Positions 1-64,000 of a stretch of DNA of 64,000 nucleotides are shown here, piece by piece. The position numbers were made by a program, and so were the translations under genes. The stretch is taken from NCBI GenBank assembly GCA_964016885.1, contig CAXHJY010001600.1, positions 62,001-126,000 on the forward strand, read 5' to 3'. The first letter of the stretch is position 1. Each line of letters opens with the position of its first letter. Source of the stretch: Eledone cirrhosa. Lineage: Eukaryota. The notes beneath the pieces were generated by a model, which saw only the letters and a program-made list of their open reading frames with translations, was not told the DNA's origin and ran no database searches.

Positions 1-236
1 TAGTGGTTAGAGCAATTGGAAGGTCGTGAGTTTGATTCTCGGACCAGGTGATGAGCAAGACACTTTATTTTTCACATTGCTCCAGTTTACTCAGCTGTAG
101 AAATGAGTTGCAATGTCACCAGTGCCACGCTGTATCAGCTATTGCCTTTTCCTTGCCTGGACTTGTGCCACAAGGGGGAATTTTGTAGGTGCAAATCCCA
201 CGGTCATTTGTGACCGAAGGCAGTCTTTACCCTTAC
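1..236 (+). mobile_element. tRNA-derived SINE family A, alternative tail (cut by window edge)
   Basis: Head and central block (tagtggttagagca...gagcaagacactttattt..cacattgctccagtttactcagctgtagaaatgag) shared with 31216-31550; the downstream part differs and ends ctttacccttac. Confidence 0.75.
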
Positions 237-953
237 AAAAATGTCATTATTAACTATCCTAATACTATGTATATATGGAATTAAATCATCTTATTTAATT
301 CCAATTAAACAATGCTTCACTTTTAGTTCTCTACAAGAGAGTACATTTGACCAGAACAAAAGAATGTGTATTTAGCAAGAAGTCCTTAAATACAAAAAGC
401 ATAAATAAAATAACTTTTCATAATGAAAATTAAGTATAAAGTCAATTTTGTTTAATACATGTGTGTATGCTTTGTAATATGTATTGTATAGTAAAAATCA
501 ACATTGCACTGAGTTTCCTTTTGTTTACATATTATCTAGGTAGCTGTAGGTAAAAATATGCAATATGTGTTAGATAATTTTATTCAATATTTAGAAAATA
601 TTGTGGAATTTGGTTTTAAAACATTACATATGATCGCATACATTTTAAACAGCAGCATTTTTTATAGCACATGATTATATATGCTTGCCCACGCACATAT
701 ACAGTTACAAAACTATTTTACACGACTAGACCAATAGAAGTTGTAGCCTTATGTTTTAGTACATAACACTCAAATTTAAATAATTATATGACAAAAAGGG
801 AATGCATTTTTCTATTAAGTATTTTTCGATGTCTTCTTGCATTTCCAATAACCTTAATAATATATCACAAGGATAATTATTTAATGAAGTAGGAGTTGCT
901 TTGCTAGGGCTGTTATTTGTGTGGCAATGTTGCAAAAAACTGAATTACACAAC

Positions 954-1598
954 AGAAAGCCTGCATGCTCCGATGGATGTGTAACAGTAATATACGTGAA
1001 CGACAAAGCATAAATGAATTGAGAGAGAGACTGAGCATAAGAGGAATCAAATGCTGTGTGCAGGAGAGGCGGTTGCGCTGGTATGAACATGTGATGCGTA
1101 TGAAGGATGACAGCTGCATAAAAAGGTGCAGAGTACTAGAAGTTGATGGAAACCGCGGAGTGGGGAGACCCAAGATGACCTGGGATAAGGTGATAAAAGC
1201 CGACCTTACCCAATTACACCTCTCAAAGACAATGACACATGACCGTGACTTCTGGCGTCACGCAGTAATACAGAGTACCCAACCTCCCATGGGTACATGC
1301 TGAAGCATATAATATGCCCCCCCACCCCCACCGCAAGGTGGTCGTGGAGGTGCCACAGCAAAAAAGCACCCAGCCCACACTGTAAAGTGGACGTGTAGGC
1401 ACCACGAAAAAGCACCTAGCACTCACTGTAAATGAGGTTGGTGTTAGGAAGGGCATCCATCTGTAGAAATCAAGCCAGATCAGTTCCTGTATGAGCAAGG
1501 CATGGTCAGCCGACCAGACACTGCACACAACAGGACAACCCGTCTAACCCATGCTAGCGTGGAAGAACGGACGTAAAACGGTGATGATGATGATGATG
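954..1598 (+). mobile_element. RTE-clade LINE 3' fragment (subfamily 1)
   Basis: MLRWMC...RRLRWYEHVMRM...GRPKMTW C-terminal RT motifs, 3' UTR and (GAT)n tail. Confidence 0.9.
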
Positions 1599-1680
1599 AA
1601 AGGTTTTGAGAAAAACATATCCAAGATTATAGAAGACATATAGCATGCAAGAGAGATGATTGTTTTGATGTCAAGTGACG

Positions 1681-1852
1681 TGTAAGGAGAATCAGGGTTG
1701 TATAAAAGAGACGAGGTGTCACAATGGAATGCACTTAGTACCCACCTTTCTTAAAGTGATGAGTGAACAGAGCGAGACAACATAAAGTAGAGAGGAGTGT
1801 TTGGCCCTGTGAAGCACCTAGTTTTGGTGCTACAATAAACATAACTGGTACA
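1681..1852 (+). mobile_element. Possible short solo LTR
   Basis: TGTA...TACA ends with internal TATAAAAG and AATAAA; no clear TSD. Confidence 0.3.
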
Positions 1853-2781
1853 TTTTGTAAAATGTTTTGGAATAAGATGTACCCCAATAAAATGCACCCA
1901 ATTAACTCTATAACGTGTTAGTACAGTTAGTTGCCATGAAAATACACCCAGTTAACAGTAATTAGAGTGAAAATTGTTCTATAATATCCTTTTGCATTCA
2001 ATTCTACTGTGTTACACTCTGGGCAAATAGTTTCTAACATAGTTTTAGGTTAATCAAAGCTTTGTGTTTGATATGTAGTAAGTGGAAATTGTGTGGAGGC
2101 CTGTAGACGGGAATGTTCCTGTCTTAGCGAAGGGTAACAGACTTAACCCGTTGCCTAGTTTCACATCACTACTTGATCTATGAGCGCCTCTAACAGAGTA
2201 CATTTTGTAGCAAGCATTCAGACCAGATCTTTTTTTGGGTGATAATATCCATCCACCATTCATAGAGGCATTGAAAAGAATTATGGTTTTTAACCTTTTT
2301 CTCAGACGAAGCAGTAATAAACCCATAGTTGCAATATCATCTATCATTTTACAGCCTAATCAATGATTTCAATTGATTATTACAGTTCACATTTTAAATG
2401 AATCTTAAGTATATTAGCAGCTGTTGCAGAACAAAATACATATATTTTATTCAGGAGAAATTATCATCTATATAACATTTGCAATAATAAGATTACAATC
2501 AAATAATTTTTCATACAGTCAAAAGAGCAAAGCCCTCACTTTAGAAATTGACTCTAAAGTGTTCAATATCATGAATTTTATCAAACCCAGGAGGATGAAA
2601 GGCAATGTTAACATCATCAAGATTCAATAAAAATTTAAATGAAAGTCACTAAATACTACAATACATTTAAGCCTAACAATCTACCTTTTCTGTCAATTTA
2701 GCACCCTGTCACGATGCATGCCTCTCCTCTCAAAAAGGAAATACAAACAAATAAAAATATGAAATCATTCTTTCACCTTAC

Positions 2782-2856
2782 CTTCGCAGATTTTCTGTTC
2801 CTTATCTGAACATGGCTGCACTTCAAACATTCCTTTTTCACATGGTGCAGAACATT
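2782..2856 (-). CDS. Cys-rich exon, TNFR-repeat-like (absent from the ORF track)
   Basis: aatatag|AA TGT TCT...TGC GAA G|gtaagg; 75 nt, phase 1/1; ECSAPCEKGMFEVQPCSDKEQKICE. Confidence 0.75.
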
Positions 2857-2960
2857 CTATATTTCCAAAAATATAAATATATACATGTATAATAACCTTG
2901 CCAGCATCAAAAAGAAGACAGAAAATCTAATGCTTTGTATAGATGATGATGATGATGATG

Positions 2961-3000
<40 letters not shown>

Positions 3001-3200
3001 TTATATACACACACACACACACACACACATATACATAAATATTTATATACATATACATAAATATTTATATATATATACATGTATAAATATTTATATATAC
3101 ATATATATATATATATGATGACGATGATATAACAGAAAAAATGAGTAAGTTTCATTTACATATGAAAAATATTGCGTATTTCACCATACTACCTACACTG

Positions 3201-3256
<56 letters not shown>

Positions 3257-3276
3257 TACTATATATATAGTATAAT

Positions 3277-3407
3277 CCAGAATCAGTTCCTGTATGAAAA
3301 GGACAAGGTCAGCCAACCGGATACTGCCAACAACAGGACAACCCGTCTAACCCATGCTAGCGTGGAGGAACGGACGTAAAACGGTGATGATGATGATGAT
3401 AATGATG
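3277..3407 (+). mobile_element. RTE 3' tail fragment
   Basis: ccagaatcagttcctgtatga...aacggacgtaaaacggtgatgatg matches 1475-1598. Confidence 0.85.
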
Positions 3408-3408
3408 T

Positions 3409-3479
<71 letters not shown>

Positions 3480-3516
3480 GATATATATATATATATACAT
3501 TTATAGATATATATAC

Positions 3517-3551
<35 letters not shown>

Positions 3552-3933
3552 CATATATATACATATATATGTATATAAATGTATATATATCTATAAATGT
3601 ATGTATATATATATATATCTATGTATATATCTATATATATACATATACATACATATATATTTTTACATACACACATATATATATATACATATATTTACAT
3701 ATACATAAACATATATTTACATATACATATATATATATACATATAATTACATATACATATATATATATTTACATATACATATATATATATATATATATAC
3801 ATATATTTACATGTACATATACTTACATATACATATATATATACATATATTTACATGTACATATACTTACATATACATATATATACATATATTTACATGT
3901 ACATATACTTACATATACATATATATATATAAA

Positions 3934-4195
3934 TCATCATCATCATCATTTCATTTTACGTCCGCTTTTTCCCTGCTTGCAAGGGTGGGACGGGAACTGA
4001 TTCTGGCTTGATTTCTACAGCTGGATGCCTTCCTAACACCAGCCTCATTTACAGTGAGTGCTGGGTGCTTTTTTGTCGTGGCACCTCCACGACCACTTTG
4101 CAGTGGAATGATAGGGACCCCAGTCCCTAATATCTCATTTCTACAGCTGAGTAAACTGGAGCATTGTGAAATAAAGTGTCTTGCTCAAGGAAACA
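3934..4195 (-). mobile_element. SINE family A, 5'-truncated
   Basis: Reverse complement of the 3' part of 31216-31550. Confidence 0.85.
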
Positions 4196-4233
4196 TATAT
4201 TTACATATACATATATATATACATATATTTACA

Positions 4234-4265
<32 letters not shown>

Positions 4266-4479
4266 CATACATATATATATATATTTTATATACATATATA
4301 TACATATATATATATACATATTTTATATACATACATATATATATACATATATATATATTTTATATACGTATTTTATATACATATATATATACATATATAC
4401 ATAGTAATAATAATAAATTTGAAGACTAAAATCAAAAGGATAAATATATATGTATATAAAATATACATATATATTTATA

Positions 4480-5791
4480 CGAGGGGGGATCAAAAAGTTC
4501 ACGGAATTTTTCAGAAAATATTCTATTTTAAAAAAAATATGATTTACCATCAATTTATTTTTCTACATAGTTGCTATCCAGATCAATACACTTGACAAGG
4601 CAATGCTTCCAGCTTCGTGAGCCGTCTCTAAAGAAAGTTGAAGGCCTTGTTCGAAGCCATGTGTTGGCAGTGTTTTTAGCTTCTTCAACACCACTAAAAC
4701 AGGTTCCTTTTAGCATTTCTTTGAGTTTTGGAAAGAGGAAAAAGTCTGATGGGGCTAAATCTGGACTATAAGGCGGGTGAGGAAGGACTTCCCATCGAAA
4801 TTCTCGAAGAACTTCTTTTGCAACCCACGCAGAATGCGCTGGTGCATTGTCATGGTGAAACAAGATCCCACCATGAAGTTTCCCTTTTCGTTTCTTGACT
4901 AAAGCCTCTTTCAGCTTCCTTAAAACATTTGCATAGTAAGCTCCTGTCACAGTTCTTTGACCTTCAAGATAATCTATTAGTATCACCCCATCTGAATCCC
5001 AGAAAATGGTGGCCATCACTTTTTGATCCGATTTTTGAGATTTGAACAAAATTGGCCCCGATGATCCACATGGAAGCCACTGTTTTGACTGCTGTTTGGA
5101 TTCAGCATCATACTGGTAGATCCAGGTTTCATCTCCGGTGATGATTCTGGTCAGGAAATGCTCTTCATCAACTTCAATTTTGTTTAATATCGTCAAAGAC
5201 AGATCACTTCGAAGAATCAGCTGATCAGGGTGCAACGCTTTTGGGACCCATCGCGCTGAAAGCTTGCTTAGTCCCAAATTATCGTGCAGAATTGAATTTG
5301 CCGAACCATATGAAATGTCTAGGGACTTAGCTAACTGATTAACTGTTATTCTTCGATCTTCTTCAATTAAAGTCTGAGCAGCCTCAACGTTTTGGTCATT
5401 TTTTTATGTTCCTCGTCTTCCACTGTGATGGTCGTCTTCAAGGTCGTCTCTCCCTTGTTTGAATCGCTGAATCCACTTGTAGACAGCAGTTTTCTTTGGA
5501 GCAGTAGTACTGTAAACTTTAACTAAAACCTCCATAATCTGTGTCCCTTTCCATTTGAGTTTCACCAGAAAATTGATATTCGATCTTATCGCAAAATAAC
5601 TATTTTCCATTGTTCCAAAAATAGGTTTTTTAAAGAGTGTCAGTACTGTACAATAGTCCACGCATAACTGACTGCAAGTGACTAATAGCAAGGTAAACAC
5701 CCAGTGACAATGTTCTGACATGTTTAATATTGTTTTAATCTATTTTTTTCTTACTACGATAAAATTCCGCGAACTTTTTGATCCCCCCTCG
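4480..5791 (-). mobile_element. Full-length mariner (DD34D) DNA transposon, 1312 bp
   Basis: 31-bp TIRs CGAGGGGGGATCAAAAAGTTC(A/G)CGGAATTTT with one mismatch, TA on both sides, internal transposase. Confidence 0.97.
4555..5610 (-). pseudogene. Mariner transposase, 351 codons with one in-frame TAA at 5404-5406
   Basis: ORFs 5404-5721 and 4555-5277 share a frame; motifs WVPKAL, ITGDETW, HHDNA, YSPDLAPSD; 34 residues between the 2nd and 3rd Asp. Confidence 0.93.
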
Positions 5792-5804
5792 TATATATAT
5801 ATAT

Positions 5805-7616
5805 ATACAATGAAGCTCTTGCTCAGAGTGGATTTGTCTTATTACAATGAAGCTCTTGCTCGGAGTGGATTTGTCGATAAGGTAGCATATACAGAGTACG
5901 TAATTAGACCTAGAAGAAATAGATCCCGTCGCATTTGTTGGTATAACCCACCATATAATATGGAGGTGGCATTTGTTGGTATAACCCACCATATAATATG
6001 GAGGTGGCATTTTCCCCTTACACATAAATATAGTAAAATTTTTAATAGAAATACTATTAAAATTTCTTACTCTACGACTCCTAACCTTGCACATAACATC
6101 ACAGCTTCAAATTTAGCTAAACTACCTAGCCGCAGGAACACGTGCAACCCTGTAGTTAGTACTAACTGTAATTGTAGGAATCGGGTTGATTGCCCCCTAT
6201 CCGGGAAATGCCTCTCTAGTAACATTGTCTACAAATGTGAGGTTGAAACACCCACGTCCCGTAGGGCCTACATAGAGTTAACCGCAAATAGTTTCAAGCA
6301 GCGTCTTTACATGCATACCCATTCTTTTCGTTACCCTCTAAGAAGGAATATGACGTCACTCTCAGCTTATATCTGGAGTCTAAAAGACAACCACACCCAA
6401 TATAAGTTACACTGAGAGATCCTAGCCAGGGCTAGATTGTATAACGGAAATAAAAGACCATGTGACCTCTGCGCCACTGAGGCCCTGGAAATACTTTACG
6501 CCACCGACCACATCTTAAACAAAAAATCTGAGGCAATTTCGGCTTGTAAACATAAATTGCACAAAACTTTCCTGTATTACAGCCCCACGTTATACCCTAA
6601 CGGATAGTACGATCTATACGTGGATATTTTACGTCTTGATGTGGTAGCTAAGTATATGTTTTGTTTATACCATTACTTATTTGCATAGGTAAGTATATAT
6701 TACCTGTATGTTTTGTGAAGGTACGATTACCTTCTCGTACGTATATTTGATTGTATATGTTATGGCGTATAATTTTATATTTTCTGGTACATATGGTTTG
6801 GTTATGTGTATACGGGTGTTTTGCGTCTTTGTGAGTATGCAGGTTCGTACGTATGTAGGGTGTGTGTATATGTGTACTTCATGTTTCGGTTGACTTACGT
6901 CTCCGAACATTTGTGTATTTACATGTAGGTATGTGTGTGTGTTTGTTATATACGTATTTATTTATTTATATACGTTTATTTAATTATTTATTTATTTGTA
7001 TACACGCATACACACACACACATATTTATATGTGCGTGGTTTTGTATACCTATGGTTGTGGTTTCGCGTATGCTTGTGTATGTACATATTTGTATGCGTG
7101 TATGTATTTATTTAATTTCTATTACCTCTGTATTGTATTTATTTACTTTGTTCTTAACTCTGAATCGGATATTCATTCGGTCTCCTAGTTAGAATTATAG
7201 TCTACGACTTCTGCTATACCATTTACGTGGTTTTTTCTTTGCGTGCAATTGTTCTCCACGCTCCACATATGACGTATTATCTTCGTTTTTTTCGTTCATT
7301 GCCAGAGAACGTCTCTATGAACCACCTAAGAGAACATTAGTCTATGACCTCTTTTATACCATAAACGTGGTTCTGTCTTTGCGCGTAATTGTTTTTCACC
7401 GCTCCTATTAATGACGTATTATATTCGTTTTTTTCCCGTTCTTTACCAGGGAACGTTTCCACGAACCAAAGTATCGTCTTCCTGTCTTCCTCCGGTTGCA
7501 ACGTTTTTTGAAATATCCACTTCTGCGTTTGCAGATTGACTTTGTTAGTTTCAGAAGATCCCGTTAAGGGTGAAAGCAGCGATTCTTTGCTTAAACATTA
7601 ATCTATTATTTTAATA

Positions 7617-7620
<4 letters not shown>
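5805..7620 (+). mobile_element. Penelope-like retroelement, 5'-truncated (RT C-terminus, GIY-YIG endonuclease, 3' region)
   Basis: RRNRSRRICWYNPPYN, CNCRNRVDCPLSGKC, IVYKCEV...AYIELT..FKQRLYMH; TGA at 6413-6415, frame continues to CDLCATE...LNKKSE...CKH and TAG 6605-6607; small internal tandem duplications. Confidence 0.88.
7545..7600 (+). ncRNA. Degenerate hammerhead-like motif at the 3' end of the Penelope-like element
   Basis: gttt-CAGAAGA-t-ccc/ggg-t-GAAA-gca...tgc-TT-aaac; core differs from CUGANGA at U4. Confidence 0.45.
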
Positions 7621-7676
<56 letters not shown>

Positions 7677-8205
7677 CATATATATATATGTATACATATA
7701 TACATATATATATACATATATACATATGTATACATATATACATATATATATACATATATACATATATATATACATATACATATATATATACATATAAATA
7801 TATACATATATATATACATATATACATATATATATACATATACATATATATATACATATATACATATATATATACATATACATATATACATATATATATA
7901 CATATATATATATATACATATATATACATATACATATATATATATATACATACACATATATATATATATATATACATACACATATATATATATATATACA
8001 TACATATATATATATATATATATACATACATATATATATATATATATATACATACATATACATATACATATATATATATATATACATACATAGACATATA
8101 TACATATATACATACATATACATATACATATATACATATATATATACATATGTATATGTATATATATGTATATATATATGTATATATATATAATATATAT
8201 ATATA
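7621..8205. repeat. (TA)n/(TACA)n microsatellite array
   Basis: Direct reading. Confidence 0.97.
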
Positions 8206-10001
8206 TCATCATCATCAACGTTTAACGTCCTTGTTCCACGCTTGCATGGGTTTGGACGGGGTTTTCCCACTTGAGGCAAGAGTGATTATCTTGCTCGCAT
8301 AGGACTATCTGGCAGGTTTTCTACAGCTGGATGCCCTTCGTAACACCAACCACATTTACAGTGTGGGGCTGGGAAGTTTTTACCGTGTTGCCTACACGAC
8401 CACATTACAGCGTGAACTGTGTGTTTTTTTGACGTGACACCTACACGATCTCATTTGTTTCGGCCTGGATGTTGTGGCACCAACATAACTTTACATTGAA
8501 AGAGGCGGTGTGGATGGGGTGGGGGTGGTGGGACAGTGGTGTATTTTGTTAGAGATGCCTACTGACTGTAGTAGGTTTTACTTTGTATTTAGGTAAGGCG
8601 GGTCTTCTCTATTACTGAGTACCGCCAAAGATCTCGGTCCAGTGACATTGTCTTGGTGAGGTGTAAGTGTGTGAGGTCGGAATTTATCAGCTCGTCCCAG
8701 GTTTTTCTGGGTCTGCCTATTCCGTGGCTACCGTCTATCTTTATTGCCCTGCACTTTGTTATACAGCTATCGTCCTTCATGCGCATCACGTGACCATACC
8801 AACGTAGCCTTCACTCGAGTAAACAACATCTGATCCCTCTTATTTCTAATTTTTCCTTAGTTCATTTATGCTTTGCCGTTCACGTATATTACTATTACAC
8901 ATCCAGCGGAGCATGCATGCTTCGTTTCTCTCTAGTCTGGGTATATACTCTGCACACAATGCCCAGGTCTCACTGCCATGTAACATTGCTGTTCGTATGC
9001 AGGCATCGTACAAACTGCCTTTCATTTTTAGGGAGAACCTTTTAGCGGCTGATAGTGGTATAAGCTCTCTGAACTTTTTCCATCCAGTTCTGACTCTAGC
9101 TACTGTACTTTCAGAGCACCCTCCCGCACTGCTGATTTTGTCACCCAGGTAACGGAAGCTGTCCACTATTTCTATAGAACCAACTGCGCAGTTGAAAGAG
9201 CAAGTATTTGTGGGCACTTGCTGCTACTTATTGCACCTGAGCACTGGCCACATGTAAAATCTATGTTCTTAGTTAGCTTACCTGTGATCCCACTACATCT
9301 TTTATGCACCCATACTTTGTATTTGGGACACAAAATGGAGTTTCTACCTACGCCTTTCCTACACACTGAGCATGGCCATTTCCCAGATGGAGCTGGTGCC
9401 CTATTTTCCTTCCTACAAACTAGAAGTTTAGTCTTAGACAAGTTAACTTTAGTCTTAGACAAGTTAACTTTAAGGCCTTTTGATTCTAGGCCATGCTTCC
9501 ATGTTTGGAATTTCTTCTCTAGTTTAGCCATTGATTCAGCTATGAGCGTTAGATCATCTGCATATAGGAGTTCCCATGGGCAGCCGGTCTTGAACTCCTC
9601 TGTTATAGCCTGAAGGGCAATAATAAATAGTAGGTGGCTGAGAACAGAGCCCTGATGGACGCCAACTTTTACGCTAAACTCTTCACTATATTCGTTGTTA
9701 ATTCTAACCTTGCTGACTGTTTCTTTATACATGGCTTGTATAGCTCTCACAAGCCATTCGTCAACACCTAGTTTTCTAAGAGCCCACCAGATAATGGAAT
9801 GGGGGACTCTGTTGAAGGCTTTCTCCAAGTCGACAAAAGCTAAGTATAGGGGTTTACTTTTAGCTAGGTACTTCTCCTGTAGTTGTCGTAAAATGAAAAG
9901 AGCATCTGTGGTACTTTTGCCTGACACAAAGCCGAACTGCATTTCATCTAGATCAATTCTCTCTCTGATTAGTTGCGCTATTACTTTTTCCGCGACCTTC
10001 A

Positions 10002-10002
<1 letters not shown>
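8206..10002 (-). mobile_element. RTE-clade LINE, 5'-truncated (subfamily 2), frameshifted
   Basis: [33 protein letters not shown] motifs; (CAT)n tail at 8206; inverted near-copy of 17782-19670. Confidence 0.95.
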
Positions 10003-10037
<35 letters not shown>

Positions 10038-10156
10038 GAATACATATACATATATATATATATATATATATACATATGTATATACATACATATATATATA
10101 TATATATACACACATACATATGTATATACATACATATATATATATATATATACACA

Positions 10157-10188
<32 letters not shown>

Positions 10189-10400
10189 CATACATATATA
10201 TATATATACATATGTATATACATACATATATATATATATACATATGTATATACATACATATATATATATATACATATGTATATACATACATATATATATA
10301 TATACATATGTATATACATAAATATATATATATATATATATACACATACATTTATATATATATATATACACACACACATATACATATATATATACACATT

Positions 10401-10446
<46 letters not shown>
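10003..10446. repeat. (TA)n/(TACA)n microsatellite array
   Basis: Direct reading. Confidence 0.97.
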
Positions 10447-10447
<1 letters not shown>

Positions 10448-11439
10448 CGGGATCTCAGGAAGCTTAATTAAGAATGTAGGCTTCACATGTAGCAGCTGTG
10501 CTGGGACAGCAAGCAGCAAACAGCCACAGGAAACAAGTACCACCAATCTCTGGGAGGGCGCTGTAGAAACAGTAGACAGCTTCTGCTACCTAGGTGACCG
10601 AATTAGCAGCGGAGGTGGGTGTTCAGAAAGTACAATAACTAGGGTAAGTACGGGATGGAAGAAGTTCAGGGAACTACTGCCACTGCTAGTTGCAAAAGGC
10701 TTCTCCCTCAAAATAAAAGGCAGACTGTATGATGCATGTATCCGAACAGCAATGTTACATGGTAGTGAGACCTGAGCGTTGAAGGTGGAAGACTTACGTA
10801 GATTAGAAAGAAACGAAGCTTGCCTGCTCCGATGGAAAAGCCTAAATGTATTGAGAGAGAGACTGAGCATAAGAGGAATCAAATGCTGTGTGCAGGAGAG
10901 GCGGTTGCATTGGTATGGACATGTGATGCGTATGAAGGATGATAGCTGCATAAAAAGGTGCAGAGCACTAAAAGTCAATGGAAACTGCGGAGTGGGGAGA
11001 CCCAAGAAGACCTGGGATGAGGTGATAAAAGCCGACCTTACCCAATTACACCTCTCAAAGGCAATGACACACGACCGTCACCTCTGGCGTCACGCAGTAA
11101 TACAGAGTACCCGACCTCCCATGGGTACAAGCTGAAGCATATAGACAATATGCCCCCACACCCTTCCACTGCAAAGTGGTCGTGGAGGTGCCACGGCAAA
11201 AAAGCACCCAGCCGACACTGTAAAGTGGACGTGGAGGTGCCACTGCAAAAAAGCACCGAGCACTCACTGTAAATGAGGTTGGTGTTAGGAAGGGCATCCA
11301 GCTGTAGAAATCAAGCCAAAATCAGTTCCTGTATGAGTAAAGCATGGTATGCCGACCAGACACTGTCCACAACAGGACAACCTGTCTAACCCATGCTAGC
11401 ATGGAAGAACGGACGTAAAAATGATGATGATGATGATGA
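10447..11439 (+). mobile_element. RTE-clade LINE 3' fragment (subfamily 1)
   Basis: [16 protein letters not shown]...MLHGSET*...WYGHVMRM; 3' UTR like 1304-1598; (GAT)n tail. Confidence 0.93.
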
Positions 11440-11538
11440 CACACACACATATATACAGATGAGATTGAGAGTGTAGAGACAAAACTTAAGAGTAACAAGA
11501 CTCACTATTTAGCCAAAATAAATGAATGAGTATTTATA

Positions 11539-11719
11539 CAGTGAAATTCCATTATAACGAAATTCACGTGGTATAAAAAAAAATCTGTTGTAATGAAAAA
11601 TTCATTATAACGAGATCGACTGAAACAAACGAGCGTTTGTTTATATCACCTTGGGAATTGAAAATAATTTGTTATACTGAAAAATTTGTTATAATGGTAT
11701 TTGTTATAACGGAATTCTA

Positions 11720-11721
<2 letters not shown>
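11539..11721. mobile_element. Tc1/pogo-type MITE
   Basis: ta|CAGTGAAATTCCATTATAACGAA ... TTTGTTATAACGGAATTCTAC imperfect TIRs with internal ttataac sub-repeats, TA flanks. Confidence 0.7.
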
Positions 11722-11756
<35 letters not shown>

Positions 11757-12429
11757 AGATGTATGAGAAAGCATAAAATCCATTAACTTTTTAAACACAG
11801 GATATTATTATTCAAAATGGAAAATTAATCAATACAGGATAAGTTTCAGATATCCTGTATATGTTAAATACTAACTATATAACAAACACACACAGTGGTA
11901 CAATGTATGTGTGTGTATGTGTGTGTGTGCATGTGTGTGTGTGTAAGAGAGAGAGAGAGAGAAATCACACATTGATGGTTTCACAAGCCTAAGTAGAAGG
12001 CGATATAATGTATGTATCTTCTAACACCATATCATGGTACATTTATTTCAGTATGCTTCATAGCATCATCTTTACTCCAGCATATATCCACTTCCACCAT
12101 TCACCTATTAAAATTCCTTGAGTTTAGCCTCTCTAATTTGTTTACAATATGCATCCAACAGACCATACTAAATTCATCTCTGTTGAATTGCTGCATATTC
12201 TCTACATTCATCAAACAATTTTCCATGTCATGCAGCATTACAGAGATCATATAGAAATCTTGATTAGTATGAATTTCATCTAAATATGTTTTTTTTTGTT
12301 TCAATATGGTTATAGAACTTAAACTGTTTTCCACCCGCTTCAAACTTGACAGAAGATTTGCCTTCTTGAGAACTAACTGCATTATTGATATGAAAGCAAG
12401 GAGGGTAAATAACAGAATAATTACTATAC

Positions 12430-12552
12430 CTTGGCAAGATTGTCCATCACCATAATATTCACCACTACATACACACTGATAGCTTCCTTTTGTATTTAGA
12501 CAACCTGCATATGCATGACATTGGGCTGTGCCATCTGAACACTCATTTACAT
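12430..12552 (-). CDS. Calcium-binding EGF domain exon (absent from the ORF track)
   Basis: tttattttag|AT GTA AAT GAG TGT...TGC CAA G|gtatag; 123 nt, phase 1/1; DVNECSDGTAQCHAYAGCLNTKGSYQCVCSGEYYGDGQSC fits the cbEGF consensus (DxNEC...CxNxxGSYxC). Confidence 0.92.
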
Positions 12553-12749
12553 CTAAAATAAATTATCAGAAAAATTATCAAAAATATGATTTGTCATCAA
12601 GAGGAAAATAAGAGATATAATTAGAAACAATGCATAAGTCAGAATATAGAAATTTTTGAATCTGTTTTTATGGGACACATTTTTTAATGAAATTTAATGG
12701 ATACTGATAACAACTTTAGTTAATATGATTCATGATTCAAATTACTTAC

Positions 12750-12887
12750 CAGCACATTTTTCATTTAGATCTAGTTTGTAACCTTTGCGACAAATGCATC
12801 GTCCAGTGTTCTCATCACAGCCTTGTTCACACCACCTGGACTCACACATATCAGAGTTGTAGCTCATGAGGATTGGATTTTTTACCT
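12750..12887 (-). CDS. Astrotactin-like gene, EGF-like domain exon
   Basis: atttcag|AG GTA...TGT GCT G|gtaagt; 138 nt, phase 1/1; DMCESRWCEQGCDENTGRCICRKGYKLDLNEKC, six Cys, similar to recalled ASTN EGF1 CEQLCDPETGECSCHEGY. Confidence 0.9.
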
Positions 12888-12935
12888 CTGAAATGATGCA
12901 TTGTAATTCAAAATATGAAAAGAAATCATAAAACT

Positions 12936-13146
12936 TGTGGGGATGGTGTGGTGGTGTGGAGGAGGTGACCGGAAGCTGGGGACGATCGACCGGAGGCAGA
13001 AGAGGAAGTGACGAGAGATGCTTACCCAGGAGCATTAATGGGCTCTCTTTCGGCTGTGACCCGCAACGGACGTGCGAATGCGAGCTGCAACTTGGCGAAT
13101 GGATTATACCCACGTGGATGAGGCTAGCTCGCTGAGTGAGCTAACA
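12936..13146. mobile_element. GC/CpG-rich 211-bp insert, possible solo LTR
   Basis: TGT...ACA ends, abrupt compositional shift; flanks aaact/gaatt match only 3 of 5. Confidence 0.4.
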
Positions 13147-13582
13147 GAATTGCGGTAAGTGCAGTAGTTTCTCATTACAAAACTATCATTCCAATTATAT
13201 ATTAAAACTAAATACATTTTCATCATTATATTTATAGACTTACATTTGTACCTCATAATACCCATAAATTCTATGAGGTTTACTACTGCTATAAATTCTC
13301 TAAAATTATATTTCATTAATGAGCATAATTGCAAAGGTTTTTATAAGCACATAAATCATCTGTTGCACAAATTTACACTAATGAGATCTTAATCTAAAAA
13401 AATGTTTTCTTACTTCAACACACAGCTACTCATTCAAACTGAGGTGGTATAGCTGTTATAGTTACTTTCAATGACTTCGTTCACTGACAAGTTATTATTT
13501 TATTGACCTCATGAATGGAAAGGCAAAGTCAAAGTCAACTCTAGCTGGATTCAAACTCATGATTCAGAGAAATGAAACTAAA

Positions 13583-13807
13583 TAATGGTTTCTGATTCAG
13601 GAACAAGGTCAGCAATTTGAAGGGAAGGAGAAAATTGATTAAATTGACCCTAGTATGTCTGTTACTGGTACTTAAATTTATCAGCCCCGTAAGGATAAAA
13701 AGCAAAGCTAACCTCGGCAGGATTTGAACATGAAATGTAAAGGGTGATAACTATATCCCGCAAAACATGTTGTCTGATACTCGACCAATACTGTGAACCA
13801 CCGCCCT
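13583..13807 (-). mobile_element. tRNA-derived SINE family B (diverged)
   Basis: Reverse-complement similarity to 58000-58184, ending ccaccgccc. Confidence 0.8.
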
Positions 13808-14512
13808 AAATGATGACAAGCTAAACACTTGTTATTTTATAATTTCTATCACCAAAGAATCTATTCTTTTCATTTGAACAACAATAATACTTCACTATAA
13901 GTAAAACATTTAAAACCCTGATTACATGAGTCTGTATACAGATTAAAAGAGTTTATTGCAAGATTATATATAACAACATAAAATATAATTACAAAAAAAA
14001 ACAAAAGTTATATCCCAAATATCTCATAAAATTTGGTAAAAAATTTCTTTTATGAACAAAATAAATAAAATCATTGAAATTAATATATAATTCTTATTTC
14101 AATTTTAAAAAATACTTCCTCAGTAGCTAGAAAGTTGTAATCTGGAATCTTATAATCTCAATGTTATAAATTCACAGCATGAAGATGAGAAATTAAAATA
14201 ACTTCTAAAACATATAAGCAAATACAATCCATAAAATATCTAAAAGAAAGAAAAAGCAATAAGCTTATCTTCATGAGTGCATTCATGGCTATGGGGTTAA
14301 GACATTTGCTTCACAATTACATGGGTCCGTGTTTGATCCAGCTGTGTGACACATTGGGCATGTGGCTTCTATAAGTGAAGTTTAATAAATAGGTGTCCTA
14401 TATTGTATGGTTGTGTTTTGGCAACAGATTGCATCAATTTGTCACATAGGTATTTATTCTGTGCAACTTTCTGTCTTTTATGTCAAAATAGGATAGCCAT
14501 TCAATAAATAAT

Positions 14513-14591
14513 TATTTCTACTCTTGGCACAAGGTCAGCAAATACCCAGTGCATTACTGGTACTTTATTTTATCGACCCCGTAAGGATGAA
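14513..14591 (-). mobile_element. 5'-truncated SINE family B with 18-bp TSD
   Basis: agccattcaataaataat at 14495-14512 and 14592-14609. Confidence 0.85.
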
Positions 14592-14808
14592 AGCCATTCA
14601 ATAAATAATGACCACCAAAATACCAAACAAATTACTGTGGTAGACTATCATGGTCACAGTCTAATGAAAACAACTGTAAAAGACTGCATATTGTACAAGA
14701 AAATATAAAATGTGCATAATTCAAAATGAAAACAAAGATCTTTTAGCAAATGAGCAAATATAGAAACAATACAAAACTAAAACATAAATTTTCAATATCA
14801 AAACTTAC

Positions 14809-15017
14809 CAAACCAAGTGACTTTAAGAGGAAGTTCGAATATTTTCAGATCACTAGTTTTATTCATACTGAAAAATATTGCAGAATCATTCAAAAGGAAA
14901 TTTCTTGGAGTGGATACTGTAACTATTATTTCAGTTTCAGTAATTTCATTCCCATAGCTGTAAACACCAACTGCAAGGCTAAGTAGGCACATACAGGACA
15001 TGATGGCCAAGTACATA
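14809..15017 (-). CDS. Astrotactin-like gene, TM2 exon
   Basis: tttatttttag|T ATG TAC...TGG TTT G|gtaagt; 209 nt, phase 2/1; MYLAIMSCMCLLSLAVGVYS-YGNEITETEIIVTVSTPRNFLLNDSAIFFS resembles (from memory) the ASTN TM2 and following VKVTLHVPEHF segment. Confidence 0.88.
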
Positions 15018-15529
15018 CTAAAAATAAAGGAAAGAAAGAGGAAAAAAAAATCAATCAATTTGAATCTTCATTTATATTAGAAAATCTTGTTTGATAGTCA
15101 AGTAAATGTTTAAACAAATATATCAGATAATATATTGGTTTACTGACTAGTAGCTAGCTGTCATGCTAAATTATATATTTATCATCAAGTGATTTAATAA
15201 TTTAACTTGAAGTTTCCAAGCCACTATGTAGTGGATAATTCAAATATATTTAGATAACTGAACACACATTTCTTTACATTTGAATGATCTTCTTAATATT
15301 AACAACTTTGGTGAAGGTAATACTTAATTTTCAACTTAGTCAATTGTGGCAAATAGGTAATGAGTGTCAGTATGTAATTCAGTATCAGTAGCAAAATTCA
15401 AACACACAACCACTTACTCACTACACTGCATTAATTCAGAATTTTAAAATAATCGTTTTAAGATGCATTGCAGAAATAATTTTAATCATGGGATTAGAGT
15501 AAACATGAAAATGTAACGAAGATTTGATT

Positions 15530-15580
15530 TACCTATTTCCTTGCTTGTAAGAGTTGCTCTTACAAGCAAGGAAATAGGTA
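15530..15580. repeat. Perfect 24-bp inverted repeat with 3-nt loop
   Basis: tacctatttccttgcttgtaagag-ttg-ctcttacaagcaaggaaataggta. Confidence 0.95.
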
Positions 15581-17244
15581 TTAAATGATGGTGATGAGTC
15601 CTTAACATCATGCTTGTGATATGATAAAAACTTTTAGCAACTTATTTTGTAAATCAAAGGTTTTCATCAGAATGGGGCAGTACTCAAGTGTAGCTACTGA
15701 CCTTTCCAATGGACCCAAAGCTAGCATGTCACTTATATAATTCCCACACTCTACTCTATGCTCAGATAAGCCAGTGGCTTGTATCTCACTTACACATTGC
15801 CGAGTGCATTTTATCATGGCAACCACATGAGAGAGATTACGTCTTTGCAAAAGCTGAAGAGTCCTTTGACCTTTCTATTCTACACCATACATTCATGGTC
15901 ACCTATAATCTATCAATCTTATGACACCATTGATAAGGATTTCCATTTGTTAATAGTCAACTTTGCTGCAGGTTTTCTGTCAGAATGCACTATCACACAA
16001 GGTATTCATGAGGACCCTTTTAGCTCACTCTTTTAACACAATCCTATCTCAGTCATCTCTCTCAGTATTTTTTTTATCTACAATACTAATCTGTATATTT
16101 TCTCCTGTAAACAGAAACATGACAATTTCAGTAAGACCCCTTCACACTGCACTCACAATGACTATGTCCACATGTAACCTCATCACATCATATTAATTAT
16201 AATTATTCTCTGCAATCAAATCTCTCAAATACAGCTTACAATAGAAATTCAACAATCAACTGTCATTGAAAACTACTAAATTAAAACATTACACATTTTA
16301 AGACATCAAGTACAGACAACACTAAATCCCCTCTACTTATAGCCACTATAATGATAAAACCACCCCATTTCTTACAATAGCTAGGCATACAATCTGCACA
16401 GGAATTACACATCCTGCACATAAATGGTAGCAATTACAAACTCTTCATTTCTGAACTCCAGCCCTAAAGAGTTATTAAGAACAACAATACACTACAGAAA
16501 TGTACACACATACACAAAACATATTTTAAAATCCCAATGATTTTTGCTTAAAAACAAATCTTCAGACATCATCACTACAGCTAGGAACCTCTCAATAGTT
16601 TCTATTTAATGAATTTCACTACTTTTACTAATGATCCTCTTCGATCATTACAACAAGTATGTTCTCCAATTATATTCAGTCTAAACTGTGGCTTTGTTTC
16701 ATACCAAATATTCTGCCAAGCAAATTTTTCCTTTTTCACTTGGCTTCCCTCTAGAACTTTCACATTTCGTTGTTTCATGATTCAACTAACCAGATAGATA
16801 CCAAACAAAATAATACTAATATTGACTGCTTTCAATTATCTATAGTGCCAGGTCTTGCAGAGCTTCAAATTCCCAGAAAAACTTATTAAAAAATAATATT
16901 GGTCTTAGATATCATATATAAATAATATACAAGATCTGAATATACAATATCCTGAACATAATTTAAATAAGTTCATTAGAAATAAATATATCAGTTTTCT
17001 GTAAAAGACTGGTAAAAGTAATAAAAGTCATCTTAATATTGATTTCATCTTAAGCATAAGTCTGAAAATTCTGATGGAGGGATCACAGTACTGTATTTCA
17101 TCAACTGCTGAAGGATGGAAGATAAAGCTTGCTTAAGTAAAAGGTTGATATGTGAGTGATACAATGTTTTAAGTTAATCCTCACAGAATTATGGTTCAAA
17201 AGATAATGAACTAGAACCAATATTGCTATTATCAAACTTCATTT

Positions 17245-17584
17245 CATTCATCATTTCATTTTACGTCCACTTTTTCCCAGCTTGCAAGTGGGGGAGTGGA
17301 ACTGATTCTGGCTTGATTTCTACAGCTGGATGCCCTTCCTAACACCAACCTCATTTTACAGTGAGTGCTGGGTGCTTTTTTTGCCGTGGCACCTGCACGA
17401 CCCATTTGCAGTGGAATGATATGGACCCCAGTCCCTATCATCTCATTTCTACAGCTGAGTAAACTGGAGCAATGTGAAATAAAGTGTCGTGCTCAAGGAA
17501 ACAACACATCACCCGGTCTGAGAATTGAACTCACAACCTTTTGATTACAAGGCCAATGCTCTAACCACTAAGCCACGTGCCTCC
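17245..17584 (-). mobile_element. SINE family A, full length
   Basis: Reverse complement of 31216-31550 including the tRNA-like head. Confidence 0.9.
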
Positions 17585-17781
17585 ACTTATGTTTGGAATA
17601 TAAGGTTCTTTACATAAAATTATGATGGAAGGTTATCTTTTAAATAAAGATAATGTAAAATGAGGGATAAAATTTATATAATAGAATTAATGGCATTCTC
17701 AGATGGTTGGGTAATGAAAATATCAATGGGACCCAATAAAATAACAGAGAAAACAACATTGATTATTACAAAAAATATATA

Positions 17782-19670
17782 CGTGATATTGTCGGGGAGA
17801 AGTGTGTCCTTAATGATGATGGTGTACTTGCCATCACTGACGCTGATAAGAAGGTAGCTTGGAAGTGTCACTACGAAAGGCTACTAAATGAGGAGAATAA
17901 TTGTTAGAAAGACAGTCTCCCCCACATCAATCCAATAGAGGGACAAGCAGTGCAAGTTGAAGGTAGTATAATAAGTAAGGCGATCAAAGACATGAAGACA
18001 GGCAAGGCGGCTGGGCCTTCGGAAATAGTTGCTGAAATGCTGAAAGCATCTGGAACGGTGGGACACATTATGGTCACCTGGATAGTAAACCAAGTCATAC
18101 AGAATGGGGTCGTTCCGAAGGACTGGCATAGCAGCATCATCATTAATTGCTACAAGGGTAAAGGAGATGCTCTAGATAGGGGAAACTATAGAGGCATTAA
18201 ATTAATTGACCAGGTCATGAAGGTCACAGAAAAAGTAATAGCGCAACTAATCAGAGAGAGAATTGACCTAGATGAAATGCAGTTCGGGTTTGTGTCAGGT
18301 AAAAGTACAACAGATGCTCTTTTCATTGTACGACAACTACAGGAGAAGTACCTAGATAAAAGTAAACCCCTATACTTAGCTTTTGTCGACTTGGAGAAAG
18401 CCTTTGACAGAGTACCCCGCTCGATTATCTGGTGGGCTCTTAGAAAACTAGGTGTTGATGAATGGCTTGTGAGAGCTATACAAGCCATAAACAGTCAGCA
18501 AGGTTAGAATTAACAACGAATATAGTGAAGAGTTTAGCGTAAAAGTTGGTGTTCATCAGGGCTCTGTCCTTAGCACCCTACTATTTATTATTGCCCTTCA
18601 GGCTATAACAGAGGAGTTCAAGACCGGCTGCCCATGGGAACTCCTATATGCAGATGATCTAACGCTCATAGCTGAATCAATGGCTGAACTAGAGAAGAAA
18701 TTCCAAACATGGAAGCATGGCCTAGAATCAAAAGGCCTTAAAATTAACCTGTCTAAGACTAAAGTTCTAGTTTGTAGGAAGGAAAATAGGGCACTGGTCC
18801 CATCTGGGAAATGGCCATGCTCAGTGTGTAGGAAAGGAGTAGGCAGAAACTCCATTTTATGTCCCAAATGCAAAGTATGGGTGCATAAAAGATGTAGTGG
18901 AATCACAGGTAAGCAAACTAAGAATATAGATTTTATATGTGGCCGGTGCTCAGGTGCAATTAGTAGCAGCAAGTGGCCACAGAATACTAACTCATTCCAT
19001 TGCACAGGTGGTTCTATAGAAATAGTGGACAGCTTCCGTTACCTGGGTGACAAAATCAGCAGTGGGGGAGGGTGCTCTGAAAGTACAGTAGCTAGAGTCA
19101 GAACGGGATGGAAAAAGTTCAGAGAGCTTATACCACTATTGGCCGCTAAAGGGTTCTCTCTAAAAATGAAAGGCAGGCTGTATGATGCCTGCATACGAAC
19201 AGCAATGTTACATGGCAGTGAGACCTGGGCATTATGTGCAGAGGATATACGCAGACTGAAGAGGAACGAAGCTTGCATGCTCCGCTGGATGTGTAATAGT
19301 AATATACGTGAACGGCAAAGCATAAACGAAGTAATGGAAAAATTAGAAATAAGTGGGAGCAGATGTTGTTTACTCGAGAGAAGACTACGTTGGTATGGTC
19401 ACGTGATGCGCATGAAAGACGACAGCTGTATAAAAAAGTGCAGGGCAATAAAAATAGACGGTAACCACGGAGTAGGCAAACCCAGAAAAACCTGGGACGA
19501 CTTGATAAATTCCGACCTCACACACTTACACCTCTCCAAGAGAATGTCACTGGACCGAGGTCTTTGGCGCTACACAGTAATACAGAAGACCCGCCTTGCC
19601 TAAGTACAAAGCGAAACCTACAGTCAGTAGGCACCTCTAACAAAAATACACCCCCGATGATGATGATGAT
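17782..19670 (+). mobile_element. RTE-clade LINE, 5'-truncated (subfamily 2)
   Basis: KAAGPS, YKGKGD, NYRGIKL, QFGF, DLEKAFD, YADD; 8-nt deletion near 18488 relative to the 8206-10002 copy shifts the frame; (GAT)n tail. Confidence 0.96.
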
Positions 19671-20295
19671 ATAATTTGAGGAAAACAATATGTATGTTAT
19701 AAAAGGCCAGTAAACAAAATTTATGAATGACTTATCATGATATTATATCCAAAAGAAAGTTACTGATAAGTATTCTAAAGGATATTTCTATTTTTTTCAA
19801 ATTAGACTCCTTAAAAAAATATTTTGAGCCTCAAACAACATGGAAACTAATTTATTATTTTACCTTTTTTCAAAATTTCAGATTTCGTAACTTCTATTTT
19901 ATTCAATATTTTACAATATTTCCACTAATTATGTATTGTACTGCTTCGTGAAGACACATTCTAAACATTTTGTAAATAGCTGTAAATCTATCATATACTA
20001 CATTTAATTAGAGTAAATGGTAGTGCAGAAATAGAGAAATATACTTTACTATTACTAATAAGCATTTAATCATTAGTGAAGAATGCTTAAATGAAATGCC
20101 TTCTAATAATAGGATAGGTAAAGATATAAGCAGTTCAAACTGTGATCAAGAAAGTATGTAAACTTTAACTATCAAATCTAATTGCAAAACCAAATTCAAT
20201 TAAAAATTGCTATCGGCTTTTAAAGTCAAGTAAAAAAAAGTAACTTTTTGAACAATTATTAACCATATAAATTCCATAGTTACAAAAACCTCTAA

Positions 20296-20650
20296 TCATC
20301 ATCACCATCTTACATCCATTCTTCCACGCTAGTATAGGTTAGACGGGTTGTCCTGTTGTGGGCAGTGTCCGGTCGGCTGACCTTGTCTCGCTCATATGGG
20401 AACTGATTTTGGCTTGATTTCTACAGCTGGATGCCCTTCCTAACACCAACCTCATTTACAGTGAGTGCTGGGTGCTTTTTTTCCATGGCACCTACACGTC
20501 CACTTTACAGTGTGGGCTGGGTGCTTTTTTGCCGTGGCACCTCCACGACCACTTTGCAGTGAAATGATAGGGACTCCAGTCCTATCATCTCATTTCTACA
20601 GCTGAGTAAACTGGAGCAATGTGAAATAAAGTGTCTTGCTCAAGGAAATA
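20296..20650 (-). mobile_element. SINE family A body with long RTE-type tail, 5'-truncated
   Basis: Central block as in 31216-31550 joined to a tail matching RTE 3' UTR 36715-36983. Confidence 0.85.
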
Positions 20651-20671
20651 ACTCTAATATAAACATTAACC

Positions 20672-20810
20672 AGTTAATATGGAATATTTAGGTTAGTAAC
20701 AATTTAAAAAGTTATTTTTGTATGTTTTACTATGAATAAATGAAACATACAAAATAAAACTTATAAATAATTTTTGAAATTGTTACTAACCTAAATATTC
20801 TATATTAACT
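20672..20810. repeat. Imperfect ~46-bp inverted repeat (MITE-like)
   Basis: agttaatatggaatatttaggttagtaacaattt... / ...aaattgttactaacctaaatattctatattaact. Confidence 0.8.
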
Positions 20811-23800
20811 TTTAAGAGATAAAAATGTACTAGCATTTTTATCTCCTATGACTTGTGTACCAAAGATGTATTGGTATATATTAATTAAAGCAAATGTGAT
20901 AAAATTGTATCTTTTATCCTATTTTTAACAATATTTTAAAGCAAAATTCAATGAGTAACTCCAGTATAGGACAGTAAAATAGTGAAAATAGTACTGGCAT
21001 TAATATGTATTTCAAAAACAGTGACTATATAATTTTCAGTCAGTGTATGGTTAAATTGCAAGAGCTATAGCTTAGTATCCCTGACTAAAACATATCTGCT
21101 TGTCTTGATCTGCCATGATAAAATTGTTAATTCATAATTTTTAGTTCATAATTTAGTTTCTAGAATTCGGAGTGGGATAGAGGGACTAAAAACCTGGGTT
21201 ATCATGCCTGTTTCTACTTGGGCATTGAGAACATTTGTGATGCCACTGAGCTCAGAACAATACAGCTTCGAATCATTGTTGTTGCAGGAATTGCAAGAGT
21301 GAAGTTAAGTTAACATCTGACTGTCTTAAGGATTTGTAGAAATTACATTAACACCAATGCCTTGATTCACACAGGACCTTTTTTATCAACCCAAAAAGAG
21401 AAAATGTTCACTTCAACAGGATTTGAACTCAGAATGTAAAGAGTCAGAGTAAACACTGCAAAGTACTTTGTCAATTGCTCTAATGAATCTACCATCAACT
21501 ACCTTTATTTTTATATTATTATTATTAATATACATACAAATGAATTCATATAAGTGAAAGGTTATAAGATAAAATAAAAAATATCTGAAGGATGTAAAAA
21601 ATGCTAGAATGCTTTCAGTAACTTTCTGTCACACTGAATTATAATTATATGGGAAATAAATATAAACACGAAGGAATAATAAATATCAGAGATTAAATGA
21701 CATCACACCAGCTTATTAAAATGGTATTGCTGATGTGAAAGCAAAAATTCTAACAGATTGGCATCTAAAAGAAAAAAAGATCTTAACATGTTCAACATTT
21801 CTACCTTTTACTTTTAAATCCTAAAAAAATGTATTCTCTTGTTTTCATATAGACAATACATTTAGAAAGCAGTGTTAATGTTATTGATGTTTAAAAACCA
21901 AAAAAATCAAATAATCATAAGTTCAGTTGTTTTCAGTAGTAGAATATATTGTAAATCATAATATCAACAGGGTATGTAAATAAAAATGTAAAATAGCAAG
22001 TACCATTTTCAGAAAGCAAATTCCTTTTAAATTTATGTAAAAACAAAAATTATTACAATATAATTACAAACGAAATCATTCTTAAAGAAGAAATAGAAAA
22101 GTTGGAGTTGAGATTGATATAAGAATGAATAATTGAAAAGCAAATATTAAAAAGCCAAAATGCTATTAAATTCAGTTTATATAAGCAAATAACAAAATGA
22201 CAATGAGTGAATTTGTATTTTAATGTGCTTTTGAATCTTATTCATAAAAGGCATAATTTTTTGTTTTAAATTTCTGTATAAATACAACATAATCAATTAA
22301 CACTTATTGGTTTAAGAATATATAAATATAACCAACAGGCACAGGCATGGCTTTGTCGTTCAGAAGTTCACTTTGGAAACGTGGTTTCAAATTCAGTTCT
22401 ACTGTATAAGACCTTAGGCAATTGTCTTCTAATATAATCTTAAGACAAGCAATGCTTTTGGAGTAAATTTGTATGGTGGCCACAGAGTGTCTACATGTCA
22501 GTTTCTCTGAACATTTTCATATTGGTGCAATTTAAGAGGCAAATACCAATGCTTGTTTATGTCTTCTGTAAATAGTAAGTTCTGCTGTGCATTGGTTTGT
22601 TGAACATCAGCAGTAAATACCATACTTAGAGTAAAGTATGTGTTGGTATCAGTAAGGGTAATGAGCCATAAAAATTTCCCATCCAACTCAAGCAAGCATG
22701 GAAAAAGTAGACATAAAAAGAATGAAGATGAATTGATATGAACAGAAGTTTCACTTAGATATTTCAGATTTAAAGATATTCCAGAAGTTAAACCATTAAC
22801 TCACTCTGAAACTTCTCTAAACAATGAGACATTTTTTTTGTTAACAAGTATTAATTTTGACCAATTTATTTTCAAAACGACAACCACCACTTTATTTCAG
22901 TAATAATTACTGTAATTATCTTTGAACTAAAACACAATGGACTTTTCAGAACAAATTTCAAGTCAAGATTTCTTTCTTTTTTACCCTCAACATTGAATTC
23001 AAATACATTTAAGCAAATTATTCCTGGCAATAACAACTTCCCTTTAATTGAATCCTAACACCCATTATTAGCAATAACAACAATCTCACATTTCTTGAAA
23101 TATCTAAGAAATTTCATTCTGAAAATAGACACCCATTGTGCATACAAAAGACACCCTAAATTTCTTTCTAATTCTGATTTAAAATAATAACAAGGATTTC
23201 TAACTTTGGTACAAGGCCTTAAATCTTAGAGAGGGGTGCAGTCATTTAGTGCTTGTTTATGACTCTAAGAAGAACGAAAGGCTGAATTTGAACTTAGAAC
23301 ACATAAAGCATCGTATAATATTGACAATAATACTGATTATGTTAAATCAAGTCATTGTTCGTAAGTCTAAAACGTACCACTTTTCTTTCAAAATCAATGC
23401 TTTTCTTGTCATAATTTCCCAGCTCTAAATTATAAGTAAAATTTCTAAAACCTTTAAACGCCAATAAAAGAATATTACAAGTTCTTTGTCTCTAAGTTCG
23501 AATTGTTCTACTCTGTTATTATTCTTCAGTTAGCTTATCGCATATTTAAACTTAAAATATATAAAGAAAACTGATAAGTAGTTTGACTTACATATTTTGT
23601 TATCCCTATAAAAAATATTAGAGAGCTAGTTACTAGACATTAATTTCTTCTCATAATCATTCTAAAGACATAGTCATATGGTTGCCAAAAATCAATAGTT
23701 TTTATCATATCAATATAAATTTTAGCAATATATGTCTATAACTTTAAAAATAGAACATTTCCCAAAATTACTTCATTAGATAAATGTTATTATTTCTCAT

Positions 23801-23956
23801 TCTTTGTACAATTGCTATAGAAAGGCAGCGGCTGATAAAATATTGCTTTTTATGTCTCTTAACAAAAGAAATTTAAATTACAATAAATCAAAACATTACA
23901 ACACTCAAAAGTGTAAAGAATTCAATATTTATTTGTATATAAGAAACTTGACTTAC

Positions 23957-24711
23957 TGTTTTGATCCTGATGTTGGTTTTCTCCCAACACTACCACCACT
24001 GGTACCTTGACCTTGACCAGGCTGCTCCTCCTTGGGACTCTCAGCACCTCTGGAATTCCTTAGTGACTGATATTTTGGAGGAACTTGAGGCGGAGCAACT
24101 CCTAACAAAGTTTTACTGCGTTTTGGAGTAGATTGGTTTGACTGAGAGCGACCATTCGTTTCATCTCCAGAATCAGGGGTCATAGGACTCCCAAGCTTTC
24201 CAGGAGACGCAGCTCTTGGAGATATTGGGCGAAAAGTTGCCAGTCGAGGTTGACCTTGTGCTGAAACACTAGATGATAACCAAGCTGCTTTTGACTCAGC
24301 AGAGGATGTGATTGAAGATGCTGGTTGTACTTCTTCAAGGTTAGGCATTGGAAACATTTGTGAAGGATCTTCAATCCCAGGATCAACATCAACAGTCGTA
24401 TCTGTGGTTCCAAGAAATACTTTCTGAGCTTCATTTCCAAAAATTGGGTCACCGCTACTTCGAAATGCTGAAGGCTGTCCGCTCTCAGGCAAAGTACTGA
24501 TTTCATCCGCAAGCTGAACATTTCCTGTTGGACTGAAACTAGGAGTTTCAATTTGAGAAGGCTTAACTAAAACATTAACAAAAGCATCAGATGAATCAGT
24601 TGCTGTTCTACTTTTATACTGTTTTGTTCCATCCTTACTGTGGATTTCAGCAGCTGTCACCAGAATTCTACTCTCATCACTTGCTGCTGATTGAAATTCT
24701 TGAAAATCACT
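23957..24711 (-). CDS. Astrotactin-like gene, large Ser/Pro-rich cytoplasmic exon
   Basis: ttttctttgcag|AGT GAT...TCA AAA CA|gtaagt; 755 nt open, phase 0/2; the CA completes a His codon with the first T of the next exon. Confidence 0.88.
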
Positions 24712-24812
24712 CTGCAAAGAAAATGGGATACCAATATGTTGGAATTGGTATTCAGGATAATTTTGATATTTATAAAACGATTACATAGTTTAAAAAAATG
24801 AATGCCACTTAC

Positions 24813-25037
24813 TGACGGCTCGATGATTGATGTCCTTGAACTACTCTCAGAAAGGTCACATTGCTCCATGCCCTCATCTCCATTGCCTTTCCTCTCAGGC
24901 CAAGCCAAATCAACCCTAACAGGTAAAGTTGCATATTCACTTTTCATAAATTCAGTTTCTTCTTCATCTCTCTCTCCACCACTGTCATCAGACAAGTCTT
25001 TTGTGGCTTCAAAAGCACCAGATTTCTTCAATTCCTC
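24813..25037 (-). CDS. Astrotactin-like gene, cytoplasmic loop exon
   Basis: ttttcttattag|GAG GAA TTG...CCG TCA|gtaagt; 225 nt, phase 0/0, EELKKSGAFEATK...SRTSIIEPS; followed by a 101-nt intron. Confidence 0.85.
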
Positions 25038-25704
25038 CTAATAAGAAAATAAAGGAAAAACAATAATTGAATCATATTATTAGCAAGTTAAAAACTTTTC
25101 AAATGACGAAATATTTTATCATTCAATAAAATTAAGAAATATTATAAAACAATAAAACATGACTAGAAATCTTCCTCTCAGCTGAAATATTTCAAACTTT
25201 GGAGAAAATAATTGTTACTCAATATTAAATAAATTTGCAAGAAAAAAAGTATTATGTGTGAAATGTGTATACATATACATTGTAGTTGAAGTAAATGCAT
25301 AGAAGACATGAGCAATCAATATGCATTGCATTAAAAGATCTTGGTAAAGGCTAGACCATTCCATGGTAACAAAAAATCTTTGCCTTCTTTGAGTTGCTGA
25401 AAGCCTTGAAAATTCTCTATGCTAAGGAGCCTATCTTTAATAAAAACTTAGTTGATTTTAGCTTGTTAGAAGGATATTCAAGATCTTTTCACACTACAGA
25501 CCCACTCTGCCCAGGCATGTGATATTGATCTACACATCATCAAAACTGATGTAGATCCATTCCATGTATGTGCATATGTATATGCATAAGTATGTATATC
25601 TATATGTGTGTGTGTATGTTTGTAAACATGTGTATGTATACATTAGCATGTACATGTATAAGCATGTGTACACCAGCATATTTATATGTGTGCATTTCTA
25701 CATC

Positions 25705-25949
25705 ATGTATAAAGAAACAGTCAGCAAGGTTAGAATTAACAACGAATATAGTGAAGAGTTTAGCGTAAAAGTTGGTGTTCATCAGAGCTCCGTTTTTAGC
25801 CCCCTACTATTTATCATTGCCCTTCAGGCTATAACAGTGGAGTTCAAGACCGGCTGCCCATGGGAACTCTTATACGCAGATGATCTAACGCTCATAGCTG
25901 AATCAATGGCCGAACTAGAGAAGAAATTCCAAACATGGAAGCATGGCCT
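25705..25949 (+). mobile_element. Internal RTE RT fragment lacking the 3' end
   Basis: [13 protein letters not shown]...LLYADDL...TWKHGL, nearly identical to 18490-18724. Confidence 0.9.
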
Positions 25950-27719
25950 AATTAAATGTCTAATTAAATAAAGCTAGTTCTATTTGGATTCTATAAAAGC
26001 ACTGTCACACAATATATTCATATGCTTTCATGTTTAACTCCAATTGTATACATAGTGTATATATACTCATATAAAAGATTATTTGGAAGAAAGAAGATAT
26101 TTGAACTATTTTAAGATCAAATAACTATCATATTTCTCATACTTATCTATCACAACTATGTTGACAGTGTTGTGTCTCTTGTTGTTGCTGACATTGTATG
26201 GAACTACAATAACTAGCACTTCACTCAGCCTTGCACTATACACTGAACAATGACTAGCACTTCACACAACCTACATGGCTTTATAGCACACTTGATTTAC
26301 CACAATAGTTTTAACCATATAACCCTCTACTGATATTCTGAGTTTTATAACTAACTTGATTTGATGAACTTCAATTTAATCCCAGCGCAAGAAGATACAA
26401 CATACACAATGTTGGAGACACTTACCATCTTAAAATTCCCGTAATGGGTCAAATAACCTGCTAATCATGAGGATGAGGTAGAAATTATGAGAAATTATCA
26501 TAAGAGTGATGTATTCAACCTATGATTAAAATGAACATGCCCCAAGTTATGCTCTATAACGAGCCCATTAACAAGATTCATATTTTTGCTGGGCTTGAGG
26601 TGACAACATCAAAAATACTGGTCTGGAACATATCACAGCATGAATAATTACATGATGACTATCTGATGAGATTGTATCAATTATATAATTGATGCCATTG
26701 AAATGTGCATAATAGAAATGATATAAGATTCCAAAATATAGCCTTATTATTCATTCTTATACAAAACTTCATTGTACATAGACCTGTCTGAATAATATAC
26801 TACGTTGAGTGCTAAAGCCTGTGTACATAAGTGTTAAATACAATTGTGAAACGATTATCAATTAGTGAGCATGAACCATATGTGTATATATATATATTTG
26901 GTCAGTTCATGTTCGTTAATCAGTAATTGTGAAACAATTACTAATTAAATCAGCTGTAATAAATTGCTTCACTCCCCATATTCTACTGCCATAGCTCATT
27001 CTGAATATCATTTGTTTAGGAGGTTTCAAATTTATTTAATTGGACTAGCAGCAATAAAGGGGTTCACAAATAGTTGGTCTCTCATTTCATACCAAATCCT
27101 AAGAATGTTGATTCCTTACATCTGGTTTTAATGTTAAGAGCTCATTAATTTCATCATTCTTTTCTTGGAACCAATTTCTTCTCTTGCATGTAACAGCCCC
27201 TAATTTTTCATAAGATACACAGTAAATCTAGTCTTTAAAATCTTACATCAAACTCCAGTAAATCTATAGTATTTTCCATTGTTCAGCTTCATGAGTCCTT
27301 CAAAGCAGAATGATTAATGTGCTTTGGTGCAACCACTTGTAAATTTTGCAAGGCACTAGCCTTTTATATATATTTATTAAAGGATATTTTTCATGAAGTA
27401 TAAATGAATATTTCTATTATTTTAGAAATTTTAAGCAATATTGAGTTCACAAAAATCAGGCAAGAAAAAAAAAAAAGAATTTATGTTTTCGAAAAGATAA
27501 AAAACAAATAGAATCATTCTGAAATTAATTAGCTCCATTGCTGAAACTTAAAATAGATATTATTCACAACAAAAATATTCAATTAGAAAATTTTTTAACA
27601 CAAATTTAAATACAGTAGAAAAGTATGAAATTAAAGGGTTAATTAACAACAGACAGTTTTGTCTGAGATTTTATAGTCAATAGGACAAATAAATATTACA
27701 CACAATGTTAGGTTCAGTA

Positions 27720-28280
27720 CGGTATATTTCATTCCCAATCCAGAATGAATTTGTGGAAACTGGTCACTATACCCTCCATTTGTGTTTGTATTGGACTTAA
27801 AAGTGTGGGGAGGGGCAGATTATAAAGATACTCTCAATTGTTTCATAATGGAATACGGACAAACATTCCTAGTGCGATAGTTAGAAATACAGCTGAACAT
27901 ATCCTACAGTGTATCCACATATTGGAAACTTAAAATGAACCAATATGTGGCATGAGAGGATATAATCCAATCTACAAATTGTGTTCTACCCTTGAGCAAC
28001 ACACAACTAAGAATAGGCAAGAAATTTAGGTTTCACAAAACCTTTTCTATTGATGAGACTATTGCAAGATTAACAAGGAGACATGTATTAGTAAACTATA
28101 TAAAAAAATAAAGTAACACCAGTGAGTGCTGAATGATGAATCACATCCAGGATACATATTATGTATGATATGCTATACAACTGGCATGAAAGTCTCCAGA
28201 CATGGTAAACCTTTTGATGTATACATCAACCTGATGGAGTATCATAGTGGCAAAATTCATTAGTCTGTTGTATTAAATGA
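27720..28280 (+). mobile_element. Degenerate piggyBac-like transposase relic
   Basis: IVRNTAEHILQCIHI (cf. MSRNRFEQILRxLHF) and TFSIDETIARLTRRHVLVNYIKK (cf. SIDESMxxFKGRxxxKQYI); stops and frameshifts. Confidence 0.6.
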
Positions 28281-30539
28281 ATGTAAAAACAAAATATTCT
28301 TTATAAAGTTTATCTACAATCTATATATGATATAAAAGAGCCATGTTTGTTGGTTGGTGTCTTCGCACATAACGAAAACTGCCAATCAAACAGAAAGTAC
28401 ACCAATGGAATAAGGGTATATACAAAAAGGTTTATTGGTACTGGTTTTGCAACATCAAAGAAGAATAAAAACATCCTGAGTATGCTAACCAACATCCTGA
28501 GTATGCTAACCAACCCGACAGCTATTTCTAGCAGGTTGGAAGACAACCATAAGAGTTTCTTTCTGCAGAGTCACTTTTCACAGCTAGCATCTCAATAGAT
28601 TTGAACACTGGTTTACACAAACACACACACACATTTATATATAATTATCTATATCTATATATAGTTTTGCTATGACCATGAATAAAGCTCAGGATCAGAC
28701 TCTCAAAGTTGTAGAATTTAACATGAGAGAATTGGCTTTTACCCATGGACAGTTATATGTAGGTTGTTCATGAGTGGGAACACCTATAAATCTTCATATA
28801 CTATGTACGAACAGTAAAAAAAAGAATCTGGTGTATCTGGAATATTTTTTACTTTTTTATTTTTGTCTCACACACACCACAGTCGTTTTTCATACTGTAA
28901 ACCAGACAACGCATCCAATACAGTCATTTTCTCTTCTACCCATCTTCTCTCATCTTCTGTTTATCCGAGCGAAGTTGGGTACCTCAGCTTGTGTAAATAT
29001 ATAACAAAATCACATGTTTTTAAGGCAATATTCCCTGCTAAATCGCAGGTTGCTTTGCAGGTCTATGAAGCAGGTTTCATACTTATCATTGGGTCCTTTT
29101 AAAGGCACTGTTTTACACCCAGATGGCCTTCCAAACATCCACCCTTTTAGTCATAGCTCATGATGTAAGTATAAGGTACTGATACAATGTATATATAATA
29201 TACAGAGTGTATAAACTCTATGACAATTATTATATGAAAACGAAACAGAATGTTTCCTTTTAATATAAGAAAACAATGAAATTTAAAAAAACATATACAC
29301 AATTATAAGAATACATTTATGCAAATTTAACAAGTAATCATACAGTGTAAAATTTCATTTTCCAAGCAGTTAATGATTTAATGACCAGCCCTATAATTAT
29401 GACACTCAAGAATTAATATGTGTGTCAATCAATCAAGATTTTGGTTTTTGATGATATAAAATTACAAACTATCATTACTCTAGTCAAATATGTTTGTTAT
29501 AAAATATTTTCCATATTTTCAATATCTTGATTTTATAATCAGTCACATATAAAGCTATGAGAGCTGGTTTTGAAATAGCAAATCAAAAGATCAAATAGTT
29601 ATATCTCTGAACTCTCAATGGAATGATATTAACTGGCTTCCTCTGAAAGCATGTGTTAATACTATGCATGTGTGTTTGCATTTGTGTCAAAGAGCTTCAA
29701 ATGTAATGCAAAGGTACAAACCTTGCTAAAGATATTTTACAGACATTAGAAGAGGTCCCTGACTCACAAAAACTAACAAGGAAGAAAGTAAGTTATTCAG
29801 TTAGAAACAAATACAAAATCATGCAAGTGTGTGTGTGCTTCTCCTCAATAACTTCTCTAACAATATGGAAGACACATCACCTCCAATCCTCATGCTGTAG
29901 AATGTTGGCAAAGCTCTTCCTTGTTTGCTACTCCCTACGCTAGATAAACCTGACATCCAGCTTCTATTCTAGTTTCTGTTATAATTGTCTCCTGAGTCAA
30001 TTTCTTATCTCTTTAAACATGTCTCTTAGTTTGTATTTCTCTATTTATATTGCTATTCTACCACAATGGCAGCTTCTATCTGGCTGGAACCTTTCCTCAG
30101 TCACAGATCATGTTTGCAAAGCTCAACAGTCATCTATGTCACAGGACTTTATATCATCTTCATCATTGTCAAATTCTACAACTAATGGTCCCCTGAACCT
30201 ATGATGGATCAATGGCTCTTTCACTCTATTGATACCAGCCTGACTGGTTCTGTGATACAAAACTGTTTATATTAAATACTTATTTCTAAAATCTTTCTAT
30301 CATAATTTTATGTAAGGACCTTCGTTAAGTTTCAAACACCAGTTTAGTTTGTGAGATCTCCTTGAGTCATGACTTATCATGTGTTTGCATCTGAAAAATT
30401 CTTTTCCAAATGGCAAGCCAGAGCTGGGTGTTTTATATCTTAATTTTGAGAAAGTTAGTAATATAATTAATATCTTCCAAATTCTTGATTATTTCCAAAA
30501 TAATTTAAAAGTAATGGACAATGTTGTTCATTAGAAATA

Positions 30540-30900
30540 TGGTAATGAAAGGGTTAAGCTTCCAGATATTCAATTTCTAGGCTGCCTTCTATCACTGAGT
30601 TCATCTAGTTTCATACTGAAATCAATAATCACTACTCTATCATAGGTGATGCATTCTTGATTGGGGAAAGACAGTCTACTTTGTTGGAAGGAATAAAGTC
30701 TTGTGTGTTCACCTAATTGGTAGGTGATCAGTTGGATAGCCAGTTTCCTGAAGTTGGTGTTGTAAATTTTCAAGTGATTTGCATCATAGAGCTTCAGGAG
30801 CTTCAAACAGTCTTCATTCTTCAGTTGCAAGCCTTGGAATCTATCTTGGTACATTCAGGCATGTAAGCTAAAGTCACCAGCTATGACAATAATGTTACTA
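30540..30900 (-). mobile_element. Old CR1/L2-like LINE relic
   Basis: DRVVIIDFSMKLDE and RFQGLQLKNEDCLKLLKLYD resemble decayed RT C-terminal motifs. Confidence 0.4.
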
Positions 30901-31003
30901 TTATTTGTTGCTTATTCATCTAGTAGACCAATTTACAGAGCTTATGTAAATATGTCACCATTAAACTGTCCAACTGTCCAAGACTAGTGATTAAGCTTAA
31001 TGA

Positions 31004-31143
31004 GCATAGTTACGTCCCTTTATGATCTGAGTTCAAATCCCGCCAAGGTTGACTTTGCCTTTCATCCTTACAGGGTCGATAAAATAAAGTACCAGTAATG
31101 CACTGGGTAATTGCTGGCCTTGTGCCTAAAGTAGAAACAATTA
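31004..31143 (+). mobile_element. SINE family B, 5'-truncated
   Basis: Near-identical to 58048-58188. Confidence 0.88.
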
Positions 31144-31215
31144 TACTATCCCACACTGATATCCTACATATGTGTGTATGTATGTATGTATGTGTGTGTA
31201 TATATATATATATAT

Positions 31216-31550
31216 GGAGGCACATGGCTTAGTGGTTAGAGCATTGGGCTTGCAATCGAAAGGTTGTGATTTCAATTCTCAGACCGGGTGATGTTTTGTT
31301 TCCTTGAGCAAGACACTTTTTTTCACATTGCTCCAGTTTACTCAGCTGTAGAAATGAGATGATAGGGACTGGGGTCCATATCATTCCACTACAATGTGGT
31401 CGTGGAGGTGCCACGGCAAAAAAGCACCCAGCACTCACTGTAAATGAGGTTGGTGTTAGGAAGGGCATCCAGCTGTAGAAATCAAGCCAGAATCACTTCC
31501 CGTCCCACCCTTGCAAGCAGGGAAAAAGCAGACATAAAATGAAATGATGA
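31216..31550 (+). mobile_element. SINE family A, full length (tRNA head, CORE-like block, RTE-derived tail)
   Basis: A-box tggcttagtgg, B-box-like gatttcaattct, ccttgagcaagacact block, tail shared with RTE 3' UTR, ends atgaaatgatga. Confidence 0.9.
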
Positions 31551-31559
31551 TATATATAT

Positions 31560-32080
31560 ATCACATCTATTTAGCACACTGCAGTGTGTCCCATTCCCAA
31601 GACAACCAACCCATCTGACTGTGATATTCACTCACAAAATCTTAAAGTTAATTGAGACAGCCACTGACAGCAACCTTCTCCCTTCTTAACTACAGTTGTC
31701 AATAAAGCAGATCTACTGGAAACTCCTCCCCTACATTACTTACCAGTAGGCTCATCCTGAAAACTTTGGTGAAAGCTTTAAACTCTCTTTGGCACATGAA
31801 TCTTTTGTCAGAATTGCTCACCTATGGACTCCTTCCATCTCTCATCCTTTGGCTTGGTATCTTTCAATCAGATTGCACTAACATGAGATCCTACACATAT
31901 ACATCAATCTCTTGCAACCACTTCTAATGTAAAGTTTCACTATCACTGAGGATCACTCCTGGTGAACAAACAACCTTAACTTAGCAACTTCAACTCAAAA
32001 TCAGGCCTTTATACTTATAGCCTCCAGCAACTGGCAACTCTCTACAAAGCTCATCTAAGATTCACAATATGTTACTCAAG
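31560..32080 (+). mobile_element. Old Jockey/CR1-like RT relic
   Basis: ...LWHMNLLSELLTYGLLPSLILWLGIFQSD resembles KAFDRVWHxxLLSKLxSYG. Confidence 0.5.
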
Positions 32081-33679
32081 GGTACAGAGGGTACAGAGAA
32101 AATTGAATTAGGTAGATATAATATATATTAAGAATGAAGGGTTTACCTATCGAAAAAATGTTTCATTTGATTGAATATGATCCAATCAATTGGTGGTTTT
32201 GGCATGCATGTTTGCATATGCGATATGGAAATCATAGTATTCCTAGATAAATATCTATTTTCAGATATAATTATAGACATCTTCATGGAACTTCATGAAC
32301 ATATCTATATAATCTATAATTATATCTGAATTATATATACATATATGTGTGTGTGTGAGGTGGGGTATTTGTGTGTGTACTAACACAGCTACATACATAT
32401 TTGAACTATAGTAAAGTAGATGATCTTTAAGAGAATTTGTTATAGTTTGAATTAAAAGAAGAACATTTTTAGCAAAATTTAACTAGGTGCATTAATAAAT
32501 ATATGTTCAAAGAAATATATATTTTAATACATAATATAAAGAAAAAACTTTATTGCTCTGAAATAAATAGTTTAGCTAAAAAAGTAATCTGAAATTTACA
32601 AAAAATAATACTTTTATACTTTTTGTGTATTATGGACTAAAACTGAATAGAATTGCTCCTACCTAATATAACTCTTGAAATAGTCCATAACTTACACACT
32701 GAAGCCATAAAATATTTGTGGAAATGAATATTGGAAAATATACATATACAATAATTATGAAACAAATGAATTGTAAATTCTTCTATGGGTAAATAGATAA
32801 GTTATATAAAAATAATCTTCCAAGAATATTGTGAATACTGTACCAAATTATTACTATATGGATAATATTTTGTTTTCAACTGAAGACAATCAATTAGTTA
32901 TAAAATCAATATGGCAAAAAATATACTGTGAGCATGCTTGGGTTAGTGCATGTTCATAGCATGCAGAAATGAATATCTCTACATTAACTAAATTGGATGA
33001 TAAGTACCATTAACATCTAAGATAGAAAAAAATTATGGATTCAGCCAAATTATTTAAACAAATTGCAATTAATATACATTGCACCAGAAAAAATGTATGA
33101 CAATGATGTTTCTTATAGAAAGAATGCAGTAGAAGAGAAAAATAGTTTTTAAATATCTCAAAAGCATTACAAAAATCAGTCATTTTATTTATAATCCGCG
33201 TCATGTGGAATCAATTCCTAAAGCTGTAGAACCATATAAAATCAATACAAAATCAACATTAAATGATGAAACACTTAAGACTCCAATTACAGACAACCTA
33301 TTTCATTTTCCTTTGTCTTAAGGACAAATCCAGGTTTTATAACCCTATCAGGATTTTTTATGCTGGAGGGGCGAGATATTCAGAATGGTCAATATTTAGT
33401 TTTCAATATTTGTTAATTATTTAAAAGAATATATGGATAGGCATATAGTTTCAGTTTAAGAAGACTGAAAATAATAGTGAAGATATTACAGTAAGACAGG
33501 AATGTAAAGAGGACACATAAAAGGTAATGATTAGATAGATATAAAAGAGGGGTTTGCCTATAAGAAAGAGGGGTTTGCCTAATGAAAGAATGTTTCTCTA
33601 AATTGAACATGAACCAATCATTTAGTGAGTTTGATATACATGTTTGTCATATGTGATGATAAAATAATAGTATTTCAAG

Positions 33680-34140
33680 ATGGAGACATGCTTAATGGCA
33701 GCTACTAATTCTGTTGCAACAAAAGGTTTCTCTCTACAAATGAAAGGTTGGCAGTATAATATCAGCTAGCAAAGTGTAGTGTTGCATAAAAGTGAAGCAT
33801 GAGCAGTAAATGCAGAGGATATGCAAAGGCAAGAAAGAAATTTAGTAAGCATGCCTCGATGGATTTGTGATGCTATTGTACATGAACATAGAAAATTTGA
33901 TGAGCTAAGAGAGAAGCTGTGTGTAAACGAATCAAATCTAGTCTGTAAGAAAAAGGACTGCACTGGGATGGCCCTGTGATGTGCATTGAGGATGATCATT
34001 GGGTGAAGAAATGGAAGGAAACTGCAGTAGAGAAAAGCCAAAGAAAACCTACACAGAAAAGATGTGAAAGGAGGCTATGCTGGTAAAGACCTATGCAACT
34101 CATGTAAGCATGGAAGAATGGACGTAAAAAGGATGATAAT
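33680..34140 (+). mobile_element. Decayed RTE 3' fragment
   Basis: gcaacaaaaggtttctctct...gcatgcctcgatggatttgt...aagcatggaagaatggacgtaaaa. Confidence 0.7.
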
Positions 34141-34865
34141 ATATATCATCATCATCATCATTAGTTTTATGTCTGCTTTTCCATGATTGTATGGGGTGGA
34201 CGGGTCCTTCTCAGCACAGCATCTCTCTACACATCGCAATTCTTTGTCATCACTTCTACGAGTATCAGTGAATTGAGGTCATCTCTCACCTCTGCCTAGA
34301 TCTAAAGTCCTGCCTGTAGGGCCCAAGTAGATGTAATTGTCACCATTTTATTTCCTACTGCTATTCTAAGCTTCATAATTCTGTCATTTATTCTAACTAC
34401 TTCTATCACTTTATCTATCCATTTCTCACTCCTATCCTATCATCATTTTCTATATAGTAAAGCTTGCTTCTATGCTGCTTGCCTATCAGTAGTTTTACTA
34501 AGGCATCCCTCCATCTCAACTCTTGTATACAGCAAATGTTTGCTTCTCTCTTCTCCAGCAGTTCCACAATTTCACTTGATTTACTTTTCAGGGAGCCAAC
34601 ATTGAGGGTGGCAGTCCCAAGTTTTATACCTTACCAGTTACTATTTCCACCCCACTACCATGTGCAGCATTAACAAGACTAGAGTTAACCCTGTATACGC
34701 AATTTGTAGGAGTTATGTTTGTCGTACTGCTCAAATTTTGCCCATCCTATCAATAACCACCTTACAGTGTGGACTGGGTGCATTATTCATGCTACCAGAA
34801 CTAGAGGGGTTGTCTTACTGGACTCAAGAGTCCTCTCCATCCTGTGGTAGTTTTATTTGGAGTGT

Positions 34866-35160
34866 CTGCTCTCCTAGATGGGTTGCCTTCACTACAGCTT
34901 ATGGAGCCCACGTCTACCTCATGCGGTAGTCTATAATCAGAGTTACTGCTCTCCTAGATGTGTTGCTGTCACTATGGCTTGTGGAATCCACATCTGCCCC
35001 GTGCAATCATTTTACATTCGGGTCACTGCTCTCCTAGGTATGTAGCCTCTGTTTCAGGTATGAGGTCCGCATCTACCTCAGGAAATCATTTGTAATTTGG
35101 ATTTCTACCATCTTATACGACCTGCTATCACCCTAGCTCAATGTTCAGCATCTGCCCTGT
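34866..35160. repeat. Degenerate 80-bp tandem repeat, about 4 units
   Basis: ctgctctcctag at 34866, 34946, 35026 (period 80), weaker unit from ~35105. Confidence 0.8.
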
Positions 35161-36510
35161 TAATTATATAACCTTTTCTCAGGGATGGGTGGGGGCAATG
35201 TTGATGTAGGAGGGGGAAAACAACAGGGAAGAAGATGGTGGGGGAAAGCAACACACAGGAAAGTGATGGGAAGTGGGGGGAGGGGTACAAATGATGTAGG
35301 ATGGGGAAGTGTGGTGGTGTGGGAAGCAACAGGCGGGAAGGTGGTGAGAAGTGAGGGCAGGTGATGCAAGGCGATGTCAGCCAAACAGTGATCCAGCAGG
35401 TGGTGGATAGGGGGTGGATGGGAGTGGATAGGAGGTGGATGGGAGTGGATGGAGGAGGGATAGGGTGCAGTGATATTATAGAGGGAAGTTAGAGCAAGTT
35501 AATTCAGCTGTTAAACATTGGAATAATAATGTGAAGAAAACATAATAATATAAAGTAGTAATAAATATGAAATTTAAATATCGAAATAGTAATAATATGA
35601 AAATATATAAATAATAAAGGAAAGAAAAGGTAAATCAACAGTAGCGAATTGACATTCATGATGTAGGAGGATACATGTTGGTGAGTGTAAGTGTGTAAGC
35701 AAAAAAGCAAAGGAAAAAGGCAGGAGCACAAGGCCATGGCTGCCAAACAGCTAGTTGAATGGTGGTGTATAGGGGGTGAGTGGGAGTAATCTGGAGTCAG
35801 CATCTGAAAGAGATAGGTAGATAGCTAGCTATCATGATAAATAGCTGAAAGATTAGTAATAAATAGATGAAGGGTTAAAAGCTATCCTGATAAATAGCTG
35901 AGAGATTAGTAATAAATAGATGAAATGTTAAAAAAAAGAGATTGATAAATAGATGATACTGAGAAATATATTTATGGTCTTAGCTTTAAGATTTGAGTCC
36001 TCCATTACCACAGGCAGATTGAATATTTCTACAAGTGTGAAGGAGAAAAGGAAGGGAAGAAAGAAAGAGCCAGTGCTTCACACTGCACATTGAGTGTTGA
36101 TTTGAAGGTGAATGGTGATGAATGATGATGATGAAGAGACAAGTTTGCGAAGTATGCATGAATATCATTGTTAGATCTTTGTTGGTTCCGGAACAGCCAG
36201 GAGAGATGCCATGTTGAGAAGGACCCATCCAACCCATGCAAGCATGGATAATCAGATGTAAAAACAATACTGATGATGATGATGATTATCTGAATTGGAA
36301 TTGCCATGCCGAATGTTAAGAGAGGTGACAAGGGTAGCTAGTCTACCTGCTTGGAGTGTTGGGGTGGAGAAGTTGACCAGATAAATTAAATTGAAAAAAG
36401 TCATGGCAAAATTAGTATCCCAAAGTGATAAAGTGATAATAGGTGTGATATATAATATATATGTGTGTATGTGTGTAAATATGTACATGGAAATATACAT
36501 ACACACACAC

Positions 36511-36983
36511 ATGCAGAGCACTAGAAGTCGATGGAAGCTGCAGAGTGGGGAGACCCAAGAAAACCCGGGATGAGGTGATAAAAGCCAACCTTACCCAATT
36601 GCACGTCTCAAAGGCGATGACACACGATCGTGACCACAGTAATACAGAATACCCAACTCCCTACGGGTACAAGCCGAAGCTGAAGCATATAAACAATATG
36701 CCCTCACCCCTCCCACTGCAAAATGGTCGTGGAGGTGCCACGGCAAAAAAGCACCCCGCCCACACTGTAAAGTGGACGTGTAAGCACCATGGGAAAAAAG
36801 CACCCAGCACTCACTGTAAATGAGGTTGGTGTTAGGAAGGGCATCCAGCTGTAGAAATTAAGCCAGAATCAGTTCCTGTATGAGCAAGACAAGGTCAGCC
36901 AAACAGACACTGCCCACAACAGGACAACCCGTCTAACCCATACTAGCGTGGAAGAACGGACGTAAAACGGTGATGATGATGAT
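36511..36983 (+). mobile_element. RTE 3' fragment (subfamily 1)
   Basis: GRPKKTRDEVIKANLTQLH plus 3' UTR and (GAT)n tail like 10960-11439. Confidence 0.9.
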
Positions 36984-38450
36984 ATTCTTGCATACATACA
37001 TGCAAATATGCATGTATACATACAAAAACACATCCACACACACACACATTCATAATGTCACCAAGGCCAAATAGTTAAAATAAATAAAATAATTAACCTT
37101 TTATGTGATCATAGAGTCAATCAAGTTGAATGCAATTTGATTGTTTATATTATTTAAAATCATTTCGAAATAAATATTGAATGAATAAAAAGGAAATAGT
37201 AAACCAATATAAAGAAGTCTTTAAAAGTCAGCAGTATAACATAATTAATGTACCATTTGAAATTTTTTATTAAAGCTTTTGAAATTTTTCCTTGATACCA
37301 AAAATGTTAAAATTAAAAGCAATCAAAATGTAAATAGATTTTAAACATTTCAGAGAAAATACTGTAAAATATAATATTTGCAACTGTCTCCAAATAGTTA
37401 ATACAAAAATAATTTTTAAATTAAAACGAAATTACAAGATAAAAATTATACATATATGAAATAGAAAATTTAGTATTATTTTTTTAAATTATCGTTTTCA
37501 AATTTGGAAAAGTAAAGCATTATGCATTAATCTCAGTAAAATAAGAGAAAGTGTACGAGTGTACATGTAACAGAGAGAGGCGTGTGTGTGTGTGTGGATG
37601 TCTATGCGCATGCATGGGGTTGTGTGTATGCGTGTGTGTGTGCCTTTGAGTGCCTGTTAAAGAGCTACATTTCCGCATGTGCACAGTTCAGTTGATCTGC
37701 TTTCATATTTCTAGCTTCTTTTTACAAGCTGCTCTTTTCGGGTATTAATATTAAGAAAACAATGATCGTTACTAACAGAAATTATAAAATATAATGAAGA
37801 GCTTATAAGTTAAACAGAATGTCTTTTTTATTTGTGGAAAAATCTAAAATTTCATTTCATTCAGAAGACCCTCTGAAATTTAATGATGAATATTTTATGA
37901 ACAAACATTATAGAATTTTATATTTATTTATTTATTCAAAGCCTATTATATTAATGACTTTAATAAATGTTCATGAAATCTTTGCTTATAGACATTTTTA
38001 GATATTTTTATATGCTGAATGCAAAACAATTTTTAATTATGTTTACTTATAATAAATATTGACACTCTTCTTCTATCATCAGAGTCACATATTCTAAAAT
38101 CTGTATTTAATCTTATTTTGCATTGAAGTTTAATTACATATAAACTTACAAAATTTAGATTACAATCACTTAATTCATTTTTAAATTATGGTAAGATATC
38201 TATTTGAAATCTGTATATAAGCCTATTTTTCTCTCCCAAATTTCTAGATAAATACATTTATATGGTGCAAAGAACTAAGATAGCCATACAAATTCATATA
38301 ATTAATACCTAAAATGTAACACAAATATATAAAACTAAGTTCTCAACTTAAATATTGTCACTGATCTCTTTATTTTCAAACATTTCGGAAAGCAGATGAA
38401 GAAGACCAAATATCTATTTCAATTCGAAAACTTCAGTAGCAATATCATAC

Positions 38451-38570
38451 CATTCTAAGAGTGTCTGCCTCCTCCTCGTCTGGCATTTCTGGAACACCTT
38501 TTAATGTATCTTCATTCTGGTAGTTGTCATCCTCTTCTTCTTCTGCCTGAAGTAGTAGCATGCCTCCACC
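38451..38570 (-). CDS. Duplicated acidic exon (candidate cassette or alternative exon)
   Basis: ggcctcacag|GGT GGA...AGA ATG|gtatga; 120 nt, phase 0/0, GGGMLLLQAEEEEDDNYQNEDTLKGVPEMPDEEEADTLRM, paralogous to 39097-39210. 5' boundary uncertain: the ORF extends to an ATG at 38627. Confidence 0.6.
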
Positions 38571-39096
38571 CTGTGAGGCCAAACACATGCTATTTATCGA
38601 TGATGCACTGTTGAGAGTATTTGGCATGTTTTTTTTTTGTTTTGTTTTGTTTCTTTTTTTCCAATACTCTCATTTTGTTTAGATTTCTTACATATATAAG
38701 AAGTACAAAGCAATCACTGCTTTGCAATTAAATAAATTTAAGAAAAGCATGAAATGTGCTCCACTGTTTATTCTTAAAATATAAACAAAAACAGGGTAAA
38801 CATGATGACTACCTCATCATGGCTTTAATCACCCTTACAATAACAAAATTATCTTAAGAAAGTAAAACAAATTTTAAAAGAAAATAAACTAATTTTTAAT
38901 TTAAATATTAACATGCAATAAAAAAGATTTTTAACAAAATTCAAATACCTTTAACCAAAGTTATTTTTAAAATAATATAAAGAAAAGACTCAAATAAATA
39001 AAAAAAACTGAAATAAATAACAAAATGCAAATGTCTTTCTTATGGAAACACTAACTATAAGCATCTTGTTTCTCAAAAAGATAAACAATTATTTAC

Positions 39097-39432
39097 CATT
39101 CTCAGAGCTTCGGCTTCTTCTTCCTCAGGCATCTCCGGAACACCTTTTAATGTATCTTCATTTTGATTGTTGTCAGCTTCTTCTTCGGCATGAAGAGGTA
39201 AGTCACCACCCTGTGATGCTAAATACATGCTGTTGCGCGATCTATACATCATGGGCTGTTGTGTCATATCATAGCATTCCATAGGTTGACCACTAACATC
39301 TAAAAACCCCTGGGACTTATTCCATGAATTGGCACAAATCAAAGCAAAGAAGAATGATATCATAGTAGAAATGCCAACTGTTAAGAAAACCCATTTTAGA
39401 CCAGGCACATGTCCATTCAGTGGTCTTTGATA
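39097..39432 (-). CDS. Astrotactin-like gene, TM1 exon plus start of cytoplasmic loop
   Basis: tttttttccag|TAT CAA...AGA ATG|gtaaat; 336 nt, phase 0/0; YQRPLNGHVPGLK-WVFLTVGISTMISFFFALICA (hydrophobic)-NSWNK...EEEEAEALRM. Confidence 0.85.
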
Positions 39433-41383
39433 CTGGAAAAAAAAGAAAGGAAAATATATTTTAAGTTACACAAATGAAAAAATTTTTGCCATATATACTC
39501 ATGTATAAGTCACACTAGCAGATAGGTCACATCGGTAGATAGGTCACATCGGTAGAGAAGTCACACTCCACATTACATACATTTAAAATGAACCATATAT
39601 TTAAACAGAGGTTTTGTAGACCTACTAGACAAGTTGCATGCTGATTTTTCATGTCATATTTTTATAGAAAAATGTGTGACATACACAGATATATATATAG
39701 TAATTTAAGTATTTTAAAAATAATATCATTTGTTTAATAAATAAATAAAGGATACTCTTCGGATATGTTTTTGATAATTCTACCTAAACTGCATCCCAAA
39801 ACCTATCATGTATAAAAGTACTTCAGCTATAATCTTTTTCAATGGATAAAAGTGCATCTCATGCTAGCAGACTGCTCACAGTTGCAGTCGTGACACATTC
39901 AAATATTTTGGATAAAAAAATGTTTGAAATCAGTCTGACTAATAGATAGTCTTTATTCACCACAATACTTTAATCCCCAATCTACGAATGTATATTATCC
40001 TTCCATCTCTTTTACTGCTACCACTGTCTTAGCTCTTCTGAACTAGTAAACTATGTACCATTATCCCTTAAACCTTCTTGTCTCATCCTCCCTTCTCTGA
40101 ATCTTTTTGCACTCCCAATCTCACTCTCAACATTTTACTCGATTCTTATTCTCGAAAACAACAGCTCTCTCGCATGTAACATTAAGAAGGAAACATTTTC
40201 TTTTAACAGCAACCACAATGTTCTCAACAGACATAGAGAGCCTATAATTATTTAGCAGTCTTTGTCTTCTTCAGACTAAATCATATGCATAAGCATGTAC
40301 ATATCCATACAGTCACACACTAACTCTCTCTTACTAACTCTCTCTTACTCACTCGCTATATATCTATCTATCTATCTCCCTCTCTCACACACACACAATT
40401 TAGAGCAGCATGTAAGTTAAGATATGCACCATAATTTTCTAAATAGAGTCGAGTATAAGTTTGACATCTCTGTTGATAAATGCAGAGCAAGTATGACATG
40501 AACAGAATGAGATGCATGTATATAGTTAAGTTTTATGTGAATATTGCATGTGTCTTGAAAGTTAAAAATCAATGAAGAGTAATATTATCTTCATAGGAGA
40601 GTGTACTGTTAGAAGTCACAGGAAACAGGTCATTAATGTGGAGAAAGAGAGAGTGGAGATATGTGAAGGAATAAATAAGATACGGAAATTGAAAAATTTT
40701 ATGTGCGATATAGTCAAAGACTTTACTTATAACAAGGTCAACATCATTGCTCTCACTAAAATTCTGAAGGCAATAAGAGACTACACCTGCATGTCTTAGG
40801 AAAGCAGAACAGAATGTGGTTGAACATAAACCATGATGATGGCTACTGAGAATAGAAAGGTACAAAATGTGATAAATGATTTGATTGTTTATAGCTGTCA
40901 CCATCACTTTTCTGATCATGGAAATACAGATGATAGATTGAGAGTTAACAATCTAGGAGTTGGGCATTTCCATGAATGAAACAAACAGCTGTATACTTTC
41001 AGAGGATGAAGTAAAAGTCACAACACACAATCTCATCACAAATACTGTCAGAAAATTTCTGTGAATTGAACTAACAATATTCAGTCTTTCAAAATTTGTG
41101 TTAAGTCTCCCAAATAAATCTCTCAGTTTCCAAAATCATCTGTTGCTTGGCTGATTGAAGAAATATTGAGAATATTTTGTATAGATGACACAAAAGAAAT
41201 ACAATAATAGGTTCAAATAGATCACTATACAGACAGTAGTAAAGGTGGAATATGCAATGATAGGAAATTATTCAGGAGTGCACAGTTTAAACAATGAAAA
41301 AACGAACATGATCAATACCCTTCCTCAGTAAAAGTAACAGAAAAAGTGTGTGTTTGGGACGTGTATATGTGTCTTTATAACTA

Positions 41384-41429
41384 ACTGGGTTCTGATGTAC
41401 TATGGTACTATGGTACATCAGAACCCAGT
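41384..41429. repeat. Perfect 17-bp inverted repeat
   Basis: actgggttctgatgtac-tatggtactatg-gtacatcagaacccagt. Confidence 0.95.
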
Positions 41430-42290
41430 CATCTGATACTGATGCAAATGTTTACCTTCGGTATCATGTTAAAGTTTAGGAGTTTAAGTAAAACTTCAGT
41501 TAGAGTGGACAATTTTGAGTACGTGGAAATGTGTGGCTTTATGTTAGAGAAAATGGCAATATTGAAACACATATAACAATTGAGTTGATGGTCAGATACA
41601 AACATATTTTGTATAATTTACAACCAAATGAATATCTGTAATCATATTTACAAATATTGTATCTCTATAAGGTACTGTGTGTATGTTTTCTTTGTAGGCA
41701 AATCGCTAAGAGTTTTTGTTTTCTGATGAACATCCAACAAAGCCAACATGTAAAAGTAACTTATGTGTTTCTATGCATCAAGAGAATGTTAAAAATGTAT
41801 TTATATGTGTTCATTTTGGACAAGACAATAGGGTATGTGTCTCTGTGTTTAATGTTTTAGTTGACAAAGGGGATTTCTGTGTTACTTCTGTTCTCTCCTG
41901 TCACCTCTGCTCATATTTTGAATTATATATATAGTGAGAGAGAGAGAGAGAGATGCGTGTGTGTGTGTGAAAGCATTGCACTGATTAATTGGCATACAGA
42001 AAACATACTGGATTCAACATGTAGAAATACAGAAAAAAAAATATTATTTCCAACAATGCGCAATCTAATACCACCACTGTAAAATATAACTTTGTTCCTA
42101 TGTTCGAACATGGTGATCTACACAACTAGAATTACTTGTGACTGCCAAAGGAGAATAACTCCCTATAGGTTAAAGGGTGACAAAGTAAAAAAGTGGCTCC
42201 CAATCTATCTGAGAGTTTATGTGCTTAATTGAGCTTTTAGAAAGAAATTAATTTTAAAATTATAAAGTTTCTAATGAGATGTTTATTTAA

Positions 42291-42509
42291 CCCTTTAGCA
42301 TTTACATTAATCTACATTTACTTTGTATTTTCACCAAAACCCTTTACCTCACATAATTATCTCACATAATATCGAATCTATGAGAATTTGATATTATTTA
42401 TTTTGAGAACAATACGTTAAAATAAGTATGAGCAGCCAGTTATGGCTGGTTTGAACAGAAAGGGGTGAGATAATTTTGGCCAGATATGGCCAGTTTAAAT
42501 GCTAAAAGG
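42291..42509. mobile_element. piggyBac-type MITE
   Basis: TTAA|CCCTTTAGCATTTA...TAAATGCTAAAAGG|TTAA. Confidence 0.85.
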
Positions 42510-42893
42510 TTAAATGTATTCAAACATTTGCTAGTAATAATTATTCCTGTTATCTTAACTTACACAAACCAAAAATATAATTTAAAGACTAAATTTAAAA
42601 ACTATAAAATATTATTTAGAAACACCAAAATTACACAATTTTGCGAGCCAAGCCAATTATTTAGTCTCATATATGTTACTGCCTGATTTTGTCAACATGT
42701 GACACACATAGTAGCTCCATAATTGTAATTAGTTATGAAATATAATACAGTACTTACAATTAATCATAATAAGCATTTTCATATTTCAGAATACATAATT
42801 ATGTTACAGATAATCAGCAGCCAATTAATGAGTATTGACTAATAAATCAAGTCTGATTAATTAGCAATCAGTCACTTTTCTTATCTGTGCATT

Positions 42894-42934
<41 letters not shown>

Positions 42935-42944
42935 CCTCCACCAC

Positions 42945-43050
42945 CACCACCATTAACACCAAAACCAATGCAGCAACCACCATTAACACCAAAACCAATG
43001 CAGCAACCTCCATTAACACCAAAACCAATGTAGCAACCCCATTAACCAAC
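42945..43050. repeat. 30-bp minisatellite, ~3.5 units
   Basis: ccattaacaccaaaaccaatgcagcaac repeated. Confidence 0.9.
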
Positions 43051-43822
43051 CAGCTCCTTAATGGACAACAATAGCAAAAGGAGATAAGCAATTTCACTAT
43101 AAAATAAAAGATGACTACATGATATAGTGCAGTATTTTATAAGTTGAATGAAATGTCTTTGATCTCAAATGTGCTCAATGAGGATTGATCTAATACAAAA
43201 CAACAATAACAATACATTTAACAAGAACAATATGACCACTGCCACCACCATCACCACTTCAACCAACTTATCAACTTTTGCGTAACCAATGGGAACATCA
43301 ATAATAGTTTTAGCATGATAGCAATGTCTCTGTAGTTATATATGTTGCATGTCAATACAAAGGAATGTGTCTGTGAGAGAGAGAAGGAGATGGTAGATTG
43401 TGGAGATTCCATGACCTAAGTCAGAGGTGCAAGAGGGAAGTGCCCAACAACCTGGTAACTAACTGTAATCATATAGAACGTCCTACAATCCCACTCATCC
43501 AAACCTTCATCTTCTCTTTTCCCCCTCTTACATTCATAGGAATAAGCTAGTTCTGATGCTAGTTCTTTTATTCAAACCACCCCAAACTGGCTGCAATTAT
43601 TTCCCCTTCATTTGTTCAATCTGGCCGAAATCGGCGGATAACACCCACACTAAAATATTGTTCTAAAAATAAACAATACTGTCATTAAAATCTCGTCAAT
43701 TCGAGATTACAGCGAGATTAGGCCCTTACCCTTTATCGTTTCAAGCCTGCACATAGAAAATTAAGAAAATTACAAACAAATAAAATTGATAACCCTCTTG
43801 AGTAGGATTAACTGAAAATAAT

Positions 43823-44037
43823 AATTTCTTATATAGGCACAAGGCCAGTAATTTTTTGGGGGGAGTCGATTAAATTGACCCCCAGTACATTACTGGTGCT
43901 TTATTTTATCGACCCTGTAAGGATGAAAGCCAAAGTTAACCTTGGCAGGATTTGAACTCAGACCTTAGAGGGCCGTAACTCTATACTGCAAAGCATGGTG
44001 TCCGACCCTCTACCAATACTGACAATCCACCGCCCTC
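43823..44037 (-). mobile_element. SINE family B, full length, 17-bp TSD, inside a decayed piggyBac-type MITE (~43600-44103)
   Basis: gattaactgaaaataat at 43806-43822 and 44038-44054; host element ends aatgctaaaggg|ttaa. Confidence 0.88.
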
Positions 44038-44109
44038 GATTAACTGAAAATAATGTGAACAGATAAACATGACATTTGACAAATTAATGTGAATGCTAAA
44101 GGGTTAAGA

Positions 44110-45517
44110 GGTGGCTGAACTTGCACATTAAAATGACAGGTGAAACAGCCAGTGCTGATACAAAAGCTGTTGCTAATTATCCTGAGGAGCTGAAGAAAAT
44201 GATTGAAGGGAGCTACACACCAGAGCAAGTATACAATATTGATTAAACTGCACTGTTCTTGAAGCATTTGCCTGCTAGAATTTTTATTTCTCAAGAAAAA
44301 AGAAAATCAACTTACAAAAATGATCTGATGCTTCTTCTGATTATCACACTAAAAATCCATGGACTTTCGAGAGTTACATGCAATTCAATTTACCTCTTAT
44401 TTGGCATTCAAATAAAAACGTATGAGTGACTAAGACTCTTTCAAAGAGTGGCTTACAAGCTTTCTTATCATGGCATGGAAAATAAAGTGCCAGACATAAT
44501 ATTTCCAATGAAGCATTGCTCCTTTTTTGAATGCACCAACCCAACTAGTGAACTTAAAAAAGAATGTTCTGAGAATGTGAGAGCAGAATATATCCCCAAG
44601 TATAAAATTTCCTTCATCCAACCATACTTGATCAAGGTGTGGGCACTAACTTCAAAGCAAATTATCTAAGAAGATTTAAATGACTTGTGAAAAGAAGTTA
44701 GAGACTTCTAAAAAAAAATTCAACCATTATGAACACTGAGGATAACATAGCTGAGCCATGAGATGAATTGAAAACCTCAATTTTTAATGGTGCTTCATAA
44801 AATATATGGTCAAACTGTATATATAACATATTTTTTCCACAAACAGAAAACCTACATGAAATTTCAGAAAGATGTGATGCTTACAAATGATGTAGGGTTT
44901 GAAGTAGTCTGGCGAGGAGGTGACACTGTTAGAATACAAAAATCCCACTAACTCTACTTAAATCTACAAAGAATATTGCTAAAAGGTTGGCAGTTCTAGA
45001 GGGAGGTCTGCAAGTTTTTATTCACAACATTCTTACTTGTGAATATAAAAATTACAAGAGGATTTTATAATGCACTCAGTTCTTACACTGAGCTGTAACA
45101 AGAGGCAAAGTGCTATAAACATCAAATTACTTTGGATAAGTTCTTCAGCTCCACAATCAGTTGATAATGATAAACACAGAATAGTGTCCTTCATCCTCCC
45201 AGTAACTCTCATTCCACCACCTCCCTTCACACCATAGTCATCACCTTTTGTAGTAAGAAAGTACCTTATTACAATATTATTTCTTCATATTTATTCCTTC
45301 AAATGTTTTTTACATATACAAATTCTACTCTGTATGTTTAGAAATAGCTATTTTCATGCTTAAAAATAGTTTTGTTTCATTTTTTTTTTAATATCTGTTG
45401 GAATACATCTCATTTTATAACATGAAAATCAATGGGAAAATTAGTTTCACTTGACAAGATTTAGAGTTATAACAAGATTTTCAGGAATGCATTATTTCCA
45501 TAACGCGAGAGTTTACA
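44110..45517 (+). mobile_element. Degenerate pogo/Tigger transposase relic
   Basis: LHIKMTGETASADTKAVANYPEELKKMIEGSYTPEQVYNID*TALFLKHLP (cf. QVFNxDETGLFWK); later SFIQP motif. Confidence 0.8.
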
Positions 45518-46399
45518 TTCACAAATGTATAACTTTAAGTCCACAAGATGTTCCCATTTAACAGTGTTAATGCTAAAAGACAAGTCTATCTATTGTAACA
45601 TCATGAAATCTCCTTTGTGGTTTGTACTGGGTATGCTTACAGTTGCTTTATTAGCCTGGAATTATCAAGGCAGATGACATTACAAACCCATCTCGTATGA
45701 TACTTGGTAAGATGAGCTTCAATACTCAGACAGCTCACTCTTTCCAGCACTTCCGTTTAAGGCGTAAACATTTCTAACAGATATTCTATATACACCTTAA
45801 ACACCTCTAGTGAAATTTTTCAAGAATTCTGACATCATCATCAATATAACATCCATGTCTCAAATGAGTATAGTAAGGATGTGATGATGCAAGCAGCATA
45901 GATACAAAGTTTGGTACAACTCCTTGTGTGACCAGACTCATTTTTCAAATGTCCCAAACATGATTAATTTCAATATCTAGATCCATTCCTGAGACAGAAC
46001 AGCCAAAGTAGACAAAAATGTACATTAAATCTGGTTCCCTATACAGCTCACTTGGAGCAGATGAAAATACCACCATAGCTTTCATCAGGGTTATTCCAAA
46101 TTCAAAAACATAGGTACTAGACAAGAGATCTATTGTTTTCTAGGTATCTTTTCTTATGTGAGTCAAAAGGTCACAATCATCAACATATAAAATGTCACAA
46201 ACTAGAGCTTTAAGAAACTCCAACTTAGCTTTGAATCAATACAGATTAAATAGGTTACTTGTTGTGTAACCCTCTGACTCAAAATATCCCCTAAAATACA
46301 CACCAAAGAAACACAGCATTATGTCATTTGAAGAATTTCTAGAGATTGTAGGAGAAACTAATGAAGAAGGTAAATCTCAACCCTAGATGTAGAAAATAT

Positions 46400-46765
46400 T
46401 TTTGCCAATATCCAGTCATAGAAAACTTGCCAAAAAGTGAGGAGGCAGACCCTTCAGTTGTGTCAAGAACATGACCACCTCCCCAGTGTTGGCAATCTTC
46501 ACAACAAACGTACCCAGTACATGCTGTAAAGTGGTTGGTGATAGGAAGGGCATCCAGTTGTAAAAAAAAACTCACCAAACAAAGGGGTGCGAATGATCCT
46601 TCAATTGTGTCAGTCATTATAAAATCTCTAGTGCCAGTGCCACAATAAAATGCACTTGGTAGAATATGGAACTGGGAGGTTGGTAACCTGGCTTCAGTTC
46701 TGACTCAATGAAGAGCCAGCCAACTCTTGCTAACAAGGAAAGTGGACATTAATTGATGATGATGA
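46400..46765 (+). mobile_element. Old RTE-type 3' UTR/SINE tail
   Basis: ctgtaaagtggttggtgataggaagggcatccag...gtggacatt..gatgatgatg. Confidence 0.6.
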
Positions 46766-47181
46766 ATATAGTGGCAGAAAGAAAAGCCATTCATGACTCT
46801 AGCAAATTTATTGAAAGCATTACTAGCTGCATATACAACAGAAATACTGTTTTGTTGCCTACAAGGCAATTTATAGAAACAAAAAGTTGAAGATGATAGA
46901 ATATACTCATAATAAAAAATGTAGAAAAATTTAAAATATGTAGAAAATAACTCTAGAAAATTGAATAACTAGAACAATTACAAATATGCCTTCATTTCCA
47001 CATATAAACATCCAGATTGCAAAATACAATAGCTTCTTATTTTTCCCATAACAACTATCTTCTAAAGCAATGGAGCAGAAAATAAGTGGTAAAAATCATG
47101 TTTTAGAGAATTCTGTTTTTAATTTTCCAATAAAGAAAACTTGTTTTAATAAAAAAAATATAAGGAAAGAAAATGCCTTAC

Positions 47182-47310
47182 CAACTGAAGCAAAAGTCCC
47201 TCTTTATATTCAACCAACTCAATATGGACAGAATAGGCATCTTCTACTGTAGGAGCAGTGATGTTGATGAGAACTTCAAATTCGTTGCCTTCCTGAAAAT
47301 GCACTGCTCC
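47182..47310 (-). CDS. Astrotactin-like gene, most 5' exon found (N-terminal extracellular segment)
   Basis: tttcttctttttgtttcag|GGA...CAG TTG|gtaagg; 129 nt, phase 0/0, GAVHFQEGNEFEVLINITAPTVEDAYSVHIELVEYKEGLLLQL; joins 39432 in frame. Confidence 0.75.
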
Positions 47311-49339
47311 CTGAAACAAAAAGAAGAAAAATTAATTGAAACAGAGTGACAGGAGCTAGATTTAAACAAAGAGCTTTGTAAGTATTTGTGGCTGTATGTG
47401 CAAATATGAACACAGACATACATACAATGTTTTCAAAATAGTATAGATAGAAAGGTTAGGACAATTTTGGTTATTTGCATATGAATAGCTGAAATCCTTC
47501 AACCTCCAAACCCCGTGTGACATTATTTTTCAGACTAACAGACTTAAAAAAGTAGATTAATATGCATTACTGAGAGTAAAACAGCATATGTGACAAGGTT
47601 TGAAATCATGTCATTGCAGTCATGACTCTCTAATCTTTAATCCATATATATTTTTCCATTGTAAATTACGATGTAAGGTACAACATTGTAAGGTACAACA
47701 AACACTACTACATAAACCGAACCATAGCATCAGTTTTATAAAATAAAAAATAATATATAGAATTTGTTTAGAAGAATTCACATGCCATGTTATTTTCCTT
47801 CTCCTGCAGCACTCTAGCTCATTGATTATTTTACTTTTCCTCTTTTTGGGGTAGTAGGGGTGAGGGTAAAACTCGCATAGAGCAAGTTGGATTCCACTTA
47901 ACCATTAGTATTCTGTATTGTATTTACAAAACGATCACCCTTCCCCGATTATCAATATTCATTTGTAACATAATGTATAAAATTATGGTTTAAATCTAGT
48001 TAAAGTTACGTATTCTATATTGTTATTCCTTTTTCCTATCATCTGTAGAGGCATGTTTGAATATCTTAATATCTCATCAGTAAAAATCATGAAAAATATA
48101 TAGGTTATTAGTGAATTTAAGTGAGTTAAGATTTTTCAAAGTTATGTTGTTTAATCCCAGGTAAACCTTGATTAATTAGTCATATGACCAAAAGCTTTCT
48201 ATTCAAGATTAGCCTGTCTTTTTCACATGAGAATGGAACCCAGTATCACAGTATTTAACGCATCCTTTTTTTAAGAAAATAAGGGCAGATGAGGAACAGT
48301 TGGCTGCTATTTCTAACAAGTCAAGCAACTCTGTAAAGGTTCCCTTGCTGGCTCATCAAAGTTATGTATAAAGGCATACAGGAATAATGAAATAATCACA
48401 GCTGTGATACTATCATCACCAAGGAGGAGACATTCAGGAACATTTAATTGGTTTGTCAGCAATATGAAAAGATCAGACCAAGATCAGAGCAATATGAAAA
48501 GATCAGACCAAATTCTGAATCAGGAATTAAAAATATAAAGACATTAGTCTCCATCTCTTATTATAAACAGTCTTTGACAGCTGGTTGAAGTCCTGGCTGG
48601 TTAATTCTACTACACTTCACCTCATCAGTTTCAATGAGTTTCTTCAGTTAAAAGAAATATTTTTTAAAATATTAGTTGAAATAAGATGGCTAATTTCAGA
48701 ATGAACATGGATCAAACTAGCTTATGGAAAACAAATTCAAGTTTTGTGTTGGTATTTCATTGTTTCTGAGCACAACACTTCTTTCTATGTATCTTCTGTT
48801 CATCTAAAAAAAATCAGAACTTGACCATCTGGTAGTGTTTCAAGAGATATGTTGAAAGCCTGAGTTATGCTTCACACCATAAAACCCCGAGATTTGCAGC
48901 AGTGCTTCTACATCTCATAAGGTCTATATTAAACTACTAGTCAATAATATACAACTGTAGTTTGCAAGTGTTGGATTTGGTTCATTGCATGGAAATTTTT
49001 CCAAAAGGCTAATACATCGAAAAATAAAAACAGTTAAAACGATTACTATATAAAGGTTATAAATGTTAAAGAGGTTTGTCAGCATGGCATTATAAACACC
49101 AGTGATATTACTTAGGTGTCAGTTATTTTACAAGAACTAACATGGTTTATCATTAGTATTTATGTTACCCCAACAGGGCATATTTGATATGATAGATAAT
49201 TGGCTGTTTTACCATTATACAAAATGAATTGTCTGAATTTTAAGTATTGGACAATAACTCAAAGTCTGACTACAATGCTTTGCCGACTATTGAAAGGTTA
49301 TTCTTATCACAAAACAGAAACCTCATAAACTTGTATAAC

Positions 49340-49660
49340 CTTATGGGCTTTTGAAAGAACGTTTGGACAAGAGATGAAAACTTCACCATCAGGATCATCA
49401 TGGGAAAGGCATGTGAGTACAGTGTCTCTTTGTACATGGCCTTCATTGATTACAAGAAAGCTTTCAACTCAGTTCAACACTCAGCTCTGTGGACTTTACT
49501 AATAAAGAGAGTCAATAGTACAGTAGTTAACCTACTAAAGAAACTGTACAGCAGGCAGCATATAGTGGTTAAAGTGAAGGACTATTTGAAGGAGTGGTTT
49601 ACCACTCGGAAAGGTAAGTGGTGGGGATGCTCCATGCCAGCCATATGCTTCAACAAATGA
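49340..49660 (+). mobile_element. Decayed RTE/BovB-like RT fragment
   Basis: LYMAFIDYKKAFNSVQHSALW...KGKWWGCSMP (cf. FIDYxKAFDSV, GVRQGCxLSP). Confidence 0.8.
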
Positions 49661-50418
49661 TCTATCCACTGTTTTTATGTTCTGTGTCTATACTAACCAT
49701 AATGTTTAGCGGTGTTTCATCCAGGATTCTGATATTGCTTGGTAAATAAATAAGCATGCTTCTTACAATATTGTATTATGTACTGATGGAAATTAGTAAT
49801 TTTAGCAACAGGATCTGCTGGTAATTTCTGTGCAATTTTAGTTTCCTACCCATCTACTAGATCATTTATTTCTTTTCATAAAACAGTCCTATGAAGCAAT
49901 GCCTTTGGTGTTCCTGCTTTGCTCTCAGTTAGTATTAACCTATTTAAGAGCAATAATGCATATTTTATTCATTGTTACCATGCATCTATTTCGATGTTGT
50001 TTGTAGATCATGTCTACTACATGCTTCTCTAGATTCAACCAGTACTCATCAGTGCACACACTCATTACATATTTAGTATGTGTTTCTTTAGTCTTCTTTG
50101 TATGTGTTTCTTTAGTCTTCAAACTCTTATCATCTTCTCGGTTATACCATATTCTTTTGCAACAAACCAGTTATTGTTGGGCTTGGTGAATGCTGATATT
50201 TTCAGGTTAAAACTATTTTCATATTTCCTTTTTTTATCGTTAGAGCTATGATAGACAGTAGCTGGAAATTAATGTTTCACCCAGTGAGTGTGGCTGATTA
50301 TAAAGGAGTGGCAATGTGACCCCTTCTAAGAAACCTTATCTTTCAATGTTTATAAGTAACAATAATGATAAGTTTTGATGTGATTGGACTGACAAAAACT
50401 GACCAATAATGTCTTTAA

Positions 50419-50597
50419 CCCTTTAGCATTCAAACTGGTCATAACTGGGCACTCACACTGATGTTAAGGTATTGTTCTCAAAATAATTAACATCATAATC
50501 TCATAGATTCGATATTATGTGAGATAATTATGTGAAATAAAGTGTTTACTATGAAAATACAATAGTAAATATAGAGTAAAAAGTAAATGCTAAAGGG
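50419..50597. mobile_element. piggyBac-type MITE, inverted relative of 42291-42509
   Basis: TTAA|CCCTTTAGCATT...AAATGCTAAAGGG|gtaa; internal tagattcgatattatgtgagataattatgtga is the reverse complement of the 42350 region. Confidence 0.8.
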
Positions 50598-51404
50598 GTA
50601 ATAGAGTGCAAACTATTAGTATGTTAATTTCATGCTGGTAATCTAAAATTACCCCATAAGCCATTGTTAGGCTGAGCAACTTAACAAATCAGTGTAAAAA
50701 AATATTTTGACAAAGCAGTATAAACAGAATGCACCATAGAACTTCAGTTGACTGGTTAGTGTCTTGTCAACTGTTGCAAATATCAACTGGTCTATGTCAT
50801 CTAAATATGTTGTGCTGTTATTGTAAGGTATTTTAGACAGATGTATAGGACATTTTTATTAATTTAATATAATCTGACTATAAATCCATATTCCCAAATA
50901 TACATGTAAGTTTCAGCAGAAAATACTATGTGGTAAGACCATAGCAATTAGGCACAGATTTTATACTGTTTTCCATTGTAAATAGTGACATACTAAACAA
51001 GAGATATTAAAGTTCAGATTTTATACTTGATCCTTAAGATGACCCCTGGTTTTGGGGACACATTTTTAAAGGCTTAAATTCTATCATATCTATTGACATA
51101 TATGGTGTATGTTTAAAGAATAAACCAGGATATATTTAGGAAACCTTTTCAGAATTTCCTATCACTTAATATCACAACTTGTGTACATAATTTGTAATTG
51201 ACAGCCTGCAGTCAACTAACTTCATGACAAGAGTTGATTTCAAATGCCAAGTATAAATGAGAATAATGAAAGCTCAAACTGAACAATAGAAAATAAACAT
51301 TCATGAACCAGATTCTTTGAATACTTTCCCAAGGAGAAAATAATTTTCACGACCAATTGTGAATTCTTTGCACATACTGAAGTTATTGCTTTCATTTTAG
51401 TGTC

Positions 51405-51467
<63 letters not shown>

Positions 51468-54400
51468 CCTGTGTCTCATATTTCAGAAGAAGAGATAGAA
51501 AAGTTTTGATTGATCTTTTTTTGCAGTTTCTTCAGCTGCCTGAGTGATACTTCAGTTATAACTTTTGCTATGGATGTTCAATGAAAAGAAAATCACTTTA
51601 TTGAAATGTAGAAGATATTGAAGATATCAATCAACTATATTACAAAGTGAATAAAAACAAAATATTTCAGACATATTTAATAGTTAATCAAAGCTTTTGT
51701 TTCAAAAAAAGCATCATTGTTCAATTCAAAGCAATCTGCAACTTTTATTATTAGACTTCCAATTAACAAAACTACAATTTTGTAGAGACAACAGAACATA
51801 TTGAAAAATATATTTCACCTAGAAATGCAAAAGTAAAATTAATTTCTGAGATAATATTGAATAAAAAAAAATTATAAAAGATTTCAATGAATAAATTATT
51901 ATTAAAGAAATCATTTCTTTTTAAAATATTTTCTTCCTGAGATAAATTTAAAATAAATTTCAACATGTTTCATAGGACTGAAAACCAAAAAATTCTAGGG
52001 CACTAAGATAAAATTATATGAATAGATATTTAATATTGCAAACAGATTTTAAGATTTCTGAAGTACATTCAACAATACCATCTTTAAAGCAAAGTGTTTT
52101 TTTTTTTTTTTTTTTTTTTTTTTCCGCTTCAGAAATTTCATGGAAAGGGTAGTGACCATGACCTTCACATGTCTTCTACTATCAACTGGAATCACAACTA
52201 ATCTACTAATACAAAGGGTAATATGTATTTGTCTGTCATGTAATAAATATTACGTAATAAATAGTACCTTCCTTAAACAGGATAGATACATTAACCTGAT
52301 TACTGAAGGAAAGTTTTTGACAGGGATCCAAATGAATAGTGATGGAACATCACTTAAATTAAAACTACCAACAATCTAGGCTAGTTTAAGACATAAAAAT
52401 AATTCTACAAAAAATCCTTTTTATGAACCAGTAAATGAATGAGAATTGTAGAGAACAAAATGAAATTATACATAGTTTCCATACAACTCACAAATACCTT
52501 TCCATAGAGTCGTCATAATTCACTCATAAATCTAGGTCAAAACCTCCCTCCAAATAATTATCCAATCAACTAGTAGCATCACAGATGAGTGAGGTGAAAT
52601 GTCAAAAATCACAAAATCAGAATTTTTTCTCTGCATACACTGTTTTATTTTCTTCAACACAATTCATTGTGAAGTAAAAGAAATTTAACAGATGACATGG
52701 TGATAATAACGTAATCAACGTTTTCTGTTTGATTTCATATGGTGCTGATACAATAAGAGAATTTTTATCAACACTTTGTTAATGAATATACTCTACTCGC
52801 AAAGGCCAAGCACTATTTTGAGGGTATTTGTAAACTAATTAGCAGCACCTAAAAAATAACTATACCTAAGACCTCAAACTAGGAAAGAAGCTTACTCATA
52901 CCATCAGTGTTTATAGTGCAACTTTCAGACCAGTAGTGCAATTAATGCGTCTTAGTAGTATCATCTACAATTACGGTCAATAGTATACTAGCAAAGGTCA
53001 CTAGTTCCTTCCGACAAGTTTTCAAAAGAAACTGATAAACCACTAATCAACTTGCTTACAAAGAGCCATGTTTGCTATTCTACTGACATCAAATCATTAC
53101 TTCTAATGATCAATGCAATCAAACATACATGCTTGAATGAATGTCAAAATAACTAGTGCTTCAAGGAAAAGATAGAGAAATCTGGTTGAGAGAGCAATTC
53201 TTGTTTACTTATATGAATCAGCAAAAGATAACAGCTAGCATCAGATATTATAGCTAGAGACACACATGAAATGCTTGCAGCTTTCAAATTCTTTAACTAC
53301 TCAGATGAAATAAAAATAACTAATTTAGAGAGGTCCACTAGCAAGCACAAACAACATGAGAAACTGCATGTCTAGTATTAGCCTATTTTACTACCAGAGA
53401 TCATGTCAGCATTACCAGCACATTGCTGTAGGTTTTATAGCCAGAGAATTTGCCTCATAATGTTTTCTAATTGTTACGTATCTTTTTCAAAAGTTGCACA
53501 AAATTATGTTGAGAGAAAAGTATTAGGCCATAATTATACTAGAAGATAATAGAAGCAAGTTGGTGGGAGGGACTAAAGCAGAATAGCTGAATTAATTACT
53601 AACAAGAAGTTTAATTAAAAGAAATTATTGACAGAAAATATAATTAATGTATTGCATGCATAAATCTAAGATTTCATTTGGACCAGAAAATTATCTATTG
53701 ATTGTTGGTTTGCATTTAATTATACCTAAAAACCCATTCATTAATACATGGTATTTATGCATTATTTTTCACAATATACCAAAGTTAATTTCTAATGTTT
53801 TCATGACTTGCATAGCATATCTAAAATGTGCAAGTATTGCTTCACTAGGCGAATGTGTATTTAAATACCAGTAAGGGATTAACAACTACAACAAAAAGAC
53901 ATACCATTTTTATGCAGTGGCACTTTCTATATGGACATGTAAATATATAGATTACACTGCACTTTCTCTCTCCCAGGTACAACATTACTTCACATCAGTT
54001 ATTTAGTATTATTTCTATCATACATATAATTTAAAACAATTTAGGAGCTTTTACATTTTATTTTCTAATTTCCTGAAGCATTTTATCTGTTTGGGCTCCT
54101 ATCAATATTTTCTGTCTTAATATTACTTTAATTACCAAGGATGGTGAATTATCTGATTGTTAGAGCATTCAACTTGCATTATAATCTAAGTTCAAATCAT
54201 GCTGAAGTGAAGAGGTTGTGAGTTTAGATATCAGGAATTTAGCCTCAAATGTGAGATGATAGTAGATCAAAAGTAGTTACTGTCCTGCTGCAGATCCACT
54301 TGAAAAATAGAACACTTAGTCAATTATGATAAAATAATACGAAACCACAATATAGTTTAGGAATTTGAAATGCCTTTTGATCTGAAGTCAATGTTTTAGT

Positions 54401-55830
54401 GAAATATAAGAAAGACATCCAATTACTTTCTAAAACTTCAATACCTATGGAAAAAAATAAAGATTCTAATGATGCAATAAGTATCTTTGCATGTTTGTGA
54501 GACAATGAAAGTTTGGAAATTTGACAGTACTCTTTGGTTCTTGTATTGATTGTATTGATATTTTGAGGTTTGATCATTTGCCTTCAAGAATCTTCAAAAT
54601 ATAAATGATCATGTATCTCTCCCTTCAGAGTTCATGGGAAAGAATATCATTATCATCATCATTATTTAATGTCTTTTTCCCAACTAGCAAGAGTAGGACT
54701 TAATATATCAAGTATAAACATAATTCTGTAATTATTATATTTGATCTCACCTTCTTAATGAACATTTCTTACAATCTTTGTAGCAGCAATTTTAGGGAAC
54801 CAATTTTGAGAATAATTTACTCATAATGCAATCAATATTATGTCAACAAAATAAACTGATATAACTTTAGCCCCCAAAATCCCATCAGATAACTTTTGAT
54901 ATAAAGGTGATAGTGAACTAATATAAATTCAAAAGTATGCAACACTAGACCTAAATACCAAACCCACCTTGTACTTTGTATGGAATGTATGTATAACACT
55001 TTACAGATGGACATTTTTCCCCTCACCCAACATCATGAAAATACTGTTGGGTTGAACTTCCTGTTATCCTTTGCGCAGCCAGATATATCACCCATTTCAA
55101 AAGTTACCATAGTATCACCTGAGTAACTGGGATGGACAGTGGGGGGTCAGCAATAGTAATTCATTCATGTTCAATAATACAACTATTAAAAGACAGGATC
55201 ATGAGATATCCTGCTCTGATGAATACTACAGCACTGTGCACTGACAATAGGATGATTGGTGGAAGAAAAATGTTTGTTATTACATATTTTATGATTGAAT
55301 AGTTTATTTAAAAAATTTATTTTATTAATTTGTATAGTTAGTTACTATGGAGAATATCCTATACTTACTAATGAAAAAAACATTCTACAACTATTATGAA
55401 AAACTTTTTGCATGCATATATTTTTAGGATATAATAACTAGTTTTAATGATTTTTTTTCCCTACAAATGCCTCAGAAACTGGAATGCACTGCATGACTGA
55501 CCAACTATTTTGGAAGATGAATTTGAAGATTCTATTGCTCACGATATCAAGAATAGAGAAAAATAAAGCTTCATTTCACTCTAAACAATATATATATTAG
55601 GTATATATTATATATGCATCATTGAAAATGTACCTAAAGGCAAGTGCAATCAATGCCATTCTTAAAAATTCAATACACTATCAGGTATTAATGCTAGGGC
55701 CCACACAAACGTTGGATACATAAAACAAAGAAAAAATTGTTTTAAAATTTGACATACATATATATATATACAAAACTATGACTGGTGAGTATATATGTAT
55801 GTATATATATATATATGTGTGTGTGTGTAT

Positions 55831-55888
<58 letters not shown>

Positions 55889-55964
55889 CAGGTTCAATTG
55901 GGGGTAACCACAGTAAGTAAGGTACTCAATACATAGTATAGTATATACAATTTTTAATATAGAA

Positions 55965-56014
55965 ATGGTTTCTACAGGACTAGAACTGTTTCCTTTGGAG
56001 AAATCATCAGGAAT
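55965..56014 (-). ncRNA. Minimal type I hammerhead-like ribozyme inside a ~40-bp inverted repeat
   Basis: Minus strand: ttc-CTGATGA-ttt/aaag-GAAA-cag...ctg-TA-gaa; intact core, GUA cleavage triplet. Confidence 0.65.
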
Positions 56015-56136
56015 GGAACAGTTCTAGTGTTGTAGAAGCCATTTCTATATTAAACATTATATATATATATATATGTAGAGAGACAGAGAGAGAGAGCAAG
56101 AGTGGCAGGGAGGCGGAAGAAGGAGAAGAAGAATAT

Positions 56137-56242
56137 ACATTTATTACGGGGTAGGTGGTGAGCCTTCTTATTCTGGAGTTTCCTTTGAGTAATCAGGTGA
56201 AACTCCAGAGTAACAAGACTCACCACTGAGCCATAATAAATG
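56137..56242. repeat. Long imperfect hairpin with a decayed hammerhead-like core
   Basis: catttatta..gtggtgagccttcttattctggagtttc / gaaactccagagtaacaagactcaccac..taataaatg; minus strand reads CTGATTA-ctcaaag-GAAA. Confidence 0.7.
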
Positions 56243-56254
56243 AATCTCTCTCTG

Positions 56255-56290
<36 letters not shown>

Positions 56291-57999
56291 TTCTGGCTGC
56301 ACAACTATGATTTTCAAGATTTATGAAATAGATTATGCAGTCAGAACAATTTAACTGACTAGTTTTTACTCGCGTTCTGTTTTGTAAAGTTTATGTACTA
56401 TCATATATGATTACATATGGTGAAAACAATCACTGTATGTAATCCATGATATAATTAAAATATCCAGGAACAATGGATAGCTTGTAAGGTTTCAACTGAT
56501 TAGCTTTATGTCATAGATTATTTTTCAGTTAGCTGCAGTTACTCAACAGCAGTAATTTTATATTAATTAAAATTTTTTTACGACTAACATTCATATTTGT
56601 AACTTGCTCTGGTCAAATAATTTTGACGATATATCTCCAAAGACAAGGTTCCTGAAATTTCAAGCACTGAAACAAAATCTAAATACAGCTGTAATTGAAC
56701 AATAAGAGTTATTAATCTCCAATTTGTTTCATCATTACCAACTGTCTTTCAAAAATTCTTATTTCCGTTTCGTTATCTCTGATATGTTGTTGAGTTGTTT
56801 ATTTTTGTATTTCCCCTAATCATTTTCAGATGATATTCTAGGGATTCACATATCCTTAAACCTTTGCAAGAGGTTTACAGAAGATTTAGATAACAGTAAT
56901 CAAACTATAAGTACTTTACCAGATGTCCATATCAGTAAACAAACTATAAATACTTTATCAGATGTCCATATAACTTCCCTAGTTAACCCTTCCTATATTT
57001 TCTCAACATTGTTTAGTCAATGTCATTTAAGAATTTAACTGCCAGTTATACATTTTTTAATAGAGTAGCAGCCATAAATAATACTGTTATGTATGTTTCA
57101 ATTATATGCTTTATCTCCATTTTCAATTACTTAGTTTACGTTTCTATTACCTGCCTCTTTAATATATTTTCTTCTGAAAATTATAATACAAATAAAAACT
57201 TAAAATAAACTTTAAATTGGAGTGATGTAGCAAAAGCTTTTAAACTATAGAAATTTCAATATTACAAAGATAATTTTTAAAATGGTTATAGCAGTTATTT
57301 CTCAAACAATTCGGATAACTAAAACAGTTAGTAGATAAATTAAATTCTCAAACATACAAGATAATTTGGAGATAAAATTTTGCCTTATCTTATTAATTTT
57401 TTTTTTTTTAAATGATAATGAAGATTTACCTCTGGAATGATCTTATTCATTAGATCAATAACAATTGATTTTCATGCCATTCACATCATAGAGATTCATC
57501 CATTACAAACAATGAATATTCCAAATGTAATAAACATGTAATTAGGATATAAATGGCTGTGTTATTGGGTTATTCTAATCTTCCTTCATGGATTCAAATT
57601 TGGTCAAAGACATTAAATTTTATCAAACAACAAAGCACATGTTACTTTCCCCTATCCACCCAATAGGTAAAGGTTTTAAAATCGAATATAATTTTATAGA
57701 ATATAGAGATGAAATTTATTGGTCTATCAAAATATATACCCAATATTTAAATTTGCAAATATATTAAAACTCTGCTCTTCTAGGCATAAAATGTAACAGA
57801 TAGGTGAGAAAACTAGAACCATTAGATCAGAGAGGCACTACATAAGTTCTTGTACTGTAAGCCAGACCAGAATCTGTTTCTCTCTCTCTCTCTTGCACAC
57901 ATCAAATATGAGCATACCTTCACAAGTATATAAAACACTGGTTCCTTATCAGATGATTGTAATGATAGATCATTATTGTTACACAGCGGTGGATTACAA

Positions 58000-58184
58000 G
58001 GGCGGTGGATTGGCAGTATCGGTAGAGGGTCGGACGCCATGCTTTCCAGCATAGTTACGTCCCTTTACGATCTGAGTTCAAATCCCGCCGAGGTTGACTT
58101 TGCCTTTCATCCTTATGGGGTCGATAAAATAAAGTACCAGTAATGCACTGGGTAATTGCTGGCCTTGTGCCTAAAGTAGAAACA
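58000..58184 (+). mobile_element. SINE family B, full length, 16-bp TSD
   Basis: A-box-like tggcagtatcgg, B-box gagttcaaatcc, body gcctttcatcct..ggggtcgataaaat; attattgttacacagc at 57972-57987 and 58185-58200. Confidence 0.92.
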
Positions 58185-60689
58185 ATTATTGTTACACAGC
58201 TATGAGGTCAGCTGTCATCAAGAATACCCATGGTCAAAGTTGTTCTGGCCATGACCATCCTGGTTTTTAGGGTTAGGGGCAAGAAGGACTACTTTATCCG
58301 ACATATCTTTATCTAATTTACGACTGTAATTTGAGATTGTCTGCTTTTTCTATCAGGCTTTTCTATCAGGCTTCCTCACCTATTGTGCTTATTTATAGTT
58401 TCACAAATTGACATATTTTGAGTGAAATCTCTTGGTCATGTATATAAGAAAATAATAACAGGATATGAACCACAGATCTTGCTGCAGCTCCTGTGCAATG
58501 TAAAAATAATATTTTAGCCTGCAAATCATATTTTTCTGTAACTTTGTAGTTCAAAACTAAGGAAAGTTGATTCTTCAAATGTATCTATTAATTTTGGACG
58601 AGAGATGAAGTAATTTTTTATCTCAACAACTATTGATAAAATAATGTGTATGAGATTCTTAAAGACTTTTTATACAATTCTACATGAAGTAAAGTTTGAC
58701 TTGGAAAAAAAGATATTTAAATTCTTTAATATATTCTAATTTAAGACGGTGCCTAAATGTTTTTCTCCTTGATCACACAACAATTACTGAAATCGTTCTT
58801 AATATTGCATAGTTCATTTGATATTCCCATGATTCTCATTGTAATTCAACAAAATGTAACATGAAAAGTACAAATTGTATACATTATTGGTTTATTTGGG
58901 GGGGGATTTTGTGAATGTTTCTTACTTCTTGAAACCAAATAAATCTTTAAATCTTATACTTATTTTTAAGTTCATCATGAAATAGTTAACTGTTTATTAA
59001 TGATTTGTAACTAATTTAGAGTAATGAAAACAGTTGAGAATAGAACATAAATGATATTGAAACAGCATGATCATTCTAGTTAACTGTTTAAAAGCCCTTT
59101 TAAGTTGAATAACTCAATAATTCTTAAGTTATTTTAGCTGCTATATATAAAGTGTATAAAATATTTCTTTTCTTCAAATATTAAAAAGAAAAAATATATG
59201 AAACTGTAAAATCAATTCTTTTTATCATAATTAGATCATGAGATTCTGGTAACAAAATAAATATCTGCAACAAACTAATGATGATTGCAGTCATAATGAG
59301 TTGTACAGATAATTTTCTTTCCCAAGAAGTGTTTAATGTTTTGATCAATCATAATTTAACACTTTGTAAAAGATAAAGATATCCAATTTCTTTTTATAAG
59401 ACATCTAACATTTTAAAATATGCAGAAAAACAGTGAAGATTTTGAATGCTATGTTTTTATATGTACATAATTAGAATAGAAAAATATAAACATTTGTAGA
59501 GAAAAAGAAACACATATTCGGAAAAAGGGATATGAGATATGTAGGTACATAATGAGGACTACTTTATGTTTAAATATTATTTGAAACTTAGCAAAGTGTA
59601 GTTCAAAAATTAATGAAGAAGATAAATATATCATAATCTTTTCAGCTGAATTTCATTAAGAAAATATAAGCAATGAAAACTGAGTGCATGTGAAAAACCT
59701 ATCATGGAGGTTAAATTATCAATAAAAGATAAAATATATTTTACACTTTATTTTAAAAGAAAACAATAAGTATTACATAAGTATTACATCAGAACATTTT
59801 TGAAAACGAAACTCATTATTTACACACATAACTATCTGCAATAACTATCAAAAGTAAAAACTGTTTCTTGAAATATAATATTCTAAAAATATTAACATTT
59901 GTTTTGTTTAATTTGTACTTATCTCTTAGCACAGTGAGACCAACAGTCATAAATCTATGAGAAATGCAACATTATGAGAGGTGTTAGAGAAACAAACTGA
60001 ATGATTTATGATATTTAATTCAATTCAATATTCTGAAATTGAATTATCTAAATTCAAATTTGCTTTATTCTCCTTCTAGAGAAAATACAACCATCTGCTA
60101 TAACTGATCAAAGCTCAATTAAGAATTGCTATTTATCTGTGTAACTTTTACACCAGCAAACTTTTTTTTCCTTTCAGTAAAGAAATTAATAGTAATATCT
60201 TTAAAATTCTAATTTTAGTATATTTTCACAAAAGGCCAGTATTTATGATCCATTTTTATGATCAGTTTTCTCAAGTAAATAAAACATTTCATTCTCTTTC
60301 CTTGACACTATTTTAAAACCCATTTCCAGCCCCCATTTTAAAACCCATTTCCTTCTTTGTCACTTCAAGTTCATATTAAAATACCATACATGTTTGTTTT
60401 GTTGTTGTTCATTTCTATTGCATTGTTGTTACTGTTGCTTGTTTCTCAGAGCCACTATCTTTATGTTGATATTATTGTTTATGTTTGCTTAGTAGAATTA
60501 TTGTTGTTCATTTCTGTGTTGATTAAGAATGGGAAAATGAGATTTTATGAAATCGTTTAGGATAGTTTTGTTGCAATTGTTCATCACTATTGTTTAGGAT
60601 GGGTGGGGAGTGATGGGAAGATTTAGCTGTGATTACTATCAACAAGCATCCTAGTGTCATACTGGGGTAGTGCTAGTGCTCCAAGACGC

Positions 60690-60918
60690 ACCCTGTCTAC
60701 CCTATAAGATGTTCATGCTAGAGTTATGATAAAATGCATCCAGTATACACTGTAAAGTTTGCCATCAGAAAGGGCATCCAGCCATAAAACTCAAGTAAAA
60801 AAAATGGAGTATATGAACAAAGCTTAGTCACTTGACCAGTCATACCTCAATATATGACAACCCACTAAACCCATGCAAGCAAAGAAAAATAGACATTAAA
60901 TAGTGAGGGTGATGATGA
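60690..60918 (+). mobile_element. Old RTE-type tail
   Basis: cactgtaaag...agaagggcatccagcc...cccatgcaagc...gatgatg. Confidence 0.55.
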
Positions 60919-60986
60919 ACGACAGTGTTGGGAGTCCATTGTGAAGTAAAATAATAGAATTATGCAATAAATGAATAATACTGATG

Positions 60987-61371
60987 ATAATTATTTCTAC
61001 TTTTGGCACAAGGCCAGCAATTACCCAGGTGCATTACTGGTACTTTATTTTATCGACCCCATAAGGATGAAAGGCAAAATTAACCTCAGCAGGATTTGAA
61101 CTCAGATCATAAAGGGCCATAACTCTATGCTGCAAAGCATGGCGTCCAACCCTCTACCTATACTTCCCCTGATAATAATATTAATAATTGTTTCTACTTT
61201 TGGTACAAGGCCAGCAATTATACCAGTGTATTACTGGTACTTTATTTTATCAACCCCGTAAGGATGAAAGGCAAAGTTAGCCTCATCGGGATTTGAACTC
61301 AGATCATAAAGGGCCGTAGCTCTTTGCTGCAAAGCCTGGCCTCCGACCCTCAACCAATACTGCCAATCCAA
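60987..61371 (-). mobile_element. Two tandem SINE family B copies
   Basis: ~60987-61168 and ~61183-61371, both reverse complements of 58000-58188. Confidence 0.9.
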
Positions 61372-62004
61372 ATAATAATGCTTAAGCTATAATGATTTTA
61401 AACAAATGAATGTCATTCCCCATTAATGCTTGGCTGCTACTTAGATCAAATCAAAGTAAAATCATATTGTATCACAGGGCTAAGTTTATTGACACAGGGC
61501 TAAGTTTTGCTATAAGCATGCACCTCTCCTGGCATTTTTTACTGTTTTTTTTTGGTGTGTGTGTGTGGGGGGGGGGGGGTCCAAAAAAATATATTTAGGA
61601 TATTTACTTTTTAAATATTGGAGATTGCAATTCTGCAAAACAAAATGTTTATAATCTTTTTTTTTTTTTTGCATCCACATACACAACCATCACTAAAATG
61701 CAATACAAAACCAACAATAAGTTTTGCATTTTTTGCTTTCTTTCAGAATTTTTATTTGAATTATGTTCTCAACATAGGATATTAAGATTCAACAAAAGAA
61801 GAAAAAAATTTTTTAAATTACAATTAATTCCACCCTAATAAATATGACATATAAAATTTGTAACATAAAATACGCACACATATAATGCACATACACATAA
61901 TATCAATACTTTCCTAAAATATATGTATCAGTATATATGTATATATGTGTGTCAGTAAAATATATGTATCTGTATATATGTGTATGTGTGTGTCTGTAGA
62001 TAGT

Positions 62005-62036
<32 letters not shown>

Positions 62037-62114
62037 CATACACATATATATATATATATACATACACATATATATATATACATACACATATATATATATA
62101 GATGTATCCGAAGA

Positions 62115-62228
62115 TATATTAATGTGGTAAAGGTCTAACTGAACTCTGTGGTTTCAGCTTGTGATCTCTCCTAACTTGGAGAGATTACAAGGAGAAACTC
62201 ATGATTGGATCTTTACCTCATTAATATA
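62115..62228. repeat. 114-nt multi-stem hairpin between microsatellites
   Basis: tatattaatgtggtaaaggtc / gatctttacctcattaatata outer stem; cttgtgatctctcc / ggagagattacaag inner stem. Confidence 0.8.
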
Positions 62229-62316
62229 CCCACTCTATATCTTGTCATGCATCAAGTACTACTCCGATTTGTGATCTGCCCAGTCTTTGCACAGCTGACA
62301 TATGCACACACACTCT

Positions 62317-62353
<37 letters not shown>

Positions 62354-62355
62354 CA

Positions 62356-62511
62356 TCCTCTTCTCATTCTCTTTTAGCTTTCTATTTCTTTTAGTTCTTA
62401 TATATATACTTATATATCTATATATATATATATATACATGTGTGTATGTATATATAAGTATATATATGAGAACTAAAAAAAATAGAAAGCTAGAAAAGAG
62501 TGATTTGAGGA
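62356..62511. repeat. ~60-bp imperfect inverted repeat around a microsatellite
   Basis: tagctttctatttcttttagttcttatatatacttatata / tatataagtatatatgagaactaaaaaaaatagaaagcta. Confidence 0.8.
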
Positions 62512-62714
62512 GAAAAATAATGTGTATGTACATATATATACACACACATACATATTAGGATGGCGTATATAAATGTGTGTATCATGTATTCGTCTATCTG
62601 TGTGTATATAAATGTGTGAGTATATTACACATGTATGTATATGTATTACAAATGTCTAAGTATATATCTGTTTGTATGAGAGTATGTATGTATGTAAATA
62701 AATATATGTATATC

Positions 62715-63085
62715 CTCATCATTGTCATCATCATCATTTAGCATCCATCTTCCATGCTAGCATGAGTACGACGTGCCATCCTCTTGTGAAAGATTCAGGT
62801 CGGAGGACCGTGTTTTGCTCACACAGAACTAATTTTAGCTTTGTTTCTGGATGCCCTTCCTAAATCCAGCCACATTTACAGTGTGTACTAGGTACTTTTT
62901 GTTGTGACACCTACACAACCACTTTACAGTGTGGGTTGAGCACATTTTATCATGACTCCTACACAACTTCTTTACAGTGTGGACTGGGTGCTTTTTGTAG
63001 TGATATTACACAACCACTTTACAGTGTGAACTAGGCACTTTTTGTCATGGCTTCAGGATGACCACTTTATGGTGTGGATTAGGGA
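62715..63085 (-). mobile_element. RTE-type 3' UTR with ~45-bp internal repeats
   Basis: (CAT)n tail, ctggatgcccttcct, repeated ccactttacagtgtg units. Confidence 0.75.
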
Positions 63086-63240
63086 TTTAGGTGGGGGAGA
63101 TGCATAGGGGAATTGGGGAGGTGATATTTTTCTGACAACAGTGTTTTTTTTAACTGTATTTCTAACTGCAAATTGTTATCATGATACTTTGATGAGTGAT
63201 ATATATATATTATCTGTTCTAATTTGTTTCCTGCGTGACT

Positions 63241-63352
63241 TTAATTAAACTCTGATGATACCCACAGTCTATATTCACTAATGTCAAATTGTTAAATAAA
63301 ACGATTTGTTATACGAAGCATAACCTGGGCAGAAACAATTGTCAGTTATTAA
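63241..63352 (+). ncRNA. Type I hammerhead ribozyme motif with palindromic stem III and large stem II loop
   Basis: aact-CTGATGA(63252-58)-ta-ccca...tggg-ca-GAAA(63332-35)-caattg-TC-agtt; GUC triplet, predicted cut after 63343. Confidence 0.75.
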
Positions 63353-64000
63353 ATGCCTATAATTCTTAAGTTCATTGGTTTGTAAACAAACTGTAAGTAA
63401 GTATATATATATATATATATATATATGTTAAAAACATTTAATTTCATCAACTTTTCTAATGTGATCAGAAAGTGCATGAATAATACAGACACCTACTTCC
63501 TTGATATAACTAGATTTAACACAACACTTAATAAACACTTCTCATTACAAGGAATCTGATTATCACAACAGAGTAAAATTTTAAAGATATCAACTCTGAA
63601 AACCCTGTGATGATTTAGTTGAAAATATCTAAAACCAGGCATATTAATTCAAATGTTTGTAGTTACTTGTGGACAGATCGTTGTAATTAACAGTAAACAC
63701 TTTATTTTCATGTGGTATAGGACTTCAAGAGTTAATAAATTTCAGGATTTAGTTTTTAATACAATTTTATATAATCAAAAGAACACCTACCAATAAGATT
63801 GAATCGATACTGTACATAGTAATTCATATCTATATAATATGTGGATTTGACAGTTATTATAGAACTGTCATGAATCAAAATTACTTACTACTCACACAAG
63901 TTAAATTTCTGAGATATGTAATTACATTTTTTATGGTTTTTTTTTTAGGTAGCCGAATTAAAAATCATGACCAAATCCATGACAAAATAAAAAAATTATA

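What the first reader, a model, noticed from the sequence alone, without database searches (positions are those of the whole stretch)
38451..39240. Tandem partial exon duplication retaining donor site and reading frame
Seen: the end of the TM1 exon (NSMYLASQGG-DLPLHAEEE-ADNNQNEDTLKGVPEMPEEEEAEALRM|gt) recurs ~650 bp downstream (NSMCLASQGGGMLLLQAEEEEDDNYQNEDTLKGVPEMPDEEEADTLRM|gt) with frame-preserving indels and many synonymous changes (AAC/AAT, TTA/TTG, GCA/GCC, CCG/CCA, GAG/GAA) while flanking introns look unrelated, suggesting purifying selection. Possible uses (inference): a 120-nt cassette via tcacag|GGT at 38570; mutually exclusive choice after an internal donor GAT|gttagt at 39298; an alternative first exon from aaacATG at 38627 giving a TM1-less isoform; or a poison exon via aacag| at 38607, which reads TGC ATC ATC GAT AAA TAG.
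Basis: partly seen in the sequence, partly recalled or inferred. Interest (0 to 1): 0.7.

Follow-up and report, generated by a model that had tools for sequence, protein, structure and literature searches.

The report
Copied exon end doubles conserved motif
An octopus membrane-protein gene carries an old second copy of one exon's end, which related octopuses splice in as an optional 40-residue piece, likely giving the protein a second docking site for a partner inside the cell; this is a clean example of a known kind of gene evolution.

Summary
The 3' end of a 336-nt coding exon (39432-39097, minus strand) recurs 646 nt downstream. Over 38 aligned codons there are 14 synonymous and 8 replacement changes (dN/dS 0.075), and the flanks are unrelated. 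Transcript contigs join 39097 to 38570 in 4 of 8 runs laid, all from related species; one goes on through donor 38451 into the next exon. RefSeq already annotates the exon in Octopus sinensis (isoforms X1-X5 include it, X6 skips it). Both copies occur together, so the splicing is not mutually exclusive. The acceptor is a coding CAG|G of the parent exon put to new use. The copied 38 residues are the best-conserved part of a 405-residue predicted cytoplasmic loop in an uncharacterised mollusc EGF/TNFR-repeat membrane protein, so inclusion likely doubles a short binding motif. A TRAF2/3-type PxEE site is a lead only. Some transcripts read through the copy's donor into a stop, either an unfinished splicing step or a shortened isoform. 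The one transcript run labelled with the window's species shows only skipping. Verdict: a real, selected exon and a new member of a known kind.

The parts
47182..47310 (-). Upstream coding exon (exon 2) of the host gene, short predicted outside domain
   Evidence: tblastn with P0012; boundaries read; loose ends at 39433
39097..39432 (-). Parent exon (exon 3), 336 nt, phase 0-0, first hydrophobic segment plus conserved juxtamembrane motif; its last 114 nt are the template of the cassette
38571..39096 (-). 526-nt GT..AG intron between parent donor and the copy's acceptor
   Evidence: joint 'skips 526, CT..AC' in runs X1, X5, X6, X9
38571..38600 (-). 5' remnant of the duplicate, now intron end and acceptor region; still shows a coding-like pattern against the parent
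   Evidence: 3 synonymous and 1 replacement difference in 8 codons; 0 differences in 34 nt against one relative
38451..38570 (-). The copy: 120-nt, phase 0-0 optional exon encoding 40 residues
   Evidence: contig of run X6 = 30 nt parent + 120 nt copy + 18 nt next exon; O. sinensis X1 versus X6 differ by exactly these 40 residues
38445..38450 (-). Copy's donor; if read through it gives Val then a stop (GTA TGA)
   Evidence: contig of run X1 is spliced at 38570 and runs through it; P0049 and P0025 end in ...LRMV
38369..38374 (-). AATAAA 76 nt behind the donor; possible polyadenylation signal, weak evidence
   Evidence: about 1 per kb in this intron by chance
24813..25037 (-). Next constitutive exon (exon 4), joined to either donor
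   Evidence: loose ends
23957..24711 (-). Exon 5, rest of the poorly conserved predicted cytoplasmic loop

Best explanation
The copy is an optional in-frame exon, made by a tandem duplication of the parent exon's 3' end, that related octopuses splice in behind the parent and that likely gives the protein a second copy of a conserved binding motif inside the cell. Shown: the duplicate kept the parent's donor; its acceptor is the parent's coding TCA CAG|GGT; inclusion adds 40 residues after the parent segment; skipping also occurs; the peptide is under purifying selection; and the copied segment is the best-conserved part of the loop. Inferred: the window's own species still uses the exon; weak splice sites make it the minor, regulated form; the loop is cytoplasmic; and the motif is a linear docking site whose doubling raises the hold on an adaptor. 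The best lead for the partner is a TRAF2/3-type adaptor binding P-x-E-E, which I put at about 25%.
For: Joint 39097 to 38570 in 4 of 8 runs laid (X1, X5, X6, X9; four studies, organisms A and C). The X6 contig carries parent, copy and 18 nt of exon 4. The skip junction appears in 5 of 8 runs (X24, X1, X3, X4, X5). O. sinensis RefSeq: 5 of 6 isoforms include it, 1 skips, and X1 versus X6 differ by exactly the 40 residues. O. bimaculoides LOC106879375 has the identical 40 residues. dN/dS 0.075. Against organism A the cassette differs at 6 of 120 nt and the intron at 17 of 101 (p 0.007); the 34 nt before the acceptor differ at 0 (p 0.007). The last 24 residues show no replacement in the listed differences. 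The acceptor has 11 of 21 pyrimidines against 16-19 for three constitutive exons. The parent segment averages 0.53 identity to four non-cephalopod molluscs against 0.20 for the rest of the loop. Px(Q/E)E stands at this place in 10 of 12 aligned rows, and the genome has a TRAF2-like domain.
Against: No inclusion is seen in the one transcript run labelled with the window's species (X24); its contig joins the parent straight to exon 4. Use of donor 38451 rests on 1 of 8 runs plus annotation, and RefSeq models may draw on the same public reads. The copy is less constrained than the parent: 3 replacement and 3 synonymous differences against organisms A and C, while the parent segment is identical in 4 of 4 cephalopod proteins checked. 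Three O. vulgaris models and the Argonauta model skip it. No protein-level or tissue evidence exists. Px(Q/E)E is cheap in acidic loops (0.3-0.6 hits per shuffled loop) and is absent in the chiton protein. The coding-like pattern upstream of the used acceptor is not explained by the present cassette alone.
Confidence: 0.75

Rival explanations
1. The copy works mainly, or also, as an alternative last exon. After splicing at 38570 the donor is read through to a stop, and the RNA is polyadenylated in the intron. This gives a short single-pass protein of about 260 residues that ends with two motifs and lacks the EGF/TNFR part.
For: The X1 contig is spliced at 38570, crosses the donor and ends about 25 nt behind AATAAA at 38374. 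X9 has the joint and an adjoining contig through the donor. The O. bimaculoides model ends in MV, as does an unnamed open frame. The 83 nt behind the donor differ at 6 places against 17 of 101 in the intron (p 0.07).
Against: The contigs of X2 and X9 run on for more than 400 nt past the AATAAA. A 526-nt intron removed before a 13.4-kb intron is what an unfinished precursor would look like. AATAAA occurs about once per kb here by chance, and its conservation could not be read from the tables. The O. bimaculoides gene is split over three loci, the next on a 16-kb contig, so its end may be an assembly artefact.
Confidence: 0.2
2. The copy was a selected exon in the past and is now a decaying, leakily spliced relic, at least in the window's species.
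For: Two replacements appear specific to the window's lineage (relatives keep the parent's residue at cassette positions 8 and 14). X24 shows only skipping. The splice sites are weak.
Against: Frame, acceptor and donor are intact. Cassette and acceptor flank are more conserved than the intron since the species split. The peptide is identical in O. sinensis and O. bimaculoides.
Confidence: 0.1
3. The copy serves as an alternative first exon (ATG at 38627 or 38588, protein without signal peptide and first membrane segment), as a mutually exclusive 3' half after donor 39298, or as a poison exon via 38607.
For: All sites exist, and 39298 to 38570 would be in frame. The 8 codons upstream of the used acceptor look coding-constrained, which a start at 38588 would partly explain.
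Against: No joint at 39298 or 38607 in 8 of 8 runs. No contig enters the copy unspliced and leaves it spliced: X2, X3 and X4 cross both ends unspliced. Parent and copy are included together.
Confidence: 0.07

Closest known systems
Imprecise intron gain by internal tandem duplication with use of a latent splice site (described in PMC3443670, passages read, citing Gao and Lynch 2009, which was not held)
   Same: An internal duplication, with a latent AG|G inside the duplicated coding sequence used as a splice site, adds coding sequence and a new intron.
   Different: The donor is inherited from the parent exon rather than latent, and the new exon is optional.
Precise intron gain by duplication of an AGGT-bearing exon segment (Hellsten et al. 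2011, as described in PMC3443670)
   Same: The acceptor is an AGGT protosplice site from coding sequence (CAG|GGT).
   Different: The coding sequence is not left unchanged; 40 residues are added.
Tandem duplicated exon substitutions and mutually exclusive exons (PMC8373072, PMC9741552, passages read; PMC9013439, parts 1-2 of 4 read)
   Same: Adjacent homologous exons in one gene, old and under purifying selection, alternatively spliced.
   Different: Only part of the exon is copied, and the copy is added to the parent rather than swapped for it: an insertion, not a substitution.
TRAF1/2/3/5-binding motif Px(Q/E)E of TNF-receptor tails (PMC6125299, passages read)
   Same: Both copies carry P-x-E-E followed by an acidic residue in a predicted cytoplasmic region; the protein family has TNFR-type cysteine repeats.
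   Different: The host is a predicted multi-pass protein with seven hydrophobic segments, not a TNF receptor; the match is a short pattern only.

Membership tests
Tandem (partial) exon duplication | Homologous exon sequence next to the parent, same gene and strand, of genomic origin | tested here: met
   the copy keeps the donor GT and has no 3' poly(A) tail
Tandem (partial) exon duplication | The copy is spliced into transcripts | tested here: met
   4 of 8 runs at the acceptor, 1 of 8 at the donor, all in relatives; annotated in two Octopus species
Tandem (partial) exon duplication | Spliced in the window's own species | tested here: inconclusive
   X24 shows skipping and has no cover of the copy; contigs cannot show absence
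Mutually exclusive duplicated exons (substitution events) | Only one of the two homologous segments per transcript | tested here: not met
   X6 contig and O. sinensis X1-X5 carry both
Imprecise intron gain by internal duplication | A latent splice site within the duplicated coding sequence is used | tested here: met
   acceptor at 38570 aligns with the parent's coding TCA CAG|GGT at 39210
Imprecise intron gain by internal duplication | Coding sequence is lengthened; outgroups have a single copy | tested here: met
   +40 residues; single motif in the Haliotis, Batillaria, Patella and Liolophura proteins, judged from protein models only
Precise AGGT intron gain | Coding sequence unchanged by the new intron | tested here: not met
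Regulated cassette exon | Frame-preserving, symmetric phase, with both inclusion and skipping | tested here: met
   120 nt, phase 0-0; both forms in X1 and X5
Regulated cassette exon | Weak splice sites and conserved intron flanks | tested here: met
   the downstream flank is only borderline (p 0.07)
Regulated cassette exon | Inclusion level differs by tissue or stage | not testable with these tools
   only contigs of coded runs were available
TRAF2/3 docking site | Px(Q/E)E pattern at a conserved place | tested here: met
   10 of 12 rows; 0.3-0.6 chance hits per loop
TRAF2/3 docking site | Lies in the cytoplasm | tested here: inconclusive
   between hydrophobic segments 122-140 and 547-565; topology inferred from hydropathy
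TRAF2/3 docking site | Physical binding to a TRAF domain | not testable with these tools
   needs a pull-down or calorimetry

The most novel reading that the evidence does not exclude
The copy is a three-way splice switch on an unstudied mollusc receptor: skip (one TRAF-type docking site), include (two sites, stronger hold on a trimeric adaptor), or include and terminate (a short membrane-anchored decoy ending in two sites, uncoupled from the EGF/TNFR outside domain). One partial exon duplication would have created both an avidity control and a dominant-negative isoform in octopuses.
Probability: 0.08. Interest if true: 0.6.

Novelty: new member of a known kind. Interest (0 to 1): 0.3.

Why it matters
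It is a tidy, traceable case of a new exon being born: the acceptor can still be read as coding sequence in the parent 646 nt away, and selection has kept the copy for several times the age of the split between octopus species. The duplication also points at the one conserved motif in the loop of an uncharacterised mollusc receptor-like protein, which makes that motif the obvious place to start functional work. It does not change any general view: internal duplications that use latent splice sites are described, and the exon is already in RefSeq.

Tried and rejected
Retroposed copy: rejected, because the copy keeps the donor and the A-rich tract lies 5' of it. Dispersed paralogue: only 2 matches in the genome. 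Gene conversion as the cause of similarity: a 26-nt identical run exists (8 identical codons in a row, permutation p 0.018), but all 14 synonymous differences lie outside it, so conversion cannot explain the low dN/dS. The idea that conservation ends sharply at the AATAAA was dropped, because the relatives' loose ends still resemble the window beyond 38367. An older, longer exon starting at the CAG at 38607 and broken by an 8-nt deletion is suggested by the alignment, but that flank similarity is not significant (p 0.10). No RNA holder was listed as such on record; the runs were taken as RNA because their contigs join at GT..AG. Lack of cover of the copy in X24 is no evidence. Contig depths were lower for inclusion than for the parent in all four runs with the joint, but they are not a measure of expression. 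Complex prediction of the cassette with a TRAF2-like domain gave no answer. Structure prediction of the host's C-terminal half was of low confidence (mean pLDDT 43.7), and its fold matches are meaningless (TM-score at most 0.09). A recalled likeness of the five C-terminal membrane segments to prominin or tweety could not be tested. ESM Atlas gave no hit, PDB sequence search nothing, and Pfam only EGF and TNFR repeats. Whether P0022 and P0028 are a parent/copy pair in another animal could not be decided (unnamed). Two look-ups of earlier scan findings were empty. A paper search for LOC115209612 found 0 papers. Octopus + exon duplication + alternative splicing found 2: in one the octopus passage concerns ATE1, the other was seen as a listing only. 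No supplements were read; a mention of this gene in supplementary tables would have been missed.

Full report
Observation. On the minus strand the exon 39432-39097 ends in NSMYLASQGG...EAEALRM|gt, and a similar stretch ends at 38451 in ...EADTLRM|gt. Self-BLAST gives 78.9% over 147 nt, E 8.7e-27, and the own genome holds only these 2 matches. Over 38 aligned codons, 92 of 114 bases and 30 of 38 residues agree, and 16 of 22 differences are at third positions. Nei-Gojobori gives 14 of 23 synonymous and 8 of 91 replacement sites changed, dN/dS 0.075. Because the parent is constrained, a neutral copy would give about half of dS at replacement sites, about 39 changes; 8 are seen (p 1e-12; p 1e-4 at dS 0.6). 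The 150-nt flanks are no more alike than shuffles.

Host gene. The parent exon matched one protein, a model labelled Argonauta hians, and through it a cluster of 17 proteins, of which 15 were listed: O. sinensis LOC115209612, O. vulgaris and O. bimaculoides models. Homologues are named from Haliotis, Batillaria, Patella, Candidula and Liolophura. The protein is about 2000 residues, uncharacterised, with EGF and TNFR-type repeats and seven hydrophobic segments. Exons map from just beyond the window's right end (about 66049 in window numbering) through 47310, 39432, 25037, 24711, 15016, 12912, 12553 and 2857 and on past the left end; residues after 820 were not found on this contig. The duplicated piece lies about 40 residues behind the first hydrophobic segment, in a 405-residue loop inferred to be cytoplasmic. 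Against four non-cephalopod molluscs the parent segment (182-219) averages 0.53 identity and the rest of the loop 0.20; the best 38-residue window of the loop starts at 183-184.

Is it spliced? Of 24 runs listed I laid 8, all contigs. A 526-nt GT..AG joint from 39097 to 38570 appears in X1, X5, X6 and X9 (four studies, organisms A and C). The X6 contig holds 30 nt of parent, the 120-nt copy and 18 nt identical to the start of exon 4 as seen at the skip junctions, so donor 38451 is used; X5 stops 2 letters past the donor and does not decide. The skip junction shows in X24, X1, X3, X4 and X5. X24 carries the same organism label as the DNA runs that hold the whole stretch; it shows skipping only and has no cover of the copy, which proves nothing. 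No joint at 39298 or 38607 appears in any of the 8. X2, X3 and X4 cross both ends of the copy unspliced. Annotation agrees: O. sinensis X1-X5 include the 40 residues and X6 lacks exactly them; O. bimaculoides LOC106879375 has the identical 40 residues, 37 of 40 shared with the window. Three O. vulgaris models and the Argonauta model skip it. These models are predictions and may rest on the same public reads.

Present constraint. Against organism A the cassette differs at 6 of 120 nt (3 synonymous, 3 replacement), the intron 38664-38764 at 17 of 101 (p 0.007) and the 34 nt before the acceptor at 0 (p 0.007); 3 of that contig's 28 differences were not listed and were left out. All listed replacements fall in the first 16 residues. 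The parent segment is identical in 4 of 4 cephalopod proteins checked, so the copy is constrained but less than the parent. Synonymous distance is 0.23 between the window and organism A in the parent exon, and 1.25 (lower 95% bound 0.54) between parent and copy: the duplication is at least twice, and probably about five times, as old as that species split.

How it arose and works. Shown: the donor is inherited, and the acceptor is the parent's coding TCA CAG|GGT. The parent has a second AG 9 nt upstream (TTAGCA), which the copy has lost by two changes that are synonymous in the old frame. The acceptor is weak, with 11 of 21 pyrimidines against 16-19 for constitutive exons. Inferred: this makes the copy optional, so that the loop carries one or two acidic motifs. 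Short conserved islands in otherwise divergent loops are typically linear binding sites (own knowledge). Both copies carry P-x-E-E plus an acidic residue, the TRAF2/3 consensus given in PMC6125299 (passages). It stands in 10 of 12 aligned rows, twice as PEQE, and the genome has a TRAF2-like domain. But the pattern arises 0.3-0.6 times per shuffled loop and is missing in the chiton, so it is a lead of about 25%.

Loose ends. (1) Read-through: the X1 contig is spliced at 38570, crosses the donor into Val-stop and ends about 25 nt behind an AATAAA; X9 has the joint and an adjoining read-through contig; X2 and X9 go on for more than 400 nt. An unfinished precursor is the simpler reading, and a short terminal isoform is not excluded. 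(2) The 8 codons before the used acceptor show 3 synonymous and 1 replacement change (p 0.0003-0.03 under the neutral-copy null). Either the exon was once longer or the acceptor region holds these bases; the choice of the block's edge by alignment inflates this.

Comparison. It fits imprecise intron gain by internal duplication with a latent splice site, as set out in PMC3443670 (passages; the primary paper was not held). It is not a mutually exclusive substitution of the kind catalogued in PMC8373072 and PMC9741552 (passages). Tandem exon duplications are common in animals (PMC9013439, parts 1-2 of 4). No paper in the library names the gene.

Verdict. A real, selected, alternatively spliced partial exon duplicate, already annotated in two relatives and functionally unstudied. 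New member of a known kind; interest 0.3.

Noticed in passing
window 39162-39137 and 38516-38491 (minus): A 26-nt run is identical in parent and copy amid otherwise high synonymous divergence (permutation p 0.018), and no difference in it was listed for relatives; a shared splicing enhancer or a conversion tract.
   Followed up: partly
host gene, window 47310 to 2768 (minus) and beyond both ends: Uncharacterised mollusc protein of about 2000 residues with a first hydrophobic segment, a long loop, a second segment, an EGF/TNFR region and five more segments; no family found beyond the repeats.
   Followed up: partly
window 39240-39226 (minus): The motif RSRNS just upstream of the copied piece is nearly invariant across molluscs but is not part of the cassette; a possible phosphorylation site (recalled pattern, untested).
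   Followed up: no
P0022 and P0028 (unnamed proteins): Two related exon-sized peptides share EDHDN, and P0028 has MPDEE like the copy; they could be a parent/copy pair in another animal.
   Followed up: partly
window 4558-5403 (minus): A 282-codon open frame matching Transposase_1 (mariner type) inside a host intron, with short inverted repeats at 4464-4510 and 5761-5807.
   Followed up: partly
window 17908-19652 (plus) and 8538-10004 (minus): Two 92%-identical retroelement fragments with reverse-transcriptase and PHD matches.
   Followed up: partly
window 20672-20810, 55930-56077, 56135-56245: Imperfect palindromes of 110-150 nt in self-BLAST.
   Followed up: no
O. sinensis isoforms X1-X5: Lengths of 2043, 2036, 2028, 2020 and 2018 residues show further alternative splicing elsewhere in the gene.
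   Followed up: no
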